Part shown: piece by piece, positions 1 to 64,000 of the stretch
Numbering within the stretch: position 1 is the stretch's first letter
How the letters are laid out: every line of letters starts with the position of its first letter
Origin: Pseudomonadaceae bacterium
GTDB lineage: Bacteria; Pseudomonadota; Alphaproteobacteria; UBA2136; UBA6156
Reading direction: 5' to 3'
Assembly: GCA_024236095.1 (NCBI GenBank)
Contig: JACKLD010000012.1
Location: forward strand, 214,291-278,290
Length of the DNA: 64,000 nucleotides
Notes under the pieces: model-generated
Database searches by the model: none
Told to the model about the DNA's origin: nothing
Seen by the model: only the letters and a program-made list of their open reading frames with translations
Translations under genes and position numbers: made by a program

Positions 1-35
1 AACTGGCCTGCATGGCCGCGCAAAGGTTCTAAACC

Positions 36-1748
36 GTGACCACGGCTCTCACCCTCTGGCTGGCGGTGGCGGTGGTTCTCACCCTGCTGGCAGGCATCGG
101 GCGTTTGCTTGGCGGACGCACCATGCCCGCGTTCACCTCGGTTTGGGTGGGCTGGGGCGCCGCTGCCACGCTGATGACCCTGATGGCAGGCGCCACCCCC
201 CTGCCCATGCACCAGCAATTGGCCGCCTTCGGTGCGGTGGGTCTAGCCGGTCTGACCGCCAATCCGCCGACCTGCGACGACCTGCGCCGCCTCGGCAAAC
301 TGTGGCTGCTGGCCCTGCCATTGGCACTGGTGTGGGGCCATACGCAGGTGTTCATGTGGGATGACTTCGCCCACCGCCTGCCTTCATTGGCCTACACCTA
401 CATGTTCGACAGCCTGCCCGCCGCAGGCCTCCCCCCCAGCCATTCCGACTTCCCCGCCTACCCTTACGCCCTGACCTTGCTGGGACTGGCGGTGTGCGAG
501 CTGCTGGGCGGCTTCGCCCCCACCGGCATCGCGCTGGTAAACGGCGGGCTGCTGGTGCTGTTTGCAGGCTTGGTGGCCCACACCCTCTGGCCGCGCCACA
601 CCTTGCTATGGGGCCGCCTGGCCGCCGCACTGCTGCTGGTAACAGCGCTGGCACCGCCCTTCATACCCAAGGTGCTGGTATCGGCCTATCAGGATGCCAC
701 CCTCGGCCTCGCCCTTGCCGTGGCATGGCTGGCATGGCGACGCATGCTGCGGGAAGACGCCTACACATGGCGCGACTGGCTGCAATTGGGCGTTTTGCTG
801 GCGCTGGTGGTCAGCCTCAAGCAAGTCGGGCTGGTGCTGATGACCCTGTTCGGGCTGGCCATCGCCGCCTTGCACGCCCTCAACCTCGCCCCACGCAAAC
901 AGGCCGGGCTGGCACCGGCCTTGCTCCTGTTCGCCCCGCCGGTGCTGGTATGGAGCGCATGGCGCAGTTACGTGGCCCTCAACATGCCGGGCGGCGAATT
1001 TTCCCTGATGCCGTTTGCCGACTGGAACTGGCCGCTCATCCCCACCATGCTGTGGTCGCTTGCCGTTACCATGTGGGAGAAGCCCCTCACCTTCATCCCT
1101 CTGTTGGCCAGCACCCTGCTGCTGGCCAAACCGCGCTGGCGGGCCCGTTATGTCGATGCCCCCACGCTGGCGGCCATCGCGGTGGGCTGGGGCTACGCAG
1201 GCTTTCTGGGCTTTACCTATCTGGCGGCCTTCGGCACCTACGAAGCCGGCATCCTCGCCTCGCTCACCCGCTACCTGCAACACGTCAACTGGATGCTCTG
1301 GCTGGTGCTGCTCGTCACCGCGCAACGGGCGGGGCTGTTCTACCGCCTGCACCAACGGGGCTGGGAGATTGCCGCCATCGCACTCATCCTCACCTTGCCA
1401 TGGACTTTCAAACACCAGCTCATCGGCAAACCCAATGCCGAAGCCCGCCAGATGCTCGCCGTCGCCCCGCTGCTGATGGAACGCCTCCCCGCCGACGGCA
1501 CCATCCTCATCCAGGTGGATGAACCCCAAGGCAGCGGTTTCCGCGCCAAAGTGCTGAAGTACGCGCTGGGCCCGCACTACCGCGTGCAAACCGGCGTCAC
1601 CGGCTTCGGCGTGGCGGGCAACCCCACGCCCACCGTGTGGCTCATCGCCGATGACGACGGCCTCACCCTGCGCGACTGCCGCAGCGAGCCCTGCACCGTC
1701 AGCGTCCTTACGCCCGAGGCCACCGAAGCCGAGCCCCCCGCCCCATGA
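36..1748 (+). CDS. Polytopic membrane glycosyltransferase, GT-C fold (ArnT/PMT-like, polyprenyl-phosphate-sugar dependent)
   Basis: 570-aa ORF with a GTG start and more than 10 hydrophobic helices. Its stop overlaps the start of the downstream GtrA-family gene by 4 nt (ATGA), the usual GtrA plus GT-C pairing. Confidence 0.5.
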   Translation: MTTALTLWLAVAVVLTLLAGIGRLLGGRTMPAFTSVWVGWGAAATLMTLMAGATPLPMHQQLAAFGAVGLAGLTANPPTCDDLRRLGKLWLLALPLALVWGHTQVFMWDDFAHRLPSLAYTYMFDSLPAAGLPPSHSDFPAYPYALTLLGLAVCELLGGFAPTGIALVNGGLLVLFAGLVAHTLWPRHTLLWGRLAAALLLVTALAPPFIPKVLVSAYQDATLGLALAVAWLAWRRMLREDAYTWRDWLQLGVLLALVVSLKQVGLVLMTLFGLAIAALHALNLAPRKQAGLAPALLLFAPPVLVWSAWRSYVALNMPGGEFSLMPFADWNWPLIPTMLWSLAVTMWEKPLTFIPLLASTLLLAKPRWRARYVDAPTLAAIAVGWGYAGFLGFTYLAAFGTYEAGILASLTRYLQHVNWMLWLVLLVTAQRAGLFYRLHQRGWEIAAIALILTLPWTFKHQLIGKPNAEARQMLAVAPLLMERLPADGTILIQVDEPQGSGFRAKVLKYALGPHYRVQTGVTGFGVAGNPTPTVWLIADDDGLTLRDCRSEPCTVSVLTPEATEAEPPAP

Positions 1749-2128
1749 CCCGCCCCCTGCCCCGCCAGATGCTCGGCTTCCTCGCCGTGGGGGCGCTTGC
1801 TTTCGTGGTCGATGCCGGCACCCTCTGGCTCTTGATGCAAACCGGCTGCCCCGCGATGCTGGCACGGGTGGCCAGCATCGCGCTGGCAATGGTGGTGGCG
1901 TGGTACGGCAACCGCACCCTCAGCTTCCGCATGACCACCCCGCCCACCCTGCGCGAGTTCACCCGCTATGCCACACTGGCCGGGGGCGTGGCCGTCCTCA
2001 ACTACGTCATCTTCAGCGCCTTGATTTTACTGACCGAGACTCCGCCTCTGCCCGCCACCGCGCTTGCCACCCTCGCCGCGATGACCGCCTCCTTCCTCGG
2101 CATGAAACGCGGTGTCTTCGGCAAATAG
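1745..2128 (+). CDS. GtrA-family membrane protein (polysaccharide synthesis/flippase-like)
   Basis: 127 aa with 4 TM helices, a GtrA-like N-terminus (LGFLAVGALAFVVDAGTLWLL) and the conserved GNRTLSF motif. Confidence 0.7.
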   Translation: MTRPLPRQMLGFLAVGALAFVVDAGTLWLLMQTGCPAMLARVASIALAMVVAWYGNRTLSFRMTTPPTLREFTRYATLAGGVAVLNYVIFSALILLTETPPLPATALATLAAMTASFLGMKRGVFGK

Positions 2129-2200
2129 CCGCCCGCGTACACGTCACATTCCGCCATATTCCCGCTTTCTCCATCGCCGCATCCCCGCTATACTCCGCCC

Positions 2201-5200
2201 ATGGGCGTGGGATACATTCACCTTACCTGCAAGAGCAGCTTTTCCCTGTTGGAGGGCATGGTGCCGGTCAAAAAACTGGCCAAGGCGGTGGCGGGCGCGG
2301 GTTTTCCGGCGGTGGGCGTGGCCGAGCTCGGCAATCTCTTTTCGGCGGTAGAAGCCAGCAAGCACCTCGCCGGCGCGGGCGTGCAACCCATTTTGGGCTG
2401 CGAACTTCCGGTGCTGGAACTCCCCTCCACCACCCTCACCGCCCGCCCTGCATTGGGGATGCTGACCCTGCTGGTACAAAACGAAACGGGGTGGAAAAAC
2501 CTCGCCCGCCTTGTCAGCATGGCCAACTTGCGCAAGCAAAACGAAGGCGACAGCGGCGTTGCGTTCAACGAGGTGTTGGCCCGTGCCGAAGGACTGATAT
2601 GCCTGACCGGCGCCTACGGGCGCGGCTGGGCCGCGCTGGGCGAGAAACAAGGGCGGCTGGAGGCGTTCATCCAACCTTTGGCCGAGGCCTTTGGCGACCG
2701 CTTGTATATCCAGTTGGAACGCCACGGCACCGACGGCGAAGCCGCCATGGAAGCCAGCCTGTTGGCCTTGGCCGGTAAACTCGACCTGCCGCTGGTGGCC
2801 ACCAACGACGTGCGCTTTCTCAAACCCGCCGACCAAGAGGCGTTCGAGGTGCTGGTGGGCATCGGTGATTCCACCACCATGGACGACCCCGCCCGCCGCC
2901 GCTTTACCCCCAACCACCATGTGCGCAGCGAGGCCGATATGCTGGCCGCCTTTGCTGATATCCCTGAAGCCTGTGCCAACACGGTACACATCGCCAAACG
3001 CTGCGCCTTCCTGCTTCCCGCCGTCAGCGTGAAGAAGATGTTCATGCCCAAGTGGGAGTTCAGCGGCGACACCCCCACCGACCAAGTCATCCGCGAAGAA
3101 GCCGCCAAGGGGCTGGCCGAACGGCTGGAGACCCACGTTTACCCTCGCTGCGACAACGACGAGGCCCGCGCCGCCGCCAAGGCGCAGTATGAAAAACAAT
3201 TGGCCTTCGAGCTGGATGTGATCATCGGCATGGGATATGAGGGCTACTTTCTGATTACCTCCGACTTCATCCGCTGGGCCAAAAGCAAGGGCATTCCGGT
3301 GGGGCCGGGGCGCGGTTCCGGTGCAGGGAGTTTGGTGGCGTGGTCACTGAAAATCACCGATTTGGACCCCCTGCGCTGGGAGCTCTACTTCGAGCGCTTC
3401 CTCAATCCCGACCGCGTCAGCCTGCCCGACTTCGATATCGATTTCTGCCAAGACCGCCGCGAGGAGGTTATTGCCTACGTGCAGACGCGTTTCGGTGCCG
3501 AACGCGTGGCCCAAATCATCACCTTCGGGACTTTGAAAGCCAAAGCCTGCCTGCGCGACGTGGGCCGCGTGCTGGGCCTGGGCTACAATTTCGTGGGCCA
3601 AATTGCCGCCCTGGTGCCGGAAGGCGCCAAGCCGCCGCCCATCAGCGAAGTGCTGGAAACCGACGAACGCCTGAAAGCCCGTTACGAGGACGAGGAGGAT
3701 GTCAAACGGCTGATTGACGTGGCCCTGCAACTGGAAGGCTGCTACCGCCACGCCAGCACCCACGCGGCAGGGGTGATTATCACCGACCGCCCCATTGCCG
3801 AGGTGTGCGGCCTGTATGTCGACCCACGCTCCCCCATGCCCGCCACCCAGTTCTCCATGGGCGATGCCGAATACGCCGGGCTGGTGAAGTTCGACTTTCT
3901 GGGGCTGAAAACCCTCTCGGTGGTGCGCATGGCCGAAGTGCTGGCCCGCAAGAAGCAACCGGAATTCGACATCAACACCATCCCGCTGGACGACATGCCC
4001 AGCTACCATCTGCTGGAACTCGGCCGCAACCTCGGCGTGTTCCAGATCGAATCGGCGGGCATGGTCGACCTCACCAAGCGCATGAAAGTTTCCAACATGG
4101 AAGACCTCTCGGCGCTCATCGCCCTCTACCGTCCGGGGCCGATGGAATGGATTCCCAGCTACATCGCCCGAAAAATGGGGCAAGAGCCTGTTTCCTACCC
4201 TCACCCACTGCTGGAAGACACGCTGAAAGTGACCTTCGGCATCGCCGTCTACCAAGAGCAGGTGATGCAAATGGCCCGCACGCTGGCGGGCTACACGCTG
4301 GCAGGGGCCGACATGCTGCGCCGCGCCATGGGCAAAAAGAAACCCGAAGAAATGGCCAAGCAGCGTGAAATGTTCGTGAAGGGCGCCGCGGACACCAACG
4401 GCATCGCGGCTGATGTCGCCAACAGCATCTTCGACCAGATGAGCGCCTTTGCGGGCTACGGCTTCAACAAGGCCCACAGCATGGCCTATGCGCTGATTGC
4501 CTACCAAACGGCTTACCTGAAAGCCCACTTCCCGCTGGAATTCATGGCGGCCACCATGACGTACGACCGTGGCAACACCGACAAACTGCTCAAATACAAA
4601 ATGGAGTTGGAAAAACTCGGTTTCACCCTGCTGCCGCCCGACGTCAATGCCAGCGAAGTGATGTTCTCGGTGGAAGAACCGGCAGGCGGCCAAGGTGCGG
4701 TACGTCATGCGCTAGCGGCTATCAAGGGCGCGGGCGAAGAGGTGATGCGCGGGCTGGTGGCCGAGCGGCAGGCAGGCGGCCCCTTCTCTTCCATCTGGAA
4801 CCTGCTGGCCCGCCTCGACCCGCAAGGTATGAACAAGCGCCAGCTTGAGGTTCTCATCAAGTCTGGCGCACTGGACAGTCTTGAGCCCAACCGCGCCCTG
4901 CTGCTGGCCAACATGGATAAATACCTCGCCTACGCCCAAGCCAACGCCGAACAGAAGTCTAGCGGACAAGAGAGTCTTTTTTCCGCCGAAAGCGGTGATT
5001 TGGACCCAGCCCCGTTCATGCAAGGGTTGGCCCCCGCGCTCGACATCGACCACCTGCAACAACTGGCCTTCGAGCAGGAGACGGTGGGCTTTTATCTCTC
5101 CGACCACCCCCTCTCGGCCTTTGCCGAAGAGCTGGACAAGGTGGCAGGGCTCAAGCCACTGGCCGAGATGGAAGACTTCGCCGCCGCAGGCGGCGGCAAC

Positions 5201-5662
5201 TGCAAGGTGGCGGGAATCGTCCATGACATCCGCGAAGTCAAAACCAAAAGCGGCAACCGCATGGGCATTTTAAGCCTGTCCGACGCCAGCGGCCAAACCG
5301 AGGTGGCGGTCTTCAGTGAGGCCTACGCCAATCACCAAGGGCTGCTGGAAAGCGGCGAGCCGCTGATGCTCAACCTGCGCGTGCAGCAAGACGGCGAGCG
5401 CCTGCGCATCAATGCCGAAGAAATCCGCACCTTGGCCAATGCGCTTGGCACCCGCGCCGAACTTTCCATCACCCTGCCGGATGCCACCCTGCTGCCCCAG
5501 ATCAAAACCGTGCTCGACAAAGCGGGCCAAGGCCCCACCCGCGTGCGCCTCACTTTGCCCGCCGCCGACGGCAAACAGGCCACGCTGAAAATCCCCCATG
5601 GCATTGCCTGCAATCCGAACGTGCTGACCAACCTGCGCGGCCTCGGCGTGGCCGTCACCTAA
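2201..5662 (+). CDS. dnaE: DNA polymerase III alpha subunit
   Basis: 1153 aa. Has the PHP-domain N-terminus (SFSLLEG...), the polymerase core (GRGSGAGSLVAWSLKITDLDP, FDIDFCQDRR) and a C-terminal OB fold. Confidence 0.95.
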   Translation: MGVGYIHLTCKSSFSLLEGMVPVKKLAKAVAGAGFPAVGVAELGNLFSAVEASKHLAGAGVQPILGCELPVLELPSTTLTARPALGMLTLLVQNETGWKNLARLVSMANLRKQNEGDSGVAFNEVLARAEGLICLTGAYGRGWAALGEKQGRLEAFIQPLAEAFGDRLYIQLERHGTDGEAAMEASLLALAGKLDLPLVATNDVRFLKPADQEAFEVLVGIGDSTTMDDPARRRFTPNHHVRSEADMLAAFADIPEACANTVHIAKRCAFLLPAVSVKKMFMPKWEFSGDTPTDQVIREEAAKGLAERLETHVYPRCDNDEARAAAKAQYEKQLAFELDVIIGMGYEGYFLITSDFIRWAKSKGIPVGPGRGSGAGSLVAWSLKITDLDPLRWELYFERFLNPDRVSLPDFDIDFCQDRREEVIAYVQTRFGAERVAQIITFGTLKAKACLRDVGRVLGLGYNFVGQIAALVPEGAKPPPISEVLETDERLKARYEDEEDVKRLIDVALQLEGCYRHASTHAAGVIITDRPIAEVCGLYVDPRSPMPATQFSMGDAEYAGLVKFDFLGLKTLSVVRMAEVLARKKQPEFDINTIPLDDMPSYHLLELGRNLGVFQIESAGMVDLTKRMKVSNMEDLSALIALYRPGPMEWIPSYIARKMGQEPVSYPHPLLEDTLKVTFGIAVYQEQVMQMARTLAGYTLAGADMLRRAMGKKKPEEMAKQREMFVKGAADTNGIAADVANSIFDQMSAFAGYGFNKAHSMAYALIAYQTAYLKAHFPLEFMAATMTYDRGNTDKLLKYKMELEKLGFTLLPPDVNASEVMFSVEEPAGGQGAVRHALAAIKGAGEEVMRGLVAERQAGGPFSSIWNLLARLDPQGMNKRQLEVLIKSGALDSLEPNRALLLANMDKYLAYAQANAEQKSSGQESLFSAESGDLDPAPFMQGLAPALDIDHLQQLAFEQETVGFYLSDHPLSAFAEELDKVAGLKPLAEMEDFAAAGGGNCKVAGIVHDIREVKTKSGNRMGILSLSDASGQTEVAVFSEAYANHQGLLESGEPLMLNLRVQQDGERLRINAEEIRTLANALGTRAELSITLPDATLLPQIKTVLDKAGQGPTRVRLTLPAADGKQATLKIPHGIACNPNVLTNLRGLGVAVT

Positions 5663-6205
5663 CGTCCTGAAGCCCGCTGCTCCGGCGCCCCCGCAGGCAC
5701 AACCTTCACCTGCTTGCCATATACATCCTCAACATAGGCGCGGAAGTACGCCGCCAACATGGCGTTCTCGCCGTTGATGCAGGCATCGGTGGTCTTTTGT
5801 TCCAGCCAGCCGATGGCAAACACTGCTTGCTGCAAATCATTTTCTCCCTGCAACGCAATCTGCGGATGCCCCAACCGCACTTGCAAATCCTCCGCCGAGA
5901 TCACACCATCCATATCCATACGTTCCACCTGCTTGCGCACCCGCCAGGCACACTCCTGCCGCTGCGCTTCCAGCGGCCAGCGGTTGAAGGGAATCTTGGT
6001 GCCGTGGCACTCCTTCCAACTCAGACACATGTTCGGGTCAGCCTTATCCTTGCCACCTTTTCCAAACGAAGGCACAGGCAACGGATGCACCAGCATCGCC
6101 ACCGACATGCGCACGTCGTTTGCCGTCGGCGCCGTGCTGCACCCACCGGCAACCAAAGCCGCCGCACCGGCAACCAACCCCGAACAAGCGCTGATACGTT
6201 TCATA
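5659..6205 (-). CDS. Hypothetical lipoprotein
   Basis: Real 3' portion of the long antisense ORF 5659..7773. ATG at 6205 gives MKRISACSGLVAGAAALVAGGCS (signal peptide plus lipobox). It is convergent with dnaE, and several Cys pairs suggest a periplasmic fold. Confidence 0.5.
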
Positions 6206-6339
6206 CCCATCACATAGGGCATCGTCCGATGTTTGCAAGCCCCCGCAACACAGTCCCCTCTGTCTTTTTCCACGGGGGAATTGACCGTTGTTGCGTTGCA
6301 GCATAGGCTGGCGCCAACAACCAACAACAAGAGGCCCCC

Positions 6340-7671
6340 ATGCCCAACGTGATATCCATGAAAAAATCTTCCGACAAAAAGCCCGCCAAAACGTCTTCCA
6401 CGCAAGATTCCCCCTCGGCCATGAAGGTGGAGTTTCCAATCCTTTCCGGCACCATCGGGCCCGATGTGCTCGATGTGCGCAGCCTCTACAAAGACAAAGG
6501 CGTGTTTACGTTTGACCCCGGATTCATGAGCACCGCCGCCTGCAAAAGCGCCGTCACCTACATCGATGGCGACAAGGGCGAGCTGCTCTATCGCGGTTAT
6601 CCCATCGAGCAACTGGCCAACAATGCGGGCTATCTGGAGGTCTGCTACCTGCTGATGTTCGGCGAACTGCCAAGCCCCAAACAACTGGAAGAGTTTGAAG
6701 ACACCGTGCTTTCCCACACCATGGTGCACGAGCAGGTGCACACCTTCTACCACGGCTTCCGCCCCGACGCGCACCCCATGAGCATCCTCTGCGGCGTGGT
6801 CGGCGCGCTGGCCAGTTTTTACCATGACAGCACCGACATCCATAACCCCCGCCACCGCGAAATCACTGCCTATCGCCTGATTGCCAAGATGCCCACGCTG
6901 GTGGCCATGGCCTACAAGTACAGCGTCGGCCAACCCTTCATGTATCCGGATGCCAGCCTCTCCTACGCTGGCAACTTCCTGCGCATGATGTTCGCCGTGC
7001 CTACACAAGACTACGTCGTCAACCCGGTGGTGGAACGCGCCATGGACGTCATCTTCACCCTCCACGCCGACCACGAGCAGAACGCCAGCACCAGCACCGT
7101 GCGTCTGGCGGGCAGCAGCGGTGCCAACCCGTTTGCCTGCATTGCCGCCGGTGTCGCCACGCTGTGGGGCCCCGCCCACGGCGGCGCCAACGAGGCCGTG
7201 CTCAACATGCTGGAAGAGATCGGCGATGTGAAGAACATCCCCAGCTATCTGGAAAAGGTGAAAGACAAACTCGACCCGACCCGCCTGATGGGCTTTGGCC
7301 ACCGCGTGTACAAGAACTTCGACCCCCGCGCCAAGATCATGAAGGAAAACTGCGACGCCGTACTGAAAGAGCTGGGCGTTGCCGACCCGGCACTGGAAGT
7401 GGCAATGGAGCTGGAACGCATCGCGCTGTCCGACCCCTACTTCATCGAGCGCAAGCTGTACCCGAACGTCGATTTTTACAGCGGCATCATCCTCCGTGCC
7501 ATCGGCATCCCCACCAGCATGTTCACCTGCATCTTCGCGCTGGCCCGCACGGTGGGGTGGATCACCCACTGGAACGAGATGATCGGCGAGGCCGACCAGA
7601 AAATCGGTCGCCCACGGCAGCTTTATATCGGGCCCAAACGCCGGGACTTCGTACCGTTGGCAAAACGGTAA
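6340..7671 (+). CDS. gltA: Citrate synthase (type II)
   Basis: 443 aa with the full citrate synthase signature ([39 protein letters not shown]). Confidence 0.95.
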
Positions 7672-7822
7672 CGCCGATTTTCTCCTTGCACAGTGCACGC
7701 CAAAGGCGTGACATCGGCCGCCCACGGCAGCTTTACATCGGGCCCAAACGCCGGGACTTCGTGCCGTTGGCAAAACGGTAACGCCGATTTTCTCCTTGCA
7801 CGGTGCACGCCAAAGGCGTCAT
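7606..7822. repeat. Tandem direct duplication (2 x about 105 bp, about 97% identical) of the last 21 codons of gltA plus about 40 bp downstream
   Basis: Copy 1 runs about 7606-7709 and copy 2 about 7715-7819, with a 5-bp spacer. Both encode ...[21 protein letters not shown]. Copy 2 abuts a NIME-like repeat. Confidence 0.8.
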
Positions 7823-7940
7823 TCCATCCCCGCCAAGTCGAAGCAACGACGGCAGACGGACAACTGGAGCCGGAACGAAGTGGAGACCAACGCGAAGCGT
7901 AACCAATGCCCGGGGCGCACGTTCCTGTGCAAACCCGCCC
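7808..7940. repeat. NIME/dRS3-like intergenic repeat element
   Basis: The CGCCAAAGGCGTCATTCCATCCCCGCCAAG...GAGACCAACGCGAAGCGTAAC segment is related to 45075-45160 and shares its core with 12060-12128 and 47033-47100. Confidence 0.5.
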
Positions 7941-8048
7941 CCCACATCTTGTCCAAATCCCTTCTAAAAACACCTCTTTCACAACATATCGTACCCACAA
8001 CTTTCTCAACCCCAAAACCTTGAAAAACCTCACCTTCACCACCATCTC

Positions 8049-9089
8049 ATGGAGGTGCAAAAACGCCCCGCCACCGTCACCCGCCGTTTTGCCCTAATGG
8101 CAGGCGCTGCCGTTGCTCTGACCCCATCTACGGCAAAGGCGAATGACTTCATCGAATGGGCCCGCAATATCTTCGGTGATCATGAAAAACCCTCAGCCTC
8201 GCCGTCCCGCGCACGTCGCTCGCAACGCCACAGCCAACCCAAACGCCTGACCGGCACGCCGGCCTTCCAATACTACGATGCCGAAGCCGACAAACTGATG
8301 GCCGGAAAATACGCAGGCTCGCTGCGCCGTATCGTGCTGGAATGCCCGAACATCCGCAAAGAACCCTTCATCATTGCCATCAAGCCCACCGACGGCAAAC
8401 CGTTCCGCTTCAACATGGAGCTGTTGGTCGAAGCCCTCCAATCACCTGATGGCGAGAAGCCATCTCCCCACCTCATCCAAGCCCACGGCCCGGCCATGGC
8501 CATGATGATCGTCCAGCACATGCAACGCTGTTCGCTGCCCGGACAGCAAGAAGCCCATGCCGTCATCTATTCGGCCTACCGCTCCGAGGCAAAAAACCGT
8601 TCCTGCGGCGGCAACCCCAACTCGCTCCACAAACGCTTCGCTGCGATAGATTGGGGCACCATCAACGGGTGCGAACCCGAGGTCATCGCCGGCGCCTCCA
8701 TTGCCGACGACATGGCCACCCGCCACGGCGGCACCGCTTATTACCCGAGCAAATTCATCCCCGACAAACGCCATTGGCGCGCTGCCTTCACCCATACCGA
8801 CCTCGGCACCCTCCGCTTCTGGGAAGACCTGTCGCCGGAAGAGATGCGCTCCGCCTACCAAGAGTGGCGTACCGAGCAACAAGGCCGCATGATTGTGGCC
8901 GAAGCACTCCCGCCCCTCCCCGACCAAAAACCACCCACCCCGCTGCACAACAGCACCTTTGCCAATGCCATGCGCGGCATCCGCAAGAATCCTGTTGCCA
9001 TACCCAACCACACGGCGACCGCCCACGCCAACACCACCTCCGGAATCGGGCAACGTTTGCTTCAATTTGTAACAGATTTCGGGCGCTAA
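8049..9089 (+). CDS. Tat-secreted DUF882/YcbK-like (peptidase M15A-like) protein
   Basis: 346 aa with a twin-arginine motif (TRRFALMAGAAVAL) and a central SAYRSEAKNRSCGGNPNSLHKRFAAIDW segment that matches the DUF882 core. Confidence 0.6.
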   Translation: MEVQKRPATVTRRFALMAGAAVALTPSTAKANDFIEWARNIFGDHEKPSASPSRARRSQRHSQPKRLTGTPAFQYYDAEADKLMAGKYAGSLRRIVLECPNIRKEPFIIAIKPTDGKPFRFNMELLVEALQSPDGEKPSPHLIQAHGPAMAMMIVQHMQRCSLPGQQEAHAVIYSAYRSEAKNRSCGGNPNSLHKRFAAIDWGTINGCEPEVIAGASIADDMATRHGGTAYYPSKFIPDKRHWRAAFTHTDLGTLRFWEDLSPEEMRSAYQEWRTEQQGRMIVAEALPPLPDQKPPTPLHNSTFANAMRGIRKNPVAIPNHTATAHANTTSGIGQRLLQFVTDFGR

Positions 9090-9577
9090 ACCCCCGCCAC
9101 CTTGCGCGCAAACGCCGCATGATGCGCATGGGTCAGCGCTACCGCCAACGCGTCGGCGGCATCGGCACTGGCAATCTTGGCGGTCGGCAACAACACCTTC
9201 ACCATGTGGGCCACTTGCTCTTTCTCGGCACGGCCACTGCCCACCAGCGATTGCTTCACCAACCGCGCGGCATATTCCGCCACCGGCACCCCATGCTGAC
9301 TGGGCACCAGCAAGCACACCCCGCGCGCCTGCCCCAACTTCAGCGAACTGCGGGCGTTGGTGTTCACAAACACTTCTTCCACCGCCGCCGCCTCGGGCTT
9401 GTGCGTGACAATCACCTCGGCCAACCCGGCGGCAATCACCGCCAGTCGCAAAGGCACGGCATAGGATGGCTTGGTGGAAATCCGCCCGCACGCCACAAAG
9501 CGGTACTGGTTGCCCTGCACATCAATCACACCGTAGCCGGTGTGCTCCAAGCCGGGGTCAATCCCTAAAACACGCAT
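9086..9577 (-). CDS. ruvC: Holliday junction resolvase RuvC
   Basis: 163 aa starting MRVLGIDPGLEHTGYGVID, with the conserved RuvC catalytic acidic residues. Confidence 0.9.
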   Translation of the reverse strand: MRVLGIDPGLEHTGYGVIDVQGNQYRFVACGRISTKPSYAVPLRLAVIAAGLAEVIVTHKPEAAAVEEVFVNTNARSSLKLGQARGVCLLVPSQHGVPVAEYAARLVKQSLVGSGRAEKEQVAHMVKVLLPTAKIASADAADALAVALTHAHHAAFARKVAGV

Positions 9578-10119
9578 CAGCGTTTGCCGTGAGAGGGCAA
9601 CATCCGCACCAATGTCTCGTCACGGAAGTAGCGGTGATGCACCACGGCGGCGGCCACATGCGCCACCAGCAAGGCGATCAGCACAAAGCCGGCAATCTCG
9701 TGCACCTCGCGGAACACTCCGGCCATCTCGGTGTTTTTGGCTACCAATGTCGGGACTTGCCACCCGAACATCGCCACCGGATGCCCCGCCGACTGGCTCA
9801 TCAGAATACCGGAAAGCGGCATCAAAAACATGAACACGTACAACACGTCATGTCCGGCGCGCACCAGCGGCTTCAGCCATGCCGGAATGCTGTCTACCAA
9901 TGCCGGACGCCGCTGCGTCACCCACCACAGCGCGCGGCCAAACGCCAACAGCAAAACCAGCACGCCGAAGGACTTGTGCAGCCCATACGCCGTGCCCTTC
10001 CATACCTGCGGCAGTTCGTCCAACGTCAATCCCAACGCCAACAGGCCGATAATCAACACGGCCATCAGCCAGTGGAAAAGTTTGGTCACAGGATGGTAAG
10101 CACGGGCAACGGCAGACAT
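9577..10119 (-). CDS. Cytochrome b561 family protein
   Basis: Has the YHPVTKLFHWLMAVLIIGLLALG N-terminus, 4 TM helices and conserved His residues. The start is chosen at the internal ATG (MSAV). Confidence 0.75.
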   Translation of the reverse strand: MSAVARAYHPVTKLFHWLMAVLIIGLLALGLTLDELPQVWKGTAYGLHKSFGVLVLLLAFGRALWWVTQRRPALVDSIPAWLKPLVRAGHDVLYVFMFLMPLSGILMSQSAGHPVAMFGWQVPTLVAKNTEMAGVFREVHEIAGFVLIALLVAHVAAAVVHHRYFRDETLVRMLPSHGKR

Positions 10120-10171
10120 GGCAAGGCTCCTTTTTGTATGCCCCATTATACGTAACCTTCGCAAAAACGGC

Positions 10172-10205
10172 ATAAAAAAAACCGACTCTTCGGCCGGTTT
10201 TTTAT
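10172..10205. terminator. Bidirectional rho-independent terminator
   Basis: AAAAAAAACCGACTCTTCGGCCGGTTTTTTAT hairpin flanked by an A-tract and a T-tract, immediately 3' of the histone-like gene. Confidence 0.6.
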
Positions 10206-10214
10206 GCCAGAAGG

Positions 10215-10529
10215 TTACTTCTTCTTGGCAGGGGCCTTTTTCTTGGCCGGAGCCTTTTTGGCGGGGGCTTTTTTCACCGCCGCTTTCTTGGCCGGAGCTT
10301 TTTTCACCGCAGCCTTTTTGGCAGCAGGTTTCTTGGCCGGAGCCTTCTTCACCGCCGCTTTCTTGGCAGGGGCTTTTTTCACCGCTGCTTTTTTGGCCGG
10401 AGCTTTTTTCACGGCGGCTTTCTTGGCAGCAGGTTTCTTCACAGCGGCTTTTTTGGCAGGAGCCTTTTTGGCCGGGGCTTTTTTCACCGCCGGTTTCTTG
10501 GCGGCGGGTTTCTTTTTAGCGGTTGCCAT
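10215..10529 (-). CDS. Histone H1-like / AlgP-like lysine-alanine-proline repeat DNA-binding protein
   Basis: 104 aa made almost entirely of [13 protein letters not shown] repeats. The DNA is a tandem 30-33 bp repeat array. Confidence 0.75.
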
Positions 10530-10729
10530 GGGTGCAAACCTTTATTGAGGGGTTCGGTTGAGCCCATAACGCCCTTCGTCATGCGCATCACCTTGCTGCA
10601 AGGTTTGCATATTGGTTTTGTGTGTCAACACTTTGCCGCGTATTGCCATCACCCTGTGACGAATTCAGCGCACATCACCATAGGCGCACACGGCAAAAAC
10701 ACAAGGCAATGTGCCGCTTTCATCTGCCA

Positions 10730-11464
10730 TCAGGCAGCGTCGTCATCCTGCAAATTAATGATGACATCTTGCACATCGTCATCGTTGTTCAACGCATCAA
10801 TCATCTTCTCCAACTGCACCAGTTGTTCTTCATCCGTCAGTGCCTGACGCTGCATCGGCACATACGTCAAATCGGCTTCTTCGGCATCGCCAAGACTTTG
10901 CGCCAACGCGTCGCGCACGGCGGCAAAATCATCGGGCAGCGTATAGATGCGGTGACCGTCTTCATCACTCTGCACGTCGTCAGCCCCAGCCAAAATCGCC
11001 TGTTCCAAAACATCTTCATGGGCTCCCTTGCCTACCGGATACACCAGCACCCCCACCTGTTTGAACATCCATGCCACGCTGCCGTCCGTCCCCACGTTGC
11101 CGCCGTTCTTGGCAAAGGCGGTGCGCACATTGGTGATGGTGCGGGTGGGGTTGTCGGTCAGCGTGCGCACCAGCACCGCCACGCCGCCGGGCCCGTAACC
11201 TTCGTAGGTACGTTCCACATAGTCGGCGCCCTGCAACTCACCCGTCCCACGCTTGATGGCCCGCTCGATCACGTCCTTGGTCATGTTGGCGGCGCGTGCT
11301 TTGTCTACCGCCGCGCGCAGGTTGGGGTTGGCGGCGACATCGCCACCGCCCTGCCGTGCCGCCGTCACCAAGTCACGCAGCAACTTGGTAAACACCTTCG
11401 AGCGTTTCTTATCCTGCGCCGCCTTGCGGTGCATGATGTTCTTGAACTGGCTATGCCCGGCCAT
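10730..11464 (-). CDS. yebC: YebC/PmpR family transcriptional regulator
   Basis: 244 aa starting MAGHSQFKNIMHRKAAQDKKRSKVFTKL, the standard YebC N-terminus. Confidence 0.9.
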   Translation of the reverse strand: MAGHSQFKNIMHRKAAQDKKRSKVFTKLLRDLVTAARQGGGDVAANPNLRAAVDKARAANMTKDVIERAIKRGTGELQGADYVERTYEGYGPGGVAVLVRTLTDNPTRTITNVRTAFAKNGGNVGTDGSVAWMFKQVGVLVYPVGKGAHEDVLEQAILAGADDVQSDEDGHRIYTLPDDFAAVRDALAQSLGDAEEADLTYVPMQRQALTDEEQLVQLEKMIDALNNDDDVQDVIINLQDDDAA

Positions 11465-12038
11465 GAGTCACATCCCTCATCTGTCTTAGTTTCTGCACCA
11501 TGCGCCAACGACCATGTCCGGGCGTGACCAGCCCCTCTGCCTCATCAAGAGTAAACCAACGCATCGTCAAGTTTTCAGAACTTCCCGGTATGGGAGTCTT
11601 CTCATTGAACCGTGCCAGAAATCTCATATCAAAGTGCAAGTGCTCAGGCTCGTCCTTGCGTGGGGGGATGCACTGGATATCAAGATCAAAAATGCCTCCA
11701 TTACCAACAGTCATGTCCGGAGTGATACCGGATTCCTCCTCCAACTCGCGCAAGGCGACACGATACACATTCCCGTCACCGTCACAGTGCCCTCCAAATT
11801 GCAACCATAAGTCAAGCTTGGGATGATGCATCAGCAGCACTTTAGACAAGTCAAGGTTGGCCACCAAAAGGGAACCCGTAATGTGCCCCGGTGAAAAATC
11901 ATCCCTCCACAGACAACGCGGATTCTTTTCAATCAGGTCAAGGAAAAGACGCCTATAAACACGTTCATATGCCATTAATGGTTCCTCGGTTGGCTGATAG
12001 GCGGCAAGCGCCGTCTGAAGCCATTGATGTTCGCCCAT
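11451..12038 (-). CDS. NUDIX hydrolase
   Basis: 195 aa with a Nudix box (GGHCDGDGNVYRVALRELEEESGI). Confidence 0.8.
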   Translation of the reverse strand: MGEHQWLQTALAAYQPTEEPLMAYERVYRRLFLDLIEKNPRCLWRDDFSPGHITGSLLVANLDLSKVLLMHHPKLDLWLQFGGHCDGDGNVYRVALRELEEESGITPDMTVGNGGIFDLDIQCIPPRKDEPEHLHFDMRFLARFNEKTPIPGSSENLTMRWFTLDEAEGLVTPGHGRWRMVQKLRQMRDVTHGRA

Positions 12039-12059
12039 GATATTTCTCCCCTTAATAAC

Positions 12060-12128
12060 TTCGCTGGATTCCCGCGTTACGCGTTGCGTTGGTCTCCGCT
12101 ACGCTTCGGCTTGCGGGAATAACGCTTG
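12060..12128. repeat. dRS3-like inverted-repeat element (ATTCCCGC-37 nt core-GCGGGAAT)
   Basis: GGATTCCCGCGTTACGCGTTGCGTTGGTCTCCGCTACGCTTCGGCTTGCGGGAATAAC. Its reverse complement is near-identical to 47040-47095. Confidence 0.6.
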
Positions 12129-12138
12129 GCAAAGACTG

Positions 12139-12936
12139 TTACTCCCCCAACACCCCACCCACCTTCACTTGGGTAATGGATGTCGCCAAACCATTGTCGC
12201 CAACACTTACCACCACGCCGCACAGGGTGCCTTCTCCGGCTGCGGGCTGGAACTTGTTGCGGCCGACCGTCAGCAGGCCGGGCATCACGCTCTCGTAGCT
12301 CATGCCGAGGCTGGAATCGTAGTCGCCGCACATCCCCGCATCGGTCAGGTAGGCGGTGCCCTTGGGCTGAATGCGCGCATCGTGGGTCGGAATGTGGGTA
12401 TGCGTGCCCACCACCAAACTGGCCTTGCCGTCGCAGGCGTAGCCCATCATGCACTTTTCGGCAGTGGCTTCGGCATGCATGTCAATCACCAGCGCATCCA
12501 CGGTGTCGCCCAGACGGTAATCTTGCGCCAACATCTCGCGCACTTTCACAAACGGACAGTCCACCTGGTGGCGCATGAACACCCGCCCCTGCAAATTGAT
12601 AACCCCCACCCGCTTGCCCGCAGCGGTGGTAAACACCGTATGCCCACGCCCGGCACTACCTTGCGGATAATTGGCCGGACGGATGATGCGCGGGTTGCCC
12701 GCCAGCAGTTCTTCCACGCCACGCTGGTCAAACGTGTGGTCGCCTAGCGTAATCACATCGGCCCCGACGGAGAAGATCTCCTTGGCGGTCTCGGCGGTAA
12801 TCCCGCGCCCGTTGGCGGCGTTTTCGCCGTTGACGATGGTACAATCTACCGCAAAGCGTTCCTTCAGCGCGGGCAAATGTTTGGTCAGGGCGTTGCGGCC
12901 CGGCACGGCGGCAACATCGCCAAGGAAAAGAATGTT
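12139..12936 (-). CDS. YmdB-like metallophosphoesterase (2',3'-cyclic-nucleotide phosphodiesterase family)
   Basis: MNILFLGDVAAVPGR N-terminus followed by GDHTFD and GTHTHIPTHD metal-binding motifs. The track's start at 12960 is a TTG; the ATG at 12936 is preferred. Confidence 0.8.
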   Translation of the reverse strand, partial: NILFLGDVAAVPGRNALTKHLPALKERFAVDCTIVNGENAANGRGITAETAKEIFSVGADVITLGDHTFDQRGVEELLAGNPRIIRPANYPQGSAGRGHTVFTTAAGKRVGVINLQGRVFMRHQVDCPFVKVREMLAQDYRLGDTVDALVIDMHAEATAEKCMMGYACDGKASLVVGTHTHIPTHDARIQPKGTAYLTDAGMCGDYDSSLGMSYESVMPGLLTVGRNKFQPAAGEGTLCGVVVSVGDNGLATSITQVKVGGVLGE

Positions 12937-12976
12937 CATAAGGCGGTTATACGGGGTCAAACCCCAATGGGCAAGC

Positions 12977-13624
12977 CTACCAGCAACGGATAACCTCTTT
13001 CCCGGTCACCACATACTCCAGCCGCTGGTCGTGGTATTCGGCCGGAAAGTCATCCACCTCCAGCTCGGTATGACACACGCCGATGGTCAAGGTCGGGAAC
13101 GGCGCCTGCTTGAACGTGCGGTCGTAAAAGCCGCCGCCATAGCCCAAGCGATGCCCTTGGCGGGTGTAGCCCAACATCGGGCAGATGATGACGGCAGGCC
13201 AAATCGGCGCCCCACAACCGGTGGGAATCCCCAGCACGTCGGGCTCCGTCCCCCCCTCGGCGGTGAAGATGTTGAACGCCAGCGGATGCCCCACTTCCAC
13301 CACACGGGGCAACGCCACGGTATGGCCGTCGGTCCACAGCTCGCGAGCCAGCGGCAGCAGATCAATCTCGCTGCCACGGGGGTAATACAGACCCACCACG
13401 GTGGGGCCGAACTCGGCCAGCAGCGTGCGCAGGTGGTTGATGACTTTCCAACGGGTGGTATCGCGCAAATCGGCGTTGATGACCTTGCGCCGCAACAAAA
13501 AATCGGCTCGCAACTCGGCCTTGCGAGTTTTCAACGAACGGCTGCCGGGGTCAACCGTGAACGGGACAGCAATGGCAGGAGTGGGGCGCGTCAGACGAGG
13601 CATAAAGGCAAGATGGGGCAGCAT
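12977..13624 (-). CDS. ygfA: 5-formyltetrahydrofolate cyclo-ligase
   Basis: Has GYGGGFYDR plus a KAELRADFLLRRKV N-terminal region. The true start may be a TTG near 13534 (MKTRKAELR...), which would shorten the N-terminus. Confidence 0.8.
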   Translation of the reverse strand: MLPHLAFMPRLTRPTPAIAVPFTVDPGSRSLKTRKAELRADFLLRRKVINADLRDTTRWKVINHLRTLLAEFGPTVVGLYYPRGSEIDLLPLARELWTDGHTVALPRVVEVGHPLAFNIFTAEGGTEPDVLGIPTGCGAPIWPAVIICPMLGYTRQGHRLGYGGGFYDRTFKQAPFPTLTIGVCHTELEVDDFPAEYHDQRLEYVVTGKEVIRCW

Positions 13625-13711
13625 TGCAAGAAATCAAGCCCGGCACGGAAGTTCCAGAAACCGGCCAATCCCGTTCAACTCGCAATGACCACCACCTGTC
13701 ACTCTAACATC
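13535..13711 (-). ncRNA. ssrS: Candidate 6S RNA (ssrS), proposed from synteny
   Basis: A zapA-ssrS-ygfA arrangement is conserved in beta/gamma-proteobacteria. If ygfA starts near 13534, a 177-nt non-coding gap the length of 6S RNA remains, and its ends are complementary (GAACGGG / CCCGTTC). Not verified structurally. Confidence 0.3.
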
Positions 13712-13999
13712 TTACTGCGGCAACAACTGTTCCAGCTTCAACGCCAACGCCCGATGGAACTGAACCACGCTGGCTCCCTGCTCGTCCAACTGGTCGCGGG
13801 CTTCAAGACTTTCCGCCGCCAACTGGATGCAGGCCAGCACCAACTGGCGGTCGCGGTCCATCAACGGGTCGGCGCTGCGCAGGTCGGAAAGCAAGGCATC
13901 CACATGGGTGGCAAGACTTTTCACCTTGGTTTCCTGCCCCGCCGCCACGCTCAGGCGGTAACTGCGGCCTCCCAGCGTCACATCCACCATGTTGCTCAT
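13712..13999 (-). CDS. zapA: Cell division protein ZapA
   Basis: 95 aa starting VDVTLGGRSYRLSV, with ZapA-like coiled-coil content. Confidence 0.85.
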   Translation of the reverse strand: MSNMVDVTLGGRSYRLSVAAGQETKVKSLATHVDALLSDLRSADPLMDRDRQLVLACIQLAAESLEARDQLDEQGASVVQFHRALALKLEQLLPQ

Positions 14000-14265
14000 G
14001 CGGCGGCACTTTCTTGGCTATTGTCGGGAAGGCTTTCCATGCGGGAAATCAAATCATCCAACCGCGAAAGCGCATGACGCTGGCGGGTTTTCAATTCCTT
14101 GTTCTCGCCACGCAGACGGGCCAACTCGCCTTCCACCGGCATCGCTGCAACCTCGCCCCCCGCACTGTGCAGGTTGGCCATATGGTCTTCCAGCTGGCGC
14201 ACAATGTTCAGCAAGCGCTGGGTGCTGCGGTTGTCGGCCAATTTGGGCAATGGTATGTCGCTCAT
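13996..14265 (-). CDS. ZapB-like coiled-coil protein (DUF904-like)
   Basis: 89-aa coiled coil (ELARLRGENKELKTRQRHALSRLDDLISRMESL) whose stop overlaps the zapA start by 4 nt. Confidence 0.45.
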   Translation of the reverse strand: MSDIPLPKLADNRSTQRLLNIVRQLEDHMANLHSAGGEVAAMPVEGELARLRGENKELKTRQRHALSRLDDLISRMESLPDNSQESAAA

Positions 14266-14385
14266 GCCTCACCCCTTCCTCATGATTGCTACGCTTGAAG
14301 TGTTACTTGAAGTCAGGCGGCGGGTCAACGGTTGCGCGCATCCAACCGACAAGGCACAATCGCCCAAAAGAGACGCCACACCCAC

Positions 14386-15570
14386 ATGACCTCCGCCCTG
14401 CCCCGTTATGACGCCATCAACCTGGCTGGCAAGGCGATACTAATGCGGGTGGATTTCAACATCCCCCCCGATGCTCACGGCAACCTTGCCGACACCTACC
14501 GGCTGGAGGCCCACTTGCCTGGCATCAAGGAACTTTTGGCCAAAGGCGCACGGCTGGGACTGCTCACCCACCGGGGCCGCCCACAGGGCGATGTGGTACC
14601 GCATCTTTCCACCAAACCGCTGGCTGAAGAACTCTCGCGCCAGTTGGGGCAAGCGGTGCACCATGTGCCCGACTGCATCGGCCGCATGGCCGAACAGGCC
14701 ATGGCGGAACTTCCGCCGGGGCAAGTGCTGCTGTTCGAGAACACCCGCTTTCATTTGGGCGAACAGGTCAACGACGCCGCCTTCGTGCGTCACCTTGCCA
14801 AACTGGGCGAGGTGTTCGTCAACGATGCCTTTGCCGCCGCGCACCGCCCCCATGCCAGCATGTCGGGGCTGGCCGCCACCATGCCGACCAGCGTGCTGGG
14901 CCCCTTGATGCTGCGCGAACTCGACTGGCTACAAACCCTTCAGGCTGATGCGCCGCGCCCCCTCTCCTGCATCATCGGCGGCACGCAGGTGGCCGCCAAG
15001 CTCGACCTCATCGCCGCACTGATGACCCGTGTGGATACCCTGATGCTGGCGGGAGCCGTGGCCCATACCTTTCTTGCCAGCCGCGATATGGGACTGGGCC
15101 GCAGCCTTTTAGACCCCGGCAGCGTCGAGCGCGCCCGCGATATCTTCGCCGAAGCCGGCGTGGTGGGCTGCCGCCTGCTGCTGCCGCAAGACTTCACCGT
15201 GCAAAACAAACAGGACGGAACCGTCACCGCCAAACCCTTCAACAAGCTCAGCGGCGATGACATGGCCATGGATATCGGCCCGCAAACTTGCGAGACATGG
15301 CGGCAGGTCATCGGCAAAAGTGCCCGCAGCTTCTGGCTGGGCAGCGTCGGCAACTTCGAGCATTCGCCGTTCGATACCGGCTGCCGCACCGTCGCCGAAG
15401 GCTTGCTGGCCGCCGAGGGCTTCACCCTTGCTGCGGGCGACGGCCTGCTCAAGGCCCTCAAGCCCGATGCCATGCGCACACGTCTGCCCCACGTCTCCAG
15501 CGGTGCGGCGGTGTGGCTGCATGCCCTGGCAGGCAAGCCCCTCCCCGCCTTACAAGTTTTGCGCCGTTAA
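14386..15570 (+). CDS. pgk: Phosphoglycerate kinase
   Basis: Carries the LMRVDFNIP, LTHRGRP and hinge motifs. The start is set at the internal ATG (MTSALPRYD). Confidence 0.92.
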   Translation: MTSALPRYDAINLAGKAILMRVDFNIPPDAHGNLADTYRLEAHLPGIKELLAKGARLGLLTHRGRPQGDVVPHLSTKPLAEELSRQLGQAVHHVPDCIGRMAEQAMAELPPGQVLLFENTRFHLGEQVNDAAFVRHLAKLGEVFVNDAFAAAHRPHASMSGLAATMPTSVLGPLMLRELDWLQTLQADAPRPLSCIIGGTQVAAKLDLIAALMTRVDTLMLAGAVAHTFLASRDMGLGRSLLDPGSVERARDIFAEAGVVGCRLLLPQDFTVQNKQDGTVTAKPFNKLSGDDMAMDIGPQTCETWRQVIGKSARSFWLGSVGNFEHSPFDTGCRTVAEGLLAAEGFTLAAGDGLLKALKPDAMRTRLPHVSSGAAVWLHALAGKPLPALQVLRR

Positions 15571-15585
15571 AGGCATTCCCATAAA

Positions 15586-15613
15586 GCAAAAGCCCCCGGA
15601 ACGGGGGCTTTTG
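15586..15613. terminator. Bidirectional rho-independent terminator
   Basis: CAAAAGCCCCCGGAACGGGGGCTTTTG between the convergent pgk and the 15628-15945 gene. Confidence 0.7.
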
Positions 15614-15627
15614 TACAAGCAGTCGCC

Positions 15628-15945
15628 TTACTGGGCGGTCGCTTCGCCGGCGGCGTTTTCCACCGCTTGGGCGGCGTCTTGCATGGCGTCGGCCGCACCT
15701 TGCATGGCGTCGGCGGCGTCTTGCATCATGCCTTCTTCAGGCATCGGGGCCGCTTCCGGAGCAGGAGCCGCTTCGGGCATCGGGGCCGCTTCAGGCATCG
15801 GAGCCGGCATCGGGGCGGCTTCAGGCATGGGGGCTTCCATCATCGGGGCTTCCATGGCTTCTTGCTTTTCGTTTTGTTGGTACACCATGTAGGCGCCAAC
15901 GGCCAGCACGGCGATACCGGCGATAATCAGAGGAGCTTTGCTCAT
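15628..15945 (-). CDS. Small membrane-anchored protein with PEAAPM tandem repeats
   Basis: MSKAPLIIAGIAVLAVGAY TM anchor followed by (APMPEA)n repeats. A good SD (AAGGAAG) precedes the ATG at 15945. Confidence 0.55.
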   Translation of the reverse strand: MSKAPLIIAGIAVLAVGAYMVYQQNEKQEAMEAPMMEAPMPEAAPMPAPMPEAAPMPEAAPAPEAAPMPEEGMMQDAADAMQGAADAMQDAAQAVENAAGEATAQ

Positions 15946-16153
15946 CGGGGTCTTCCTTTTGTTGTTTGCTTCGGGCACGGGCCTTCAGCAGGTTCATGAC
16001 AGCTTGCCACGTTGCCATGCCAAGCATGGGGGTAGGTCAAACCTCGCGCGCATTTAGGCCCCGCAAACCGCCGCTGTCAATGCCCAGCGCAACAAAAAGG
16101 CAACTTGTTTATCAAGGGGATACGTTTCTTACACGATACTTACAAAACCGGAC

Positions 16154-16681
16154 TTACGCGGTCTCGGCGCGAAACCGCGCACCCAACTCGGCATAATGCG
16201 GCGCCGACCAGCCGATGTAAGCGCGCTCTTCGTCGGTCAAACGGCGCACCGGTTTGGCAGGCACACCGGCCCACAGCCAACCGCTTTCCACCACCTTGCC
16301 GGGCGACACCAACGCTCCTGCCGCCACCATGCTGAATGCCTGTACCACCGCCCCGTCCAACACCTTCGAGCCCATGCCGATCAAGCAATCGTCGTGGATC
16401 TGGCAACCGTGCACGATGGCCCCGTGGCCGATGGTCACACGGTTGCCGATGATCAGCGGCCATTTTTCATAGGTGACATGGCACACCGCGTTTTCCTGAA
16501 TGTTGGTCATCTCGCCCACGCGGATGCGGTTGACATCTCCGCGCAGCACCGCGCCAAACCAGACGGAGCTGCGGCTGCCAACGTGCGTATCGCCGATCAC
16601 GCGGGCGCTGTCGGCCACAAACACGTTTTGGCCAAGGGTCGGGTGGATGCCTTGATAGGGGCGGATATTTGCGCCCATCAC
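16154..16681 (-). CDS. Gamma-carbonic anhydrase family / hexapeptide-repeat protein (YrdA/PaaY-like)
   Basis: 175 aa with left-handed beta-helix hexapeptide repeats and conserved His residues. Confidence 0.85.
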   Translation of the reverse strand: MMGANIRPYQGIHPTLGQNVFVADSARVIGDTHVGSRSSVWFGAVLRGDVNRIRVGEMTNIQENAVCHVTYEKWPLIIGNRVTIGHGAIVHGCQIHDDCLIGMGSKVLDGAVVQAFSMVAAGALVSPGKVVESGWLWAGVPAKPVRRLTDEERAYIGWSAPHYAELGARFRAETA

Positions 16682-16682
16682 C

Positions 16683-17204
16683 TCAGTTCCCCGTCCCGCT
16701 GATTTTGCCGGTCACATCGCGCGTGGCGAGCGAGATTCCGCTGGAAGCCCCCTCGCCTTCGCCACCGTCCACCGCCTTGAGCATCACTTGGTCGCGCTGC
16801 TTGCACTGGGCTTCAATCTTGGCGCCATCGGAAATATGGATGGTGCCGTACACCACCCGCCCGCGAATCACCGCGTTGGGGCGGCACTCCAGCTTTTCCA
16901 ACACATCCATCGGGCCGTTCACCGTGCCGTCGGCCAGCACCGAGGTGGCAATCACCGCACCGTTGATGACCGCCCCCTTGCTCACCACCAACTGGCCGCG
17001 CCCGCCTTCGTACACGCTCACCTTGCCGTCCACCCGGCCATCCACCCGCAATTGCCCGCTGAAGTACACGTCACCACGGATCTGCAAATTGCCGGTAATC
17101 AGGCAATGCCCGTCAATGTCACGGGGGTCGATCACCTCCAGCGACACGTCGGCACCGGCGGATTTCCCGCCCGACTTCGCCTTGCTGCCCAAAAACCAGA
17201 TCAT
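16683..17204 (-). CDS. Bactofilin (CcmA-like cytoskeletal protein)
   Basis: 173 aa with a DUF583-like repetitive beta-helix (GDVYFSGQLRVDGRVDGKVSV...). Confidence 0.8.
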   Translation of the reverse strand: MIWFLGSKAKSGGKSAGADVSLEVIDPRDIDGHCLITGNLQIRGDVYFSGQLRVDGRVDGKVSVYEGGRGQLVVSKGAVINGAVIATSVLADGTVNGPMDVLEKLECRPNAVIRGRVVYGTIHISDGAKIEAQCKQRDQVMLKAVDGGEGEGASSGISLATRDVTGKISGTGN

Positions 17205-17431
17205 GCCACCTTCCTACCCCATGCGCAGGCTTTAGAAAAGCCCCCTATCCTGTTTGCGCATGGGGCCTGTGGCACAACATCTGCGATGACACGACCCAAT
17301 GCAATTCAGGGAACGATCGATCGCGATACGGAGAGCGGAGAAGTTAAGGGAGCAAAGCCTCCTTACGCCACAGACGCCATTCCAAGGAACACGGGCCACC
17401 GACAATGCAAAGAGTTGGGTTTTGTTCGGTT

Positions 17432-18196
17432 TTAAAACGTTTTCCAGCAATACCCTACCGTCTTGGCCGCCGCATCAAACACCTTCACGTCAATCAGCCG
17501 CGTGGCGTCATCCGCCGCATCAATGGCCATTTCCCCCTTGATATCCATGCTTTTCGCCGTATCCAACGCAAACGATTTGCTATTGCCGCCGGCCTGCGTG
17601 TTGCTGCGCATGGCCACGGCATTGTCCCCCACCACCAGCGAGACCCGCGCCGTCAGCTTCGGCGGCAACTTGATGCCCTTGGCCACCTTGGTCAGGTTCA
17701 GGCTGTAACTGGCCTTGCCGTCGGCATACTTGGCATCAAGGTTGACGCACTGCACCAGCTCGCGCTCCAGCTTGGGCTTCAACAATTGCTCATAGGTGGC
17801 GATGCTCTGCTTCAGTGTCAGCAGTTCCCCTTCCACTTGCGTCAGCTTGCCGGTGGCTTCGGCGCGGGCGGTTTCGGCCATGGTGGTCTTGGCTTCGGCT
17901 TCGGCACGGGCCTTGCGCTCGGTGTCCAGCTGGTTTTTCATGGCATCATACTCAACCTTGAACTCTAGATAATCCTTGCGCATTTTCTCAGCTTCTTCAA
18001 CACGATGCTTCATCGAATTAAAGTCCAACTTCAGCCAAGCAGGCGCAATCACCCCCGCCGACACCAAAAACCCCCCCACCGGCAACGCCACCGCCAACAC
18101 CACCATACTCCAGAACAACTGGGTGGAAATATGCAGCGTCAACGGCCGCCGGTCGGTCTCGTTGCGCTTCATGATGAGAATGGTATAGGCGGGCAT
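17432..18196 (-). CDS. Membrane-anchored coiled-coil protein (bactofilin-neighbourhood)
   Basis: MKRNETDRRPLTLHISTQLFWSMVVLAVAL TM anchor, a long coiled coil and a C-terminal globular domain. It sits directly upstream of bactofilin. Confidence 0.5.
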   Translation of the reverse strand: MPAYTILIMKRNETDRRPLTLHISTQLFWSMVVLAVALPVGGFLVSAGVIAPAWLKLDFNSMKHRVEEAEKMRKDYLEFKVEYDAMKNQLDTERKARAEAEAKTTMAETARAEATGKLTQVEGELLTLKQSIATYEQLLKPKLERELVQCVNLDAKYADGKASYSLNLTKVAKGIKLPPKLTARVSLVVGDNAVAMRSNTQAGGNSKSFALDTAKSMDIKGEMAIDAADDATRLIDVKVFDAAAKTVGYCWKTF

Positions 18197-18277
18197 GGAG
18201 CGCAGTATAACAGAACGCCCCCTCCCCCGCACAATAAAAAAGGGAGCCAACGGCCCCCTTTTCTGCATAACATACAG

Positions 18278-18703
18278 TTAGCGTTTGCTGAACTGCGTGC
18301 TGCGGCGGGCCTTGTGTTTCCCGTACTTTTTGCTTTCCACCACGCGGGAGTCGCGGGTGAGGTAGCCCAGCTTCTTCAGCACCGGACGGTTGGAGGCTTC
18401 CATTTGCTCCAGCGCTTTCGAAATGCCGTGACGCAGGGCACCGGCCTGACCCGACAGACCGCCGCCGTGGCAACGGGCCACCACGTCGTACTTGCCGGCC
18501 TGGTCCAGCGCGAAGAACGGCTGGTTGGTAATCATCTGCAGCACCGGACGACCGAAGTAGTCTTCGATTTTACGACCGTTGATGGTGATCTGGCCCTTGC
18601 CTTTTTTCAGCCACACGCGGGCAATGGCGTTTTTCCGCTTGCCGGTGGCGTAAAAGCGGCCGGCCTTTTCGTTGGCGGCCTTGATGGTTTGCGCAATGCT
18701 CAT
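18278..18703 (-). CDS. rpsI: 30S ribosomal protein S9
   Basis: [17 protein letters not shown] ... [11 protein letters not shown]. Confidence 0.95.
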
Positions 18704-18704
18704 G

Positions 18705-19154
18705 TTACTTGGCCCCCTTGATGGTCATCGTCTTGGGTTGCTGGGCGGTGTGCGGGTGTTCGGTCCCGGCATACACGTGCAGCTTCTTGTACATCTTGCG
18801 GGAAAGCGCGCTCCACTTGGGCAGCATGCGCTTCACGGCGCGCTCCACCACGCGCTCGGGGTGTTTGCCGTCCAGCTCGGCCCCGGCGAGGATGGTCTTC
18901 AAACCACCCGCAAAGCCGGTGTGGTAATGGAATTCCATGTTGTCGCGCTTGTGGCCGGTCAGGCGCACTTTTTCGGCATTGATAACCACCACATGGTCGC
19001 CGTTGTCGACGTGCGGGGTAAAATTCGGTTTGTGTTTGCCGCGCAGAACCATGGCGATCTGGGAGCTCAAACGCCCCAGAGGCACGTCGGTGGCGTCCAC
19101 CACGTACCATTCGTTGTTGGTTTCGCTGGCTTTCAGGCTGGTGGTAATGTCCAT
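18705..19154 (-). CDS. rplM: 50S ribosomal protein L13
   Basis: [21 protein letters not shown]... Confidence 0.95.
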
Positions 19155-19321
19155 CCGGCTGAATCCTTTAGCTGTTCATATCAACCCAGCAAAGGCGCCG
19201 TGGCGCTTGTTTATCCCTGCCGGGGGCACTCCAATGAACGGGCCGCCGCAGCCACCCGCCAATTCCCGTCGCCATCGGGGAATGCCGCCTTGTAGGCGAG
19301 CCCCCTCCCCCTGTCAAGCCC

Positions 19322-21487
19322 CTATTCAACAATTCCCTCTTCCACCGCCATCTTCGGCACCGCCATCGCCTTGCGCTCGGGCTCACCGGCGGCCACGTCG
19401 GCGCCCGCACCGCCCGCCTGCCGTGTTTCGGCAAACCATTCGGCATAAACAAGCTGCAATTCAGCCATGGTGGAGCCTGCCCACCACGCCAACTTGTAAA
19501 GCCCCGGCGCCATCTGGTACACGCCATGGCGCAGCTTCAGGTTGTCCAGCGCTTGCTCGCGCACCTCCCACACCGCGTCATACAGGCCGCTGGCCATGTT
19601 CTCCAAATCGTCAAATTCGTCGACGTTGCGCCACACTTCCTGCGCCGACAGGCGCGGCGTCTCTTCGCCCACATCGCCCACATAAGGCAGCGGCGCCAGC
19701 AACACCAAGTCTTCGGCCGGAAGCTCCGGCAAAAGGTAGCGGGCAATGTACGGATAATTCTCCAGCACGTCCTCGCTTGGCTCACGCAGCACCTCCTTGG
19801 CTCCCAGCCAGGGCATGTCGGCGGACGGCGGCAACGCGGCGGCGTAGTTCTCCACCGAAAGGTACGGCTGGACAATCGGGCACACCCGCCCCTCGTCCTC
19901 GGCCGGGCACACCCCGTGCTCACGGTTGCGCGGGTGCAGCTCGGGGAACCAGAAGGTATCGATTTCAAATTCAAACTCCGGCGGCAGCGGGTGATACCCC
20001 ACATCGGCCATCACCGCATTGCCTTCAATCTTGGCCACCGCACTGATGGGCAAACGCTGCCCCGCCAGCCGCCGCTCCAGCGCATCGAAGGTAATCACGT
20101 CAAAACCCTTGCGCGGCACGATCGGGTAAAAACGCCCTTTCATTTTCTCGGGCACCGGCGCCAGCCAGCGGTTTTCATCCATGGGGTGACGCATCGCCTC
20201 GTAAATATGCTGCCAGCTTTCATAAAAGTAGTGCAGCGGGTCCCACAATGGGCCGAACAACTGTAAAAAGCGGCCGGTGGTCAAATCCCAGCCCCACAAC
20301 GCGGGGTTTTCAAAGTGCTCGGGGTGGGTGGGCAACCATGTGCTGCCCCATGCCGCCACGGTGCGGCTGTGCGGCAGGTTCAGGTTGGGGATAAGCGGCA
20401 GCGGATCGGCCACGTTGGGGCTGATATAGCCGCTCCCGTCGCTCACCGCCACACGGGCGGGCACAATCTTGCGGGCGGTAATGTAGCCGGGCGCCAGCAC
20501 CTCCAAAATCGTCCCCACCGGCGCCTTGTCGGCCCGTTCTTCCGCCACCTCGTGCAGCCCGCGCACCACCCGGCCCGGCCAGTAGTCTTCCAGCTCGAAC
20601 TCACGGCTCACCACCTGCATGCCGTTGCAGGCTTCAAAGGTCGGTATCAGCGTGCAGCCCTTGGCGAACAGGCCGTCCACCCATTCTTCGCCGCCCTGAG
20701 CCTCCAGCCAGTCTTCATAATCCGTCCCTTCAGGACGCACCGCCCATGCCGCCAACAAGGCGTCTCCGGCCGCGGCAGCATCCGCTTCGGCCACGCCGTC
20801 CTGCTTGGCAAACAGCATCTGCACCTGCGGCAGCTTCCAGCCGTCAATGTAAAAGGTATCGGGACGGTATTTGTAAGGGTACAAGTTCGGTGCATCATAC
20901 ACTGCCTGCACCGCCACATCGTCCGGCGCCCCGCTGGGCTGGCCCACCGGCCCGCGCCCCATGTCGAGGTTGCGGAACTTCAGCAAAAACACCTGTTCCA
21001 GCAACTCGGCTCCTTCCATGCGCCCGTCCACCTCGCGGCAATGGCGCGGGAACACCGCCAACGGCAGCCACGGCTTGGCGGGCCGCCCTTCGTCATCCAT
21101 GGCGGCGGCGTTGTAGGCGTCCCATTCCAGCGCGGTCTTGGCCTCCGGCCCGAGGCCGATATACACCGTCCGCCCCGCCAAATCCCGCACAAACAAGGGA
21201 GATAACGGCACTTCGGTATCCACCTCCATCAACGTCAAAATGTTCTCGTCGGTGGCCACGTTGTGCCCGTGCACACAGCCGCGCGGGTCACTCTGCCATG
21301 CCTCGCTCACCCGCTTGGGGCCTTCGGTGCCGTCAAACGGGTCGATGTCAAACAACGCACTGCCACCATCCCACAGATACGGATGCAGCCCCATGCCAAT
21401 CTCATGCCGCCCATACCGTGCCACCATGCGCTTGGTTGGCACCTTGCCCTTTTGCCCCCATGCGTTTTTGTAGTTCAGAACGTCCAT
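19322..21487 (-). CDS. Large hypothetical protein (721 aa), no recognisable domain
   Basis: Clean ATG start with coding-like codon usage. No signal peptide and no motif I can assign. Adjacent to the giant membrane protein gene. Confidence 0.6.
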   Translation of the reverse strand: MDVLNYKNAWGQKGKVPTKRMVARYGRHEIGMGLHPYLWDGGSALFDIDPFDGTEGPKRVSEAWQSDPRGCVHGHNVATDENILTLMEVDTEVPLSPLFVRDLAGRTVYIGLGPEAKTALEWDAYNAAAMDDEGRPAKPWLPLAVFPRHCREVDGRMEGAELLEQVFLLKFRNLDMGRGPVGQPSGAPDDVAVQAVYDAPNLYPYKYRPDTFYIDGWKLPQVQMLFAKQDGVAEADAAAAGDALLAAWAVRPEGTDYEDWLEAQGGEEWVDGLFAKGCTLIPTFEACNGMQVVSREFELEDYWPGRVVRGLHEVAEERADKAPVGTILEVLAPGYITARKIVPARVAVSDGSGYISPNVADPLPLIPNLNLPHSRTVAAWGSTWLPTHPEHFENPALWGWDLTTGRFLQLFGPLWDPLHYFYESWQHIYEAMRHPMDENRWLAPVPEKMKGRFYPIVPRKGFDVITFDALERRLAGQRLPISAVAKIEGNAVMADVGYHPLPPEFEFEIDTFWFPELHPRNREHGVCPAEDEGRVCPIVQPYLSVENYAAALPPSADMPWLGAKEVLREPSEDVLENYPYIARYLLPELPAEDLVLLAPLPYVGDVGEETPRLSAQEVWRNVDEFDDLENMASGLYDAVWEVREQALDNLKLRHGVYQMAPGLYKLAWWAGSTMAELQLVYAEWFAETRQAGGAGADVAAGEPERKAMAVPKMAVEEGIVE

Positions 21488-21514
21488 ATTCTTCTTCTTT
21501 TTGTGGTTAAGTCA

Positions 21515-24500
21515 CTAGCTTATATTGAATCCTCGGCTGGCGAAAATCTTGTTGGCAATACCCTGCTTCACGCTGTCATCAACCTTGTCGTCCAGCATCT
21601 GGATGATCAACTGCACATGCTGGTTGTAGTTCCCTACGCTCATCAGGGCGGCCTGCTCGTGGGTGGTCAGGTCATCCACCATGTCGGTAATTTGGTCCAA
21701 CACATTGATGCCAACCCCGGCACTGGCCAACAGGTTGCGCAAGCTGGCCTCGACGGCAGGACGGTTTTTGTCAAACATCGCCGCACGCTTGTAAGCATTC
21801 TGCGCCTGAACCTTGATCTGCTTCCGCGTCTTCTGCACATGCGGCATGGAATACTTGGCGTTGATGCTCTGTTGCAGCACACTGTTGATGCCTTCCTCAA
21901 ACGCCGCTTCATGGATCACGTTCAACGGGCTGTGCTTCTTGTAATCCTTCAAAATCACCTTGGCGTTGTTACGAACATCCACCGGCAAACTGGTATCGGC
22001 CAACTGCGCCTGCAGCTCGGCCTTGTAGTCCACATCAGCCTGACGCAACTGCAGGAACATGTCGGCCACCCCGCGCATTTGGTAGAACTGCCGTTTGCCG
22101 CTCAACATCTTGTTGAGCGCGCCAACCTTGTAATCGTCACCCAAGTCTTCGCGCATGAACTTGGTCACCGCATAGGCGTCATTCCGCGTCCGCGCCGCCG
22201 TGCCGTAGCTCTTGCGGGCGTCTTTTTCCACCAAGTAATAGTGGTCGCCAAACGCCCCTTCAAAGGTGCCGCCCACTTCCTTGGTGGCCTTGCTGCCGGC
22301 CAGCTCGCGCATCACGGCGGGAGTCAGCTTCACTTCGCCACCCGCCACCTTCATGGTGCCGTTTTGCACGGTGATCGCCATTTGGCGGTTGTTCATGTAC
22401 TGCTGCATCGCCTGCATCATGGTGGCGCCGCGCAGCTCTTCGGCACTGAAGAACGCCTTGCTGCCCTCGCGCCCGGTGGCCTGCTGCAAGGCCTTGTAGC
22501 CATCGGCGTTTTTCGCCGCCGCTTCGCTGGCCGCCTGCCGTGCGGCGTTCATCATGCCCCTGAAGGCATCCTGCCCCATCGCCATGTTGCCGAAGTACTG
22601 GTCACCCTTGGCAATCTCGCCGATTTCCTTCTCGTAGAAGCCCAAGCGCTGGCCTGCCGCCTTTCGTTCTTTCCATTTCTTGAAGCCACCCGCTTCCTGC
22701 CATGCACGGGCGCGTTCAGGGCCTTCCTTACCCTCGTTCAACACTTCCTTGATGACATTGAAGCCCGGAATGCTCCCCGCCGCCCCGCTGGCGGTAATCG
22801 AACCATAAAAGCCCGACGCCGCCGTCATCCAATACCCCGGCAAACTGGGCTTGTAATCGTTTTTCTTGATACGCTCACCCAGTTCTTTATGACGCTTGCG
22901 CATGTCTTCCAGACGAACATCGTCGATACTTTTCGCGGCTGTCTCTTCCAACATGTCTCCGGTGGCTTTCCACACGGCTTTCGAAGACGCCTCGATATCC
23001 TTGGCCTTGGGCTGGCCACCATCCACGATCTTGTCGTAAATGGTTTTTGCCTCCTTGGTGTTGTCTTTCCCGTCCGCAACCACGCCGCCTGCTGCCTTCA
23101 CATCTCCGGCCGTGGCTTCTTCCATTTGCCCTTGCTGCACCGCTGCCTGCTGTGCGGTGGCGCTTGTTACCGCATCGCCATCCTGTCCCGGCGCCTGCTG
23201 TCCCAAGCTGCCGACATTCAAAGTCTGCACATCCATCTGGCCGACACTTCCGGCGCCACCGCCACCTCCCTGTGGGCCGCTTCCCGGAGATATGGGTCCC
23301 TTGGGAGTATTCGGGCCGCCATCACCATCATCACCATCGTCATCAGTTCTGGGTTTCCTCAAACGATCGAACGCCTCGTTTTCCCGCTCGGCCTGTGTTT
23401 GCATATCAAACATCCGGTTTGCTTCTTCAGCTTCCGTCTGCAAATCGTACATGGCATTGGCATCTTCCGCCTCCGCCATAATGCTGTCGGCATTGGCTTC
23501 AAAGTCACTTTGGGCTTGGTCAAGACGCGCATTTTCAGCTTCAGCTTCGTTTTGAAGATCAAACATATCGTTTGCAGCATAGGCCATATCTTCTTCTGCA
23601 GCCCTCATCTGCTTCTCAAGGGCATCCCTTTCCTCCATATCCCGCTCACGTTGCGCCTCAGTATCTTGCTTGCCGAGCTTACGCCGATTCCACGCACTCA
23701 ATCCCGCCCCGCCCACACCTGCCCCAACCGCCGACGCGATGGTAATAGCGGCTTTTTTCCCTGCATCGGCAATTTTCTCCGCAGCCCCATCAATCTCGGT
23801 AAGCTTCTGGATATTCTGCGCATCGCCGATCTTGAAAATCAGGAACATGGTCATCCCCACCAGCGACGAGTAAATTCCCGCAATCCCGAACAGGAACACG
23901 CCTTGGCGGAAGTTGCTGTCGATAGGCCCCTGTCCGGTGAGCGAGATGGCTTTGTAAATCACATCGCCCAACCGGTCGACCAGCAAGAATGTCACCGGCA
24001 CAACCTTCAACACCCCCACAATCAGGATGCTCTGGATAAGAAGCCCGGCAGCATGGTTGGGCATGGCAATCCCGAACAGGAAGGCAATCGGCGTGATCAT
24101 GATCACCATCAGCAACACCATATCGACAATGACACGCATAATTTCGATAATCGCCATGGCCACAATCCCGGCAAAAATAGACGCAAGGCCCGTCAACATC
24201 TTCCCGATGGCTGCAATAAAGCTACCAATTGCCCCTTTACCCCAAAAGCCGGTATCTTCCGTCAAGACTTTGACTTCGTTCAAACCAAGAGCATCAACCC
24301 CCTTGGCCATTTCTTCGTTTTGGAGCTGCTTGGCGGTATTTCTCAAAACAATCGCGTAAATCGACTCCGCCAAGAAACGTCGTTTTTCAATGTCGCTGGT
24401 TTTGGCGTCCAAATTTTCCTTGAAGAACTTGCCGTTGAAGTAGGTGATGAAGTTGTTGATGGATTCTGCCGATACCTGCCCCCCCTGCAGCATCGATGCA

Positions 24501-25933
24501 TCCCAAAGTTGCGGAATAGGCTTGCTGCCGTTTACGTACTCGCGCAAGGCCGAAGGAACATTCCACCCCAAAAACATCCCTTCATAAACCTGATTGGCAC
24601 TGGCTTGGCTGCACCTGCTTGATTGCAGGTCGTACTTGGTATCTTGGGCAAATGTCGCATCAGTGATACGCCCCGGAATAACCATGGATGGGGCTGGCAT
24701 CGACCCAAGAACCGTTGCAGGGCTCGACGCCATTCTCAGAATTCCTGCCAACGAAGTCCGCCCTTCCGCATCAACATCAGACTTTGGATCCTCAAATGCC
24801 TGCTGAACTTTCGATTGTGCCCGTGGAAGCGTGGCTTTCAACAACCCCTTGAAAGATGAACTGGTTCCCGAGCTGCCCAGGTCCGACTGTGTCACCAAGT
24901 AATATAATAGCGAATCTGGGCGCGCATGCACGCGCGCAAGCGTCGCCTGCCCCTTTAAGTCCTTAATCAGTTTTGCGTAACTGATGCACGTATCGCAGTT
25001 ACCCACTCCCGTAACAGGAGATCCATTAGACTTTATTGCCATGTTACGGATTTCCAGCAAGCCCTGCTTATACATCTCTGGCTTGTTCGGAATCGACTCT
25101 TCGTCCTCGTATAACATCAACATAGGCGGGACAAACACCGAAAGGTCTTGCGCATTCGTTTTCGCGTAAAAATCTTTAATATTTGCAATAAATGCGGGCA
25201 AGCTGTCAGGGGCAACCAGTGCATCCACCCCTGTAGCCGCAGGAGATGTTGTTGCACCCGCTGTCGCTGTTGTAGCAGGCGCCGTTGCCGCAGCAGCAGG
25301 CTGCAAATCCTTGGGGAGAGGCGGAATGCCACATTGCGCAAAATCTTTGGCCAGATTGTACCAGTTTCTACCGGCTGAAATAGACGGACTCGACATCAAA
25401 AACCGCTCAGCCTCCGCAGCCGCAATCAGCCCCTGATACCCCTGCGACCTGAACAAGTCGGCAAAAATCACTTCCAGCGTGGTGCCCACGTGGGCGGCCA
25501 CCAACTGCGGGGTAAAGCCCATGACTTCTGGGACAGATTGCGTGGCACCGGGAGTTGCCGCCACCATACCGGGAGATATCGGCTTGTTGATCTTGTAAAA
25601 TAACAACTGGCTGTTATAAGGCGCAAACAAACAGATGATGGTCACCAGCAACCACGCCGCAATGGTCTTGAAGTTGTGCAGCGCCTTGTTGAAGACGATC
25701 GCCAGCGCCCCCACCAGCGCCGAGGCCAGCGCCACGTAGTACAGTGCGGGCACTGCGCCACCGTTGTAGCCCTTGAACAGGAACCATTGAAAAGTAAACC
25801 CGGTCAGCAGACTGTCCATCTGCGCCTTGGTCATGCTCAAAAACGGAAACGTCGTATCCGGCGTAAAACTCTGCGCAAACGCCCCGCCACTGGCGAAAAC
25901 AAACGCCAACGCGAAAAGCGCCAACAGGCGCAT
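21515..25933 (-). CDS. Giant secreted/polytopic membrane protein (about 1470 aa), VirB6/TraG_N-like topology with coiled-coil tandem repeats and an Asp/Gly-rich linker
   Basis: Signal peptide MRLLALFALAFVFASGGAFAQ, then 2 TM helices, a soluble segment of about 450 aa, a cluster of 4-5 TM helices (aa about 640-790), then 22-aa coiled-coil repeats (DMFDLQNEAEAENARLD...). These are followed by a DDDGDDGDGGPNTPKGP...GGGGGAG linker and a C-terminal domain of about 600 aa. Lower GC than the flanks. Confidence 0.65.
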   Translation of the reverse strand: MRLLALFALAFVFASGGAFAQSFTPDTTFPFLSMTKAQMDSLLTGFTFQWFLFKGYNGGAVPALYYVALASALVGALAIVFNKALHNFKTIAAWLLVTIICLFAPYNSQLLFYKINKPISPGMVAATPGATQSVPEVMGFTPQLVAAHVGTTLEVIFADLFRSQGYQGLIAAAEAERFLMSSPSISAGRNWYNLAKDFAQCGIPPLPKDLQPAAAATAPATTATAGATTSPAATGVDALVAPDSLPAFIANIKDFYAKTNAQDLSVFVPPMLMLYEDEESIPNKPEMYKQGLLEIRNMAIKSNGSPVTGVGNCDTCISYAKLIKDLKGQATLARVHARPDSLLYYLVTQSDLGSSGTSSSFKGLLKATLPRAQSKVQQAFEDPKSDVDAEGRTSLAGILRMASSPATVLGSMPAPSMVIPGRITDATFAQDTKYDLQSSRCSQASANQVYEGMFLGWNVPSALREYVNGSKPIPQLWDASMLQGGQVSAESINNFITYFNGKFFKENLDAKTSDIEKRRFLAESIYAIVLRNTAKQLQNEEMAKGVDALGLNEVKVLTEDTGFWGKGAIGSFIAAIGKMLTGLASIFAGIVAMAIIEIMRVIVDMVLLMVIMITPIAFLFGIAMPNHAAGLLIQSILIVGVLKVVPVTFLLVDRLGDVIYKAISLTGQGPIDSNFRQGVFLFGIAGIYSSLVGMTMFLIFKIGDAQNIQKLTEIDGAAEKIADAGKKAAITIASAVGAGVGGAGLSAWNRRKLGKQDTEAQRERDMEERDALEKQMRAAEEDMAYAANDMFDLQNEAEAENARLDQAQSDFEANADSIMAEAEDANAMYDLQTEAEEANRMFDMQTQAERENEAFDRLRKPRTDDDGDDGDGGPNTPKGPISPGSGPQGGGGGAGSVGQMDVQTLNVGSLGQQAPGQDGDAVTSATAQQAAVQQGQMEEATAGDVKAAGGVVADGKDNTKEAKTIYDKIVDGGQPKAKDIEASSKAVWKATGDMLEETAAKSIDDVRLEDMRKRHKELGERIKKNDYKPSLPGYWMTAASGFYGSITASGAAGSIPGFNVIKEVLNEGKEGPERARAWQEAGGFKKWKERKAAGQRLGFYEKEIGEIAKGDQYFGNMAMGQDAFRGMMNAARQAASEAAAKNADGYKALQQATGREGSKAFFSAEELRGATMMQAMQQYMNNRQMAITVQNGTMKVAGGEVKLTPAVMRELAGSKATKEVGGTFEGAFGDHYYLVEKDARKSYGTAARTRNDAYAVTKFMREDLGDDYKVGALNKMLSGKRQFYQMRGVADMFLQLRQADVDYKAELQAQLADTSLPVDVRNNAKVILKDYKKHSPLNVIHEAAFEEGINSVLQQSINAKYSMPHVQKTRKQIKVQAQNAYKRAAMFDKNRPAVEASLRNLLASAGVGINVLDQITDMVDDLTTHEQAALMSVGNYNQHVQLIIQMLDDKVDDSVKQGIANKIFASRGFNIS

Positions 25934-26140
25934 GTCACCAAAGCGGCGCGGGCACGTCATAGGTACATTGTGGGGATGCTTCCGCCCGTCTTCAAGGGAT
26001 ACAAAGGTATACCTGCCCATCTCTGTGGCGTTTTGGCCCCGACCTCTGCCCGATGCAATGCCCATGAGAACACGGAGACCACCATACGCCATCACCACGC
26101 CCGCAGGGCCTCATTGCGAGCGCCGTGCGGCAATCTCCCC

Positions 26141-26319
26141 TCCCGTTCATCAACTTTGGAAACTCATTCAAAAACTGGCGGAACGGGAGGGATTGCCGTC
26201 GCTCCGCTCGGCGGCCTGCGGCTCGAGCCCATGCCCGTAGGTCGTATCGAGAGTTCTCACCCTCCCGTTCATCAACTTTGGAAACTCATTCAAAAACTGG
26301 CGGACGGGAGGGATTCGAA
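26141..26319. repeat. Two tandem copies of a 58-bp hairpin unit, each ending in a copy of the tRNA-Ser 3' end (att-site direct repeats)
   Basis: CCCTCCCGTTCATCAACTTTGGAAACTCATTCAAAAACTGGCGGA(A)CGGGAGGGATT appears at 26141-26198 and 26259-26319. TGGCGGAACGGGAGGGATTCGAA equals the 3' end of tRNA-Ser at 31909-31931. Confidence 0.65.
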
Positions 26320-26483
26320 TTGAAGAAATAATGCTTTAATTTGATTCAGTTAAAAAATTTTCTAAAAATCCCAAGGCCCCTATTTAAGCCCCCATAACAA
26401 TCCGCTTTTTACTTTCAAACACTTGATTCATAAGTACTAATCCTTACTATTCATCAATACTGTAGGTTATAAATCATCTCTCG

Positions 26484-26942
26484 TCAACTTGACGTGCATG
26501 CAGATACAGCTCTGCTGTATACCCTAACCGATTCAATTGTATTATTTTCAACAAAATCCCAGAAATCTTCGCTAAACTTTAATCTAGGGTTGAAGGCGAT
26601 TGAAAAACCACTTGAAGCTAACTTTTTCAAATTTAAAGCTTCTGCAAACCACTCTAGTACATTGAGAGGGTTTGAATGCACGCTGGGCTTCTGTGCCACA
26701 AATACTAAATGTCCACCATCACGGTAAAACTCATCAGATAAAACAATAAAACACTCCAAAAACGGCCAATCATCAAAAGTTGAAGGAATACCACCGGGAG
26801 TAGTGATTAAATCTTTCTTCCGGTGACACGCAATTCTTGAAAAAGCATATTTTTCATCATCAAGTAGCCCATTATTAATATAGGCAAATTTTGTATTCTT
26901 AGAATTTGTAAATTCAAAACTTTCGGAAAAAAATATTCTTAA
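26484..26942 (-). pseudogene. Decayed gene remnant (no ATG; frame open to 26942) in a very AT-rich stretch
   Basis: The ORF-track M at 26757-26759 is a TTG. The frame continues upstream with ...KYAFSRIACHRKKDLITTPGGIPSTFDDWPFLECF... and no ATG. Confidence 0.3.
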
Positions 26943-27259
26943 TTATCTCACTTCTAGATGTTTTTTGTTCTAACGGTAACGATGCTTGAGCATCCTCAAT
27001 AAGTGAAAACGCATAAACACCAAAACGGATTTTTCCCTCACTCATTCGAGTTACCTCTCCATTGATTTCTTAGAAACTTCATCCACCACTTTCACATCTG
27101 AAAACCAGAAGTTTTAACTCTCCTCGCACAACAAGTTATTAAGTTAATTCAACGGGTAGATTATATAATAAAATTCAAATCGTAAGTCAAACTTTACAAT
27201 ACTACAGTGCCGCTGTAATCTTCTTGTGTTAAGGCTTATTTTGTTGTATACGAAACGGC

Positions 27260-28291
27260 ATGATAAATAATGTAAAGTCTGCCGTTTGTGACCCAAAGCC
27301 AATAATTACCTTGGGTGTTCCGGCGCGTAATGAGGCTCAAAATCTCCCACGGTTGGTATCCTCCCTTCTACATAATCAACAAATTGTTCAGGATCGATAT
27401 CATTTACAAACACTTATTTGCATAAATGGCTCAACTGACAAGAGCGAAGAAGTCGCCTGTAGTTTGGGGGGTGACCCACGTTATCAGGATTTAAACATTA
27501 GTGTGTTATCATCTGATGCCGGGAAAATGGCTGCACAACAAGAAATCTGCCGCCAACGGCAGGGTGAGTGGGTTGTTTTCGCCGACGCTGATACTGAATT
27601 GGATCAAAACTGCCTAAATGGCTTGTTGATCGATGCGGAGCAACATCCGGAGGCACAGGTAGTATATGCTGATACTATTCCACAATGGTCTGGAAAATTA
27701 AGTTTGTTTGACTGGATGCTCAGCGTTCACTATCAGCAACCTGATGTTTTAACGCATCGTCACTACTTCCAAGGGCGTAGCTTTTTGATTAAATGCCCCG
27801 ATGTTTTTCTCTCCACGATGCGGAAAGGTGAGGGTTTGGAAAAGGCCTATCCTCGATTTTTAAACCTTCAAGCAGGGCCACAAATTGACGATGTGTACTT
27901 GTCACGTTTGATTTTCGACAAGTACGGCGCTGGATCAATGTTAAAATCCCCTTCGGCAAGGTTGAACTATGTTCCGCCCCGCAGCATGGCAGATTACTAC
28001 CGAGGCATGAAACGCCTGCTTATTGAGATTCATCGGCTGGATATTTTGTATCCTGAACATGCTCACTTACAGCGAGATTATTTCCAGCGCCGGACAATTC
28101 TTAAACGTTGGGCTGGATTGACGGCCTCAACCCAGTTGCGTCATATGGGTTACAAGAGCTTTGACCATGTGGTGAGGGGTATTGTTAAAATGCAGATTGC
28201 AAAAGGGTATTTGTTCCCAAATTCAGAAACAGAGCTTTGGCCGGAGACGAGGACAACCAAGTCCTTTGAGCAGGAGGATAAGGAAGTATAA
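27260..28291 (+). CDS. Glycosyltransferase family 2 (GT-A fold)
   Basis: ITLGVPARNEAQNLPRLVSSL N-terminus and a DAD (DxD) motif in VVFADADTELD. Soluble, low GC. Confidence 0.7.
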   Translation: MINNVKSAVCDPKPIITLGVPARNEAQNLPRLVSSLLHNQQIVQDRYHLQTLICINGSTDKSEEVACSLGGDPRYQDLNISVLSSDAGKMAAQQEICRQRQGEWVVFADADTELDQNCLNGLLIDAEQHPEAQVVYADTIPQWSGKLSLFDWMLSVHYQQPDVLTHRHYFQGRSFLIKCPDVFLSTMRKGEGLEKAYPRFLNLQAGPQIDDVYLSRLIFDKYGAGSMLKSPSARLNYVPPRSMADYYRGMKRLLIEIHRLDILYPEHAHLQRDYFQRRTILKRWAGLTASTQLRHMGYKSFDHVVRGIVKMQIAKGYLFPNSETELWPETRTTKSFEQEDKEV

Positions 28292-28893
28292 TGAACGATT
28301 ATTCAAAGCTTAATTTGGGGTGTGGACAGAGGCCGAATAACAAGTTCCCTCGGCCATGGTTGAATGTCGACCGAGAGGGGGCGGTGGCTGATATAACATG
28401 GGATATTGCTGACCTGCCGCAAGCATGGAACGCCACTTTTGATGAGGTTCGTGTTTCCCACGTTTTAGAGCATTTCTTTTTGGCTGAGGTACCGAATGTT
28501 CTTGCTGGGTGGTTACGGGTTTTGAAACCGAATGGAGTGTTGAGGGTTATTGTACCAGACTTGGATATTATTCTAAAAAATCTTCAGGATGGGATTGATG
28601 CAAAAGGGCGTACAGCCCTGTCTACCACCGAAACCACTCCTGTACTCGCCCAAATATACGGGATTGGTTATGATCAGGCTTCTACGGGGACACACTGGCG
28701 GCACCGGATGATTTACAATGAGGCCATGTTACGTTCTATCCTTCTACAAACGGGTCAGCTCACCAATATCACGAGATATTCTAAGGTTGATGATCCTGCC
28801 TATGGTTTTGGAATAGTGGATGATTCTCAAAATATCTTTTCACTTGGCATGAAAGCCGATAAAGTAACAACGCATGAAATGATGGGGGTTTAG
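28291..28893 (+). CDS. Class I SAM-dependent methyltransferase
   Basis: LNLGCGQRP motif I and VSHVLEHF, with a Methyltransf_11/23-like layout. The ATG overlaps the upstream stop (TAATGA). Confidence 0.7.
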   Translation: MNDYSKLNLGCGQRPNNKFPRPWLNVDREGAVADITWDIADLPQAWNATFDEVRVSHVLEHFFLAEVPNVLAGWLRVLKPNGVLRVIVPDLDIILKNLQDGIDAKGRTALSTTETTPVLAQIYGIGYDQASTGTHWRHRMIYNEAMLRSILLQTGQLTNITRYSKVDDPAYGFGIVDDSQNIFSLGMKADKVTTHEMMGV

Positions 28894-29991
28894 ATGCCTA
28901 TTTTAACAGATGAACGCCAGAAGTATTTTGCTGATTATGGCGGTATTGCCTTGGGTTTAAATATTGCACAGGAGTCGGCAAACACCGTTCCCATGTTATT
29001 TACCCCGCCTCATCAATGTGTGGCGAAAGACGACATAGCAGCTGGAAATGTGGCGCTTGCTATGTTTCGGGGTAAGAAAGTTGTTTTAAAGGCGTCAACG
29101 GGTGATCGTGACTTTACCGAACATGCCAAACGCGGGGTTGGTACCTCTCGTAACCGTAAATCTTTGTTGGTTGATGTTGGAACTACTTGGGAGGCTGATG
29201 TTCTTCCACAGTTTGTAAATGAGTCGGGTGATGTACGCTCTATTGTTTTGCAAGAATTTGTAGCTTTGCCTGATAATGCCTACGCGATTGTACATGCAAA
29301 GGCCGATGAAATGCTGATTGAATTTACTGTGGATGGGGATCGCTTCTTACTTTTTGTTAATCATAGGAATGGGGCAACCTCCCTTGAAACAAGTCGTCAT
29401 GATGGGGATATGACCTCACTACATGGCCGAATTGACGTAAACCATTTTGCGGCGATGATGCGGGATATGTACAAGGTTGTAGGGTTTGATTTCAATATTG
29501 AATGTTTTATGAATCGTAGCTTAGTTTCAATCATTCAACTTCGCCCCGTGCCTCAAGATATACCCCACGATCCTTTAATCACGGCCAAGATTGCCCAACG
29601 TCTAGTATTGCCAACACAGCCCCCTTTGCATCATACGCGTTTTGTGTGTGGGCTGGTGGATAGCTATGGTGTTATCCAAACAAATGTAGAAGCGGCTCAT
29701 AATGTTGGGCAACCTGATACCATGTTGGTACTGCGAGATACCCCTGACTTGCCTTGGGAATATCCTTTTTTTGCCCAACGGGCAGCTTCCAGCCTAAGAA
29801 CAGTTTTTGTGGATGTTCACAGTGCTTCGACTTTATCTCATGATCCGACGGATTTACCTATGGACTTGGGTGTTCGAGAACATTACCGGCGTTTTGCCGC
29901 CCCACGTTTTCAAACAACCGAACTTGTTGGCCGAAATGTTGAAATCCTTATGGACGGGCACGAGGGAGTCATGGATGATCATGGCCGGTAA
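28894..29991 (+). CDS. Hypothetical protein (365 aa), unknown function
   Basis: Starts 1 nt after the MTase stop. No motif I can assign. Co-operonic with GT2, MTase and Nudix. Confidence 0.55.
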   Translation: MPILTDERQKYFADYGGIALGLNIAQESANTVPMLFTPPHQCVAKDDIAAGNVALAMFRGKKVVLKASTGDRDFTEHAKRGVGTSRNRKSLLVDVGTTWEADVLPQFVNESGDVRSIVLQEFVALPDNAYAIVHAKADEMLIEFTVDGDRFLLFVNHRNGATSLETSRHDGDMTSLHGRIDVNHFAAMMRDMYKVVGFDFNIECFMNRSLVSIIQLRPVPQDIPHDPLITAKIAQRLVLPTQPPLHHTRFVCGLVDSYGVIQTNVEAAHNVGQPDTMLVLRDTPDLPWEYPFFAQRAASSLRTVFVDVHSASTLSHDPTDLPMDLGVREHYRRFAAPRFQTTELVGRNVEILMDGHEGVMDDHGR

Positions 29992-30529
29992 ATCAAAATC
30001 AACGAAGATGAGAAAACGTATGACACAAGATCGTAACCGTACCGTGATGATTAAGGGTAAGCAGGTCAATTTCGTCTTTTTGGGTTCGGAGGCTAAAATT
30101 CCCTTTGATAAGGTGACAAGCGTATCAGTCATTCCTTTTACGAAGGTTGGGGATGTTGTGGCGGTGCGTAACCCACGCGGGATTGATATTCCTGGAGGGC
30201 ATGTGCAACAGGGTGAAACCTCCATTGAGCAAGTGGCTCACCGTGAAGTGGGTGAGGAAGCCTACGCCAAAATGGATTCGGTTGAAGTTGTTGATGTTAT
30301 TCAATCTGACTACTATGGTTCAGCACCCGACCAGCTTACTTACATGGTTATCATGATGGGGGAAGTAAGTGAATTAATGCCGTTTGAGGTTAATGATGAA
30401 ACCACAGAGCGTCAGATTATGCCCACACAAGATTTCCTTACCGCCTATTCGGGTGGAGATCGAGGTGATATGGAGGCCCTTTTAAAGGCTGCGATTGAGA
30501 AACGTGCTATGGGGATGGGGGGACGTTAA
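29975..30529 (+). CDS. NUDIX hydrolase
   Basis: Nudix box GGHVQQGETSIEQVAHREVGEEAYA. The start overlaps the upstream gene by 17 nt. Confidence 0.75.
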   Translation: MIMAGKSKSTKMRKRMTQDRNRTVMIKGKQVNFVFLGSEAKIPFDKVTSVSVIPFTKVGDVVAVRNPRGIDIPGGHVQQGETSIEQVAHREVGEEAYAKMDSVEVVDVIQSDYYGSAPDQLTYMVIMMGEVSELMPFEVNDETTERQIMPTQDFLTAYSGGDRGDMEALLKAAIEKRAMGMGGR

Positions 30530-30645
30530 CCCCAAACCCACCACCCCACCCCCAGCCCGAGGGCGAAGCCGTACAGCACCATAAACACATACACGATCAC
30601 CATTTCAGGCCGTCCGGGTGGGGGAATATGGGGTTCGGGAATCAT
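30526..30645 (-). CDS. Putative 39-aa hydrophobic peptide (single TM)
   Basis: MIPEPHIPPPGRPEMVIVYVFMVLYGFALGLGVGWWVWG. GGAGG lies 6 nt upstream of its ATG, which sits 2 nt after the stop of the upstream ORF, and its stop overlaps the Nudix stop by 4 nt. Could be spurious. Confidence 0.25.
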   Translation of the reverse strand: MIPEPHIPPPGRPEMVIVYVFMVLYGFALGLGVGWWVWG

Positions 30646-30646
30646 C

Positions 30647-31015
30647 CTACTTGCCTCCCTTTTTGGCTTCGGCCTTCAACTGTTCGTCCAGAGGGGTGAA
30701 TAACAAGCCGCACTTCTTGGCGATGCTGGCTTGTTCGATAGCCTCATATTCTCCCTTCAACTGGCGATACTCTGCCGCCTCGGGGCCATCTCCGCCTTCC
30801 AGAAAGAACAACGCTGGCCAGAACAACACCAACCCCACGCCCATCTGCCATGAGTCCGAACTGGCTTCGCTTTTGAGTTGTTGGTAAAGCTTGCTTGTCC
30901 GGCGGGTGATCCGGGTTTGCTCCATGCCAAGCTGCTGGCAGTCGTACTGCTGATACATCAATGGCGACACATCCGCCGCGATCATCTTGTCGGGATTGCT
31001 CGCACAAGCGGCCAA
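30647..31015 (-). CDS. Hypothetical protein with one hydrophobic segment
   Basis: 122-aa ORF between the island cargo and the integrase fragment. No recognisable domain. Confidence 0.35.
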   Translation of the reverse strand: MAACASNPDKMIAADVSPLMYQQYDCQQLGMEQTRITRRTSKLYQQLKSEASSDSWQMGVGLVLFWPALFFLEGGDGPEAAEYRQLKGEYEAIEQASIAKKCGLLFTPLDEQLKAEAKKGGK

Positions 31016-31023
31016 AAGACCCG

Positions 31024-31743
31024 CTATGGCGATTGTGAGGGGTTGGGGGTATGGGCATACAGCCGAGCCTCATTCCGTTCCAGCTTCCGCAAGAAGTCAG
31101 GCAATGCGCTGGCATCAAACGCCGCATAATGCCCTTTTGAGTAAGGTTTCAGGGCATCCCGATTCATGAACGTGGCAACCGGGTTGTGCTGCACCAATCC
31201 TTCCACAATGGCATACCGGAACACCTGCCCGCACATTTGCTTGAGCCGCCGGGCCACCTCATGGGCTTTCCGCTCTTCCACTTTCCTAATAGCCCCGATG
31301 ATATCCTGAACCGTCACATCCTTAATGGGCATGGCCCCAAACGCCGGGAAGATATCCCGCTCCAGTCGCCGCAGGTTGTAGCTGCCATGATTTTCCGTCC
31401 AGCCAGACACATTCTTGGCGTGCCATGCTCGAGCCACCACCTCAAACGTGGTTTCGCTTTCCAGTTTGGCTCGCGCTTTGTCTTTTCGTTTCTCAAGGGC
31501 CGGATCAACCTCCTGCGCTTTCATCTTCCGGGCGGCCATGGCCTTCTCCCGGGCCTCGGCCAACGTCACCAGCGGGTAACTGCCAAGGGCAAGTTTCTTT
31601 TCTTTCCCAAGATAGTAGTACTTCAGCTTCCAATGTTTGCCCCCGGCAGGAGACACCAACAGATACAACCCGTCAAAATCGGCCAGTTTATAAGGCTTTT
31701 CCTTGGGTTTCGCGGCTTGAATGGCCTTGTCGGTGAGGGGCAT
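31024..31743 (-). pseudogene. int: Truncated P4-type phage integrase (N-terminal DUF4102/SAM-like region only, 239 of about 400 aa)
   Basis: MPLTDKAIQAAKPKEKPYKLADFDGLYLLVSPAGGKHWKLKYY... is the standard P4-integrase N-terminus. The ORF ends before the catalytic R..HxxR..Y domain. It lies adjacent to the tRNA-Ser 3' end. Confidence 0.7.
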
Positions 31744-31908
31744 TTGGGGGCCTCCTGTTTTTTGATGGGGGCCTAATGGGTAAATTTGGCCCCTAAAAGT
31801 TCTGGCTAGGGGCGTTTTTTACCGGATGAAGCCGAACACAAAAGCAGGATAAACCCAAGTAATTCCGCCTGTCTAGTGAATTTCTCCGAATGTCGCTGAA
31901 TCAAATAA

Positions 31909-32002
<94 letters not shown>

Positions 32003-32157
32003 AGCTAGGACGGGCGGAACATGCCGCTTTAGCATCGCGCTGTCAATCCATTTTGCACGCTTGGGGCGCACCGTGCATCTTCCGTACAAATCTGCGGTTG
32101 GTACATGGTTCGGCAGCCCCCCATGACACCATCCCCAACCTCGGTTACAGTGCGGCC

Positions 32158-33000
32158 ATGAATGACTCCCCTACCCGTCCGGTTGTCGAAACCTTCATGC
32201 GCACCCTGCAAAACCGCGTCATCACCGCCTTCGAGGCGCAGGAGGACAGCGGCACCACCTTCACCCGCACCCCATGGCAGAAGGAGGCAAACGCTCCCAT
32301 GCAAGGCGGCGGCATTACGGCCACCATGAAGGCCACCGGCAGCAAAGCCGTATTTGAAAAAGTCGGCGTCAACTTCTCCTGCGTCCACGGACAATTCGCC
32401 CCGCAGTTTGCCAAGGAGATTCCCGGCGCGGCGGAAAGCGACGGCGCCTTCTGGGCCTGCGGTGTCAGCCTTGTGGCCCACATGGCCAACCCCCACGTGC
32501 CCGGCGTACACATGAATGTGCGGCGGATAGAAACCTCCAAAGGCTGGTTCGGCGGCGGCGCCGATCTCACCCCCGCCATCCCGTACGATGACGACACCGC
32601 CCACTTCCATGCAGCCTTGGCCAAACCCTGCCACGCCCATGGCCCCCACAGCCATGCCCGCTTCAAACAGTGGTGCGACGAATACTTCTTCTTGCCCCAC
32701 CGGGGCGAAGCCCGCGGCGTTGGCGGCATCTTTTTCGACTATTTGGAAGACGATTTCGACCACGGTTTCGCCTTGGTGCAAGGGGTGGGCGAGGCCTTTC
32801 TGGAGGCCTTCGTCCCGCTGGTGGAACGGCGCAAGCACACGCCTTACACTGCCGAACACAAACACGCGCAAAACCTCAAACGCGGCCGCTATGCCGAGTT
32901 CAACCTGCTGTATGACCGTGGCACCCGCTTCGGCCTACAAACCGGCGGCAACACCGAGGCCATCCTGATGAGCCTCCCCCCCACCGCCATTTGGGAGTGA
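32158..33000 (+). CDS. hemF: Oxygen-dependent coproporphyrinogen-III oxidase
   Basis: WQKEANAPMQGGGITATMKATGSKAVFEKVGVNFSCVHGQFAPQFA and the remaining HemF signature. The start is set at the internal ATG (MNDSPTRP). Confidence 0.9.
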   Translation: MNDSPTRPVVETFMRTLQNRVITAFEAQEDSGTTFTRTPWQKEANAPMQGGGITATMKATGSKAVFEKVGVNFSCVHGQFAPQFAKEIPGAAESDGAFWACGVSLVAHMANPHVPGVHMNVRRIETSKGWFGGGADLTPAIPYDDDTAHFHAALAKPCHAHGPHSHARFKQWCDEYFFLPHRGEARGVGGIFFDYLEDDFDHGFALVQGVGEAFLEAFVPLVERRKHTPYTAEHKHAQNLKRGRYAEFNLLYDRGTRFGLQTGGNTEAILMSLPPTAIWE

Positions 33001-33396
33001 CCGAATCCTCAAACCTACCGTGCCCCTGCTCATTTCTCCAAACCAGCCCAAAGCCCCCAGAGGAGGAGGACGCAAGGGGGAGGAGGTTCCCTCCTCCCCC
33101 TTGCCATCAAGAGTGAAGTTGGCCCACAGGGCCAAGTTGCCGCGCCCGTAGGGCTTTAGGCAACGGGGAAAGCGCCCGCCGTACCCCCACCGCCAACCTC
33201 AAGAAAGAACGCCCGCCTCCCCCATCAGGCTTCAAGCACTGCCTCCCCCACTTCCACATTGACAACCACGTCAAACACATGCACAAAGCACAGGCATTGT
33301 TCCGGAATCTCCGGCACCATGCTGCCATGTGGCAGAGCCGGTTAATTGGTTCAGGCTTCGCCGCTGGTAAACATGTAAAATACTGGACTCTCAAAA

Positions 33397-33605
33397 TGCC
33401 CAACGGCACTGTGAAATGGTTTAACGCCCAAAAGGGTTACGGCTTCATTCAACCGGAAGAAGGCGGCGCCGACATCTTCGTGCACATCACCGCCCTGCAG
33501 GAAGCTGGCCTTCAGCACCTCGACGACGGTCAAAAGCTCACCTACGACCTGGTGGAAGACCGCCGCGGCAAAACCGCCGCCGGCAACCTCAAGCTGGTCA
33601 ACTAA
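33397..33605 (+). CDS. cspA: Cold-shock protein (CspA family)
   Basis: MPNGTVKWFNAQKGYGFIQP...DIFVHITAL with RNP1/RNP2 motifs, preceded by about 280 nt of 5' UTR. Confidence 0.9.
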
Positions 33606-33623
33606 GGCTCATCGGCTTTATGC

Positions 33624-33655
33624 AAACCGCTCTCACAAGGGCGGTTTTTTGTTTT
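33624..33655 (+). terminator. Rho-independent terminator after cspA
   Basis: AAACCGCTCTCACAAGGGCGGTTTTTTGTTTT. Confidence 0.5.
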
Positions 33656-33690
33656 GCCGCAGGGGTAGCATTCCCGTTATAGTCACACCA

Positions 33691-35037
33691 ATGCAAGCAA
33701 TCCCCCCCCAGCGTGTCCTTGTTGTTGGCCAAGGTGGCCGTGAACACGCCCTGTGTCACACTCTCCACAAATCGCCTTATTGCAAAAAACTCTTCTGTGC
33801 CCCTGGAAACGGAGGCATATCGCAAATAGCAACCTGTTTACCCATAGACATGATGGACAACATGGCGATTGTGGATATATGTCACCAACATGGAATAACC
33901 TTTGTCATCATCGGCAATGACGCCCCTCTCGCAAATGGTGTGGTGGATGCCTTGATGGCCGAGGGAATTGATGTTTTCGGACCGACGCAGGCAGCGGCGC
34001 GTATTGAAAGCTCCAAGGTATTCATGAAGGATATGTGCGCGCAGGCTAACGTGCCGACCGGGCAATACCAGTTCTTTACCAATAGCGGTGACGCCGTGAC
34101 CCATGTCCGTAGGCACGGGGCTCCACTCGTCATAAAAGCCGATGGGCTGACAATGGGCAAAGGGGTCACACCCTGTGCAACAGTAAACGAGGCCATAGAA
34201 GCAATCCGGCAAACCATGGATCTCCGAACTTACGGCCCCGGTGGTACCAGCGTTATCATCGAAGAGTTTTTGGAAGGTGAAGAACTCAGCTTTTTTGCCA
34301 TACTCGATGGTACCGGTTGTATTGTTCCTCTCACCGCAGCCCAAGACCACAAACGCGCCTACGACGGCGATATCGGCCCCAACACAGGCGGCATGGGTGC
34401 ATATAGTCCCGTACCGTGGTTCACCGCTGCTCACCAACAGGAAGTCCTTGCCCATATTGTGATCCCGATTGACGCTGCACTCCGTGCCAACAATGCACCG
34501 TTTTGCGGTTTTCTCTATGTCGGTTTGATGAAAACCCCGTCCGGTTTTAGGGTAATCGAATTCAACGCCCGCTTTGGTGATCCGGAAGCTCAATGCATCT
34601 TGCCCCGTTTGACCTCTGACCTGTTGCCACTGCTCTGGCTGGCAGCAAAGGGGCAGTTGGCCAAGGCCAGCGCTCCCAACTTCAGCCCTGAAAGCTGCAT
34701 AACCGTCACCATGGCCACCAAAGGCTACCCCGGTCAGGTGGAAAATGGCTCACATGTTGGGGGCATATCGGCTGCGGCTTCTTTGCCCGGTTCTCTCGTA
34801 TTTCATGCAGCAACCTGCCTTACCCCCGAGGGGATATACACCGCGCACGGCGGGCGTGTTTTGAACATCACGGGACTCGGGCCGACATTGGATGACGCAC
34901 ACTACACCGCTTACCAAGCCGTCGCCAAAATCGACTGGCCGGAAGGATTCTATCGCCACGACATTGGCCACCGCGCACATAATTTAGAGTATTCTTCCCC
35001 CCCTACCGGCTCACATGCACCTCGGCATTCACGGTAA
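33691..35037 (+). CDS. purD: Phosphoribosylamine--glycine ligase
   Basis: RVLVVGQGGREHAL N-terminus with ATP-grasp motifs. It has a C-terminal extension of about 25 aa that overlaps the convergent gene, and its GC is lower than its neighbours. Confidence 0.9.
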   Translation: MQAIPPQRVLVVGQGGREHALCHTLHKSPYCKKLFCAPGNGGISQIATCLPIDMMDNMAIVDICHQHGITFVIIGNDAPLANGVVDALMAEGIDVFGPTQAAARIESSKVFMKDMCAQANVPTGQYQFFTNSGDAVTHVRRHGAPLVIKADGLTMGKGVTPCATVNEAIEAIRQTMDLRTYGPGGTSVIIEEFLEGEELSFFAILDGTGCIVPLTAAQDHKRAYDGDIGPNTGGMGAYSPVPWFTAAHQQEVLAHIVIPIDAALRANNAPFCGFLYVGLMKTPSGFRVIEFNARFGDPEAQCILPRLTSDLLPLLWLAAKGQLAKASAPNFSPESCITVTMATKGYPGQVENGSHVGGISAAASLPGSLVFHAATCLTPEGIYTAHGGRVLNITGLGPTLDDAHYTAYQAVAKIDWPEGFYRHDIGHRAHNLEYSSPPTGSHAPRHSR

Positions 35038-35791
35038 CGGTCACATCGCTTTCACCGGCTTCGCCCACCGGCTCGGGCATGGCTTCAGCCATATCGGCCT
35101 TCATCATTATCGCCCGCGCCATGTAGGGCTGCGGCTTGGGCATGTTGCCGCCGATATTCATGGTGGCCACCCGCACATTGCCCATCCCCAACTGTTTGGC
35201 GATGGCTTTGGCACGGGTCTGGATGGTCGCCAACGCCTCACTCACCAGCTCGTCCTTCACCGCATCAGATGCCTCGCGGGAGAGGTAGAAGTTCATCCCC
35301 TGCATGGCAAAGTCCTGCTGCTGCAAGGCTCCCGCCAGCTTCAGCACCGCATCCTTGTCGGCCCCGTCCAGCACCAGCGTTTGTTGGGCCGTCCAGTAAG
35401 CCTTCTTCTCGCGCTCATCCTTACCCAGCGGACGCACTTCCGGCGGATACTGCTTGTAAACGTTGTAATAGCCCGTACTGGCCTTCACCGCCGACACCTT
35501 CTTGGCCATGCCCAGCGCCGCCTGCATCTTGGCGTTCACCGCCGCTTGTGCTTCCGCTGCCGTCTTGCCGTCACGCTGAATATTCAAGTTCACCCGCACC
35601 CTGTCCTGCGTCACCACCTTGCGTGCGTCGGCACTCAGGTTCAGCACCGTCACATTACGCAGATACGCTGCCATGTCATCGTCAGCCCGCACCGGCGCCA
35701 CCGCACCCATGCTCATGCCGCCCGCCAACAAGGCTCCCGCCAGGGCATAGCTATAAAGGCTGTTATGGATTGTCATGGTCGATCCTTTCAT
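35003..35791 (-). CDS. SIMPL-domain (DUF541) periplasmic protein
   Basis: Signal peptide followed by a SIMPL-like body (VRVNLNIQRDGKTAAEAQAAVNAKMQAAL...). Confidence 0.7.
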   Translation of the reverse strand: MKGSTMTIHNSLYSYALAGALLAGGMSMGAVAPVRADDDMAAYLRNVTVLNLSADARKVVTQDRVRVNLNIQRDGKTAAEAQAAVNAKMQAALGMAKKVSAVKASTGYYNVYKQYPPEVRPLGKDEREKKAYWTAQQTLVLDGADKDAVLKLAGALQQQDFAMQGMNFYLSREASDAVKDELVSEALATIQTRAKAIAKQLGMGNVRVATMNIGGNMPKPQPYMARAIMMKADMAEAMPEPVGEAGESDVTVTVNAEVHVSR

Positions 35792-35807
35792 CTTGGGTGT
35801 GGGGTTA

Positions 35808-36542
35808 TTAGTTCAACTCATAATCCACGGTGGTCACCACGCGCAGAATCTTGTTCACCTGTTCGCTTTCGCCTTCAAAACCGTCACGGCCCAAAATCTG
35901 CACGCTGCCCTGCGTCGCACGGCGGATGCCCCCCACTTTGGCGCCACTGTCGGCGGCAAACTGTTCGGCGGCCTTGCGCGCCTCAGCGGTGGCGGCACTC
36001 ACCAGCTCTGGTTTCTTGTCGTTCAGCCGCGTGAACGCATAGTTGGGGCCCCAGCTGCTGGTCAAAATCACTCCCTGCCCCACCAGTTCGCCCAAGGCGT
36101 TCTTGGCCTTGGCAATGCCCTCCAGATTCCCCGTGCGCACCGTCACCCCGCCGTTGATGGTAAAACGCGGCCCGCCAGCCCCCCGATTGTAGCGGTCGGC
36201 ATCGCCGTCAACCACCGAAACATTCTGGTTTTCCACCTCGGCCCCTGCAATGCCGAAGTTGGCCAGAAACGCGCGAATCTGCCCCTGCTGCGCGGCAATT
36301 TCCCCCTGCACCGCCTTCAGGTCGTTGCCGCTGGCCGAGAGCCCCAAATTCCACGTCGCCAAATCAGCCACGGCAGGAAGCTCGGCCGCCCCACGCACCG
36401 TTACCACCCGATCGGCCAAGCGCACACTGGCAATCTGGCTACCCAACACATACGCCGCGCCCACCGCCAACAACCCGGCCAGCGCAACTCCCACCAATGT
36501 CCTGTCCATATCCTCCGGCCCTTTCTTCTTGCCCGCCAGCAT
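35808..36542 (-). CDS. SIMPL-domain (DUF541) protein, paralog
   Basis: TM/signal N-terminus (MDRTLVGVALAGLLAVGAAYVL) and a SIMPL-like body, in tandem with the previous gene. Start approximate (ATG near 36541-36543). Confidence 0.65.
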   Translation of the reverse strand: MLAGKKKGPEDMDRTLVGVALAGLLAVGAAYVLGSQIASVRLADRVVTVRGAAELPAVADLATWNLGLSASGNDLKAVQGEIAAQQGQIRAFLANFGIAGAEVENQNVSVVDGDADRYNRGAGGPRFTINGGVTVRTGNLEGIAKAKNALGELVGQGVILTSSWGPNYAFTRLNDKKPELVSAATAEARKAAEQFAADSGAKVGGIRRATQGSVQILGRDGFEGESEQVNKILRVVTTVDYELN

Positions 36543-36567
36543 AACGCAACATCCTGACAAGACGACA

Positions 36568-36596
36568 TAAAAAAACCACCCCGAAGGGTGGTTGTA
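36568..36596 (-). terminator. Rho-independent terminator of the 23S-5S operon
   Basis: On the minus strand CAACCACCCTTCGGGGTGGTTTTTTT lies immediately 3' of the 5S rRNA. Confidence 0.6.
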
Positions 36597-36645
36597 AGAT
36601 TCTGTAACATCCACAGGAAACCGCAACGCCTGAATCAGGAATCAA

Positions 36646-36760
36646 AACCTGGCAATGAGCTACTCTCGCGTGCCTTAAGACAAACTACCATCGCCGCTGG
36701 AGGGCTTCACGGCCGTGTTCGGAATGGGAACGGGTTTTTAACCTCCGCCAATGTCACCAG
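36646..36760 (-). rRNA. rrf: 5S ribosomal RNA
   Basis: Reverse complement ...CCGAACACGGCCGTGAAGCCCTCCAGCGGCGATGGTAGTTTGTCTTAAGGCACGCGAGAGTAGCTCATTGCCAGG matches the conserved 5S helices. Confidence 0.85.
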
Positions 36761-36861
36761 GAAACGATTCCCAACACAGGCGTTGCGTGTCAATAACTTC
36801 AAGAAACCAATTGCTTGCGTCAAGGTTGCTGCCGCGTTTCAGATCTGCGGTGCAAGGTAAA

Positions 36862-39585
<2,724 letters not shown>

Positions 39586-40040
39586 CGCCAAACGGGGGCA
39601 CCTTGCACGCGCAGATCCGAAACGCGGGCCAAAACCCGGCATTCTGTCGAATCCGCGAGAGCATACCTTGACGCCAACCGCACACAGGCCGAAACCCGTC
39701 TGCGTTTGGTCAATTTTGTTGCGTTAACATCTTGCGTCATCAAAGACAGCGGGTGGATTGCACGCTAGCGCAACCGGCCCGCAAGATGCCAACACGGCTA
39801 TCTTGGAGTTATTGACTTCCTATAAAATTGTCACAGAGCCGGTGCTTCGGCGGTTGCCCGCTTCCGCACCCAAGGCCGGTCGGGCAAATGCCCCCGCGCC
39901 GTGGAGTGGGGTATAGGTGACTCCCCACGCCCTGTCAACACTCTCACCCCAACTTTTTTCAACAATCTTTCGCCTCGCCTGCAACCTGTTTCATCACAAG
40001 GAAAAAGGGGGCCGCGGCCCCCTCTCCATAATCGCCCCCG

Positions 40041-40601
40041 TCAACGCACCCGGTCAGGCAACAGGCCCACCAGCAGCATCAGGGCACCGGCAACCATCAA
40101 CCCGACGCCCGTGCCCGACATCGCAGGCCACACCGCCGCAAACGCGCTGCCGTCAATGGCGCCCAGCGTCACCTTGCCGCCCAGCCAGCCGTCCAGCAGG
40201 CCGGAGGCCTTCCACCACGCGTGGCTAGACGCATAGGCCGCCGCGCCCAGCAAACCGCCCAGCACAAACCACAGGGCATCCTTGCGGCCGGTGGCCAGCG
40301 CCGTCCAGCCGGTGCCCGGGCAATAGCCCGCAAGAGCAAAACCGAGGCCCAACAAGGCACCACCAATCACCACACCGATATAGGTGGCCTTCACGCTCAT
40401 ATGACCCACATCCACCAAGCCGAGGCTCAACCCGGCCATCAGCAAGGTACTGGCCACCGCAATCGCCAACAGAATCACCTTGGCCAAATGCAGGTTGGAA
40501 AGCCGCAGCATCCCCATAATATAGTTCGGGTTGGTGGCCCCCACGCGGTCAAGCATGAAGCCGAACGCCACACCCAACACAACCGGAAGAATCATCTCCA
40601 T
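40041..40601 (-). CDS. YeeE/YedE-family sulfur-compound transporter subunit (DUF395/DUF6691-like)
   Basis: 186-aa polytopic membrane protein with a GYCPGTGW motif. Confidence 0.7.
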   Translation of the reverse strand: MEMILPVVLGVAFGFMLDRVGATNPNYIMGMLRLSNLHLAKVILLAIAVASTLLMAGLSLGLVDVGHMSVKATYIGVVIGGALLGLGFALAGYCPGTGWTALATGRKDALWFVLGGLLGAAAYASSHAWWKASGLLDGWLGGKVTLGAIDGSAFAAVWPAMSGTGVGLMVAGALMLLVGLLPDRVR

Positions 40602-40602
40602 C

Positions 40603-41160
40603 CTACTTCTCCTTCTTATACAGCATCAACGCGACAGGGATTCCCACGGCGAACGCGCTCACGGCAAACAGGTAGCCTGAAAGCGCGGTCTGCATCATCC
40701 CGCTCATCATGTGGCCGCTGGTGCAGCCTCCGGCCAGACGCGCGCCGTACAGCACGATAAACCCGCCGACAAACGCCCACGCATACCGCTTGGCCGTACT
40801 GTTCCCAAAGTTGGCACGCCACAACCCCGGCATGGCTTTCTCCGCCGCCGCAACACCGCCGCGCAAGCGGGCCGAAACAAACGCCCCCACCGCCATCGCC
40901 AACACAAACAGCACACCGTAGTTCAGCGGGTTGGCAATGGCCTTGGCCAGCTTGCCGCCGCTTTCGTCAAAGTAGGCATTGCTGCTGGCAAAGCCGCTTT
41001 TGGCCGTGGCATCGGCCACCGCGATGCTACCATCCAGCCAACTCCACAGCCAGCCAGACGCCACCGCAAACTCGGTGGAAACCCCCACCGGCTTGGCCAG
41101 CAGCACGGCGGCAAAAAATACCACCCCCAGCAACAGGCCCCCTTTCAACCATCCAAACAT
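40603..41160 (-). CDS. YeeE/YedE-family sulfur-compound transporter subunit
   Basis: 185-aa membrane protein with a GGCTSGHMMSGM motif (conserved Cys), separated from the downstream subunit by 1 nt. Confidence 0.7.
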   Translation of the reverse strand: MFGWLKGGLLLGVVFFAAVLLAKPVGVSTEFAVASGWLWSWLDGSIAVADATAKSGFASSNAYFDESGGKLAKAIANPLNYGVLFVLAMAVGAFVSARLRGGVAAAEKAMPGLWRANFGNSTAKRYAWAFVGGFIVLYGARLAGGCTSGHMMSGMMQTALSGYLFAVSAFAVGIPVALMLYKKEK

Positions 41161-41217
41161 AGACAGGCTCCTTTTGTTTTAGTATTATCTAAATCGAGAA
41201 TAAAGGATTCCACCCCC

Positions 41218-41514
41218 GTGTCAAGCGCCATCAACCCCCAAGCCGCCGCACAGGCCAGCAACCTTCTCAAACACATGGCCCACAAGGGGCGCCTGCTGGT
41301 ACTATGCGCACTGGGCGATGCCGAACACACCGCCGGCGAACTCGCCGCCCTCACCGGCCTCACGCCTTCGGCGCTCTCACAACACCTCGCCCGCCTGCGC
41401 GAGGCAAACCTGGTCACCGCCCGCACCCGCCACCGCCATCGCGTCTATACACTGGCCTCTCCCCACATCCGCACGCTTATCAGCACCCTGAAAACCATCT
41501 ACTGCCCACGCTGA
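41218..41514 (+). CDS. ArsR/SmtB-family transcriptional regulator
   Basis: GRLLVLCALGDAEHTAGELAALTGLTPSALSQHLARLREANLV wHTH. GTG start. Divergent from the yeeE/yedE pair. Confidence 0.7.
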   Translation: MSSAINPQAAAQASNLLKHMAHKGRLLVLCALGDAEHTAGELAALTGLTPSALSQHLARLREANLVTARTRHRHRVYTLASPHIRTLISTLKTIYCPR

Positions 41515-41534
41515 CCCGCCCCCCACCGGGAGCG

Positions 41535-41936
41535 CTAAGAGCGCCCGCCACCACCCGACTGCATGTCCGCCGCCACCAAACGCAACGCCCGCCGCACTCC
41601 TTCATCCGTCAAATCGCGCTCCCGCGGCATCCCGATATACGGCCACGCATCGGGGGCATGCTTCTCCACCATACCCGCTCCCTTACATGCACACAGCGCA
41701 TTGGCGCGCCCCCACGCCCGCGCATAGACAAGCCGCGCCTCCAAAGCATCCAACCCGGTAAAGCCTCTTCCCATCTTATGAACCTCAAAGATATCCACCC
41801 GACTCGCCAGCACGTTCCGTGCCGCGTCAAACGCTCCGAAATCTCTCATCCACGCACGGTTCGCCCTCAGCCAGCCAACCTTCACTCCCTCCACACGGTC
41901 ACGCAGCCAAACCCCGATATCCATGCCATTTTCCAT
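41535..41936 (-). CDS. Hypothetical protein
   Basis: 133-aa ORF with no recognisable motif. Confidence 0.35.
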   Translation of the reverse strand: MENGMDIGVWLRDRVEGVKVGWLRANRAWMRDFGAFDAARNVLASRVDIFEVHKMGRGFTGLDALEARLVYARAWGRANALCACKGAGMVEKHAPDAWPYIGMPRERDLTDEGVRRALRLVAADMQSGGGGRS

Positions 41937-41986
41937 GCCCGGAAACCTACCCCCTTCCCCAGCCCTCTGTCAACTTGCCGGCACTT

Positions 41987-42457
41987 TTAAAACAGCACCG
42001 CCTTCATCACATCGCCGAACCCCCAGCCACTGTCTTGTTGCGCCACCGCGCCCACTTCCTCCACCCGAGAGGCCCGCGCCCGCGTTTGCGCAAAAGCGAT
42101 GTTCCCCATCCCGCTCACCAGACCCAACTCGTTCACCAGCACCGGCGTAAAATCTTCCTCGGTGGGCATGTTGCGGCATTGCGGGTGCCCGGTGCGGTAC
42201 AACTCGGCTTTCACCACCTCGCCGGTCCGCAGATGCAGCACCATCTCGCGTTCGGCCACCAGACCTTGCAGGCGGTCAGCCCCTTCACCCACCCGCACGC
42301 TCTGCAACATACCGTAATTCTCCTGCGCGGTACGCAAGGCGTCGGGTGGACAGGCCCCCACCCCGTTCATCGCGCGCATGGCAAGGCCGGTGGTGCAGCC
42401 ACTCACCAGCACCGCCACCAGCAGCACACACCACAGGGAACATGTCATCGGTTTCAT
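41987..42457 (-). CDS. Hypothetical lipoprotein
   Basis: MKPMTCSLWCVLLVAVLVSGC gives a signal peptide and lipobox. Confidence 0.5.
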   Translation of the reverse strand: MKPMTCSLWCVLLVAVLVSGCTTGLAMRAMNGVGACPPDALRTAQENYGMLQSVRVGEGADRLQGLVAEREMVLHLRTGEVVKAELYRTGHPQCRNMPTEEDFTPVLVNELGLVSGMGNIAFAQTRARASRVEEVGAVAQQDSGWGFGDVMKAVLF

Positions 42458-42605
42458 CTCAAGACAACACTACACCTCTCCCTGCCTGCTCCGCCCTATC
42501 CTCCACGCAACAGCAACGCCACCCAGCGACATCCCCGCCACACCTTGCCGCACATACATGGAAAATTATTTATATTTTACTTAAATTAAACGAAGTAAAT
42601 TAAAC

Positions 42606-43044
42606 TTACTGCGCAACACCATCCATCAAACTGTGCAACTCGTCCGTCTGCTTCACCACACCGCCCGCCGGTGCGGCCGGAGCCGCCACCGCCTTGCCGC
42701 CGGTGGTGCATGACAACAGGCGGATATCATACCGCGGATGCTCCAGCCCCGCCACCTCCGGATAGACGTTGAACATCCATCCGGCAAAGATGCCCTCGCC
42801 ATCCAGCGTACTCACATCCAGCCATGCCACGTCTTGCCCGGGCACGCCGTCCACCCCGCGCACGCACTTGCGCAGCACCACCTGCACCGGCAGGTTGCTT
42901 GAAAAACTGTTTTCCACCAGCGTCACGTCGCGCACGCGGTTGGTGTTCTTGTCCAAAAGCCTGATACGCGCCGCCCCGGTATCCGCCAATGCACCCCCGG
43001 CCACCAAAACAGCCAGCATCACCGCAAGCGCCCGCAACATCATG
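42606..43044 (-). CDS. Hypothetical secreted protein
   Basis: [20 protein letters not shown] signal peptide. Overlaps the MerR gene by 5 nt. Confidence 0.45.
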
Positions 43045-43483
43045 CGCCTTCTCCGGCCAACATGTCGCGGATACCCCGCAGCTCCTTCACAAACGGCCCC
43101 ATGCCGCAACCGGCCTGTTGCAGGTCTTTCTTCTTGGCCTTGGCAAGGTACGCTTGCACACCGCGCACCGCCATGCCTTGGTCATACAGCAAGGTCTGGA
43201 TAAGCCGCAGCAACGCCACGTCTTCGGCCTTGTAATAGCGCCGCCCGCCGCTTTTCTTCATCGGTTTCAGCTGCGGAAACTTGCTTTCCCAAAAGCGCAG
43301 CACATGGGTGGCCACACCAAGCTCGACCGCCACTTCGCTGATGGTGCGGTAGGCTCCGGCGCTTTTGCTTTCGCGCTTCACGTTGGGTGGCGCCACCTTG
43401 GTGCGCCCCCCCACCTTCAGGCCACCGTTCTCGGCGGTCGTGGCCGTGGGCACAAAGTCAAACAGGTCGTTCACCGCCGCCAT
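43040..43483 (-). CDS. MerR-family transcriptional regulator
   Basis: [25 protein letters not shown]. Conserved position downstream of ihfA. Confidence 0.7.
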
Positions 43484-43494
43484 GCCGAACAGCC

Positions 43495-43788
43495 TTACTT
43501 GCCGTTCATCTTGTCTTTCAGGTTGTGCGAGGCCTTGAACACCAGCACCTTGCGCGGGGTAATCGGCACTTCTTCGCCGGTCTTGGGGTTGCGGCCCATG
43601 CGCGCGCGTTTGCTGCGCACGGAAAAGGTGGCAAAGTTGGAAAGCTTCACCGTCTCTCCCCGGCCAACGGTCTTGATGATTTCCTCAAAGGTGGCATCCA
43701 CCACTTCGGCGGCCTCCTTGCGCGAGGTGCCCACCTCGCGGTACACGGCGTCGGCCAAATCCATGCGGGTCAGGGTTTTGCTGCTCAT
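43495..43788 (-). CDS. ihfA: Integration host factor subunit alpha
   Basis: [11 protein letters not shown]...[12 protein letters not shown]...VFKAS matches the IHF/HU fold. GGAGG lies 8 nt upstream of the ATG at 43788. Confidence 0.85.
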
Positions 43789-43966
43789 TGAAGTATCCTC
43801 CATTCATTCAGACAATCTGCGGTTTTGGCAAGGGAAACCTCCCTCGCCGAGAGAGCCAACCACCCCCCTCTCAACATCCGGCAACCTACGCGTTCCCCCG
43901 CCCAAGGTCAAGAATGCAGAACACAATTTCCCTGCCAAAATCACACCTTGTAAGGTAACCACGCAC

Positions 43967-44959
43967 CTACCACCGTACAACCGCACTCCCCCAAGAGAGC
44001 CCCGCGCCAAACGCCTGCATCAACACGATGTCACCGCGCGCAATGCGCCCATCCGTCACCGCCGCATCCAGTGCCAGCGGAATGCTCGCCGCACTGGTGT
44101 TGGCGTGCTTGTCCACTGTCACCACCAGCTTGTCGGCCGCGACCCCCAAGGCATCGCGCGCCGCCTCCAAAATCCGCACATTGGCCTGATGCGGCACCAG
44201 CCAATCCACATCCCCAAGCGCCAACCCCGCTTGCGCCAACACCGGCGGCACCTGCCCCATCTGCCGCACCGCCTGCTTGAACACCTCGCGCCCCTGCATC
44301 ACCACCACGCCCGCCGTCTGGGTGGAAGACACCCCGCCGCTGCTCTTCAAACACCCCGCCTGCGTGCCGTCCATCCCCAGTTCCACCGCCAGCAGCCCCT
44401 GCGGTGCCGCATCACCCGTCAATCCCTTAACTCCGTCATCCGTACATCCCATCACCACCGCCCCGGCCCCGTCGCCAAACAGCACGCAAGTCCCCCGGTC
44501 GTTCCAGTCCACTACACGGCTGAAGGTCTCCGCCCCAATCACCAACGCATGCTTGCCCATGCCCTGCGCCAACAAGCCCTTGGCGGTGGCCAAGGCCATA
44601 ATGAACCCGCTGCACGCACCGTTCACGTCCAGCGCCGCACAGGTGGTCGGCGCCCCAATCGCGCCTTGCACCAACGCCGCCACACTGGGGAAACTCAAGT
44701 CCGGCGTACACGTCGCCACCACAATCACGCCAACATCTGCCGCCGCAATCCCCGCCCGTTCCAACGCCTGCACCGCCGCATCCCGCGCCAGCGTAAAGGT
44801 GCTTTCATCCTTTTCACAGATATACCGCTGCCTGATCCCCGTCCGCGAGACAATCCACGCATCGTTCGTCTCCACACCCCGCGCCACCAAATCGTCATTG
44901 CTCACACAGGTTCGCGGCAACGCCGCACCGGTAGAAAGAATCGGAAAGTTCATCGCCAT
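43967..44959 (-). CDS. fabH: 3-oxoacyl-ACP synthase III
   Basis: SRTGIRQR motif, the active-site Cys in NGACSGFIMALATA, and the C-terminal HQAN and GAG motifs. Confidence 0.9.
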   Translation of the reverse strand: MAMNFPILSTGAALPRTCVSNDDLVARGVETNDAWIVSRTGIRQRYICEKDESTFTLARDAAVQALERAGIAAADVGVIVVATCTPDLSFPSVAALVQGAIGAPTTCAALDVNGACSGFIMALATAKGLLAQGMGKHALVIGAETFSRVVDWNDRGTCVLFGDGAGAVVMGCTDDGVKGLTGDAAPQGLLAVELGMDGTQAGCLKSSGGVSSTQTAGVVVMQGREVFKQAVRQMGQVPPVLAQAGLALGDVDWLVPHQANVRILEAARDALGVAADKLVVTVDKHANTSAASIPLALDAAVTDGRIARGDIVLMQAFGAGLSWGSAVVRW

Positions 44960-45059
44960 CCCCTCCTTCTCGCACAGCCCGACCAAATTGTCATCCTTGC
45001 GAAAGCATGGGTCTTGATCAAACGACCAAATTGTTTGTACGGCAAGAGGGGGGGGTAAG

Positions 45060-45250
45060 GGGGGGACGAAGCCCCCCTTGCGCCGAAGGCGTCATTCCAG
45101 CCCCGCCAAGCCGAAGCAACGGCAACTGACGGACAGCTGGAACCCAATGCCCAACGCAAACGTTCCCGTACAAAAACAACCATAGAAAAAATCCCTGCTT
45201 TCGCAGGGATGACAAACCTCGCTTTCGTCATTGCGGGCCACAAGGCCAAG
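45060..45250. repeat. Composite NIME-like repeat (G-run, GTCATTCCAGCCCCGCC... core, ATCCCTGCTTTCGCAGGGATGAC inverted repeat)
   Basis: Related to 7808-7940. Contains a dRS3-like palindrome. Confidence 0.6.
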
Positions 45251-45264
45251 CAATCTCCCGAAGT

Positions 45265-45474
45265 TTACTCGGCAGCTTCAACCACCGCTTTCGCAGCCTT
45301 CACCTGCACACCCTTGTACCACAGGCTGCCGTCTTGCTCCTTCACCACATGGTGACGCAGGCCCAACGTGCCGGTCTTGGGGTTGGCGGCAATCGTGCCG
45401 GTTTGCGCTTCAGCCTGACGTTGCTGACGCATGCCTTTGCGGCTGGGACTGGTTTTCTTCTTAGGTACGGCCAT
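45265..45474 (-). CDS. rpmF: 50S ribosomal protein L32
   Basis: MAVPKKKTSPSRKGMRQ...LRHHV. Confidence 0.85.
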   Translation of the reverse strand: MAVPKKKTSPSRKGMRQQRQAEAQTGTIAANPKTGTLGLRHHVVKEQDGSLWYKGVQVKAAKAVVEAAE

Positions 45475-45639
45475 GGTCGGCTCCTTCCTTCAAAAATCTG
45501 GTTAACAGGGCGCCTCTTACCCCAACTTGCCCCCCCGCGCAAGACTTATTTCATCAATTCTCCCTCTCCCCGCAATACCACGACACCCCATTGTCACGCC
45601 TTGCTCCCCTGTCATATAGCCCCACATCAAGTCCGGGGG

Positions 45640-45878
45640 AAACTCCGGCCATATCCATTACCAATCTACCAAATCAGGCCGCAGGCCTTCCATCACGGGC
45701 GCCAGCCCGTCATGCCCGCGCAGGCGGGTACCCACGTTACACGTCACGCCAAAGGCGTTCCATCTTTCGAACATACCAACATCGAACACTCGAACATCGA
45801 CATCCCCACCCACGCCACAGGCATTCCACCTGCCAACATCCCTTTACTAACATCCAACATCCTCTTACACTCCGCCCC
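45640..45878. repeat. Composite repeat with a GCCCGCGCAGGCGGG palindrome and a CGAACAT heptamer tract
   Basis: Shares ...CAGGCCGCAGGCCTTCCAT...TTCGAACATACCAACATCGAACACTCGAACATCGACA...TTACTAACATCCAACATC with 48355-48545 and 58200-58320. Ends at the ATG of the BamE-like gene. Confidence 0.6.
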
Positions 45879-46301
45879 ATGAAACACCTCATCCTCGCCC
45901 TCACCCTTGCCGTGGCCGCCACGGCCTGTACCGAAACCGTCTCCACCCACGGCCAAATCATCCTGCCCAGCCGCCTCGCGCAGGTGCAGCCGGGGGTCTC
46001 CACCAAGTCCGACGTGCAATACCTGCTGGGCAGCCCCAGCACCACCGGCACCTTCAACGACAACCGCTGGTACTACCTTACCAGCACCTTGGTTAGCGAA
46101 CCTCTGTCTCCCAACCAACTCAAGGCCCGTAAAGTCATCGCGATCGACTTCGACCCCTCCGGCACCGTCGCCGGCGTGCAAACGCTGGATGAAACCGCCG
46201 GCAAACCGGTCACGCCGGATACGGCGGAAACCGCCACCCACGGCCAAAGCCTCGGCGTGCTCGACTCCATGATGCAAAACGTCGGCATGGGCGGCTTTTA
46301 A
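45879..46301 (+). CDS. Outer-membrane lipoprotein, BamE/SmpA/OmlA-like
   Basis: MKHLILALTLAVAATAC lipobox. The SRLAQVQPGVSTKSDVQYLLGSPS...NRWYY region is SmpA_OmlA-like. Confidence 0.6.
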   Translation: MKHLILALTLAVAATACTETVSTHGQIILPSRLAQVQPGVSTKSDVQYLLGSPSTTGTFNDNRWYYLTSTLVSEPLSPNQLKARKVIAIDFDPSGTVAGVQTLDETAGKPVTPDTAETATHGQSLGVLDSMMQNVGMGGF

Positions 46302-46392
46302 CCCGCCTCCCCTGGCATGCGCCCTAACAATCTACAGCCCGCAGGGCCGTCATTCCGACACAGGCTGGAACCCAGGGCGAAACCCGTGTAGC

Positions 46393-47010
46393 ATGACCGA
46401 CATGACGCGCTTCCCAAACCCTCCCAACCACGCCCAATCCGGCGCCCTCTTCGGGCTGGATGCCCGCCTCGCCCTCGCCATCTTCGCCATCCTCACCGTC
46501 ATGGCGGGCTACGTGGCCTATGGCCGCATCGGGCTGGCCAAAACCGCCGCCCTCGTCAGCGAGCTGCAAAGCATCAACCAAGCCCTCGCCGCCTACCAAA
46601 CCGATATGGGTACCTTCTACCTCTTCACGCTGGATAAGGCTCCGGACGACACCGGCGCCACCGATCTCGAGGCCCTGTGGGACAAATCCAAACTGCTCCC
46701 CGGCTTCCAACACCTCTGGAACGGCCCCTACCTCCACCGCGAAACCCGCCAGCACCCCTACTTTGGCCGCTTCACCATCTTTTACGGCCAGTCCGACCGC
46801 CAAACCACCTGCACCATCGATAGCGACTGCTACGTCTGGCTGGCACTCACAAAAGTACCCGCCAACGTCTGGGACGACATCAACAAGGCACTTGACGAAG
46901 ACGGCGGCAAGCAGCCCGAGCCCGCCGACGCCCGCACCACCTCGGGCCTTATCCAAGCCGATGCCGCCACCGACCCCCGCACCCTCATCTACCGCACCGT
47001 CTCACGTTAA
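46393..47010 (+). CDS. Hypothetical membrane-anchored protein, paralog A
   Basis: 205 aa. Its N-terminus (QSGALFGLDARLALAIFAILTVMAGY) is conserved with the gene at 47137. Confidence 0.5.
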   Translation: MTDMTRFPNPPNHAQSGALFGLDARLALAIFAILTVMAGYVAYGRIGLAKTAALVSELQSINQALAAYQTDMGTFYLFTLDKAPDDTGATDLEALWDKSKLLPGFQHLWNGPYLHRETRQHPYFGRFTIFYGQSDRQTTCTIDSDCYVWLALTKVPANVWDDINKALDEDGGKQPEPADARTTSGLIQADAATDPRTLIYRTVSR

Positions 47011-47032
47011 CCGTACAATAAAGACAGCGTCT

Positions 47033-47100
47033 CTCCCGCGAGCCGGAGCGTAGCGGAGACCAACGCAACGCCTAACGCGGGAATCCGGAAAATTTGAACC
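47033..47100. repeat. dRS3-like inverted-repeat element (same family as 12060-12128, opposite orientation)
   Basis: TCTCCCGCGAGCCGGAGCGTAGCGGAGACCAACGCAACGCCTAACGCGGGAATCCGG. Confidence 0.6.
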
Positions 47101-47136
47101 AACGCCCCATAGCTTCTGGCCTCTCCAGCAAAACCC

Positions 47137-47754
47137 ATGTACCATCTCCTTATGAACACATCCTTTTCCCAGCACTCCGAAAGCGGCGCCCTTTTCGGAC
47201 TCGATGCCCGCATCGCCCTCGCCATCTTCGGCGTCCTCTCGCTCGTCTCGGGCGCAGCCCTGCTGGCGGGGCTCGACAGCTCCCGGGCCAAGTCGCTGGC
47301 CACCGAACTCTCCGACCTCGGCAAAGGCATCGAAGCTTTGCAGTACGACTTGCGTGACGATATTTTCACCGTTGCCACCGTCCCCAACGGTACCGAAGCC
47401 TTCCGCACCCTGTTCGATAAAGAAGCCGTCGCCGAAACCGGCACATGGCGCGGCCGCTGGCTGGGCCCGTACATTACCTTCACCGGCACCCAACACCCCC
47501 GCTACGGCGCCATGTCTCTGGAAAAACACCCCGCCGTCCACAGCCAATCCTGCGGCGGCGACGACACCTGCTACCAGTGGGTGGTCTACGGCAATGTCAA
47601 ACCGTCCATCAGCGCCGAGGTCAACACCATCATCGACGGCCCGCACGAAACCACGCCGGAAAACCAGGGCCGCCTGCAATGGGACGACGGCGGCGACGAC
47701 ACCGGCATCCTTTACTACCGCGCCGCCAAAGCGCTCACCACAGAAGAACGTTGA
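47137..47754 (+). CDS. Hypothetical membrane-anchored protein, paralog B
   Basis: 205 aa starting ESGALFGLDARIALAIFGVLSLVSGAAL. It shares the W..GPY...T..HP.YG...L...D..CY.W core with paralog A. Confidence 0.5.
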   Translation: MYHLLMNTSFSQHSESGALFGLDARIALAIFGVLSLVSGAALLAGLDSSRAKSLATELSDLGKGIEALQYDLRDDIFTVATVPNGTEAFRTLFDKEAVAETGTWRGRWLGPYITFTGTQHPRYGAMSLEKHPAVHSQSCGGDDTCYQWVVYGNVKPSISAEVNTIIDGPHETTPENQGRLQWDDGGDDTGILYYRAAKALTTEER

Positions 47755-47786
47755 CAACCCCGCCCTAATTGTATACCAACAGCGCC

Positions 47787-48350
47787 ATGAACCTGAAACT
47801 CCGCTCCTTCGCCATTTCCCTCACCGCGATGACCGCGCTGATCCCCAACCTCGGCGCCGACACCGCCCCGCGCCTTGATGCCACCCTGCTGGCCAAGGGC
47901 CTTGCCCAGCTTGAAGATCACCTCCCCCAACTCCCCGATGTTGACATCGGCACCCCGACCATTGAAGACACTGGCGCCGCCACCCAAAGAGACCTGCAAC
48001 AAACAGCCAAGCTAGAATTCCCCACCCCCGTCATTACCAACCTTACCCCGTCCAACACATGTCCGGCACTCACCACCGCCCTCAATCACATCAACATAGC
48101 CTATGCCCAAGCCCAAGAATTCCGGGCCAACCGCGCCATGGAAATGCAGCAAATCCGTACCACGACTTTCAACCAAGACCTCCCCAAGCCTCTGCTTGGT
48201 TACATCTCCGCCGCCATCCGTAACCGCATCGTTTTCGATCCCGACCTCCCCGCCATTAACAAAGGCCTTCACGACTACTTCACAGAACTGGCCCGCAATG
48301 CCCGCACCGCCGCCAATGACTGCCTCATCCGCGACGGCAAAATGATGTAG
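47787..48350 (+). CDS. Hypothetical secreted protein
   Basis: MNLKLRSFAISLTAMTALIPNLGA signal peptide, 187 aa. Confidence 0.5.
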   Translation: MNLKLRSFAISLTAMTALIPNLGADTAPRLDATLLAKGLAQLEDHLPQLPDVDIGTPTIEDTGAATQRDLQQTAKLEFPTPVITNLTPSNTCPALTTALNHINIAYAQAQEFRANRAMEMQQIRTTTFNQDLPKPLLGYISAAIRNRIVFDPDLPAINKGLHDYFTELARNARTAANDCLIRDGKMM

Positions 48351-48354
48351 CCCC

Positions 48355-48545
48355 ACGGCCCGCAGGGCCGTCATCCCCGCGTAGGCGGAGACCCACGTTA
48401 CAAATCAGGCTGAAAACCTTCCACTGTCATCCGGTTGAAGAACGGGATCCACGACCAACCTACAAACCACGCCGCAGGCGTTCCATCTTTCGAACATTCG
48501 AACATACCAACATCGACCACTCGAACATCGACACACGCCCCCACG
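48355..48545. repeat. Composite repeat with GTCATCCCCGCGTAGGCGGAG and a CGAACAT heptamer tract
   Basis: Member of the same family as 45640-45878 and 58200-58320. Lies between two convergent genes. Confidence 0.6.
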
Positions 48546-48561
48546 GCCAAAGGCCGTTCCA

Positions 48562-49068
48562 CTACACTCCCCGAATCTTCCCCGCCACCCTATCCAGCAC
48601 CACATGCACAAAGCCCACCTCGGCGGGCTTGCTGGCAAAACCCTTGGCAATGTTCAGAAACTCATTCACCACCACCTTCACCGGCAGATCGGGGCGCACC
48701 GAAAGCTCGGCACAGGCCGCCCACAACAACGCGTACAACACGGGGTCCAGCCGCTCCAGCGGCCATTCGTCCAGCATGTGCGCGCCAATCAATTCCCGAT
48801 ACCGCACCGCCCCCTCGCCTGCTTCCGCCACAATCTCGGCAAACAGCGCGGCATCGGCCTTGCGGGCTTTCACGTCGGCCAAAAATTCCGCCGCCACCTC
48901 ATCTACCGGCTCGTTCATCTTGCGCGCGGCAAACAACACCTGCACCGCACACACCCGTGCTTCGGTGCGGCGGTCGCCGCTCAGGCTGGCCTCGGTGGCC
49001 GGAAACGCGTCATCGCCTTTTTCCCAATCGGTTTCAGGCAGGGGGATATCAAACAGGTTCGTGCTCAT
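48562..49068 (-). CDS. nusB: Transcription antitermination factor NusB
   Basis: RRTEARVCAVQVLF...ALLWAACAEL...VVNEFLNIAKGF NusB fold with an N-terminal extension of about 30 aa. Confidence 0.85.
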   Translation of the reverse strand: MSTNLFDIPLPETDWEKGDDAFPATEASLSGDRRTEARVCAVQVLFAARKMNEPVDEVAAEFLADVKARKADAALFAEIVAEAGEGAVRYRELIGAHMLDEWPLERLDPVLYALLWAACAELSVRPDLPVKVVVNEFLNIAKGFASKPAEVGFVHVVLDRVAGKIRGV

Positions 49069-49086
49069 ACGCGCATAAGCCCCAAC

Positions 49087-49533
49087 TCAGCGGGCCTTGT
49101 CAATAAGACGCAGGAAGTCTTCCGGATTATTGAACTCATTATACACCGAGGCGTAACGGATAAACCCGATAAAATCGACCTTCTGCAAATGTTCCAGCAC
49201 CGCCTGTCCCACCTCGCGGCTGCCCACCTCGCTTTTGCCGTGCTCGGTCAATTGCTGCTCAATCTCGTTCACCATGCGGGCAATTTCGGTCTGCGGCACG
49301 GGGCGCTTCCTGAGCGCGGTCAACAGGCTCTTGGTCAACTTGTCGCGGTCAAACAACTCCCGCCGCCCATCACGCTTGGTCACCACCACTTGCTGCACCT
49401 GGAACTTCTCAAACGTGGTAAACCGCCGCCCGCAGCTCTCGCACTCACGGCGCCGCCGGATGGTCTTGCCATCGTCGCTGGGACGACTGTCCTTCACCTG
49501 CGTATCGTCGTGGCCACAAAACGGACATTTCAT
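49087..49533 (-). CDS. nrdR: Transcriptional repressor NrdR
   Basis: MKCPFCG...CESCGRRFTTFE zinc ribbon plus an ATP-cone. Confidence 0.9.
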   Translation of the reverse strand: MKCPFCGHDDTQVKDSRPSDDGKTIRRRRECESCGRRFTTFEKFQVQQVVVTKRDGRRELFDRDKLTKSLLTALRKRPVPQTEIARMVNEIEQQLTEHGKSEVGSREVGQAVLEHLQKVDFIGFIRYASVYNEFNNPEDFLRLIDKAR

Positions 49534-49683
49534 GGCGTCACTTTGCCTACAACCCCAACATCTTGTCCATACGGCCACCCCATACCCCCAAGCCCCCTGC
49601 GGCAACTTGCCCACACCCCACCCGGCCGATTTGCCTTACCGCTTTTGTTGCCCTATACTCCCCCCGCAAAGGAGACCCTTTGC

Positions 49684-50082
49684 ATGCCCCGCACCATCAA
49701 AAACGCCCTTCTCGCCACCGGCTGCGCCTTCGCCCTCGCGTCCTGTGCCGACTCTCAAACCGCCGAAGCCCCCACCACCCCGCAACAGGCCTGCCAGACC
49801 ATCCACCAGCAGTTTACCCACAATATCAAGCGCATCAAGGCATTGCTGGAGAGAACGACCGCCCTCGACCAAAAGGCCCAGGCCCCGTCGCAAAATGCCT
49901 TCCCCTCCGAGCAAGACATCAAAGACTACCTCATTGCGGTCAACGCCACGGGCTCCAACATGCACCACGGCAACCCGACAACCCGCGATGCCTTCGCTGA
50001 AGATATCAAGCTTTGCTTCAGCCAGCCGCAACCGGCAGAAACCCCGTCGGCCACCACCCTCTCGCAAGCCACAACACGCTAG
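49684..50082 (+). CDS. Hypothetical lipoprotein
   Basis: [21 protein letters not shown] lipobox, 132 aa. Confidence 0.5.
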
Positions 50083-51371
50083 GCCGCCTGCGCCACTCCT
50101 GTCGTCATCCCCTCATAAATCGGGAACGCCGCGCACAACGCCGCCACCCTGGCTTTTACCTTGGGCGCGGTAACGTCCAGCGTGCCAGCCGCCATCGCCT
50201 GCACCATCTCGGCAATCAGGGCGCCAATCTCGGCAAACTCCACCTCGCCAAAACCACGGGTGGTGCCCGCAGGCGTCCCCAACCGGATGCCACTGGTGTT
50301 CACCGGGCTTTCGGTATCATAGGGCACCATGTTCTTGTTGCAGGTCAAGCCCACTTCGTCCAGCGCGTGCTCCACCGCCTTGCCGGTCAACTTGAGCGGA
50401 CGCAAATCCACCAAGCACAAATGGTTGTCGGTGCCACCGCTCACCACGCGCACGCCACCATCCTGCAACGCTTTCACCAGCGCCACGCAGTTGGTCTTTA
50501 CCTGCTTGATGTACTGCTTGTACTGCGGCTGAAGTGCCTCGCCAAACGCCACCGCCTTGCCCGCAATCACGTGCATCAGCGGCCCACCTTGGAATCCCGG
50601 GAACACCGCACTGTTCAACTTTTTCGCCAACGCTTCATCGTTGGTCAAAATCATCCCGCCGCGCGGCCCGCGCAAGGTTTTGTGGGTCGTCGTCGTCACC
50701 ACGTCGGCGTGGGGGAACGGGCTGACATGCTCACCCGCCGCCACCAATCCGGCAATGTGGGCAATGTCGGCCATGAACTTGGCACCTACCCCATGGGCAA
50801 TCGCCGCCATCCGTTCAAAATCAATCTCGCGCGGGTAGGCACTGGCCCCCGCGGTCACCAATGCGGGCTTCACCTCGTTGGCCACCCGCTCCAATTCGTC
50901 ATAGTCAATCGTCTCGCTGTCTTGGCGCACGCCGTAAAAGTGCGGTTCAAACCACTTGCCGCTCATGTTGGCGGTGTGGCCGTGGGTCAGGTGCCCACCT
51001 TGGTCCAAACGCAAACCCAAAATCTTGTCCCCCGGGTTCAACAGCGCAAAAAACACCGCTTGGTTGGCTTGGCTGCCGCTGTGCGGCTGAACGTTGGCAA
51101 ACTTGCAGCCGAACAATTGGCACGCCCGTTGCCGCGCCAATTCCTCCACCGCATCGGCGGGCGCACAGCCACCGTAATAGCGCTTGCCGGGGTAACCTTC
51201 GGCGTACTTGTTGGTCAGCACGCTGCCCTGTGCTTCAAGTACCGCCTTGCTGACGATATTCTCGCTGGCAATCAGCTCAATGCTGTCGCGCTCACGCTGC
51301 AACTCGGCAGCAATCGCCTGCGCCACGCTCTCGTCTTTGGCCACGCCCTGCGTAAAAAATGTACTTGCCAT
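50079..51371 (-). CDS. glyA: Serine hydroxymethyltransferase
   Basis: [39 protein letters not shown] and the PLP-lysine region [14 protein letters not shown]. Confidence 0.95.
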
Positions 51372-51447
51372 GCCCTGTTCCTCCTCTTGATACGCAAAGA
51401 ACCTACCACAGCCACCATCAAAGGGCAGGCCCCTGCCCGTCTTCATA

Positions 51448-51900
51448 TCACTCAGGACGCACCGGCACCCGCGCCAACCTCTCCAAGCGCTTCACCCTCC
51501 GTTCCAATGGCACAAATCCGGTTTCCAAAAACACCCTTACCAGCCGCTCCATCTTGTCGTTGGAAAGGTAATGGCTCGGCAGCGTCAACACGTTGACGTC
51601 ACTGGCCTCACGGTCGTGCTTCAATACATCTTCATCAAATCCCACCACGGCACGCAACCCGTCAAACCTGTTGGCCCTTACAACCGGAAGCCCGCCGCTC
51701 ATGCACAGCAAAATCGCCCGTTCGGCCTCTCCCGCAATCACCGCCCCGCACGCCGCATCCACATAGTCAACCAACCCATCGTCCGGCAGCAGGGAAAACG
51801 TTCCTTTGTCCAGCACCTCATGCCCCTGGGCCTGCAACACCTGCATCAGCCACATCTTGGCCGGATATCCATAATGATCGCACGCAAAAGCAATTTTCAC
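51448..51900 (-). CDS. rpiB: Ribose-5-phosphate isomerase B (RpiB/LacA family)
   Basis: [12 protein letters not shown]...[13 protein letters not shown] start. Confidence 0.85.
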
Positions 51901-51961
51901 CGCCCAACCTTAACCAAAGCCACGCAACCTGACCAGTCCCCGGGCAAATTCGGGAAGGGCT

Positions 51962-52558
51962 TTAAACCACCGCATCCACTTTAGGCACATCCGCCTTGGG
52001 CGCCGCCTTGGCAGGCGCGGGGGCCTGCGCCACCGGCGCCGGAGCTGCCACCGGCGCAGGCGCAGCCGCCAACGCCGTCTGTAAACTCACATTGCGGGCA
52101 CTGCGCGCCACCTGTTCCAACTGCGCCTGTACCTGTTGCACCGCTTGCTGCTGGCTGGGACGCGGCTTGGGTGCTTCTTCGGTAATGTTCAGCCCGTAAG
52201 CCCGCAGCGCGGTCAACACGTTCCAACGGGGGATGGTATCGCTGCTGGTCTTGCGCAAATACGTGCCAAGCCCCACCACCTGCGCCAGCGCGTCGCTGCG
52301 CGAAGGCTGGGCGGTAATAAACTGGTCAATTTCCACGGCCACCTGCACCAACTGCACGCGCTGGCCTTCGGTCAGCCCGGTATTGGCGGCAACCTCTGCA
52401 ATCACCGAACGCACATCGGCTGAAACCGGCAACGCCGCAGCTGGCGAACTTCCACCGCCTGTCACCGCGTTAAGGGCGCGTACCTGTTCCATACAGTCGT
52501 CCTGACTCTCTCTCCTCTCACTCCCCGCAAGTGTTCCAAGCTTGTGGGGCGATGCCAT
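51962..52558 (-). CDS. Hypothetical protein with Ala/Pro-rich C-terminal tail
   Basis: 198-aa ORF with no recognisable domain. Start uncertain; an alternative is MEQVRALNAV. Confidence 0.4.
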   Translation of the reverse strand: MASPHKLGTLAGSERRESQDDCMEQVRALNAVTGGGSSPAAALPVSADVRSVIAEVAANTGLTEGQRVQLVQVAVEIDQFITAQPSRSDALAQVVGLGTYLRKTSSDTIPRWNVLTALRAYGLNITEEAPKPRPSQQQAVQQVQAQLEQVARSARNVSLQTALAAAPAPVAAPAPVAQAPAPAKAAPKADVPKVDAVV

Positions 52559-52688
52559 CCTGGCATGTGTTTATAGTAGCTTACCCAAGCCGTCAGGCAA
52601 GGAAATCTGACATACCCCCCGTACACAACTGACTTATCCACAAGCACCCTGTTGCGCCTACGCACCACCTCCAAATAAAACTACACGC

Positions 52689-54005
52689 TTATGCCACACT
52701 TTTCCCGATCGGCAACATCCCCGCCAACCGCTTGGAGATGTCCCCATATCCGCGCTCAATCCGCTCGATGTGCGAGAGCTTGGTCTCGCCTTCAGCCAAG
52801 GCGGCGGCAATCACATACGCCAGTCCGGCCCGCAAGTCGGGCACCGCCACCACCCCGGCAGGGGCCTTCAGCGGGGTTTTGCCCATAATCAGCGCGCTGT
52901 GGGCGTGGCCGCGATGATGGAACCGGCATGGTGCCCCCACACATTCATGGCTCACCTGAATTTTCGCCCCCATGTCGTTCAGCACGCGGGTGTAGCCCAA
53001 ACGGTCTTCATACACCGTCTCGTGCACCGCGCTGATGCCCTCGGCCTGTGTCAGCAAGACCGCGAACGGCTGCTGCCAGTCGGTAGAGAATCCGGGGTAG
53101 ACATCCGTCTCCAGCATAATCGGCCGCAAATCGCCCGCACGGAAAAAACGCATGCTCTGCTCGCCCAGCAACTCCACCCCACCGCCAATCTGACGATAAT
53201 AGGCCAAGAAGTTGTTCAAGGTTTCCGGCAAAATGCCGTGCACCACCATGCTGCCGTTGGTGGCGCAGGCCAAGGTGGCCCAACTGGCGGCCTCAATGCG
53301 GTCACCCAAACAATGCATGGTGGTACCGGAGAGCTTTGCCACCCCCTCCACCCGGATCTCGCGCCCGGGGCTCACGAAAATCACCGCACCCATCGCCCGC
53401 AACATGGTCACCAGCGCCATAATCTCCGGCTCAATCGCGGCATTTTTAATCACCGTCGTGCCCTTGGCCAACACGCTGAGGAACAAGCACGTCTCGGTAG
53501 CCCCCACACTGGGGTACGGCAACTCAAAGTGTGCGCCTTTCAGGCTTTTCACCACCGTGGCTGCCATGTGGGTATTGTCCACGTCGGTTTTGCCGCCAAA
53601 CGCCAACACCGCCGCTTCGTGGAAATCAATCGCCCGCTTGCCGATATCGCAGCCGTCCAGCCGCGGAATCTCGGCCTTGCCGAAACGGTGCAGCAGCACC
53701 GGCAACATCAAAATCGGGATGCGGTTGCTACGGCTGTCCGGCGTGCTCACCCGGTGACTGTGCAGCGGCGTCGGGTCAATCCGCAAGGTGCTGGCGTCCT
53801 GCCGGTCCACTGCCACTCCCACGCTACGCAGCAGGTTGGCGGTAATCTCCACGTCACCGATCTGCGGGGCGTTGGTCAGCACCGTCGGCCCGTCGCCCAG
53901 GCACGCCGCCACCATCGCCTTGGTGGTAAAGTTTTTGGCACCGTAACAGGTAATCTCGCCGTTTACCGGCGCGCCGCCGGTAATGGTGTAGGTGCCGCTG
54001 CTCAT
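52689..54005 (-). CDS. murA: UDP-N-acetylglucosamine 1-carboxyvinyltransferase
   Basis: EPT-family fold. GAKNFTTKAMVAACL corresponds to MurA GAKNAALPILFAALL, and the remaining residues align with E. coli MurA. Confidence 0.85.
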   Translation of the reverse strand: MSSGTYTITGGAPVNGEITCYGAKNFTTKAMVAACLGDGPTVLTNAPQIGDVEITANLLRSVGVAVDRQDASTLRIDPTPLHSHRVSTPDSRSNRIPILMLPVLLHRFGKAEIPRLDGCDIGKRAIDFHEAAVLAFGGKTDVDNTHMAATVVKSLKGAHFELPYPSVGATETCLFLSVLAKGTTVIKNAAIEPEIMALVTMLRAMGAVIFVSPGREIRVEGVAKLSGTTMHCLGDRIEAASWATLACATNGSMVVHGILPETLNNFLAYYRQIGGGVELLGEQSMRFFRAGDLRPIMLETDVYPGFSTDWQQPFAVLLTQAEGISAVHETVYEDRLGYTRVLNDMGAKIQVSHECVGAPCRFHHRGHAHSALIMGKTPLKAPAGVVAVPDLRAGLAYVIAAALAEGETKLSHIERIERGYGDISKRLAGMLPIGKSVA

Positions 54006-54117
54006 CCCCGAAATCTCCCTCGTCAATCAGCGGGCACCCTGCCAAACTCCGGCCCAAAAAGCAAGAAGGGCCGCAAGGCCCTCCCCGAATATCCAAGCAA
54101 ACAACACCAAGCAGCCG

Positions 54118-54348
54118 TCAGTGCACCGCCCCCTTGGCGCGCAAATATGCTTCCAGCTGTTCATTCAGCGCCAGTTTCTTGCGCTTCAACAGCTTCACGC
54201 CGTCCCAATCCACGGCACTAAACCCCAGCTCCTCGGCCAACTCCTCTTCCAACGCCTGTTTGCGCTCCAACAACCGCGCATAATGCGGATCGTTCCGCAG
54301 CAGGTCCAAACTTACCGGATGATTTTGCACGACAGCACGATAAGGCAT
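54118..54348 (-). CDS. DUF465/YdcH-like small protein
   Basis: HPVSLDLLRNDPHYARLLERKQALEEEL resembles the DUF465 consensus. Confidence 0.45.
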   Translation of the reverse strand: MPYRAVVQNHPVSLDLLRNDPHYARLLERKQALEEELAEELGFSAVDWDGVKLLKRKKLALNEQLEAYLRAKGAVH

Positions 54349-54454
54349 CTCACAGTCTCCTTTTGTTGGCTCCCGGCACACGCAAGGTCATGCTAACGCT
54401 GCGGCGCCCGCTTCGGCAATTATGTTCTTGTGCCACACAGCTTATGCAACGGGG

Positions 54455-54769
54455 TCACAACCCCAACTGACGCCAGCTTCCATCACCATCGCGACTTTTG
54501 ATACGGGACAAAGCCTCAGCCCATCGAGAACAGGAAGCCAGCCTACGGACATTATCTAGATCGGAGCAGCGCGGATGAAGCGCTGACCGCCACACTTGCG
54601 CTTCCTCAAGAGCCCGGGTCAATCCTTGCAAACCTTCCTGCTGAGACTGATCCCTGTTTCCATTTAAGAGAGTCACGCCCAAAATCAAAGCTCCAATCGC
54701 ACCGCCCGCCTTGGCAGCTTCATTCCATGAGAGACCTGTTGAAGATGTATAAGATTGAGCCATAGCCAT
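54455..54769 (-). CDS. Hypothetical small protein
   Basis: 104-aa ORF in a locally lower-GC stretch. No motif. Confidence 0.25.
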   Translation of the reverse strand: MAMAQSYTSSTGLSWNEAAKAGGAIGALILGVTLLNGNRDQSQQEGLQGLTRALEEAQVWRSALHPRCSDLDNVRRLASCSRWAEALSRIKSRDGDGSWRQLGL

Positions 54770-54857
54770 TACATAGTCCTCTCAGCCGAAACATCAACCC
54801 CTCAACACCGATTCCCTGCCGCCACATCAGGCACATGCGCAACACTTATAAAAAAGA

Positions 54858-56369
54858 TCAAGCACCTTCAAAAGCTTGACTCTGCCATGCCACGCTCAAA
54901 ATCCTGCGCACCAGCGCAGCGTCGGCACTGTGGTCGAAGTGGCCGAACTCCGGCGCCATGGTCTGCGCAGCGGCAAAACTGCCCATCGGCACCACATGCA
55001 CCTTGGGGGGGCGTATCTGCCCGCCCTTGCAGCCGGCCCGATACGGCTCGAAGCGCAACTCCATCTCGGCATGCAGGCGTTTGGCCACGCTTGCCAACAG
55101 CTCGGGGGCAACCTCGCCCAGCGGGCGGCTCACCTCCACCAGCCATTGCGGCGTGCGCTCGGCCACGTTGTGACCGAACAACGCCTCACGCACAAACACG
55201 CCATGGTTCACCAGCGCCATGTTGATGTTCGCCAATGCCTCCAACACCCCGTCCTCGCGGAAACTCTCTCCCAGCCCGCACAGGCGCACCACCGGCCCCT
55301 TTAGCGCCACCGTCAGCGGCTCGGCCTGCAATACCTTCACAATCTGGCCGGTACTCACCGCCAGCAACCCCGACATGTTGCTCACCACCAGCAGATATTC
55401 GCGCCCGGCCTCCACCTTGTGCGCGGGTAAGCGGCGGTAATTCCGCACAAACCGCCCGTCGGCGTGCACGTCCTCCACCGGCACGAATTCATAAAACACC
55501 GCACCATCGTCCTTCAGCCGCAAACGTTGGCGGATATTCACATCCTCCTGCCACGCCAGCACGCCGGAGGGCCCGTAATACCACTGCATCCATTTCAGGT
55601 TGGGCAGGCCGCCCAGCACGTAGGCCAATTCGGTGCGCTGCAGCGCAATGTCATAGCCGCTGAAGGCATACAGCTGTAAATTCGGCACCAACTCGCGCAG
55701 CGGCACAAAGCGGCTTTCCTGCTGGCTGATGTACAGCGCGAAATCGATCAGCGTTTTCGGGTGCGCCACCAACACCGCCACCTCGCGGCCGTGCTGACGC
55801 AACTGGTCCAACATACAGGCAAAGCCCTGCAAACGGTTGCCGTTCTGTTCGCTCAACCCCGCCATGCGCGGCAACGTCCACCGCTGCCTGAACCACCCGC
55901 GCCGCATATCCACCGCTGTATGGAAACCCATCACCGGTACCTGCCCAACCCGCTTCAGCGGCTCGGCCTCACCAAGGTAGAAGAAGCTCCCCTTCACCGC
56001 CAGCCCCTGCTCACCCAACCGCGCCTTGATGTGTTTCTCTGCCGCCAAAAAGTCATCCGCCACATGCCCGTCCAGCGGCGCCGCCTGCCCGCGCCACGGC
56101 ACAATCGCCAGCGGCTTGGCACGGCTCACCAAATTGGGGCTTTGCAGCACTTGCGCAATCGGCTGCCCCGGCGGCTGCACCATCTTGCCCAGGGCCTCGG
56201 CCCATGCCTTGGGGCTTTGCACCGGCACCGCCCGAGTGAACGTCTGGTACAGCAAATCAAAATCCCTGTACCCCGCCAACTTGGAAACCCCGTAATACGC
56301 CGCGACGCTGCACTTGCCGTTGGCCTTCAATATCCGCCGCAAAACCGCCTGCTGCACACTCCCGCTCAT
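54858..56369 (-). CDS. GH3-like (ANL-superfamily-like) protein, divergent
   Basis: The N-terminus QQAVLRRILKANGKCSVAAYYGV...RDFDLLYQTFTRAVPV resembles bacterial GH3 N-termini. I could not find the SSGTTG P-loop. The start overlaps the upstream SBP stop (ATGA). Confidence 0.5.
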   Translation of the reverse strand: MSGSVQQAVLRRILKANGKCSVAAYYGVSKLAGYRDFDLLYQTFTRAVPVQSPKAWAEALGKMVQPPGQPIAQVLQSPNLVSRAKPLAIVPWRGQAAPLDGHVADDFLAAEKHIKARLGEQGLAVKGSFFYLGEAEPLKRVGQVPVMGFHTAVDMRRGWFRQRWTLPRMAGLSEQNGNRLQGFACMLDQLRQHGREVAVLVAHPKTLIDFALYISQQESRFVPLRELVPNLQLYAFSGYDIALQRTELAYVLGGLPNLKWMQWYYGPSGVLAWQEDVNIRQRLRLKDDGAVFYEFVPVEDVHADGRFVRNYRRLPAHKVEAGREYLLVVSNMSGLLAVSTGQIVKVLQAEPLTVALKGPVVRLCGLGESFREDGVLEALANINMALVNHGVFVREALFGHNVAERTPQWLVEVSRPLGEVAPELLASVAKRLHAEMELRFEPYRAGCKGGQIRPPKVHVVPMGSFAAAQTMAPEFGHFDHSADAALVRRILSVAWQSQAFEGA

Positions 56370-57223
56370 GGCGCCTCAACCATCGCCGCCACATTCATGT
56401 ACTGGCGTGCATCATTGCCGTAATAATTCTTCAACAAGGCTTTTACTTCACCACTGACAATCAACTCGCGCATCGCCACATCCAGCATGTACTTCAACTC
56501 ACTGTCACGAGGCAGTTCAAAACCCATCGGAAAAGACCGCACAGGCTTATCCTCAATGACCCTCACCTTCCCCGGGGTTTTCTCCATATAATCCATCCCC
56601 GACCAGTACGGCATGAACATCACATCCGCCTTGCCCGCCAACATGGCTTCCACCGCCTCGGCAAACGAGACAATATCCGGCAGTACATGCAACTTGGCTT
56701 TTGGGTAATCTTCTTCGGCAATATGGATGGTCGGGTCGTTATCAATCCCCGCCACCACCACCGATTCATCGTTTATGCGTCTAAAATCCTCATCAAACCG
56801 ATGGTCATCCACCCGCACCAACACCATCACGGGGTTGTAGTAATAAGGGAGCGTCGCAAACACCTGTTTGGCCTTGCGGCTGTCAATCCAGTTACCGGTA
56901 CAGAACATGTCGAACTTGCCACCATTCAGCCCCAACGGCGTCATGCCAAAGCCGGTTTCTTCCACCCACTCAACGCTCAAACCAAGCTTTGCGGCCAAAG
57001 CCGTCACAACCTCATAGTCAAGTCCCGAGATCTCGCCCGTATTCGGCTCCACCACCAGCGCCGGAGGAATACTCGCATACCCGCACCGCAACACCCCCGT
57101 CCGCATCACCCGTTCATACGCGCTCTCACGCTGGGCAGAAGGCCCGTCCCCCTTCCCCAACCACCACACCGTCAGCGCGCTGGCCACAACCGCCACGACC
57201 AAAGCCAGAAGCATTTGCTTCAT
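56366..57223 (-). CDS. Periplasmic substrate-binding protein (SBP_bac_3-like)
   Basis: Signal peptide MKQMLLALVVAVVASA and a two-lobe SBP-like body (VLRCGY...GEISGLDYEV...DMFCTGNW). Confidence 0.75.
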   Translation of the reverse strand: MKQMLLALVVAVVASALTVWWLGKGDGPSAQRESAYERVMRTGVLRCGYASIPPALVVEPNTGEISGLDYEVVTALAAKLGLSVEWVEETGFGMTPLGLNGGKFDMFCTGNWIDSRKAKQVFATLPYYYNPVMVLVRVDDHRFDEDFRRINDESVVVAGIDNDPTIHIAEEDYPKAKLHVLPDIVSFAEAVEAMLAGKADVMFMPYWSGMDYMEKTPGKVRVIEDKPVRSFPMGFELPRDSELKYMLDVAMRELIVSGEVKALLKNYYGNDARQYMNVAAMVEAP

Positions 57224-58095
57224 TTTAATCCTCCTACAGAAAAATCATACGGCTTGGCAACAGAAACCACCCCATCAACCTCAAATAGATTGCTCCTAAT
57301 AATCCTATCGAGCTTCTGCGTCATTCGAAGCTCCTCTGTACCGGCATCTATCAAATTTTTAAGCTGTATTTCATCAGGTGCAACAACAGCCCCGACGGCC
57401 AAAAGCCACAAAGGCTGTACCCCCTTCACCTTACGGTGTTTGATTTTATTATGTTTATTATGGAACGAGTTGATCTCAGGTATGCTTATGTGGGCATCGG
57501 CCTTACGGGTTGAGACAAACATAGAAAGGTCACTAACCGGGGTTAGCTGGGGCAGACTTATCAGCTTTGCCTTTGGAAACTCTTGTCGAGTAATAACCCC
57601 CGGTGTGGTTCCGTCAAGCGCCACGAAACGAATATCCGGCGCATTTAGTCGGGAAATGTTATTATCAAAACGCGTATCATTCTCTTCTACATACACATAG
57701 AATGGCGCATAAAAAATCGGATCAGCAAAGAGCATGGAACGTGCCCGCGTCGCAGAAGATGTTGCAAACGCACAAAAAGCATCTACCCGCCCCGAAGCAA
57801 GTGCGGCACCAATATCACCGTATCCAACCTCCTCGGTCCATTCTAATTGAATATCCAAGGCCTTACCAACACTCTGCATATACTCATACATCACTCCAGA
57901 CAGCTTGCCCGTATTCACATCCTTTACAAAGAACGGCTCAAGCACGCTATACCCACACCTTAGCACCCCCGTCCGCATCACCCGTTCATACGCGCTCTCA
58001 CGTTGGGCAGAAGGCCCGTCCCCCTTCCCCAACCACCACACCGTCAGCGCGCTGGCCACAACCGCCACGACCACCGCCAACAGCATCTGTTTCAT
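57220..58095 (-). CDS. Periplasmic substrate-binding protein, paralog with low-GC body
   Basis: The first 50 aa are identical to the downstream paralog; the rest is divergent and AT-richer. The track's ORF start at 58155 is upstream of the real ATG at 58095. Confidence 0.7.
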   Translation of the reverse strand: MKQMLLAVVVAVVASALTVWWLGKGDGPSAQRESAYERVMRTGVLRCGYSVLEPFFVKDVNTGKLSGVMYEYMQSVGKALDIQLEWTEEVGYGDIGAALASGRVDAFCAFATSSATRARSMLFADPIFYAPFYVYVEENDTRFDNNISRLNAPDIRFVALDGTTPGVITRQEFPKAKLISLPQLTPVSDLSMFVSTRKADAHISIPEINSFHNKHNKIKHRKVKGVQPLWLLAVGAVVAPDEIQLKNLIDAGTEELRMTQKLDRIIRSNLFEVDGVVSVAKPYDFSVGGLK

Positions 58096-58199
58096 GAAAT
58101 CCCACCACCTTCTTTTGCCCGCCATGGTAAAGGGCTTCCCCGCCTGCGGCAACACCCTGCACCATTACAAGGCACCCCAGAAACCTCACCTCTCCTCTG

Positions 58200-58320
58200 C
58201 CAACACGAAGCCGTCATCCCCGCGCAGGCGGGGATCCACGTTACAAACAGGCCGCAGGCCTTCCATTGTTCGAACATACCAACATCGAACATTCGAACAT
58301 CTACTTACTAACATCCAACA
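58200..58320. repeat. Composite repeat (GTCATCCCCGCGCAGGCGGGGATCCA dRS3-like palindrome plus CGAACAT heptamer tract)
   Basis: Its terminal TTACTAACATCCAACATC encodes the last residues and stop codon of the GGDEF-EAL gene on the minus strand. Confidence 0.6.
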
Positions 58321-60682
58321 TCTTTTTCCCCTTCGCCGTCTTCAACCGCACCACATTCCCCTTCCCTTTCGCCTTGCCCTTGGCAGCTTTCTCCACCGTC
58401 TTGGGCGCCTCTTTCAGCGGATAATCCATCATCACCCGCCCCGCATACGCCGCGCACAACGCCTCAATGTCGGGCTGGGGCTTGGCAAACAGCCACCCCT
58501 GCCCATAGTCGATGCCCAAACTGCGCAACACGTCACGGGTCGGCTCATCTTCCACAAACTCGGCGATGGTCATGATCCCCATGCCCTTGCACAACGCCGC
58601 CATGTGCTTCACAAACAACTGGTCTTGGCTGTTGGCCACCATGTCCTTCACAAAGGCGCCGTCAATTTTCACAATGTCCACGTCCAGCACCCGCAAATAC
58701 TTGAAGCTGGTAAACCCGCTCCCAAAGTCGTCCAACGCAAAGCGGAACCCCAGCCCCCGCAACTCGGTAATAAACGCACCAATCTCCTCAATGTCGCGCA
58801 TCTCCGCCGGGTCGTGCAGCGCCATGGTTTCGGTCACTTCAAACACAATGCGGCGGGGGTCGATCTGCGTCTCGTGCAGCAACTCTTTCACCTTCGCCAT
58901 TACCGCCGCATCGCCCAAGCTCCGGCATGAGAGGTTGATGGAAATATCCGCCTCAATTCCCTGTTTCATCAATTTTTTCTGCGTCTCGAACACCCGCCGC
59001 GTCACCGCCAAATCCAACTGCTGGATCAACCCGAAGTGCTCCGCCGCATCAATGTACAAGGCGGGGCTCACCACCTTGCCGTCCTTGTCGTAAATCCGCA
59101 GCAACGCCTCAAACAGCGGTCGCTCCCGCACCCTGTCGGGCACAATCGCCTGATAATGCATCTCAAAGTCACCATCAGTCATACACTCTTTCAAACGGTC
59201 CACCCATTTCAACTGGGCTTTCACGCTGCCCACCGTGTCGGCGGTCTCGTCGGCCCGCTCCACAAACAGGCGGTTGCGCCCCATGTCCTTGGCCCGATAC
59301 ATCGCCAAATCCGCACTCATGATCAGGTGGTCAACGCCCTTCTCGTCCTGCGGATACTGCACCATCCCCATGCTCATGGTGGTGCCCAGCTTGGCGCCGT
59401 TGTAGTCCAGCGCCATGGCTTTCACCTTTTCCACAATCTTGTGGACCTTGGCCTCGGCCTTGTCCACGGGGATGTTGTGCATGATGATACCGAACTCGTC
59501 GCCGCCCAACCGCGCCACCACGTCGGTGCTGCGCATCTGCTGACGCAAAATATCCGCCACGCCCTGCAAAATGCGGTCTCCCGCCTCATGCCCGTGGGTG
59601 TCGTTCACCTCCTTGAAACGGTCGAGGTCGATGAAGATCAGCACCCCGCTGGTCTCGTGCCGACGGCTCAAGTTCACCGCCCGTTCCAACTCTTCCTTGA
59701 AGCGGGTGCGGTTCACCAAGCCGGTCAATTGGTCAGATGTCGCCATGCGGTACATGTTCTCGCGGTCCAGCTTGCTGGCGGTGATGTTGCTGGCCGCGCC
59801 CCTGTACCCCTCAAAGTGCCCGTCTTCGTCAAACACCGGCACACCTGAAAGCCGCAGGCACACCCGCTCACCGTCCTTGGCCTGCGCCCAAAACTCCAAA
59901 TCCCGATACGGCTGCCGCCGGTCCATCCGGCTGACAATCAAATCCTGCGTGGGGTTGGCCTCGCCACCTTCAAACAACGCCGAAAGCTGGCCGGTCCCCA
60001 TCAAATCCTCCGGCGCATACCCCAACACCCCCGCCACACCGGGAGAGACATAGGTAAACACCCCCGCCACGTCCACTTCCCACAACCAGTCGGCGCTGCT
60101 GGCGGCAAAGTCGCGGAAACGCAATTCACTGCGCTCCAACTCGTCCTGCGCGGTGCGGTACGCCGTCACGTCATGGGCGTGCAGCACCACCTGCCGCACC
60201 TGCCAGTCGGCATCGGGAAGCCCCTTCACCACCGCCTCCACCTGCACCCAGCCTTGCGCGGCGTGCATCTCGCGGGGGCGGAACCTGAACGCCAACGCCC
60301 CCAACGGCTTGCCACCCAACACATCGCGTACCACCGCCTGCACCGCCGCCATGTCGGCGGGGTGCACCAGCGCCGCCAATTCCTGCCCGCGCACTTCTTC
60401 ACGGTTATAGCCCAGCACACGGCTGTACGCGGCGTTCACGTAGTCCAGCGTGCCGTCTTCGTTGACAATCGCCGTCAAATCATACGCATTGTCCACCATC
60501 AACTTGTATCTGCGGCTCACCGCCGCCATTTGGCGTGTGCGCACATCCACCTCATGAGCCAACACCGCCTTCATCTGGCTGCGGGTGCGCCACCATACGC
60601 CCGCCACCGCCATCCCCGCCCCGCCCAGCATGGTGGCGTAGGGCAACACGTATTCCAAACCGGCAAACCATTGCCCAATCAT
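58301..60682 (-). CDS. PAS-PAS-GGDEF-EAL c-di-GMP signalling protein with Lys-rich C-terminal tail
   Basis: An N-terminal TM segment, two PAS-like regions, a GGDEF motif (RLGGDEFG), an EAL domain (EVTE...DDFGSGFTS...QGWLFAKP) and the tail KAAKGKAKGKGNVVRLKTAKGKKMLDVSK. Confidence 0.9.
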   Translation of the reverse strand: MIGQWFAGLEYVLPYATMLGGAGMAVAGVWWRTRSQMKAVLAHEVDVRTRQMAAVSRRYKLMVDNAYDLTAIVNEDGTLDYVNAAYSRVLGYNREEVRGQELAALVHPADMAAVQAVVRDVLGGKPLGALAFRFRPREMHAAQGWVQVEAVVKGLPDADWQVRQVVLHAHDVTAYRTAQDELERSELRFRDFAASSADWLWEVDVAGVFTYVSPGVAGVLGYAPEDLMGTGQLSALFEGGEANPTQDLIVSRMDRRQPYRDLEFWAQAKDGERVCLRLSGVPVFDEDGHFEGYRGAASNITASKLDRENMYRMATSDQLTGLVNRTRFKEELERAVNLSRRHETSGVLIFIDLDRFKEVNDTHGHEAGDRILQGVADILRQQMRSTDVVARLGGDEFGIIMHNIPVDKAEAKVHKIVEKVKAMALDYNGAKLGTTMSMGMVQYPQDEKGVDHLIMSADLAMYRAKDMGRNRLFVERADETADTVGSVKAQLKWVDRLKECMTDGDFEMHYQAIVPDRVRERPLFEALLRIYDKDGKVVSPALYIDAAEHFGLIQQLDLAVTRRVFETQKKLMKQGIEADISINLSCRSLGDAAVMAKVKELLHETQIDPRRIVFEVTETMALHDPAEMRDIEEIGAFITELRGLGFRFALDDFGSGFTSFKYLRVLDVDIVKIDGAFVKDMVANSQDQLFVKHMAALCKGMGIMTIAEFVEDEPTRDVLRSLGIDYGQGWLFAKPQPDIEALCAAYAGRVMMDYPLKEAPKTVEKAAKGKAKGKGNVVRLKTAKGKKMLDVSK

Positions 60683-60750
60683 GCAGCACCTCCCGCCACC
60701 TTGGCACGGGTCATGCTAGAACACTCCCAAACAACACAAGGAGCACCATC

Positions 60751-60975
60751 ATGGATGTCCGTATCTCCAGCTACCGCCCGCTGCCCGTCAGCGCCAATCC
60801 GGCCCCGCGCAGCGCCACCACACTGGGCGCCCCCACAGCTCCGCAGGCCGCACAAGCCCCCACGCCACAAGCCCAGGCCGCGCGCAACGTGGTCAACCTG
60901 CCCAACAATCTCCAGCAAATCGCCGAGGCCAGCCCCATGGGCCCGCGCGGCAGTCTGGTCGATATCATGGTCTAA
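60751..60975 (+). CDS. Hypothetical small Ala/Pro-rich protein
   Basis: 74-aa ORF with a strong SD (AAGGAG) 7 nt upstream of the ATG. Confidence 0.35.
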   Translation: MDVRISSYRPLPVSANPAPRSATTLGAPTAPQAAQAPTPQAQAARNVVNLPNNLQQIAEASPMGPRGSLVDIMV

Positions 60976-61064
60976 ACGGCAGTTCATACGCCGCCATCCT
61001 ACGCGCCCACGCGCGCAACCGCACACCTTCCCACCCGTTATGCCACAGGCACTGTGGCGCAAAA

Positions 61065-61709
61065 CTAACGCTCGCGCGGCGCCGCCGATTCCAATTGCCG
61101 CTTCACATACCGCCCCACCATGTCTTCCAGCTTGCCGGTATTCGCTTGCCCCAAGCTGTCGGTCTCAAAGGCAAACCACAGCGCGTCATAAAACTCGCTG
61201 GGGTCACGCTCAATCTGCACCAGCATCGTGTTACTCCCCTGAAGTACCTGTCCAAAGCACCGGTTCAGTACAAAATACGCCGCCATCCGCGCTATCCGCT
61301 TGTTGCCATCCACAAACGGTTGCAGCTTGATAAGCTGCCACAACACATCGGTCGCCAAGCCAATCGGATCGCGCTTGCCCCACTCCTGATGCCACCTGGC
61401 AACCAACGCCCTGAAAGCATCCGGCACCTCCTGCGGCGGCAAGGCCCGATAGTTTTTAAATCTCGGCAAATGCACATCCTCAAAACGGAACGCCCCCGGA
61501 TGCTCCACCAAATTCACCATCGCAAAATGGTTCAACGAGCGGATAAACGGGCCCTCCAGACCAAAATGCCCTTTGCGCAACCCTTTAAACGAAAGTTCAA
61601 TATTCCTTATCAAAAACTCTCTGGACATCTCACTATTACGACGCTCATATTCATCATAAAGTTCAGGCTCTTTCGCCCTGTCAACGAACAGGACCATCGA
61701 GTTCCTCAT
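61065..61709 (-). CDS. Fic/Doc (Fido) family protein with degenerate active-site motif
   Basis: LQPFVDGNKRIARMAA aligns to the Doc-type motif HxFx(D/N)(A/G)NKR with His replaced by Gln. Confidence 0.65.
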   Translation of the reverse strand: MRNSMVLFVDRAKEPELYDEYERRNSEMSREFLIRNIELSFKGLRKGHFGLEGPFIRSLNHFAMVNLVEHPGAFRFEDVHLPRFKNYRALPPQEVPDAFRALVARWHQEWGKRDPIGLATDVLWQLIKLQPFVDGNKRIARMAAYFVLNRCFGQVLQGSNTMLVQIERDPSEFYDALWFAFETDSLGQANTGKLEDMVGRYVKRQLESAAPRER

Positions 61710-61983
61710 CCCATAATAAATCCATACCAGTCCATTTATAAAAGCTTACCGCCCTTTCGCGCAACCTTTTGACATATCGCTCATCAAAAGGATTACCCTC
61801 CCGTATTTTCCGCTCACGTTCCGCCTTTTTCTCAGGAGATGCATTCATCCACTCATCATCGGCAATCCCGATAGTATTCGCAATATCCTGCTCCCAATGC
61901 TCTCTGGCCGTCATCGGTCTCCGGCTCTCCAACAAATCCCGCAATTCCTGCGTCGTCACGGTGGGCTTGTCACTCAGTGCCAT
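61681..61983 (-). CDS. Hypothetical small protein upstream of and overlapping the Fido gene (possible cognate partner)
   Basis: 100-aa ORF whose stop overlaps the fic start by 29 nt. Confidence 0.4.
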   Translation of the reverse strand: MALSDKPTVTTQELRDLLESRRPMTAREHWEQDIANTIGIADDEWMNASPEKKAERERKIREGNPFDERYVKRLRERAVSFYKWTGMDLLWDEELDGPVR

Positions 61984-62020
61984 GACGTTTTCTCCCCTTG
62001 CGGTACGGTTATAAGCCTCT

Positions 62021-63280
62021 TTATCTCAAAATCAAGTCTTTCTCCCACACCCCCACATCTTCCGCCCGCAACCGAACATTAAGCCGCCACTCCTCACCTT
62101 CCAACACACTCTCCAACACATCGCCATGGGCATACAGCCACGCCAACCGCTTGCCGTCACTGGCGGGCACCCGCACCTCCAAAACTTGCCATGCCTGCTT
62201 CAGTTCCGCCTCCAACGCCGCCAGCAGGTTGTCCACTCCCTCACCGCTGACCGCCGAAACCCCCAAACCGCCCTCCGGCACCTCCACACCGTCCGCCAGC
62301 CTGTCCACCTTGTTGAACGCCACCACCCGAGGCTTGTCAGCGGCCCCAATCTCACGCAGCACCGCATCCACATCCGCCGCCTGCGCGCGCCAGTCGGGGT
62401 TGCTGGCATCGCGCACTTCCAGCAGCAGGTCGGCCATCACCACCTCTTCCAAGGTTGCCTTAAAGGCTTCCACCAATTCATGCGGAAGGTCGGCCACAAA
62501 GCCCACCGTATCGGCCAACACAATCTCCAAGCCACCGGGCAGGCGGAACCGCCGCATCAACGGGTCCAGCGTTGCAAACAACGCATCGGCCACCAGCGTG
62601 CCCGCCTCCACCACGCGGTTGAACAACGTGCTCTTGCCCGCATTGGTGTAGCCCACCAGCGCCACGGTGGGTATCTGCGCCCGCTGACGCGCCACCCGCT
62701 GCAAATTGCGCGTGGCCGCCACATCCGCCAACTCAGCCTTCAACCGCCCAATCCGCGTCTTGATCATCGTGCGGTCAAGGTCAAGCTGTCGTTCCCCCGG
62801 CCCGCTGGCCTTGCCGGTGCCGCCGCGCTGACGCTCAAGGTGGGTCCACTGCCGCACCAAACGGCTTTGCATGTAAGTCTGCCGCGCCAGCTCCACCTGC
62901 AGTTTCCCCGCCCGCGTCCGCGCCCTGGAGGCAAAGATCTCCAAAATCAACCCTGTCCGGTCCAACACCTTGGCCTGCAATCCCACCTCCAGGTTACGCT
63001 GCTGACGCGGGCTCAAACCTGCATCCACCACCACCACTTCAACCCCGTCATCCGCCACCCGCGCTTTCAACTCGTCCACCTTGCCTCCGCCAATCAGCGT
63101 GGCAGGGTTGATTTTCGACAACCTCACCCCCTCGCCGCACACTACCTCCAACCCCAGCGAATCCGCCAAGTTTTCCGCCTCATGCAACTTGGCCTCCAAC
63201 GTGCGTACGGGTGCAACCGCCCCGCTACCGCGCTCCGGCGGCATTTCCACTGCCACCACCATGGCCCTGCCCAAACTCAT
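62021..63280 (-). CDS. hflX: GTPase HflX
   Basis: HflX N-domain plus G-domain motifs (VALVGYTNAGKSTLFN, DTVGF, NKVD). Confidence 0.9.
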   Translation of the reverse strand: MSLGRAMVVAVEMPPERGSGAVAPVRTLEAKLHEAENLADSLGLEVVCGEGVRLSKINPATLIGGGKVDELKARVADDGVEVVVVDAGLSPRQQRNLEVGLQAKVLDRTGLILEIFASRARTRAGKLQVELARQTYMQSRLVRQWTHLERQRGGTGKASGPGERQLDLDRTMIKTRIGRLKAELADVAATRNLQRVARQRAQIPTVALVGYTNAGKSTLFNRVVEAGTLVADALFATLDPLMRRFRLPGGLEIVLADTVGFVADLPHELVEAFKATLEEVVMADLLLEVRDASNPDWRAQAADVDAVLREIGAADKPRVVAFNKVDRLADGVEVPEGGLGVSAVSGEGVDNLLAALEAELKQAWQVLEVRVPASDGKRLAWLYAHGDVLESVLEGEEWRLNVRLRAEDVGVWEKDLILR

Positions 63281-63339
63281 CCCTTGCCTCTACCACGCCC
63301 CCATCCAAAAAGCGACAACCAAACAAAAGCGGGCCACCG

Positions 63340-63412
63340 GCCCGCCTACGCCGCAGGCGTCATTCCAGCAAAAGCGGGAATCCAGCTTGTCTGGAACAAC
63401 GCTTTCCCCGCT
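63340..63412. repeat. dRS3-like repeat (ATTCCAGCAAAAGCGGGAAT) between hfq and hflX
   Basis: GCCGCAGGCGTCATTCCAGCAAAAGCGGGAATCCAGC. Confidence 0.5.
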
Positions 63413-63414
63413 GC

Positions 63415-63654
63415 CTACTCTTCCTGCCCCTGCATCAAATCATAAATACTGAACGCATCCTGCGGCATCACGGTAGCAATGGCATGCATCATCACCAGCT
63501 GGGTAATTCCGTCACGCGCCAGCGTCAGCGTGTGGCTGTCCGCCCATGTCATCGTCCCCGAGAGCTTGACCCCGTTGGTCAAAAACACCGTCACCGGCGC
63601 ATGCCCCTTCACCAAATGCTGCATGAATGCCGCCTGCAGGCTGTTGTCGCTCAT
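63415..63654 (-). CDS. hfq: RNA chaperone Hfq
   Basis: Sm1/Sm2 motifs (VTVFLTNGVKLSGTMTWADSHTLTL...QLVMMHAIATVMP). Confidence 0.85.
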   Translation of the reverse strand: MSDNSLQAAFMQHLVKGHAPVTVFLTNGVKLSGTMTWADSHTLTLARDGITQLVMMHAIATVMPQDAFSIYDLMQGQEE

Positions 63655-63778
63655 GTAAGAACCCTTGTTTTTATATCTTGTTGTGGGCTTGTTTGCACCC
63701 TACGCCAGCCCGACGCTGCCTGCCAGCCCCTCCCCCGCCACTCGCCACAGGCGCTGCGGCAATTGCGCCACCATTTCC

Positions 63779-64000
63779 TCAAGGCCGCCAAAAACGCGGG
63801 ACAAACACCAAAATCACCGTATAAAGCTCCAGCCGCCCCAACAGCATCGCCCAGGTCAAAATCACCTTGGCGGCTTGCGGAAGCCCGGCAAAGTTACCGG
63901 CAGGCCCGGCTTCTCCCAACGCGGGCCCAACATTCCCGAGGGTGGCAATGCTGGTGGAAAACGCCGTCACGATATCCACTCCGGTAGCCGCCACCAACAC
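63779..64000 (-). CDS. TrkH/KtrB-family potassium transporter, C-terminal fragment (gene continues beyond window)
   Basis: TLGNVGPALG selectivity-filter-like motif with a hydrophobic C-terminus. The ORF is open at the window edge. Confidence 0.55.
   Translation of the reverse strand: MLVAATGVDIVTAFSTSIATLGNVGPALGEAGPAGNFAGLPQAAKVILTWAMLLGRLELYTVILVFVPRFWRP

Follow-up and report, generated by a model that had tools for sequence, protein, structure and literature searches.

Two substrate-binding protein (SBP) genes stand in tandem between a gene for a PAS-PAS-GGDEF-EAL protein and a gene for a GH3-like protein in the window, the whole 64-kb stretch of DNA that was analysed (Table 1). Both SBP ORFs are complete and translationally coupled, and each has its own start codon and Shine-Dalgarno sequence; for the downstream SBP gene this is a GGAGGA located 7 nt before the start, within the 3' end of the upstream SBP gene. 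The protein of the upstream flank matches Pfam EAL with 198 bits, GGDEF with 155 bits and several PAS models, and the genes around the pair encode PAS-GGDEF-EAL, GH3-like, Fic, HflX and MurA-like proteins. We found no ABC permease or ATPase genes linked to the SBP pair at this locus. SBP paralogues of the same MAG adjoin a permease and an ATPase, and two that are permease-linked, P0041 and P0106, map to other parts of the contig, outside the window. Exact-sequence look-ups of P0001 and P0106 returned no record, and a promoter and terminator scan of 54-61.5 kb gave counts at the shuffle expectation and nothing relevant. The spacer ahead of the upstream SBP gene holds a REP-like palindrome, whose core is an inverted repeat at 58218-58233.

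Table 1. Features of the tandem SBP locus and its flanks, in window coordinates.
Feature	Coordinates	Strand	Content or basis
PAS-PAS-GGDEF-EAL gene (793 aa)	58301..60682	-	Upstream flank of the slot, conserved
Spacer and 5' UTR of upstream SBP gene	58096..58300	-	UTR alignments; inverted-repeat scan
Upstream SBP gene, P0001 (291 aa)	57220..58095	-	Leader and low-GC 'type A' body
Leader copy 1, codons 1-49	57949..58095	-	Hydrophobic signal/anchor segment, linker, ESAYERVMRTGVLRCGY motif
Recent conversion tract, upstream copy (gene nt 23-132)	57964..58073	-	1 mismatch/110 nt, pS 0.035
ATGA overlap, upstream SBP stop and downstream SBP start	57220..57223	-	Sequence and ORF coordinates
Downstream SBP gene, P0014 (285 aa)	56366..57223	-	Shared leader and 'type B' body
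Leader copy 2, codons 1-49	57077..57223	-	Repeat of leader copy 1
Recent conversion tract, downstream copy	57092..57201	-	Mismatch pattern and Nei-Gojobori
ATGA overlap, downstream SBP stop and GH3 start	56366..56369	-	ORF coordinates
GH3-like gene (503 aa)	54858..56369	-	Downstream flank of the slot, conserved; Pfam GH3_M 36 bits

By sequence, the tandem genes encode predicted substrate-binding proteins of the polar-amino-acid type (SBP_bac_3). Against PF00497 (cutoff 26.4), the downstream SBP scores 66.1 bits and the upstream SBP 56.0 bits; the matches span residues 49-269 and 52-267, which correspond to profile positions 5-131 and 9-127 of 132. Both proteins also match solved amino-acid-binding proteins, with AncCDT-1 (5t0w) as the nearest structure. 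In exceeding the PF00497 gathering score both genes resemble those for the binding proteins of polar amino-acid ABC systems; unlike these, they stand at a locus without transporter genes and fall far below the NCBIfam equivalog cutoffs (the best is EhuB, with 49.9 and 28.1 bits where the cutoff is 190.9, and all others are far below theirs). The hydropathy of the leader reaches a Kyte-Doolittle 19-residue maximum of 2.43 at residues 4-22, and no lipobox is visible in its sequence. The length of the N-terminal hydrophobic segment (~20 residues) points to membrane anchoring more than to a cleaved signal, which would be a further difference from the ABC binding proteins.

The two SBP genes share their 5' ends as a direct repeat of 147 nt, spaced 872 nt from start to start. 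The leader copies are identical at 136/147 nt (92.5%) and at 48/49 amino acids, and the 11 nucleotide differences fall as six in nt 1-22, one in nt 23-132 and four in nt 133-147. A 68-nt exact core is common to both leaders (58004-58071 and 57132-57199), where none is expected by chance. Similarity begins at the ATG, and the UTRs of the two copies differ. We searched 1.84 billion cluster representatives with the leader and found a 98% match only on the partner gene, the next full-length match reaching 67% at most; in the searches made, this leader occurs solely at the window locus and in one relative, L013. Neither further leader copies nor silent or truncated cassettes were found in the 64-kb window. 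The original prediction, made from the letters of the window, had described near-identical 5' ends followed by divergent proteins. Both statements hold, the divergence being abrupt at codon 50, with protein identity of 25% for the bodies alone and 38% when the BLASTP alignment takes in the leader; the predicted limits of the repeat (57097-57225 and 57957-58095) give way to those in Table 1, and the predicted ~95% DNA identity over the same first 50 amino acids gives way to the values above.

Codons 9-44 of the two leaders have a pS of 0.035 and a dN of 0 (Nei-Gojobori), whereas in codons 1-8 and 45-49 the amino acids are kept and the synonymous sites are saturated, with 9/13 codons changed (core vs flanking leader codons, Fisher p = 3e-6). 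By the same method, the two bodies give a dS of 2.3 (saturated) and a dN of 0.94. Hence, the near-identical 110-nt centre between synonymously saturated leader flanks indicates a recent gene-conversion tract and not protein selection alone. Within the leader, at least 110 nt passed very recently from one tandem gene to the other, and the homogenisation of the 5' ends by gene conversion that had been proposed is borne out. The leaders of the window share 98% of their amino acids with each other vs 76% with the L013 leader, and the tract is phylogenetically discordant with the rest of the gene, as the bodies fall into different clades (bootstrap 100% and 94%). At diagnostic synonymous sites, compared for the direction of conversion, the downstream leader is marginally closer to L013 (dS 1.36) than the upstream leader is (dS 2.02), both values coming from few sites at saturated divergence. 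We found no Rfam match in the identical tract, and the two leaders fold with z-scores of 0.10 and 0.37; an RNA-level cause of the nucleotide identity was rejected, as no Rfam family and no RNA structure accounts for it.

Leaders and bodies also differ in composition. The leaders have 63-64% GC and a GC3 of 0.78-0.80, the neighbouring genes have 60-63% GC and a GC3 of 0.81, and native 240-codon windows average a GC3 of 0.814 (sd 0.018, minimum 0.771). The upstream body has 46.1% GC and a GC3 of 0.44, and the downstream body has 53.0% GC and a GC3 of 0.66. The ~45% GC that had been predicted for the upstream body agrees with this measurement and is refined in that the downstream body is depressed, too. 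Phylogenetic placement of both bodies, proposed with the original prediction as a check, puts them in separate, well-supported clades: in a neighbor-joining tree the upstream body (WIN_up) is sister to P0002 of L001 (bootstrap 100%), the downstream body (WIN_down) groups with P0078 and P0079 (bootstrap 94%), and the two are not sisters. The closest homologues are only 55% (P0002) and 52% (P0078) identical and reveal no donor lineage for either body; hence, a horizontal origin of the bodies rests on composition and phylogeny. SBP family members lie below the GC3 of their neighbours in several hosts. The low GC3 of the bodies may also have come from rapid evolution with mutation biased towards AT, and GC-biased conversion may have contributed to the high GC3 of the leaders.

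The same PAS-GGDEF-EAL gene lies upstream of the GH3 gene in L014, L015, L016 and L023. The slot holds no SBP gene in L015-L017, L023, L024 and the P0133 contig, one in L013, one in L014, at least one in L020 and two in the window, and the SBP bodies in the slot of the relatives differ from those of the window. The ATGA overlap between the SBP and GH3 genes is also present in L013, L014 and L020, whatever the body type. The window GH3 protein is 80-82% identical to those of L013 and L020; between L013 and L020, the GH3 proteins are 90% identical and the adjacent SBP bodies 31%. A metagenome scan with the single GH3 protein found nothing, and its repetition with an alignment found two loci only, both distant.

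Compared with L013, the window leader is 76% identical in amino acids and 78-80% in nucleotides, the SBP 5' UTR is identical at 48/63 nt (76%), and the GH3 gene is 76% identical in nucleotides and 80% in amino acids. Because the divergence of leader and UTR from L013 is about that of the neighbouring GH3 gene, this comparison, which covers 49 codons and ~65 nt of UTR, indicates that the leader and its 5' UTR were inherited with the locus. The last ~70 nt of the spacer (58096-58165) have their homologues in the SBP UTR of L013 and, in the relatives that have no SBP gene, in the UTR of GH3; a GGCAAAAGAA box is shared with L023 and L024. The alignments likewise indicate that relatives do not carry orthologous bodies behind the leader: those of the window are 34-35% identical to the L013 body and belong to different clades. 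In the closest syntenic relative, the leader and 5' UTR are orthologous and the body is low-GC and non-orthologous; the GC3 of L013 falls from 0.79 in the leader to 0.45 in the body, the same step in an independent assembly. These results support the grafting of a foreign body onto a native leader, since leader and UTR have diverged like GH3 with native leader GC3 and the bodies are non-orthologous with atypical GC3. The original prediction had offered conversion and grafting as alternatives; given the evidence for each, both apply, as consecutive stages of a single history. Allelic replacement of the whole slot was rejected: the 5' part of GH3 has no mosaic signal, and its identity tracks protein conservation.

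Leader identity with unrelated bodies is also found in other genomes. A tandem pair in L025 is identical at 63/66 nt over codons 23-44 with bodies that are 28% identical, which indicates that leader-limited homogenisation recurs in at least one independent genome; other pairs of the family have leader/body identities of 94/27 and 83/34. A 'Y-type' leader on five unrelated bodies was downgraded as proof of repeated leader transfer because the whole family shares a moderately conserved leader consensus, and only pairs with ~73% or more leader identity and unrelated bodies were kept as leader-transfer candidates.

The leader/body junction is the exact end of the family-invariant motif E[ST]AYERVMRTGVLRCGY, and it is not a domain boundary, lying ~5 residues inside the Pfam SBP_bac_3 domain. 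Judged from the position of the junction, the motif probably supplies the homology for recombination. We read the locus, with a probability of about 75%, as a variable slot in which a resident leader precedes atypical, unrelated bodies and has recently been converted between the tandem genes. The bodies would have arrived behind the resident leader by horizontal transfer or by exchange with paralogues, with the invariant motif as the stretch of nucleotide homology where RecA-type recombination starts or ends. Exchange would run 5' through the weakly constrained leader, and on the 3' side, beyond codon 49, it would be stopped or selected against because the bodies have diverged too far. Both SBPs would consequently be exported and tethered alike, and homologous recombination between the 147-nt direct repeats, 872 nt apart, may delete the upstream body. 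As bacterial gene mosaicism the case is clear but of an ordinary kind, and it adds one more example to a process already known.

Leader identity could instead be kept mainly by selection, with a common signal or anchor docking both SBPs to one membrane partner (e.g. the membrane-anchored PAS-GGDEF-EAL enzyme of the upstream flank or an ABC permease) and conversion serving as the means of spread only. We regard this as unlikely, since protein selection cannot explain the synonymous identity in codons 9-44 and relatives with the same GGDEF-EAL gene have no SBP. It would fit the amino acid identity of codons 1-8 and 45-49 despite saturated synonymous divergence, although codons 45-49 belong to the family-invariant motif and hence only ~8 codons bear on the leader proper. 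It would also fit the leaders being unusually conserved across the family and often common to unrelated bodies within one genome, and the different leader type borne by the ABC-locus paralogues of the same MAG. SBPs that control GGDEF-EAL enzymes are known, NspS-MbaA (PMC8967002, PMC8079147) and PruR-DcpA (PMC11194511), and here, too, as far as the genes tell, a membrane-bound GGDEF-EAL protein and an SBP-type protein are encoded in one operon. The window SBPs, however, are of another family, the relatives of the window keep the enzyme without any SBP, and in the window enzyme the PAS domains are preceded by no more than a short hydrophobic segment at the N-terminus, whereas MbaA has a periplasmic docking domain. 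Also improbable is that the insertion itself duplicated the leader, through a Campbell-type single crossover in the resident leader with circular or linear donor DNA that carried a similar leader and body A; the identical core would then be repaired heteroduplex and not the result of later conversion. This accounts for the tandem order UTR-leader-bodyA-leader-bodyB, for similarity that starts at the ATG with none upstream and for old, differing leader flanks around an identical core, and the body-A clade occurs elsewhere in tandem SBP arrays with 4-nt overlaps (L001). Against it, no donor with this leader was found, the leader being present only at this locus and in L013; the L025 pair has a comparable, older tract, and nothing in its composition points to a recent insertion; moreover, one genome cannot separate the outcome of such a crossover from conversion.

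That a whole SBP gene was recently duplicated in tandem, its body then diverging very fast while the leader was conserved, is hardly credible as the origin of the pair. The genes are tandem neighbours, similar in length and members of one Pfam family, but the saturated divergence of the bodies stands against the leader core pS of 0.035, each body is closer to SBPs of other organisms than to its neighbour, and body GC3 is unequal. An assembly or binning artefact, with the repeat collapsed or mis-joined, is very unlikely. The source is a MAG, and the short-read contigs of a relative (L020 and L022) end exactly in motif-coding sequence; hence, this sequence confuses assemblers. Nevertheless, the two copies differ at 11 positions, the ORFs are intact, the Shine-Dalgarno and ATGA coupling is precise, the step from native leader to low-GC body is also found in the independent assembly L013, and L025 carries an independent tandem pair. 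Because the leaders differ at 6/22 nt where body A meets the second leader, this adjacency is no mis-join inside an exact repeat, and an assembly duplication, which the original prediction had named as one of its counter-cases, is unlikely on these grounds. Programmed variation, with the conserved leader as an expression site for exchangeable bodies as in the Vpma/Vsp/Vsa or pilE/pilS type, is barely plausible. The likeness is to the Mycoplasma Vpma/Vsp/Vsa lipoprotein families, in which a highly conserved 5' UTR and signal-peptide region is followed by unrelated mature parts (PMC2268961), as a conserved 5' end precedes divergent bodies here. These families rely on a single promoter, on silent copies, on a dedicated tyrosine recombinase and on inversion at 5' UTR sites, none of which is present at the window locus, and unlike theirs, the UTRs of the window copies differ, with similarity from the ATG on. 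Both window copies are full length and in direct orientation with their own start and ribosome-binding site; there is no recombinase among the neighbouring ORFs scanned (50-63 kb), no inverted repeat at the leaders and no silent or truncated cassette in the window.

Bacterial paralogues such as tufA/tufB and the rRNA operons undergo concerted evolution by interlocus gene conversion, and mosaic genes arise where foreign alleles recombine into a resident gene, as in pneumococcal pbp and neisserial tbpB/porB. Like the latter mosaics, the window genes join a native segment and a compositionally and phylogenetically foreign segment in one frame, with the breakpoint in conserved sequence; unlike them, nearly all of the mature protein is replaced, and by bodies that are distant paralogues (35% identity or less), not alleles, with no donor found. 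Interlocus (ectopic) conversion is also described for the PE/PPE and ESX loci of M. tuberculosis (PMC12046097, PMC8223754, PMC6002687). The window shares with such cases a sharply bounded tract of near-identity in diverged paralogues, homogenised synonymous sites, paralogues that are closer to each other within the tract than to the orthologue, and a tract length (~110 nt) within the usual bacterial range. It differs in that the tract is limited to the export leader and first motif, the other 240 codons being 25% identical, and in that the anchor is apparently a family-invariant peptide motif and not overall gene similarity. A full-text literature search gave no report of leader-limited gene conversion in SBP genes.

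A more speculative reading, which we consider quite improbable, is that the leader is both a functional plug whose transmembrane helix docks any SBP body to one membrane partner and a homology handle that captures bodies. The most attractive partner would be the upstream PAS-GGDEF-EAL enzyme, and the handle would be the leader with its invariant motif. If true, the locus would be a RecA-based 'sensor cassette' slot that swaps amino-acid-like signals into c-di-GMP turnover and a GH3-type ligase, and selection for a genome-specific leader would explain the repeated sharing of leaders by unrelated bodies of one genome.

The variable slot with its recently converted resident leader illustrates cleanly, in a natural setting, how a short invariant peptide motif may act as a recombination breakpoint and how a resident export/anchor leader is re-used ahead of interchangeable ligand-binding domains. 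Trees and orthology calls based on whole genes will go wrong for these SBPs if leader and body are not treated apart, and short-read assemblies break at the shared leader (L020, L022). If the leader is a docking element, a slot beside a c-di-GMP enzyme would be a simple model for the modular evolution of sensory input.

We found that the two SBP_bac_3 (SBP) genes stand in a row of four minus-strand genes of the same orientation at 54.8-60.7 kb of the window, in the slot between a PAS-GGDEF-EAL gene and a GH3-like gene. The upstream SBP gene (product P0001) ends in an ATGA overlap with the start of the downstream one (product P0014), and the downstream gene ends in the same kind of overlap with the GH3 start; both frames, these overlaps and the GGAGGA ribosome-binding site are undamaged. 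Both products are annotated on the source contig (505,967 bp), which belongs to a MAG labelled 'Pseudomonadaceae bacterium'. This label looks unreliable, since the nearest syntenic GGDEF-EAL/GH3 relatives are labelled Alphaproteobacteria (L014, L016) or 'uncultured Pseudomonadales' (L015).

Coordinates of the features discussed (window positions)
Feature	Position	Strand	Remark
Low-GC island	~26000-30000		GC 0.42-0.46 vs about 0.60
Family-2 glycosyltransferase gene	27260-28291		in low-GC island
Methyltransferase gene	28291-28893		in low-GC island
ORF	28894-29991		in low-GC island; no Pfam match
23S/5S rRNA and tRNA genes, first stretch	31912-32002	-	
23S/5S rRNA and tRNA genes, second stretch	36647-39578	-	
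GH3-like gene	54858-56369	-	
Downstream SBP_bac_3 gene	56366-57223	-	285 aa
Direct repeat, downstream copy	57077-57223		
Upstream SBP_bac_3 gene	57220-58095	-	291 aa
Direct repeat, upstream copy	57949-58095		
Spacer	58096-58300		GGDEF-EAL gene to first SBP gene
Inverted repeat arms	58127-58148 and 58223-58244		REP-like palindrome
Palindrome core	58218-58233		REP-like
PAS-PAS-GGDEF-EAL gene	58301-60682	-	
Fic/DOC-family gene	61065-61709	-	
Low-GC patch	61500-61900		GC 0.42-0.45; Fic/DOC region
HflX gene	62021-63280		

The 5' ends of the SBP genes form a direct repeat of 147 nt with a spacing of 872 nt (repeat finder); hence, the repeat in the original prediction is real, and its measured limits lie up to 20 nt from the coordinates first given. 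The copies share a 68-nt core without mismatch, and 100 shuffles yielded 0 such matches. Over the 49 codons of this leader, the translations are identical at 48 residues, and the proteins diverge abruptly from codon 50 on, leaving bodies that are 25% identical (global alignment) within whole proteins that are 38% identical (BLASTP). Codon by codon, 6 of the 11 leader mismatches fall in nt 1-22, 1 in nt 23-132 and 4 in nt 133-147. Codons 9-44 have a pS of 0.035 (1 change in 28 synonymous sites) and a dN of 0 (Nei-Gojobori). Codons 1-8 and 45-49 have kept their amino acids apart from 1 conservative replacement but differ at essentially all synonymous sites (9 synonymous changes). Changed codons thus number 1/36 in the leader centre vs 9/13 in the flanks (Fisher p = 3e-6).

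Selection on the protein does not explain the synonymous identity of codons 9-44 because it cannot fix synonymous sites, and an RNA element was rejected as the cause, with no RNA structure (z = 0.1, 0.4) and no Rfam family. Since none of these accounts for the identity, the leader centre most probably reflects a non-reciprocal exchange that was recent and covered 110 nt or more. This agrees with the predicted conversion of the 5' ends, which the contrast between the centre and the synonymously changed flanks supports. The GH3 gene has a dS of 0.86-0.96 to its nearest relatives, so the exchange would be much younger than the splits from them. A recent conversion tract appears to sit inside an older shared leader.

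P0002 shares 53-55% identity with the upstream ('type A') body; for the downstream ('type B') body, identity is 52% with P0078 and 46% with P0079. The body phylogeny proposed with the original prediction (neighbour-joining, 69 bodies) separates the window bodies, joining the upstream one to P0002 (100% bootstrap) and the downstream one to P0078 and P0079 (94%), and each body is closer to proteins of other organisms than to its neighbour. The divergence between the bodies (dS 2.3, saturated; dN 0.94), the closer relatives elsewhere and the tree rule out a whole-gene duplicate. An assembly mis-join inside an exact repeat is also excluded because the junction of body A with leader 2 crosses the first 22 nt of that leader, where the two copies differ at 6 positions.

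Anchoring on the GH3 gene recovered the syntenic loci of relatives. The slot holds no SBP gene in L015, L016 and L017 (GH3 52-56% identical in amino acids to that of the window) or in L023, L024 and the P0133 contig (70-71%), one with a 'type C' body in L014 (72-73%), at least one of type C in L020/L022 (81-82%; SBP 66% identical to that of L014), one (P0080) in L013, the closest syntenic relative (80%), and two in the window. In relatives lacking SBP genes, the gap contains only a small opposite-strand membrane ORF (66-79 aa). The GH3 proteins of L013 and L020 are 90% identical vs 31% for the adjacent SBP bodies. Wherever the slot is filled, an SBP stop overlaps the ATG of GH3. The alignment of the sequence directly 5' of GH3 in loci without an SBP gene (…GGCAAAAGA-ATG) with the SBP 5' UTR of the window and L013 indicates that SBP genes entered after the GH3 ribosome-binding region and before its start codon.

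At the spacer position, L013, L014, L023 and L024 have the conserved 66-79-aa ORF (two-helix, opposite strand), which is absent from the window; the window spacer carries a REP-like GC-rich palindrome (…CATCCCCGCGCAGGCGGGGATCC…) with the spurious translations WIPACAGMT and VIPAQAGIH. The Fic/DOC-family gene lies between HflX and the GGDEF-EAL gene, which adjoin directly in L015 and L016, and appears to be a further accessory insertion into this conserved neighbourhood. The GH3-like gene stays strongly conserved beside the PAS-GGDEF-EAL gene throughout the relatives examined, and it has a weak match (41.5 bits vs a cutoff of 620) to OlsH of NCBIfam, a lyso-ornithine lipid synthetase of the GH3 type.

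Among 128 family leaders, the L013 leader is by far the closest to the window leader, and the LTVWWLG segment is common to them. Between the window and L013, the leader (76% aa, 78-80% nt) and the UTR (76%) are at the level of the GH3 gene (76% nt, 80% aa). The L013 body shares 34-35% identity with each window body and clusters with neither of them. In a phmmer search of the 49 residues against 1.84 billion cluster representatives, the only 98% match is the partner gene, and the other full-length matches are at most 67%. Since leader and UTR diverge as GH3 does and the bodies are at 34-35%, the leader and UTR were probably inherited with the locus and the body replaced in at least one lineage. 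Hence, the foreign body on a native leader, offered originally as the alternative to conversion, finds support alongside it.

The upstream copy has the depressed GC first noted for it: its body is 46.1% GC (GC3 0.44) vs 63-64% for the leaders (GC3 0.78-0.80). The downstream body is also atypical, to a lesser degree (53.0%, GC3 0.66). The GH3, GGDEF-EAL and MurA-like neighbours have a GC3 of 0.80-0.81, with none of their 240-codon windows below 0.77. L013 has the same step (leader 0.79, body 0.45, neighbours 0.76-0.80), and several members in other hosts fall below their neighbours' GC3 (L007, L008, L012, L014); SBP genes are often 0.15-0.35 below adjacent genes, commonly with a higher-GC leader (L007, L008, L012-L014). 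This deficit is absent from the L020 SBP copy and the L025 pair. Hence, low GC is common in the family but not universal, and candidate causes are frequent transfer, fast evolution or GC-biased leader conversion. Elsewhere in the window, the low-GC island is probably a horizontally acquired polysaccharide-modification cluster. The window also holds a tRNA along with the 23S and 5S genes; no 16S rRNA gene was matched by Rfam anywhere in the 64 kb, so this organism may carry its 16S gene apart from 23S-5S.

Residues 33-49 (ESAYERVMRTGVLRCGY) are nearly invariant across all family members retrieved, and similarity between the window genes ends at the last codon of this motif. The Pfam domain alignment begins at residues 49-52 (profile positions 5-9); since the motif takes in the domain start, the junction is not a domain boundary. 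We infer that the motif-coding DNA provides the homology where exchange starts or ends. Short-read contigs from two samples (L020 1-50 and L022) terminate exactly within the TAYERVMRTG-coding DNA, suggesting that more than one copy of the motif or leader exists in that organism too and disrupts assembly.

Over 7260 family protein pairs, the identity of the pre-motif leader has a median of 24% and a 99th percentile of 49%. Outliers whose bodies are unrelated, with leader and body identities, are the window pair (97% and 25%), P0189/P0192 (94% and 27%), P0041/P0043 (83% and 34%), P0100/P0194 (83% and 48%) and P0076/P0087 (73% and 28%). The last is a tandem SBP pair with an ATGA overlap and no transporter in an unrelated genome of low GC (L025 9138-10876), where it follows parAB; the two genes are identical at 63/66 nt of codons 23-44, synonymous positions included. 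Leader-limited homogenisation appears to recur in the family and not to be peculiar to the window contig, because this independent pair has a similar leader tract.

Both window proteins exceed the Pfam SBP_bac_3 threshold, and among solved structures amino-acid-binding proteins such as AncCDT-1 come closest to them. Both fall far below every NCBIfam equivalog cutoff, so neither is placed in a characterised specificity class. The strongly hydrophobic segment of about 20 residues at residues 4-22 is read as a predicted signal/anchor. No permease or ATPase gene is present at the GGDEF-EAL/GH3 locus; paralogues of the same MAG (P0106 and P0041), with a different leader type, flank a 221-aa permease elsewhere. 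The upstream-body clade is present in an ABC operon of a relative (L001), not of the MAG. In the ABC operons of related organisms at L001 1321-4586 and L007 80-2249, the permeases are 94% identical and the flanking SBPs differ (P0002 and SBP295 vs P0106 and P0041; bodies 31-35% identical); hence, SBP content varies at the transporter locus too.

Ordinary homologous recombination acting on a variable SBP slot is the best-supported account. The slot would gain and lose SBP genes by this route, with homology supplied by the invariant motif and the leader. Exchange would be tolerated only 5' of codon 50, where the leader accepts replacement, as bodies 3' of the motif would be too divergent for recombination or viable chimeras. 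In the latest event, one of the tandem genes would have received about 110 nt from the other. Alternatively, the duplicated leader could have arisen in one step, by Campbell-type insertion of a leader-plus-body unit, but in a single genome the outcome looks the same as that of later conversion.

Selection for a common leader may contribute, and a candidate but improbable source of it is docking to one membrane partner, by analogy with the binding proteins that control GGDEF-EAL enzymes in NspS-MbaA (PMC8967002) and PruR-DcpA (PMC11194511). Such selection would explain why codons 1-8 encode the same residues despite their synonymous divergence, but these are eight codons only. Programmed switching of the Mycoplasma Vpma type shares the layout of a conserved 5' end and a divergent body; however, the Vpma system needs a recombinase and a single promoter (PMC2268961). 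We found no recombinase gene among the ORFs scanned at 50-63 kb and no inverted repeats at the leaders, so this switching is disfavoured.

Hence, the finding is real and its original interpretation holds, with ordinary recombination favoured. Its class is already well known: interlocus gene conversion, and mosaic genes in which segments were replaced horizontally. In the window pair, it affects SBP genes that occupy a variable slot within a c-di-GMP/GH3 operon. What stands out is that the breakpoint sits at an invariant peptide motif and that binding proteins of this family, apparently membrane-anchored and often without a transporter, show the pattern repeatedly.
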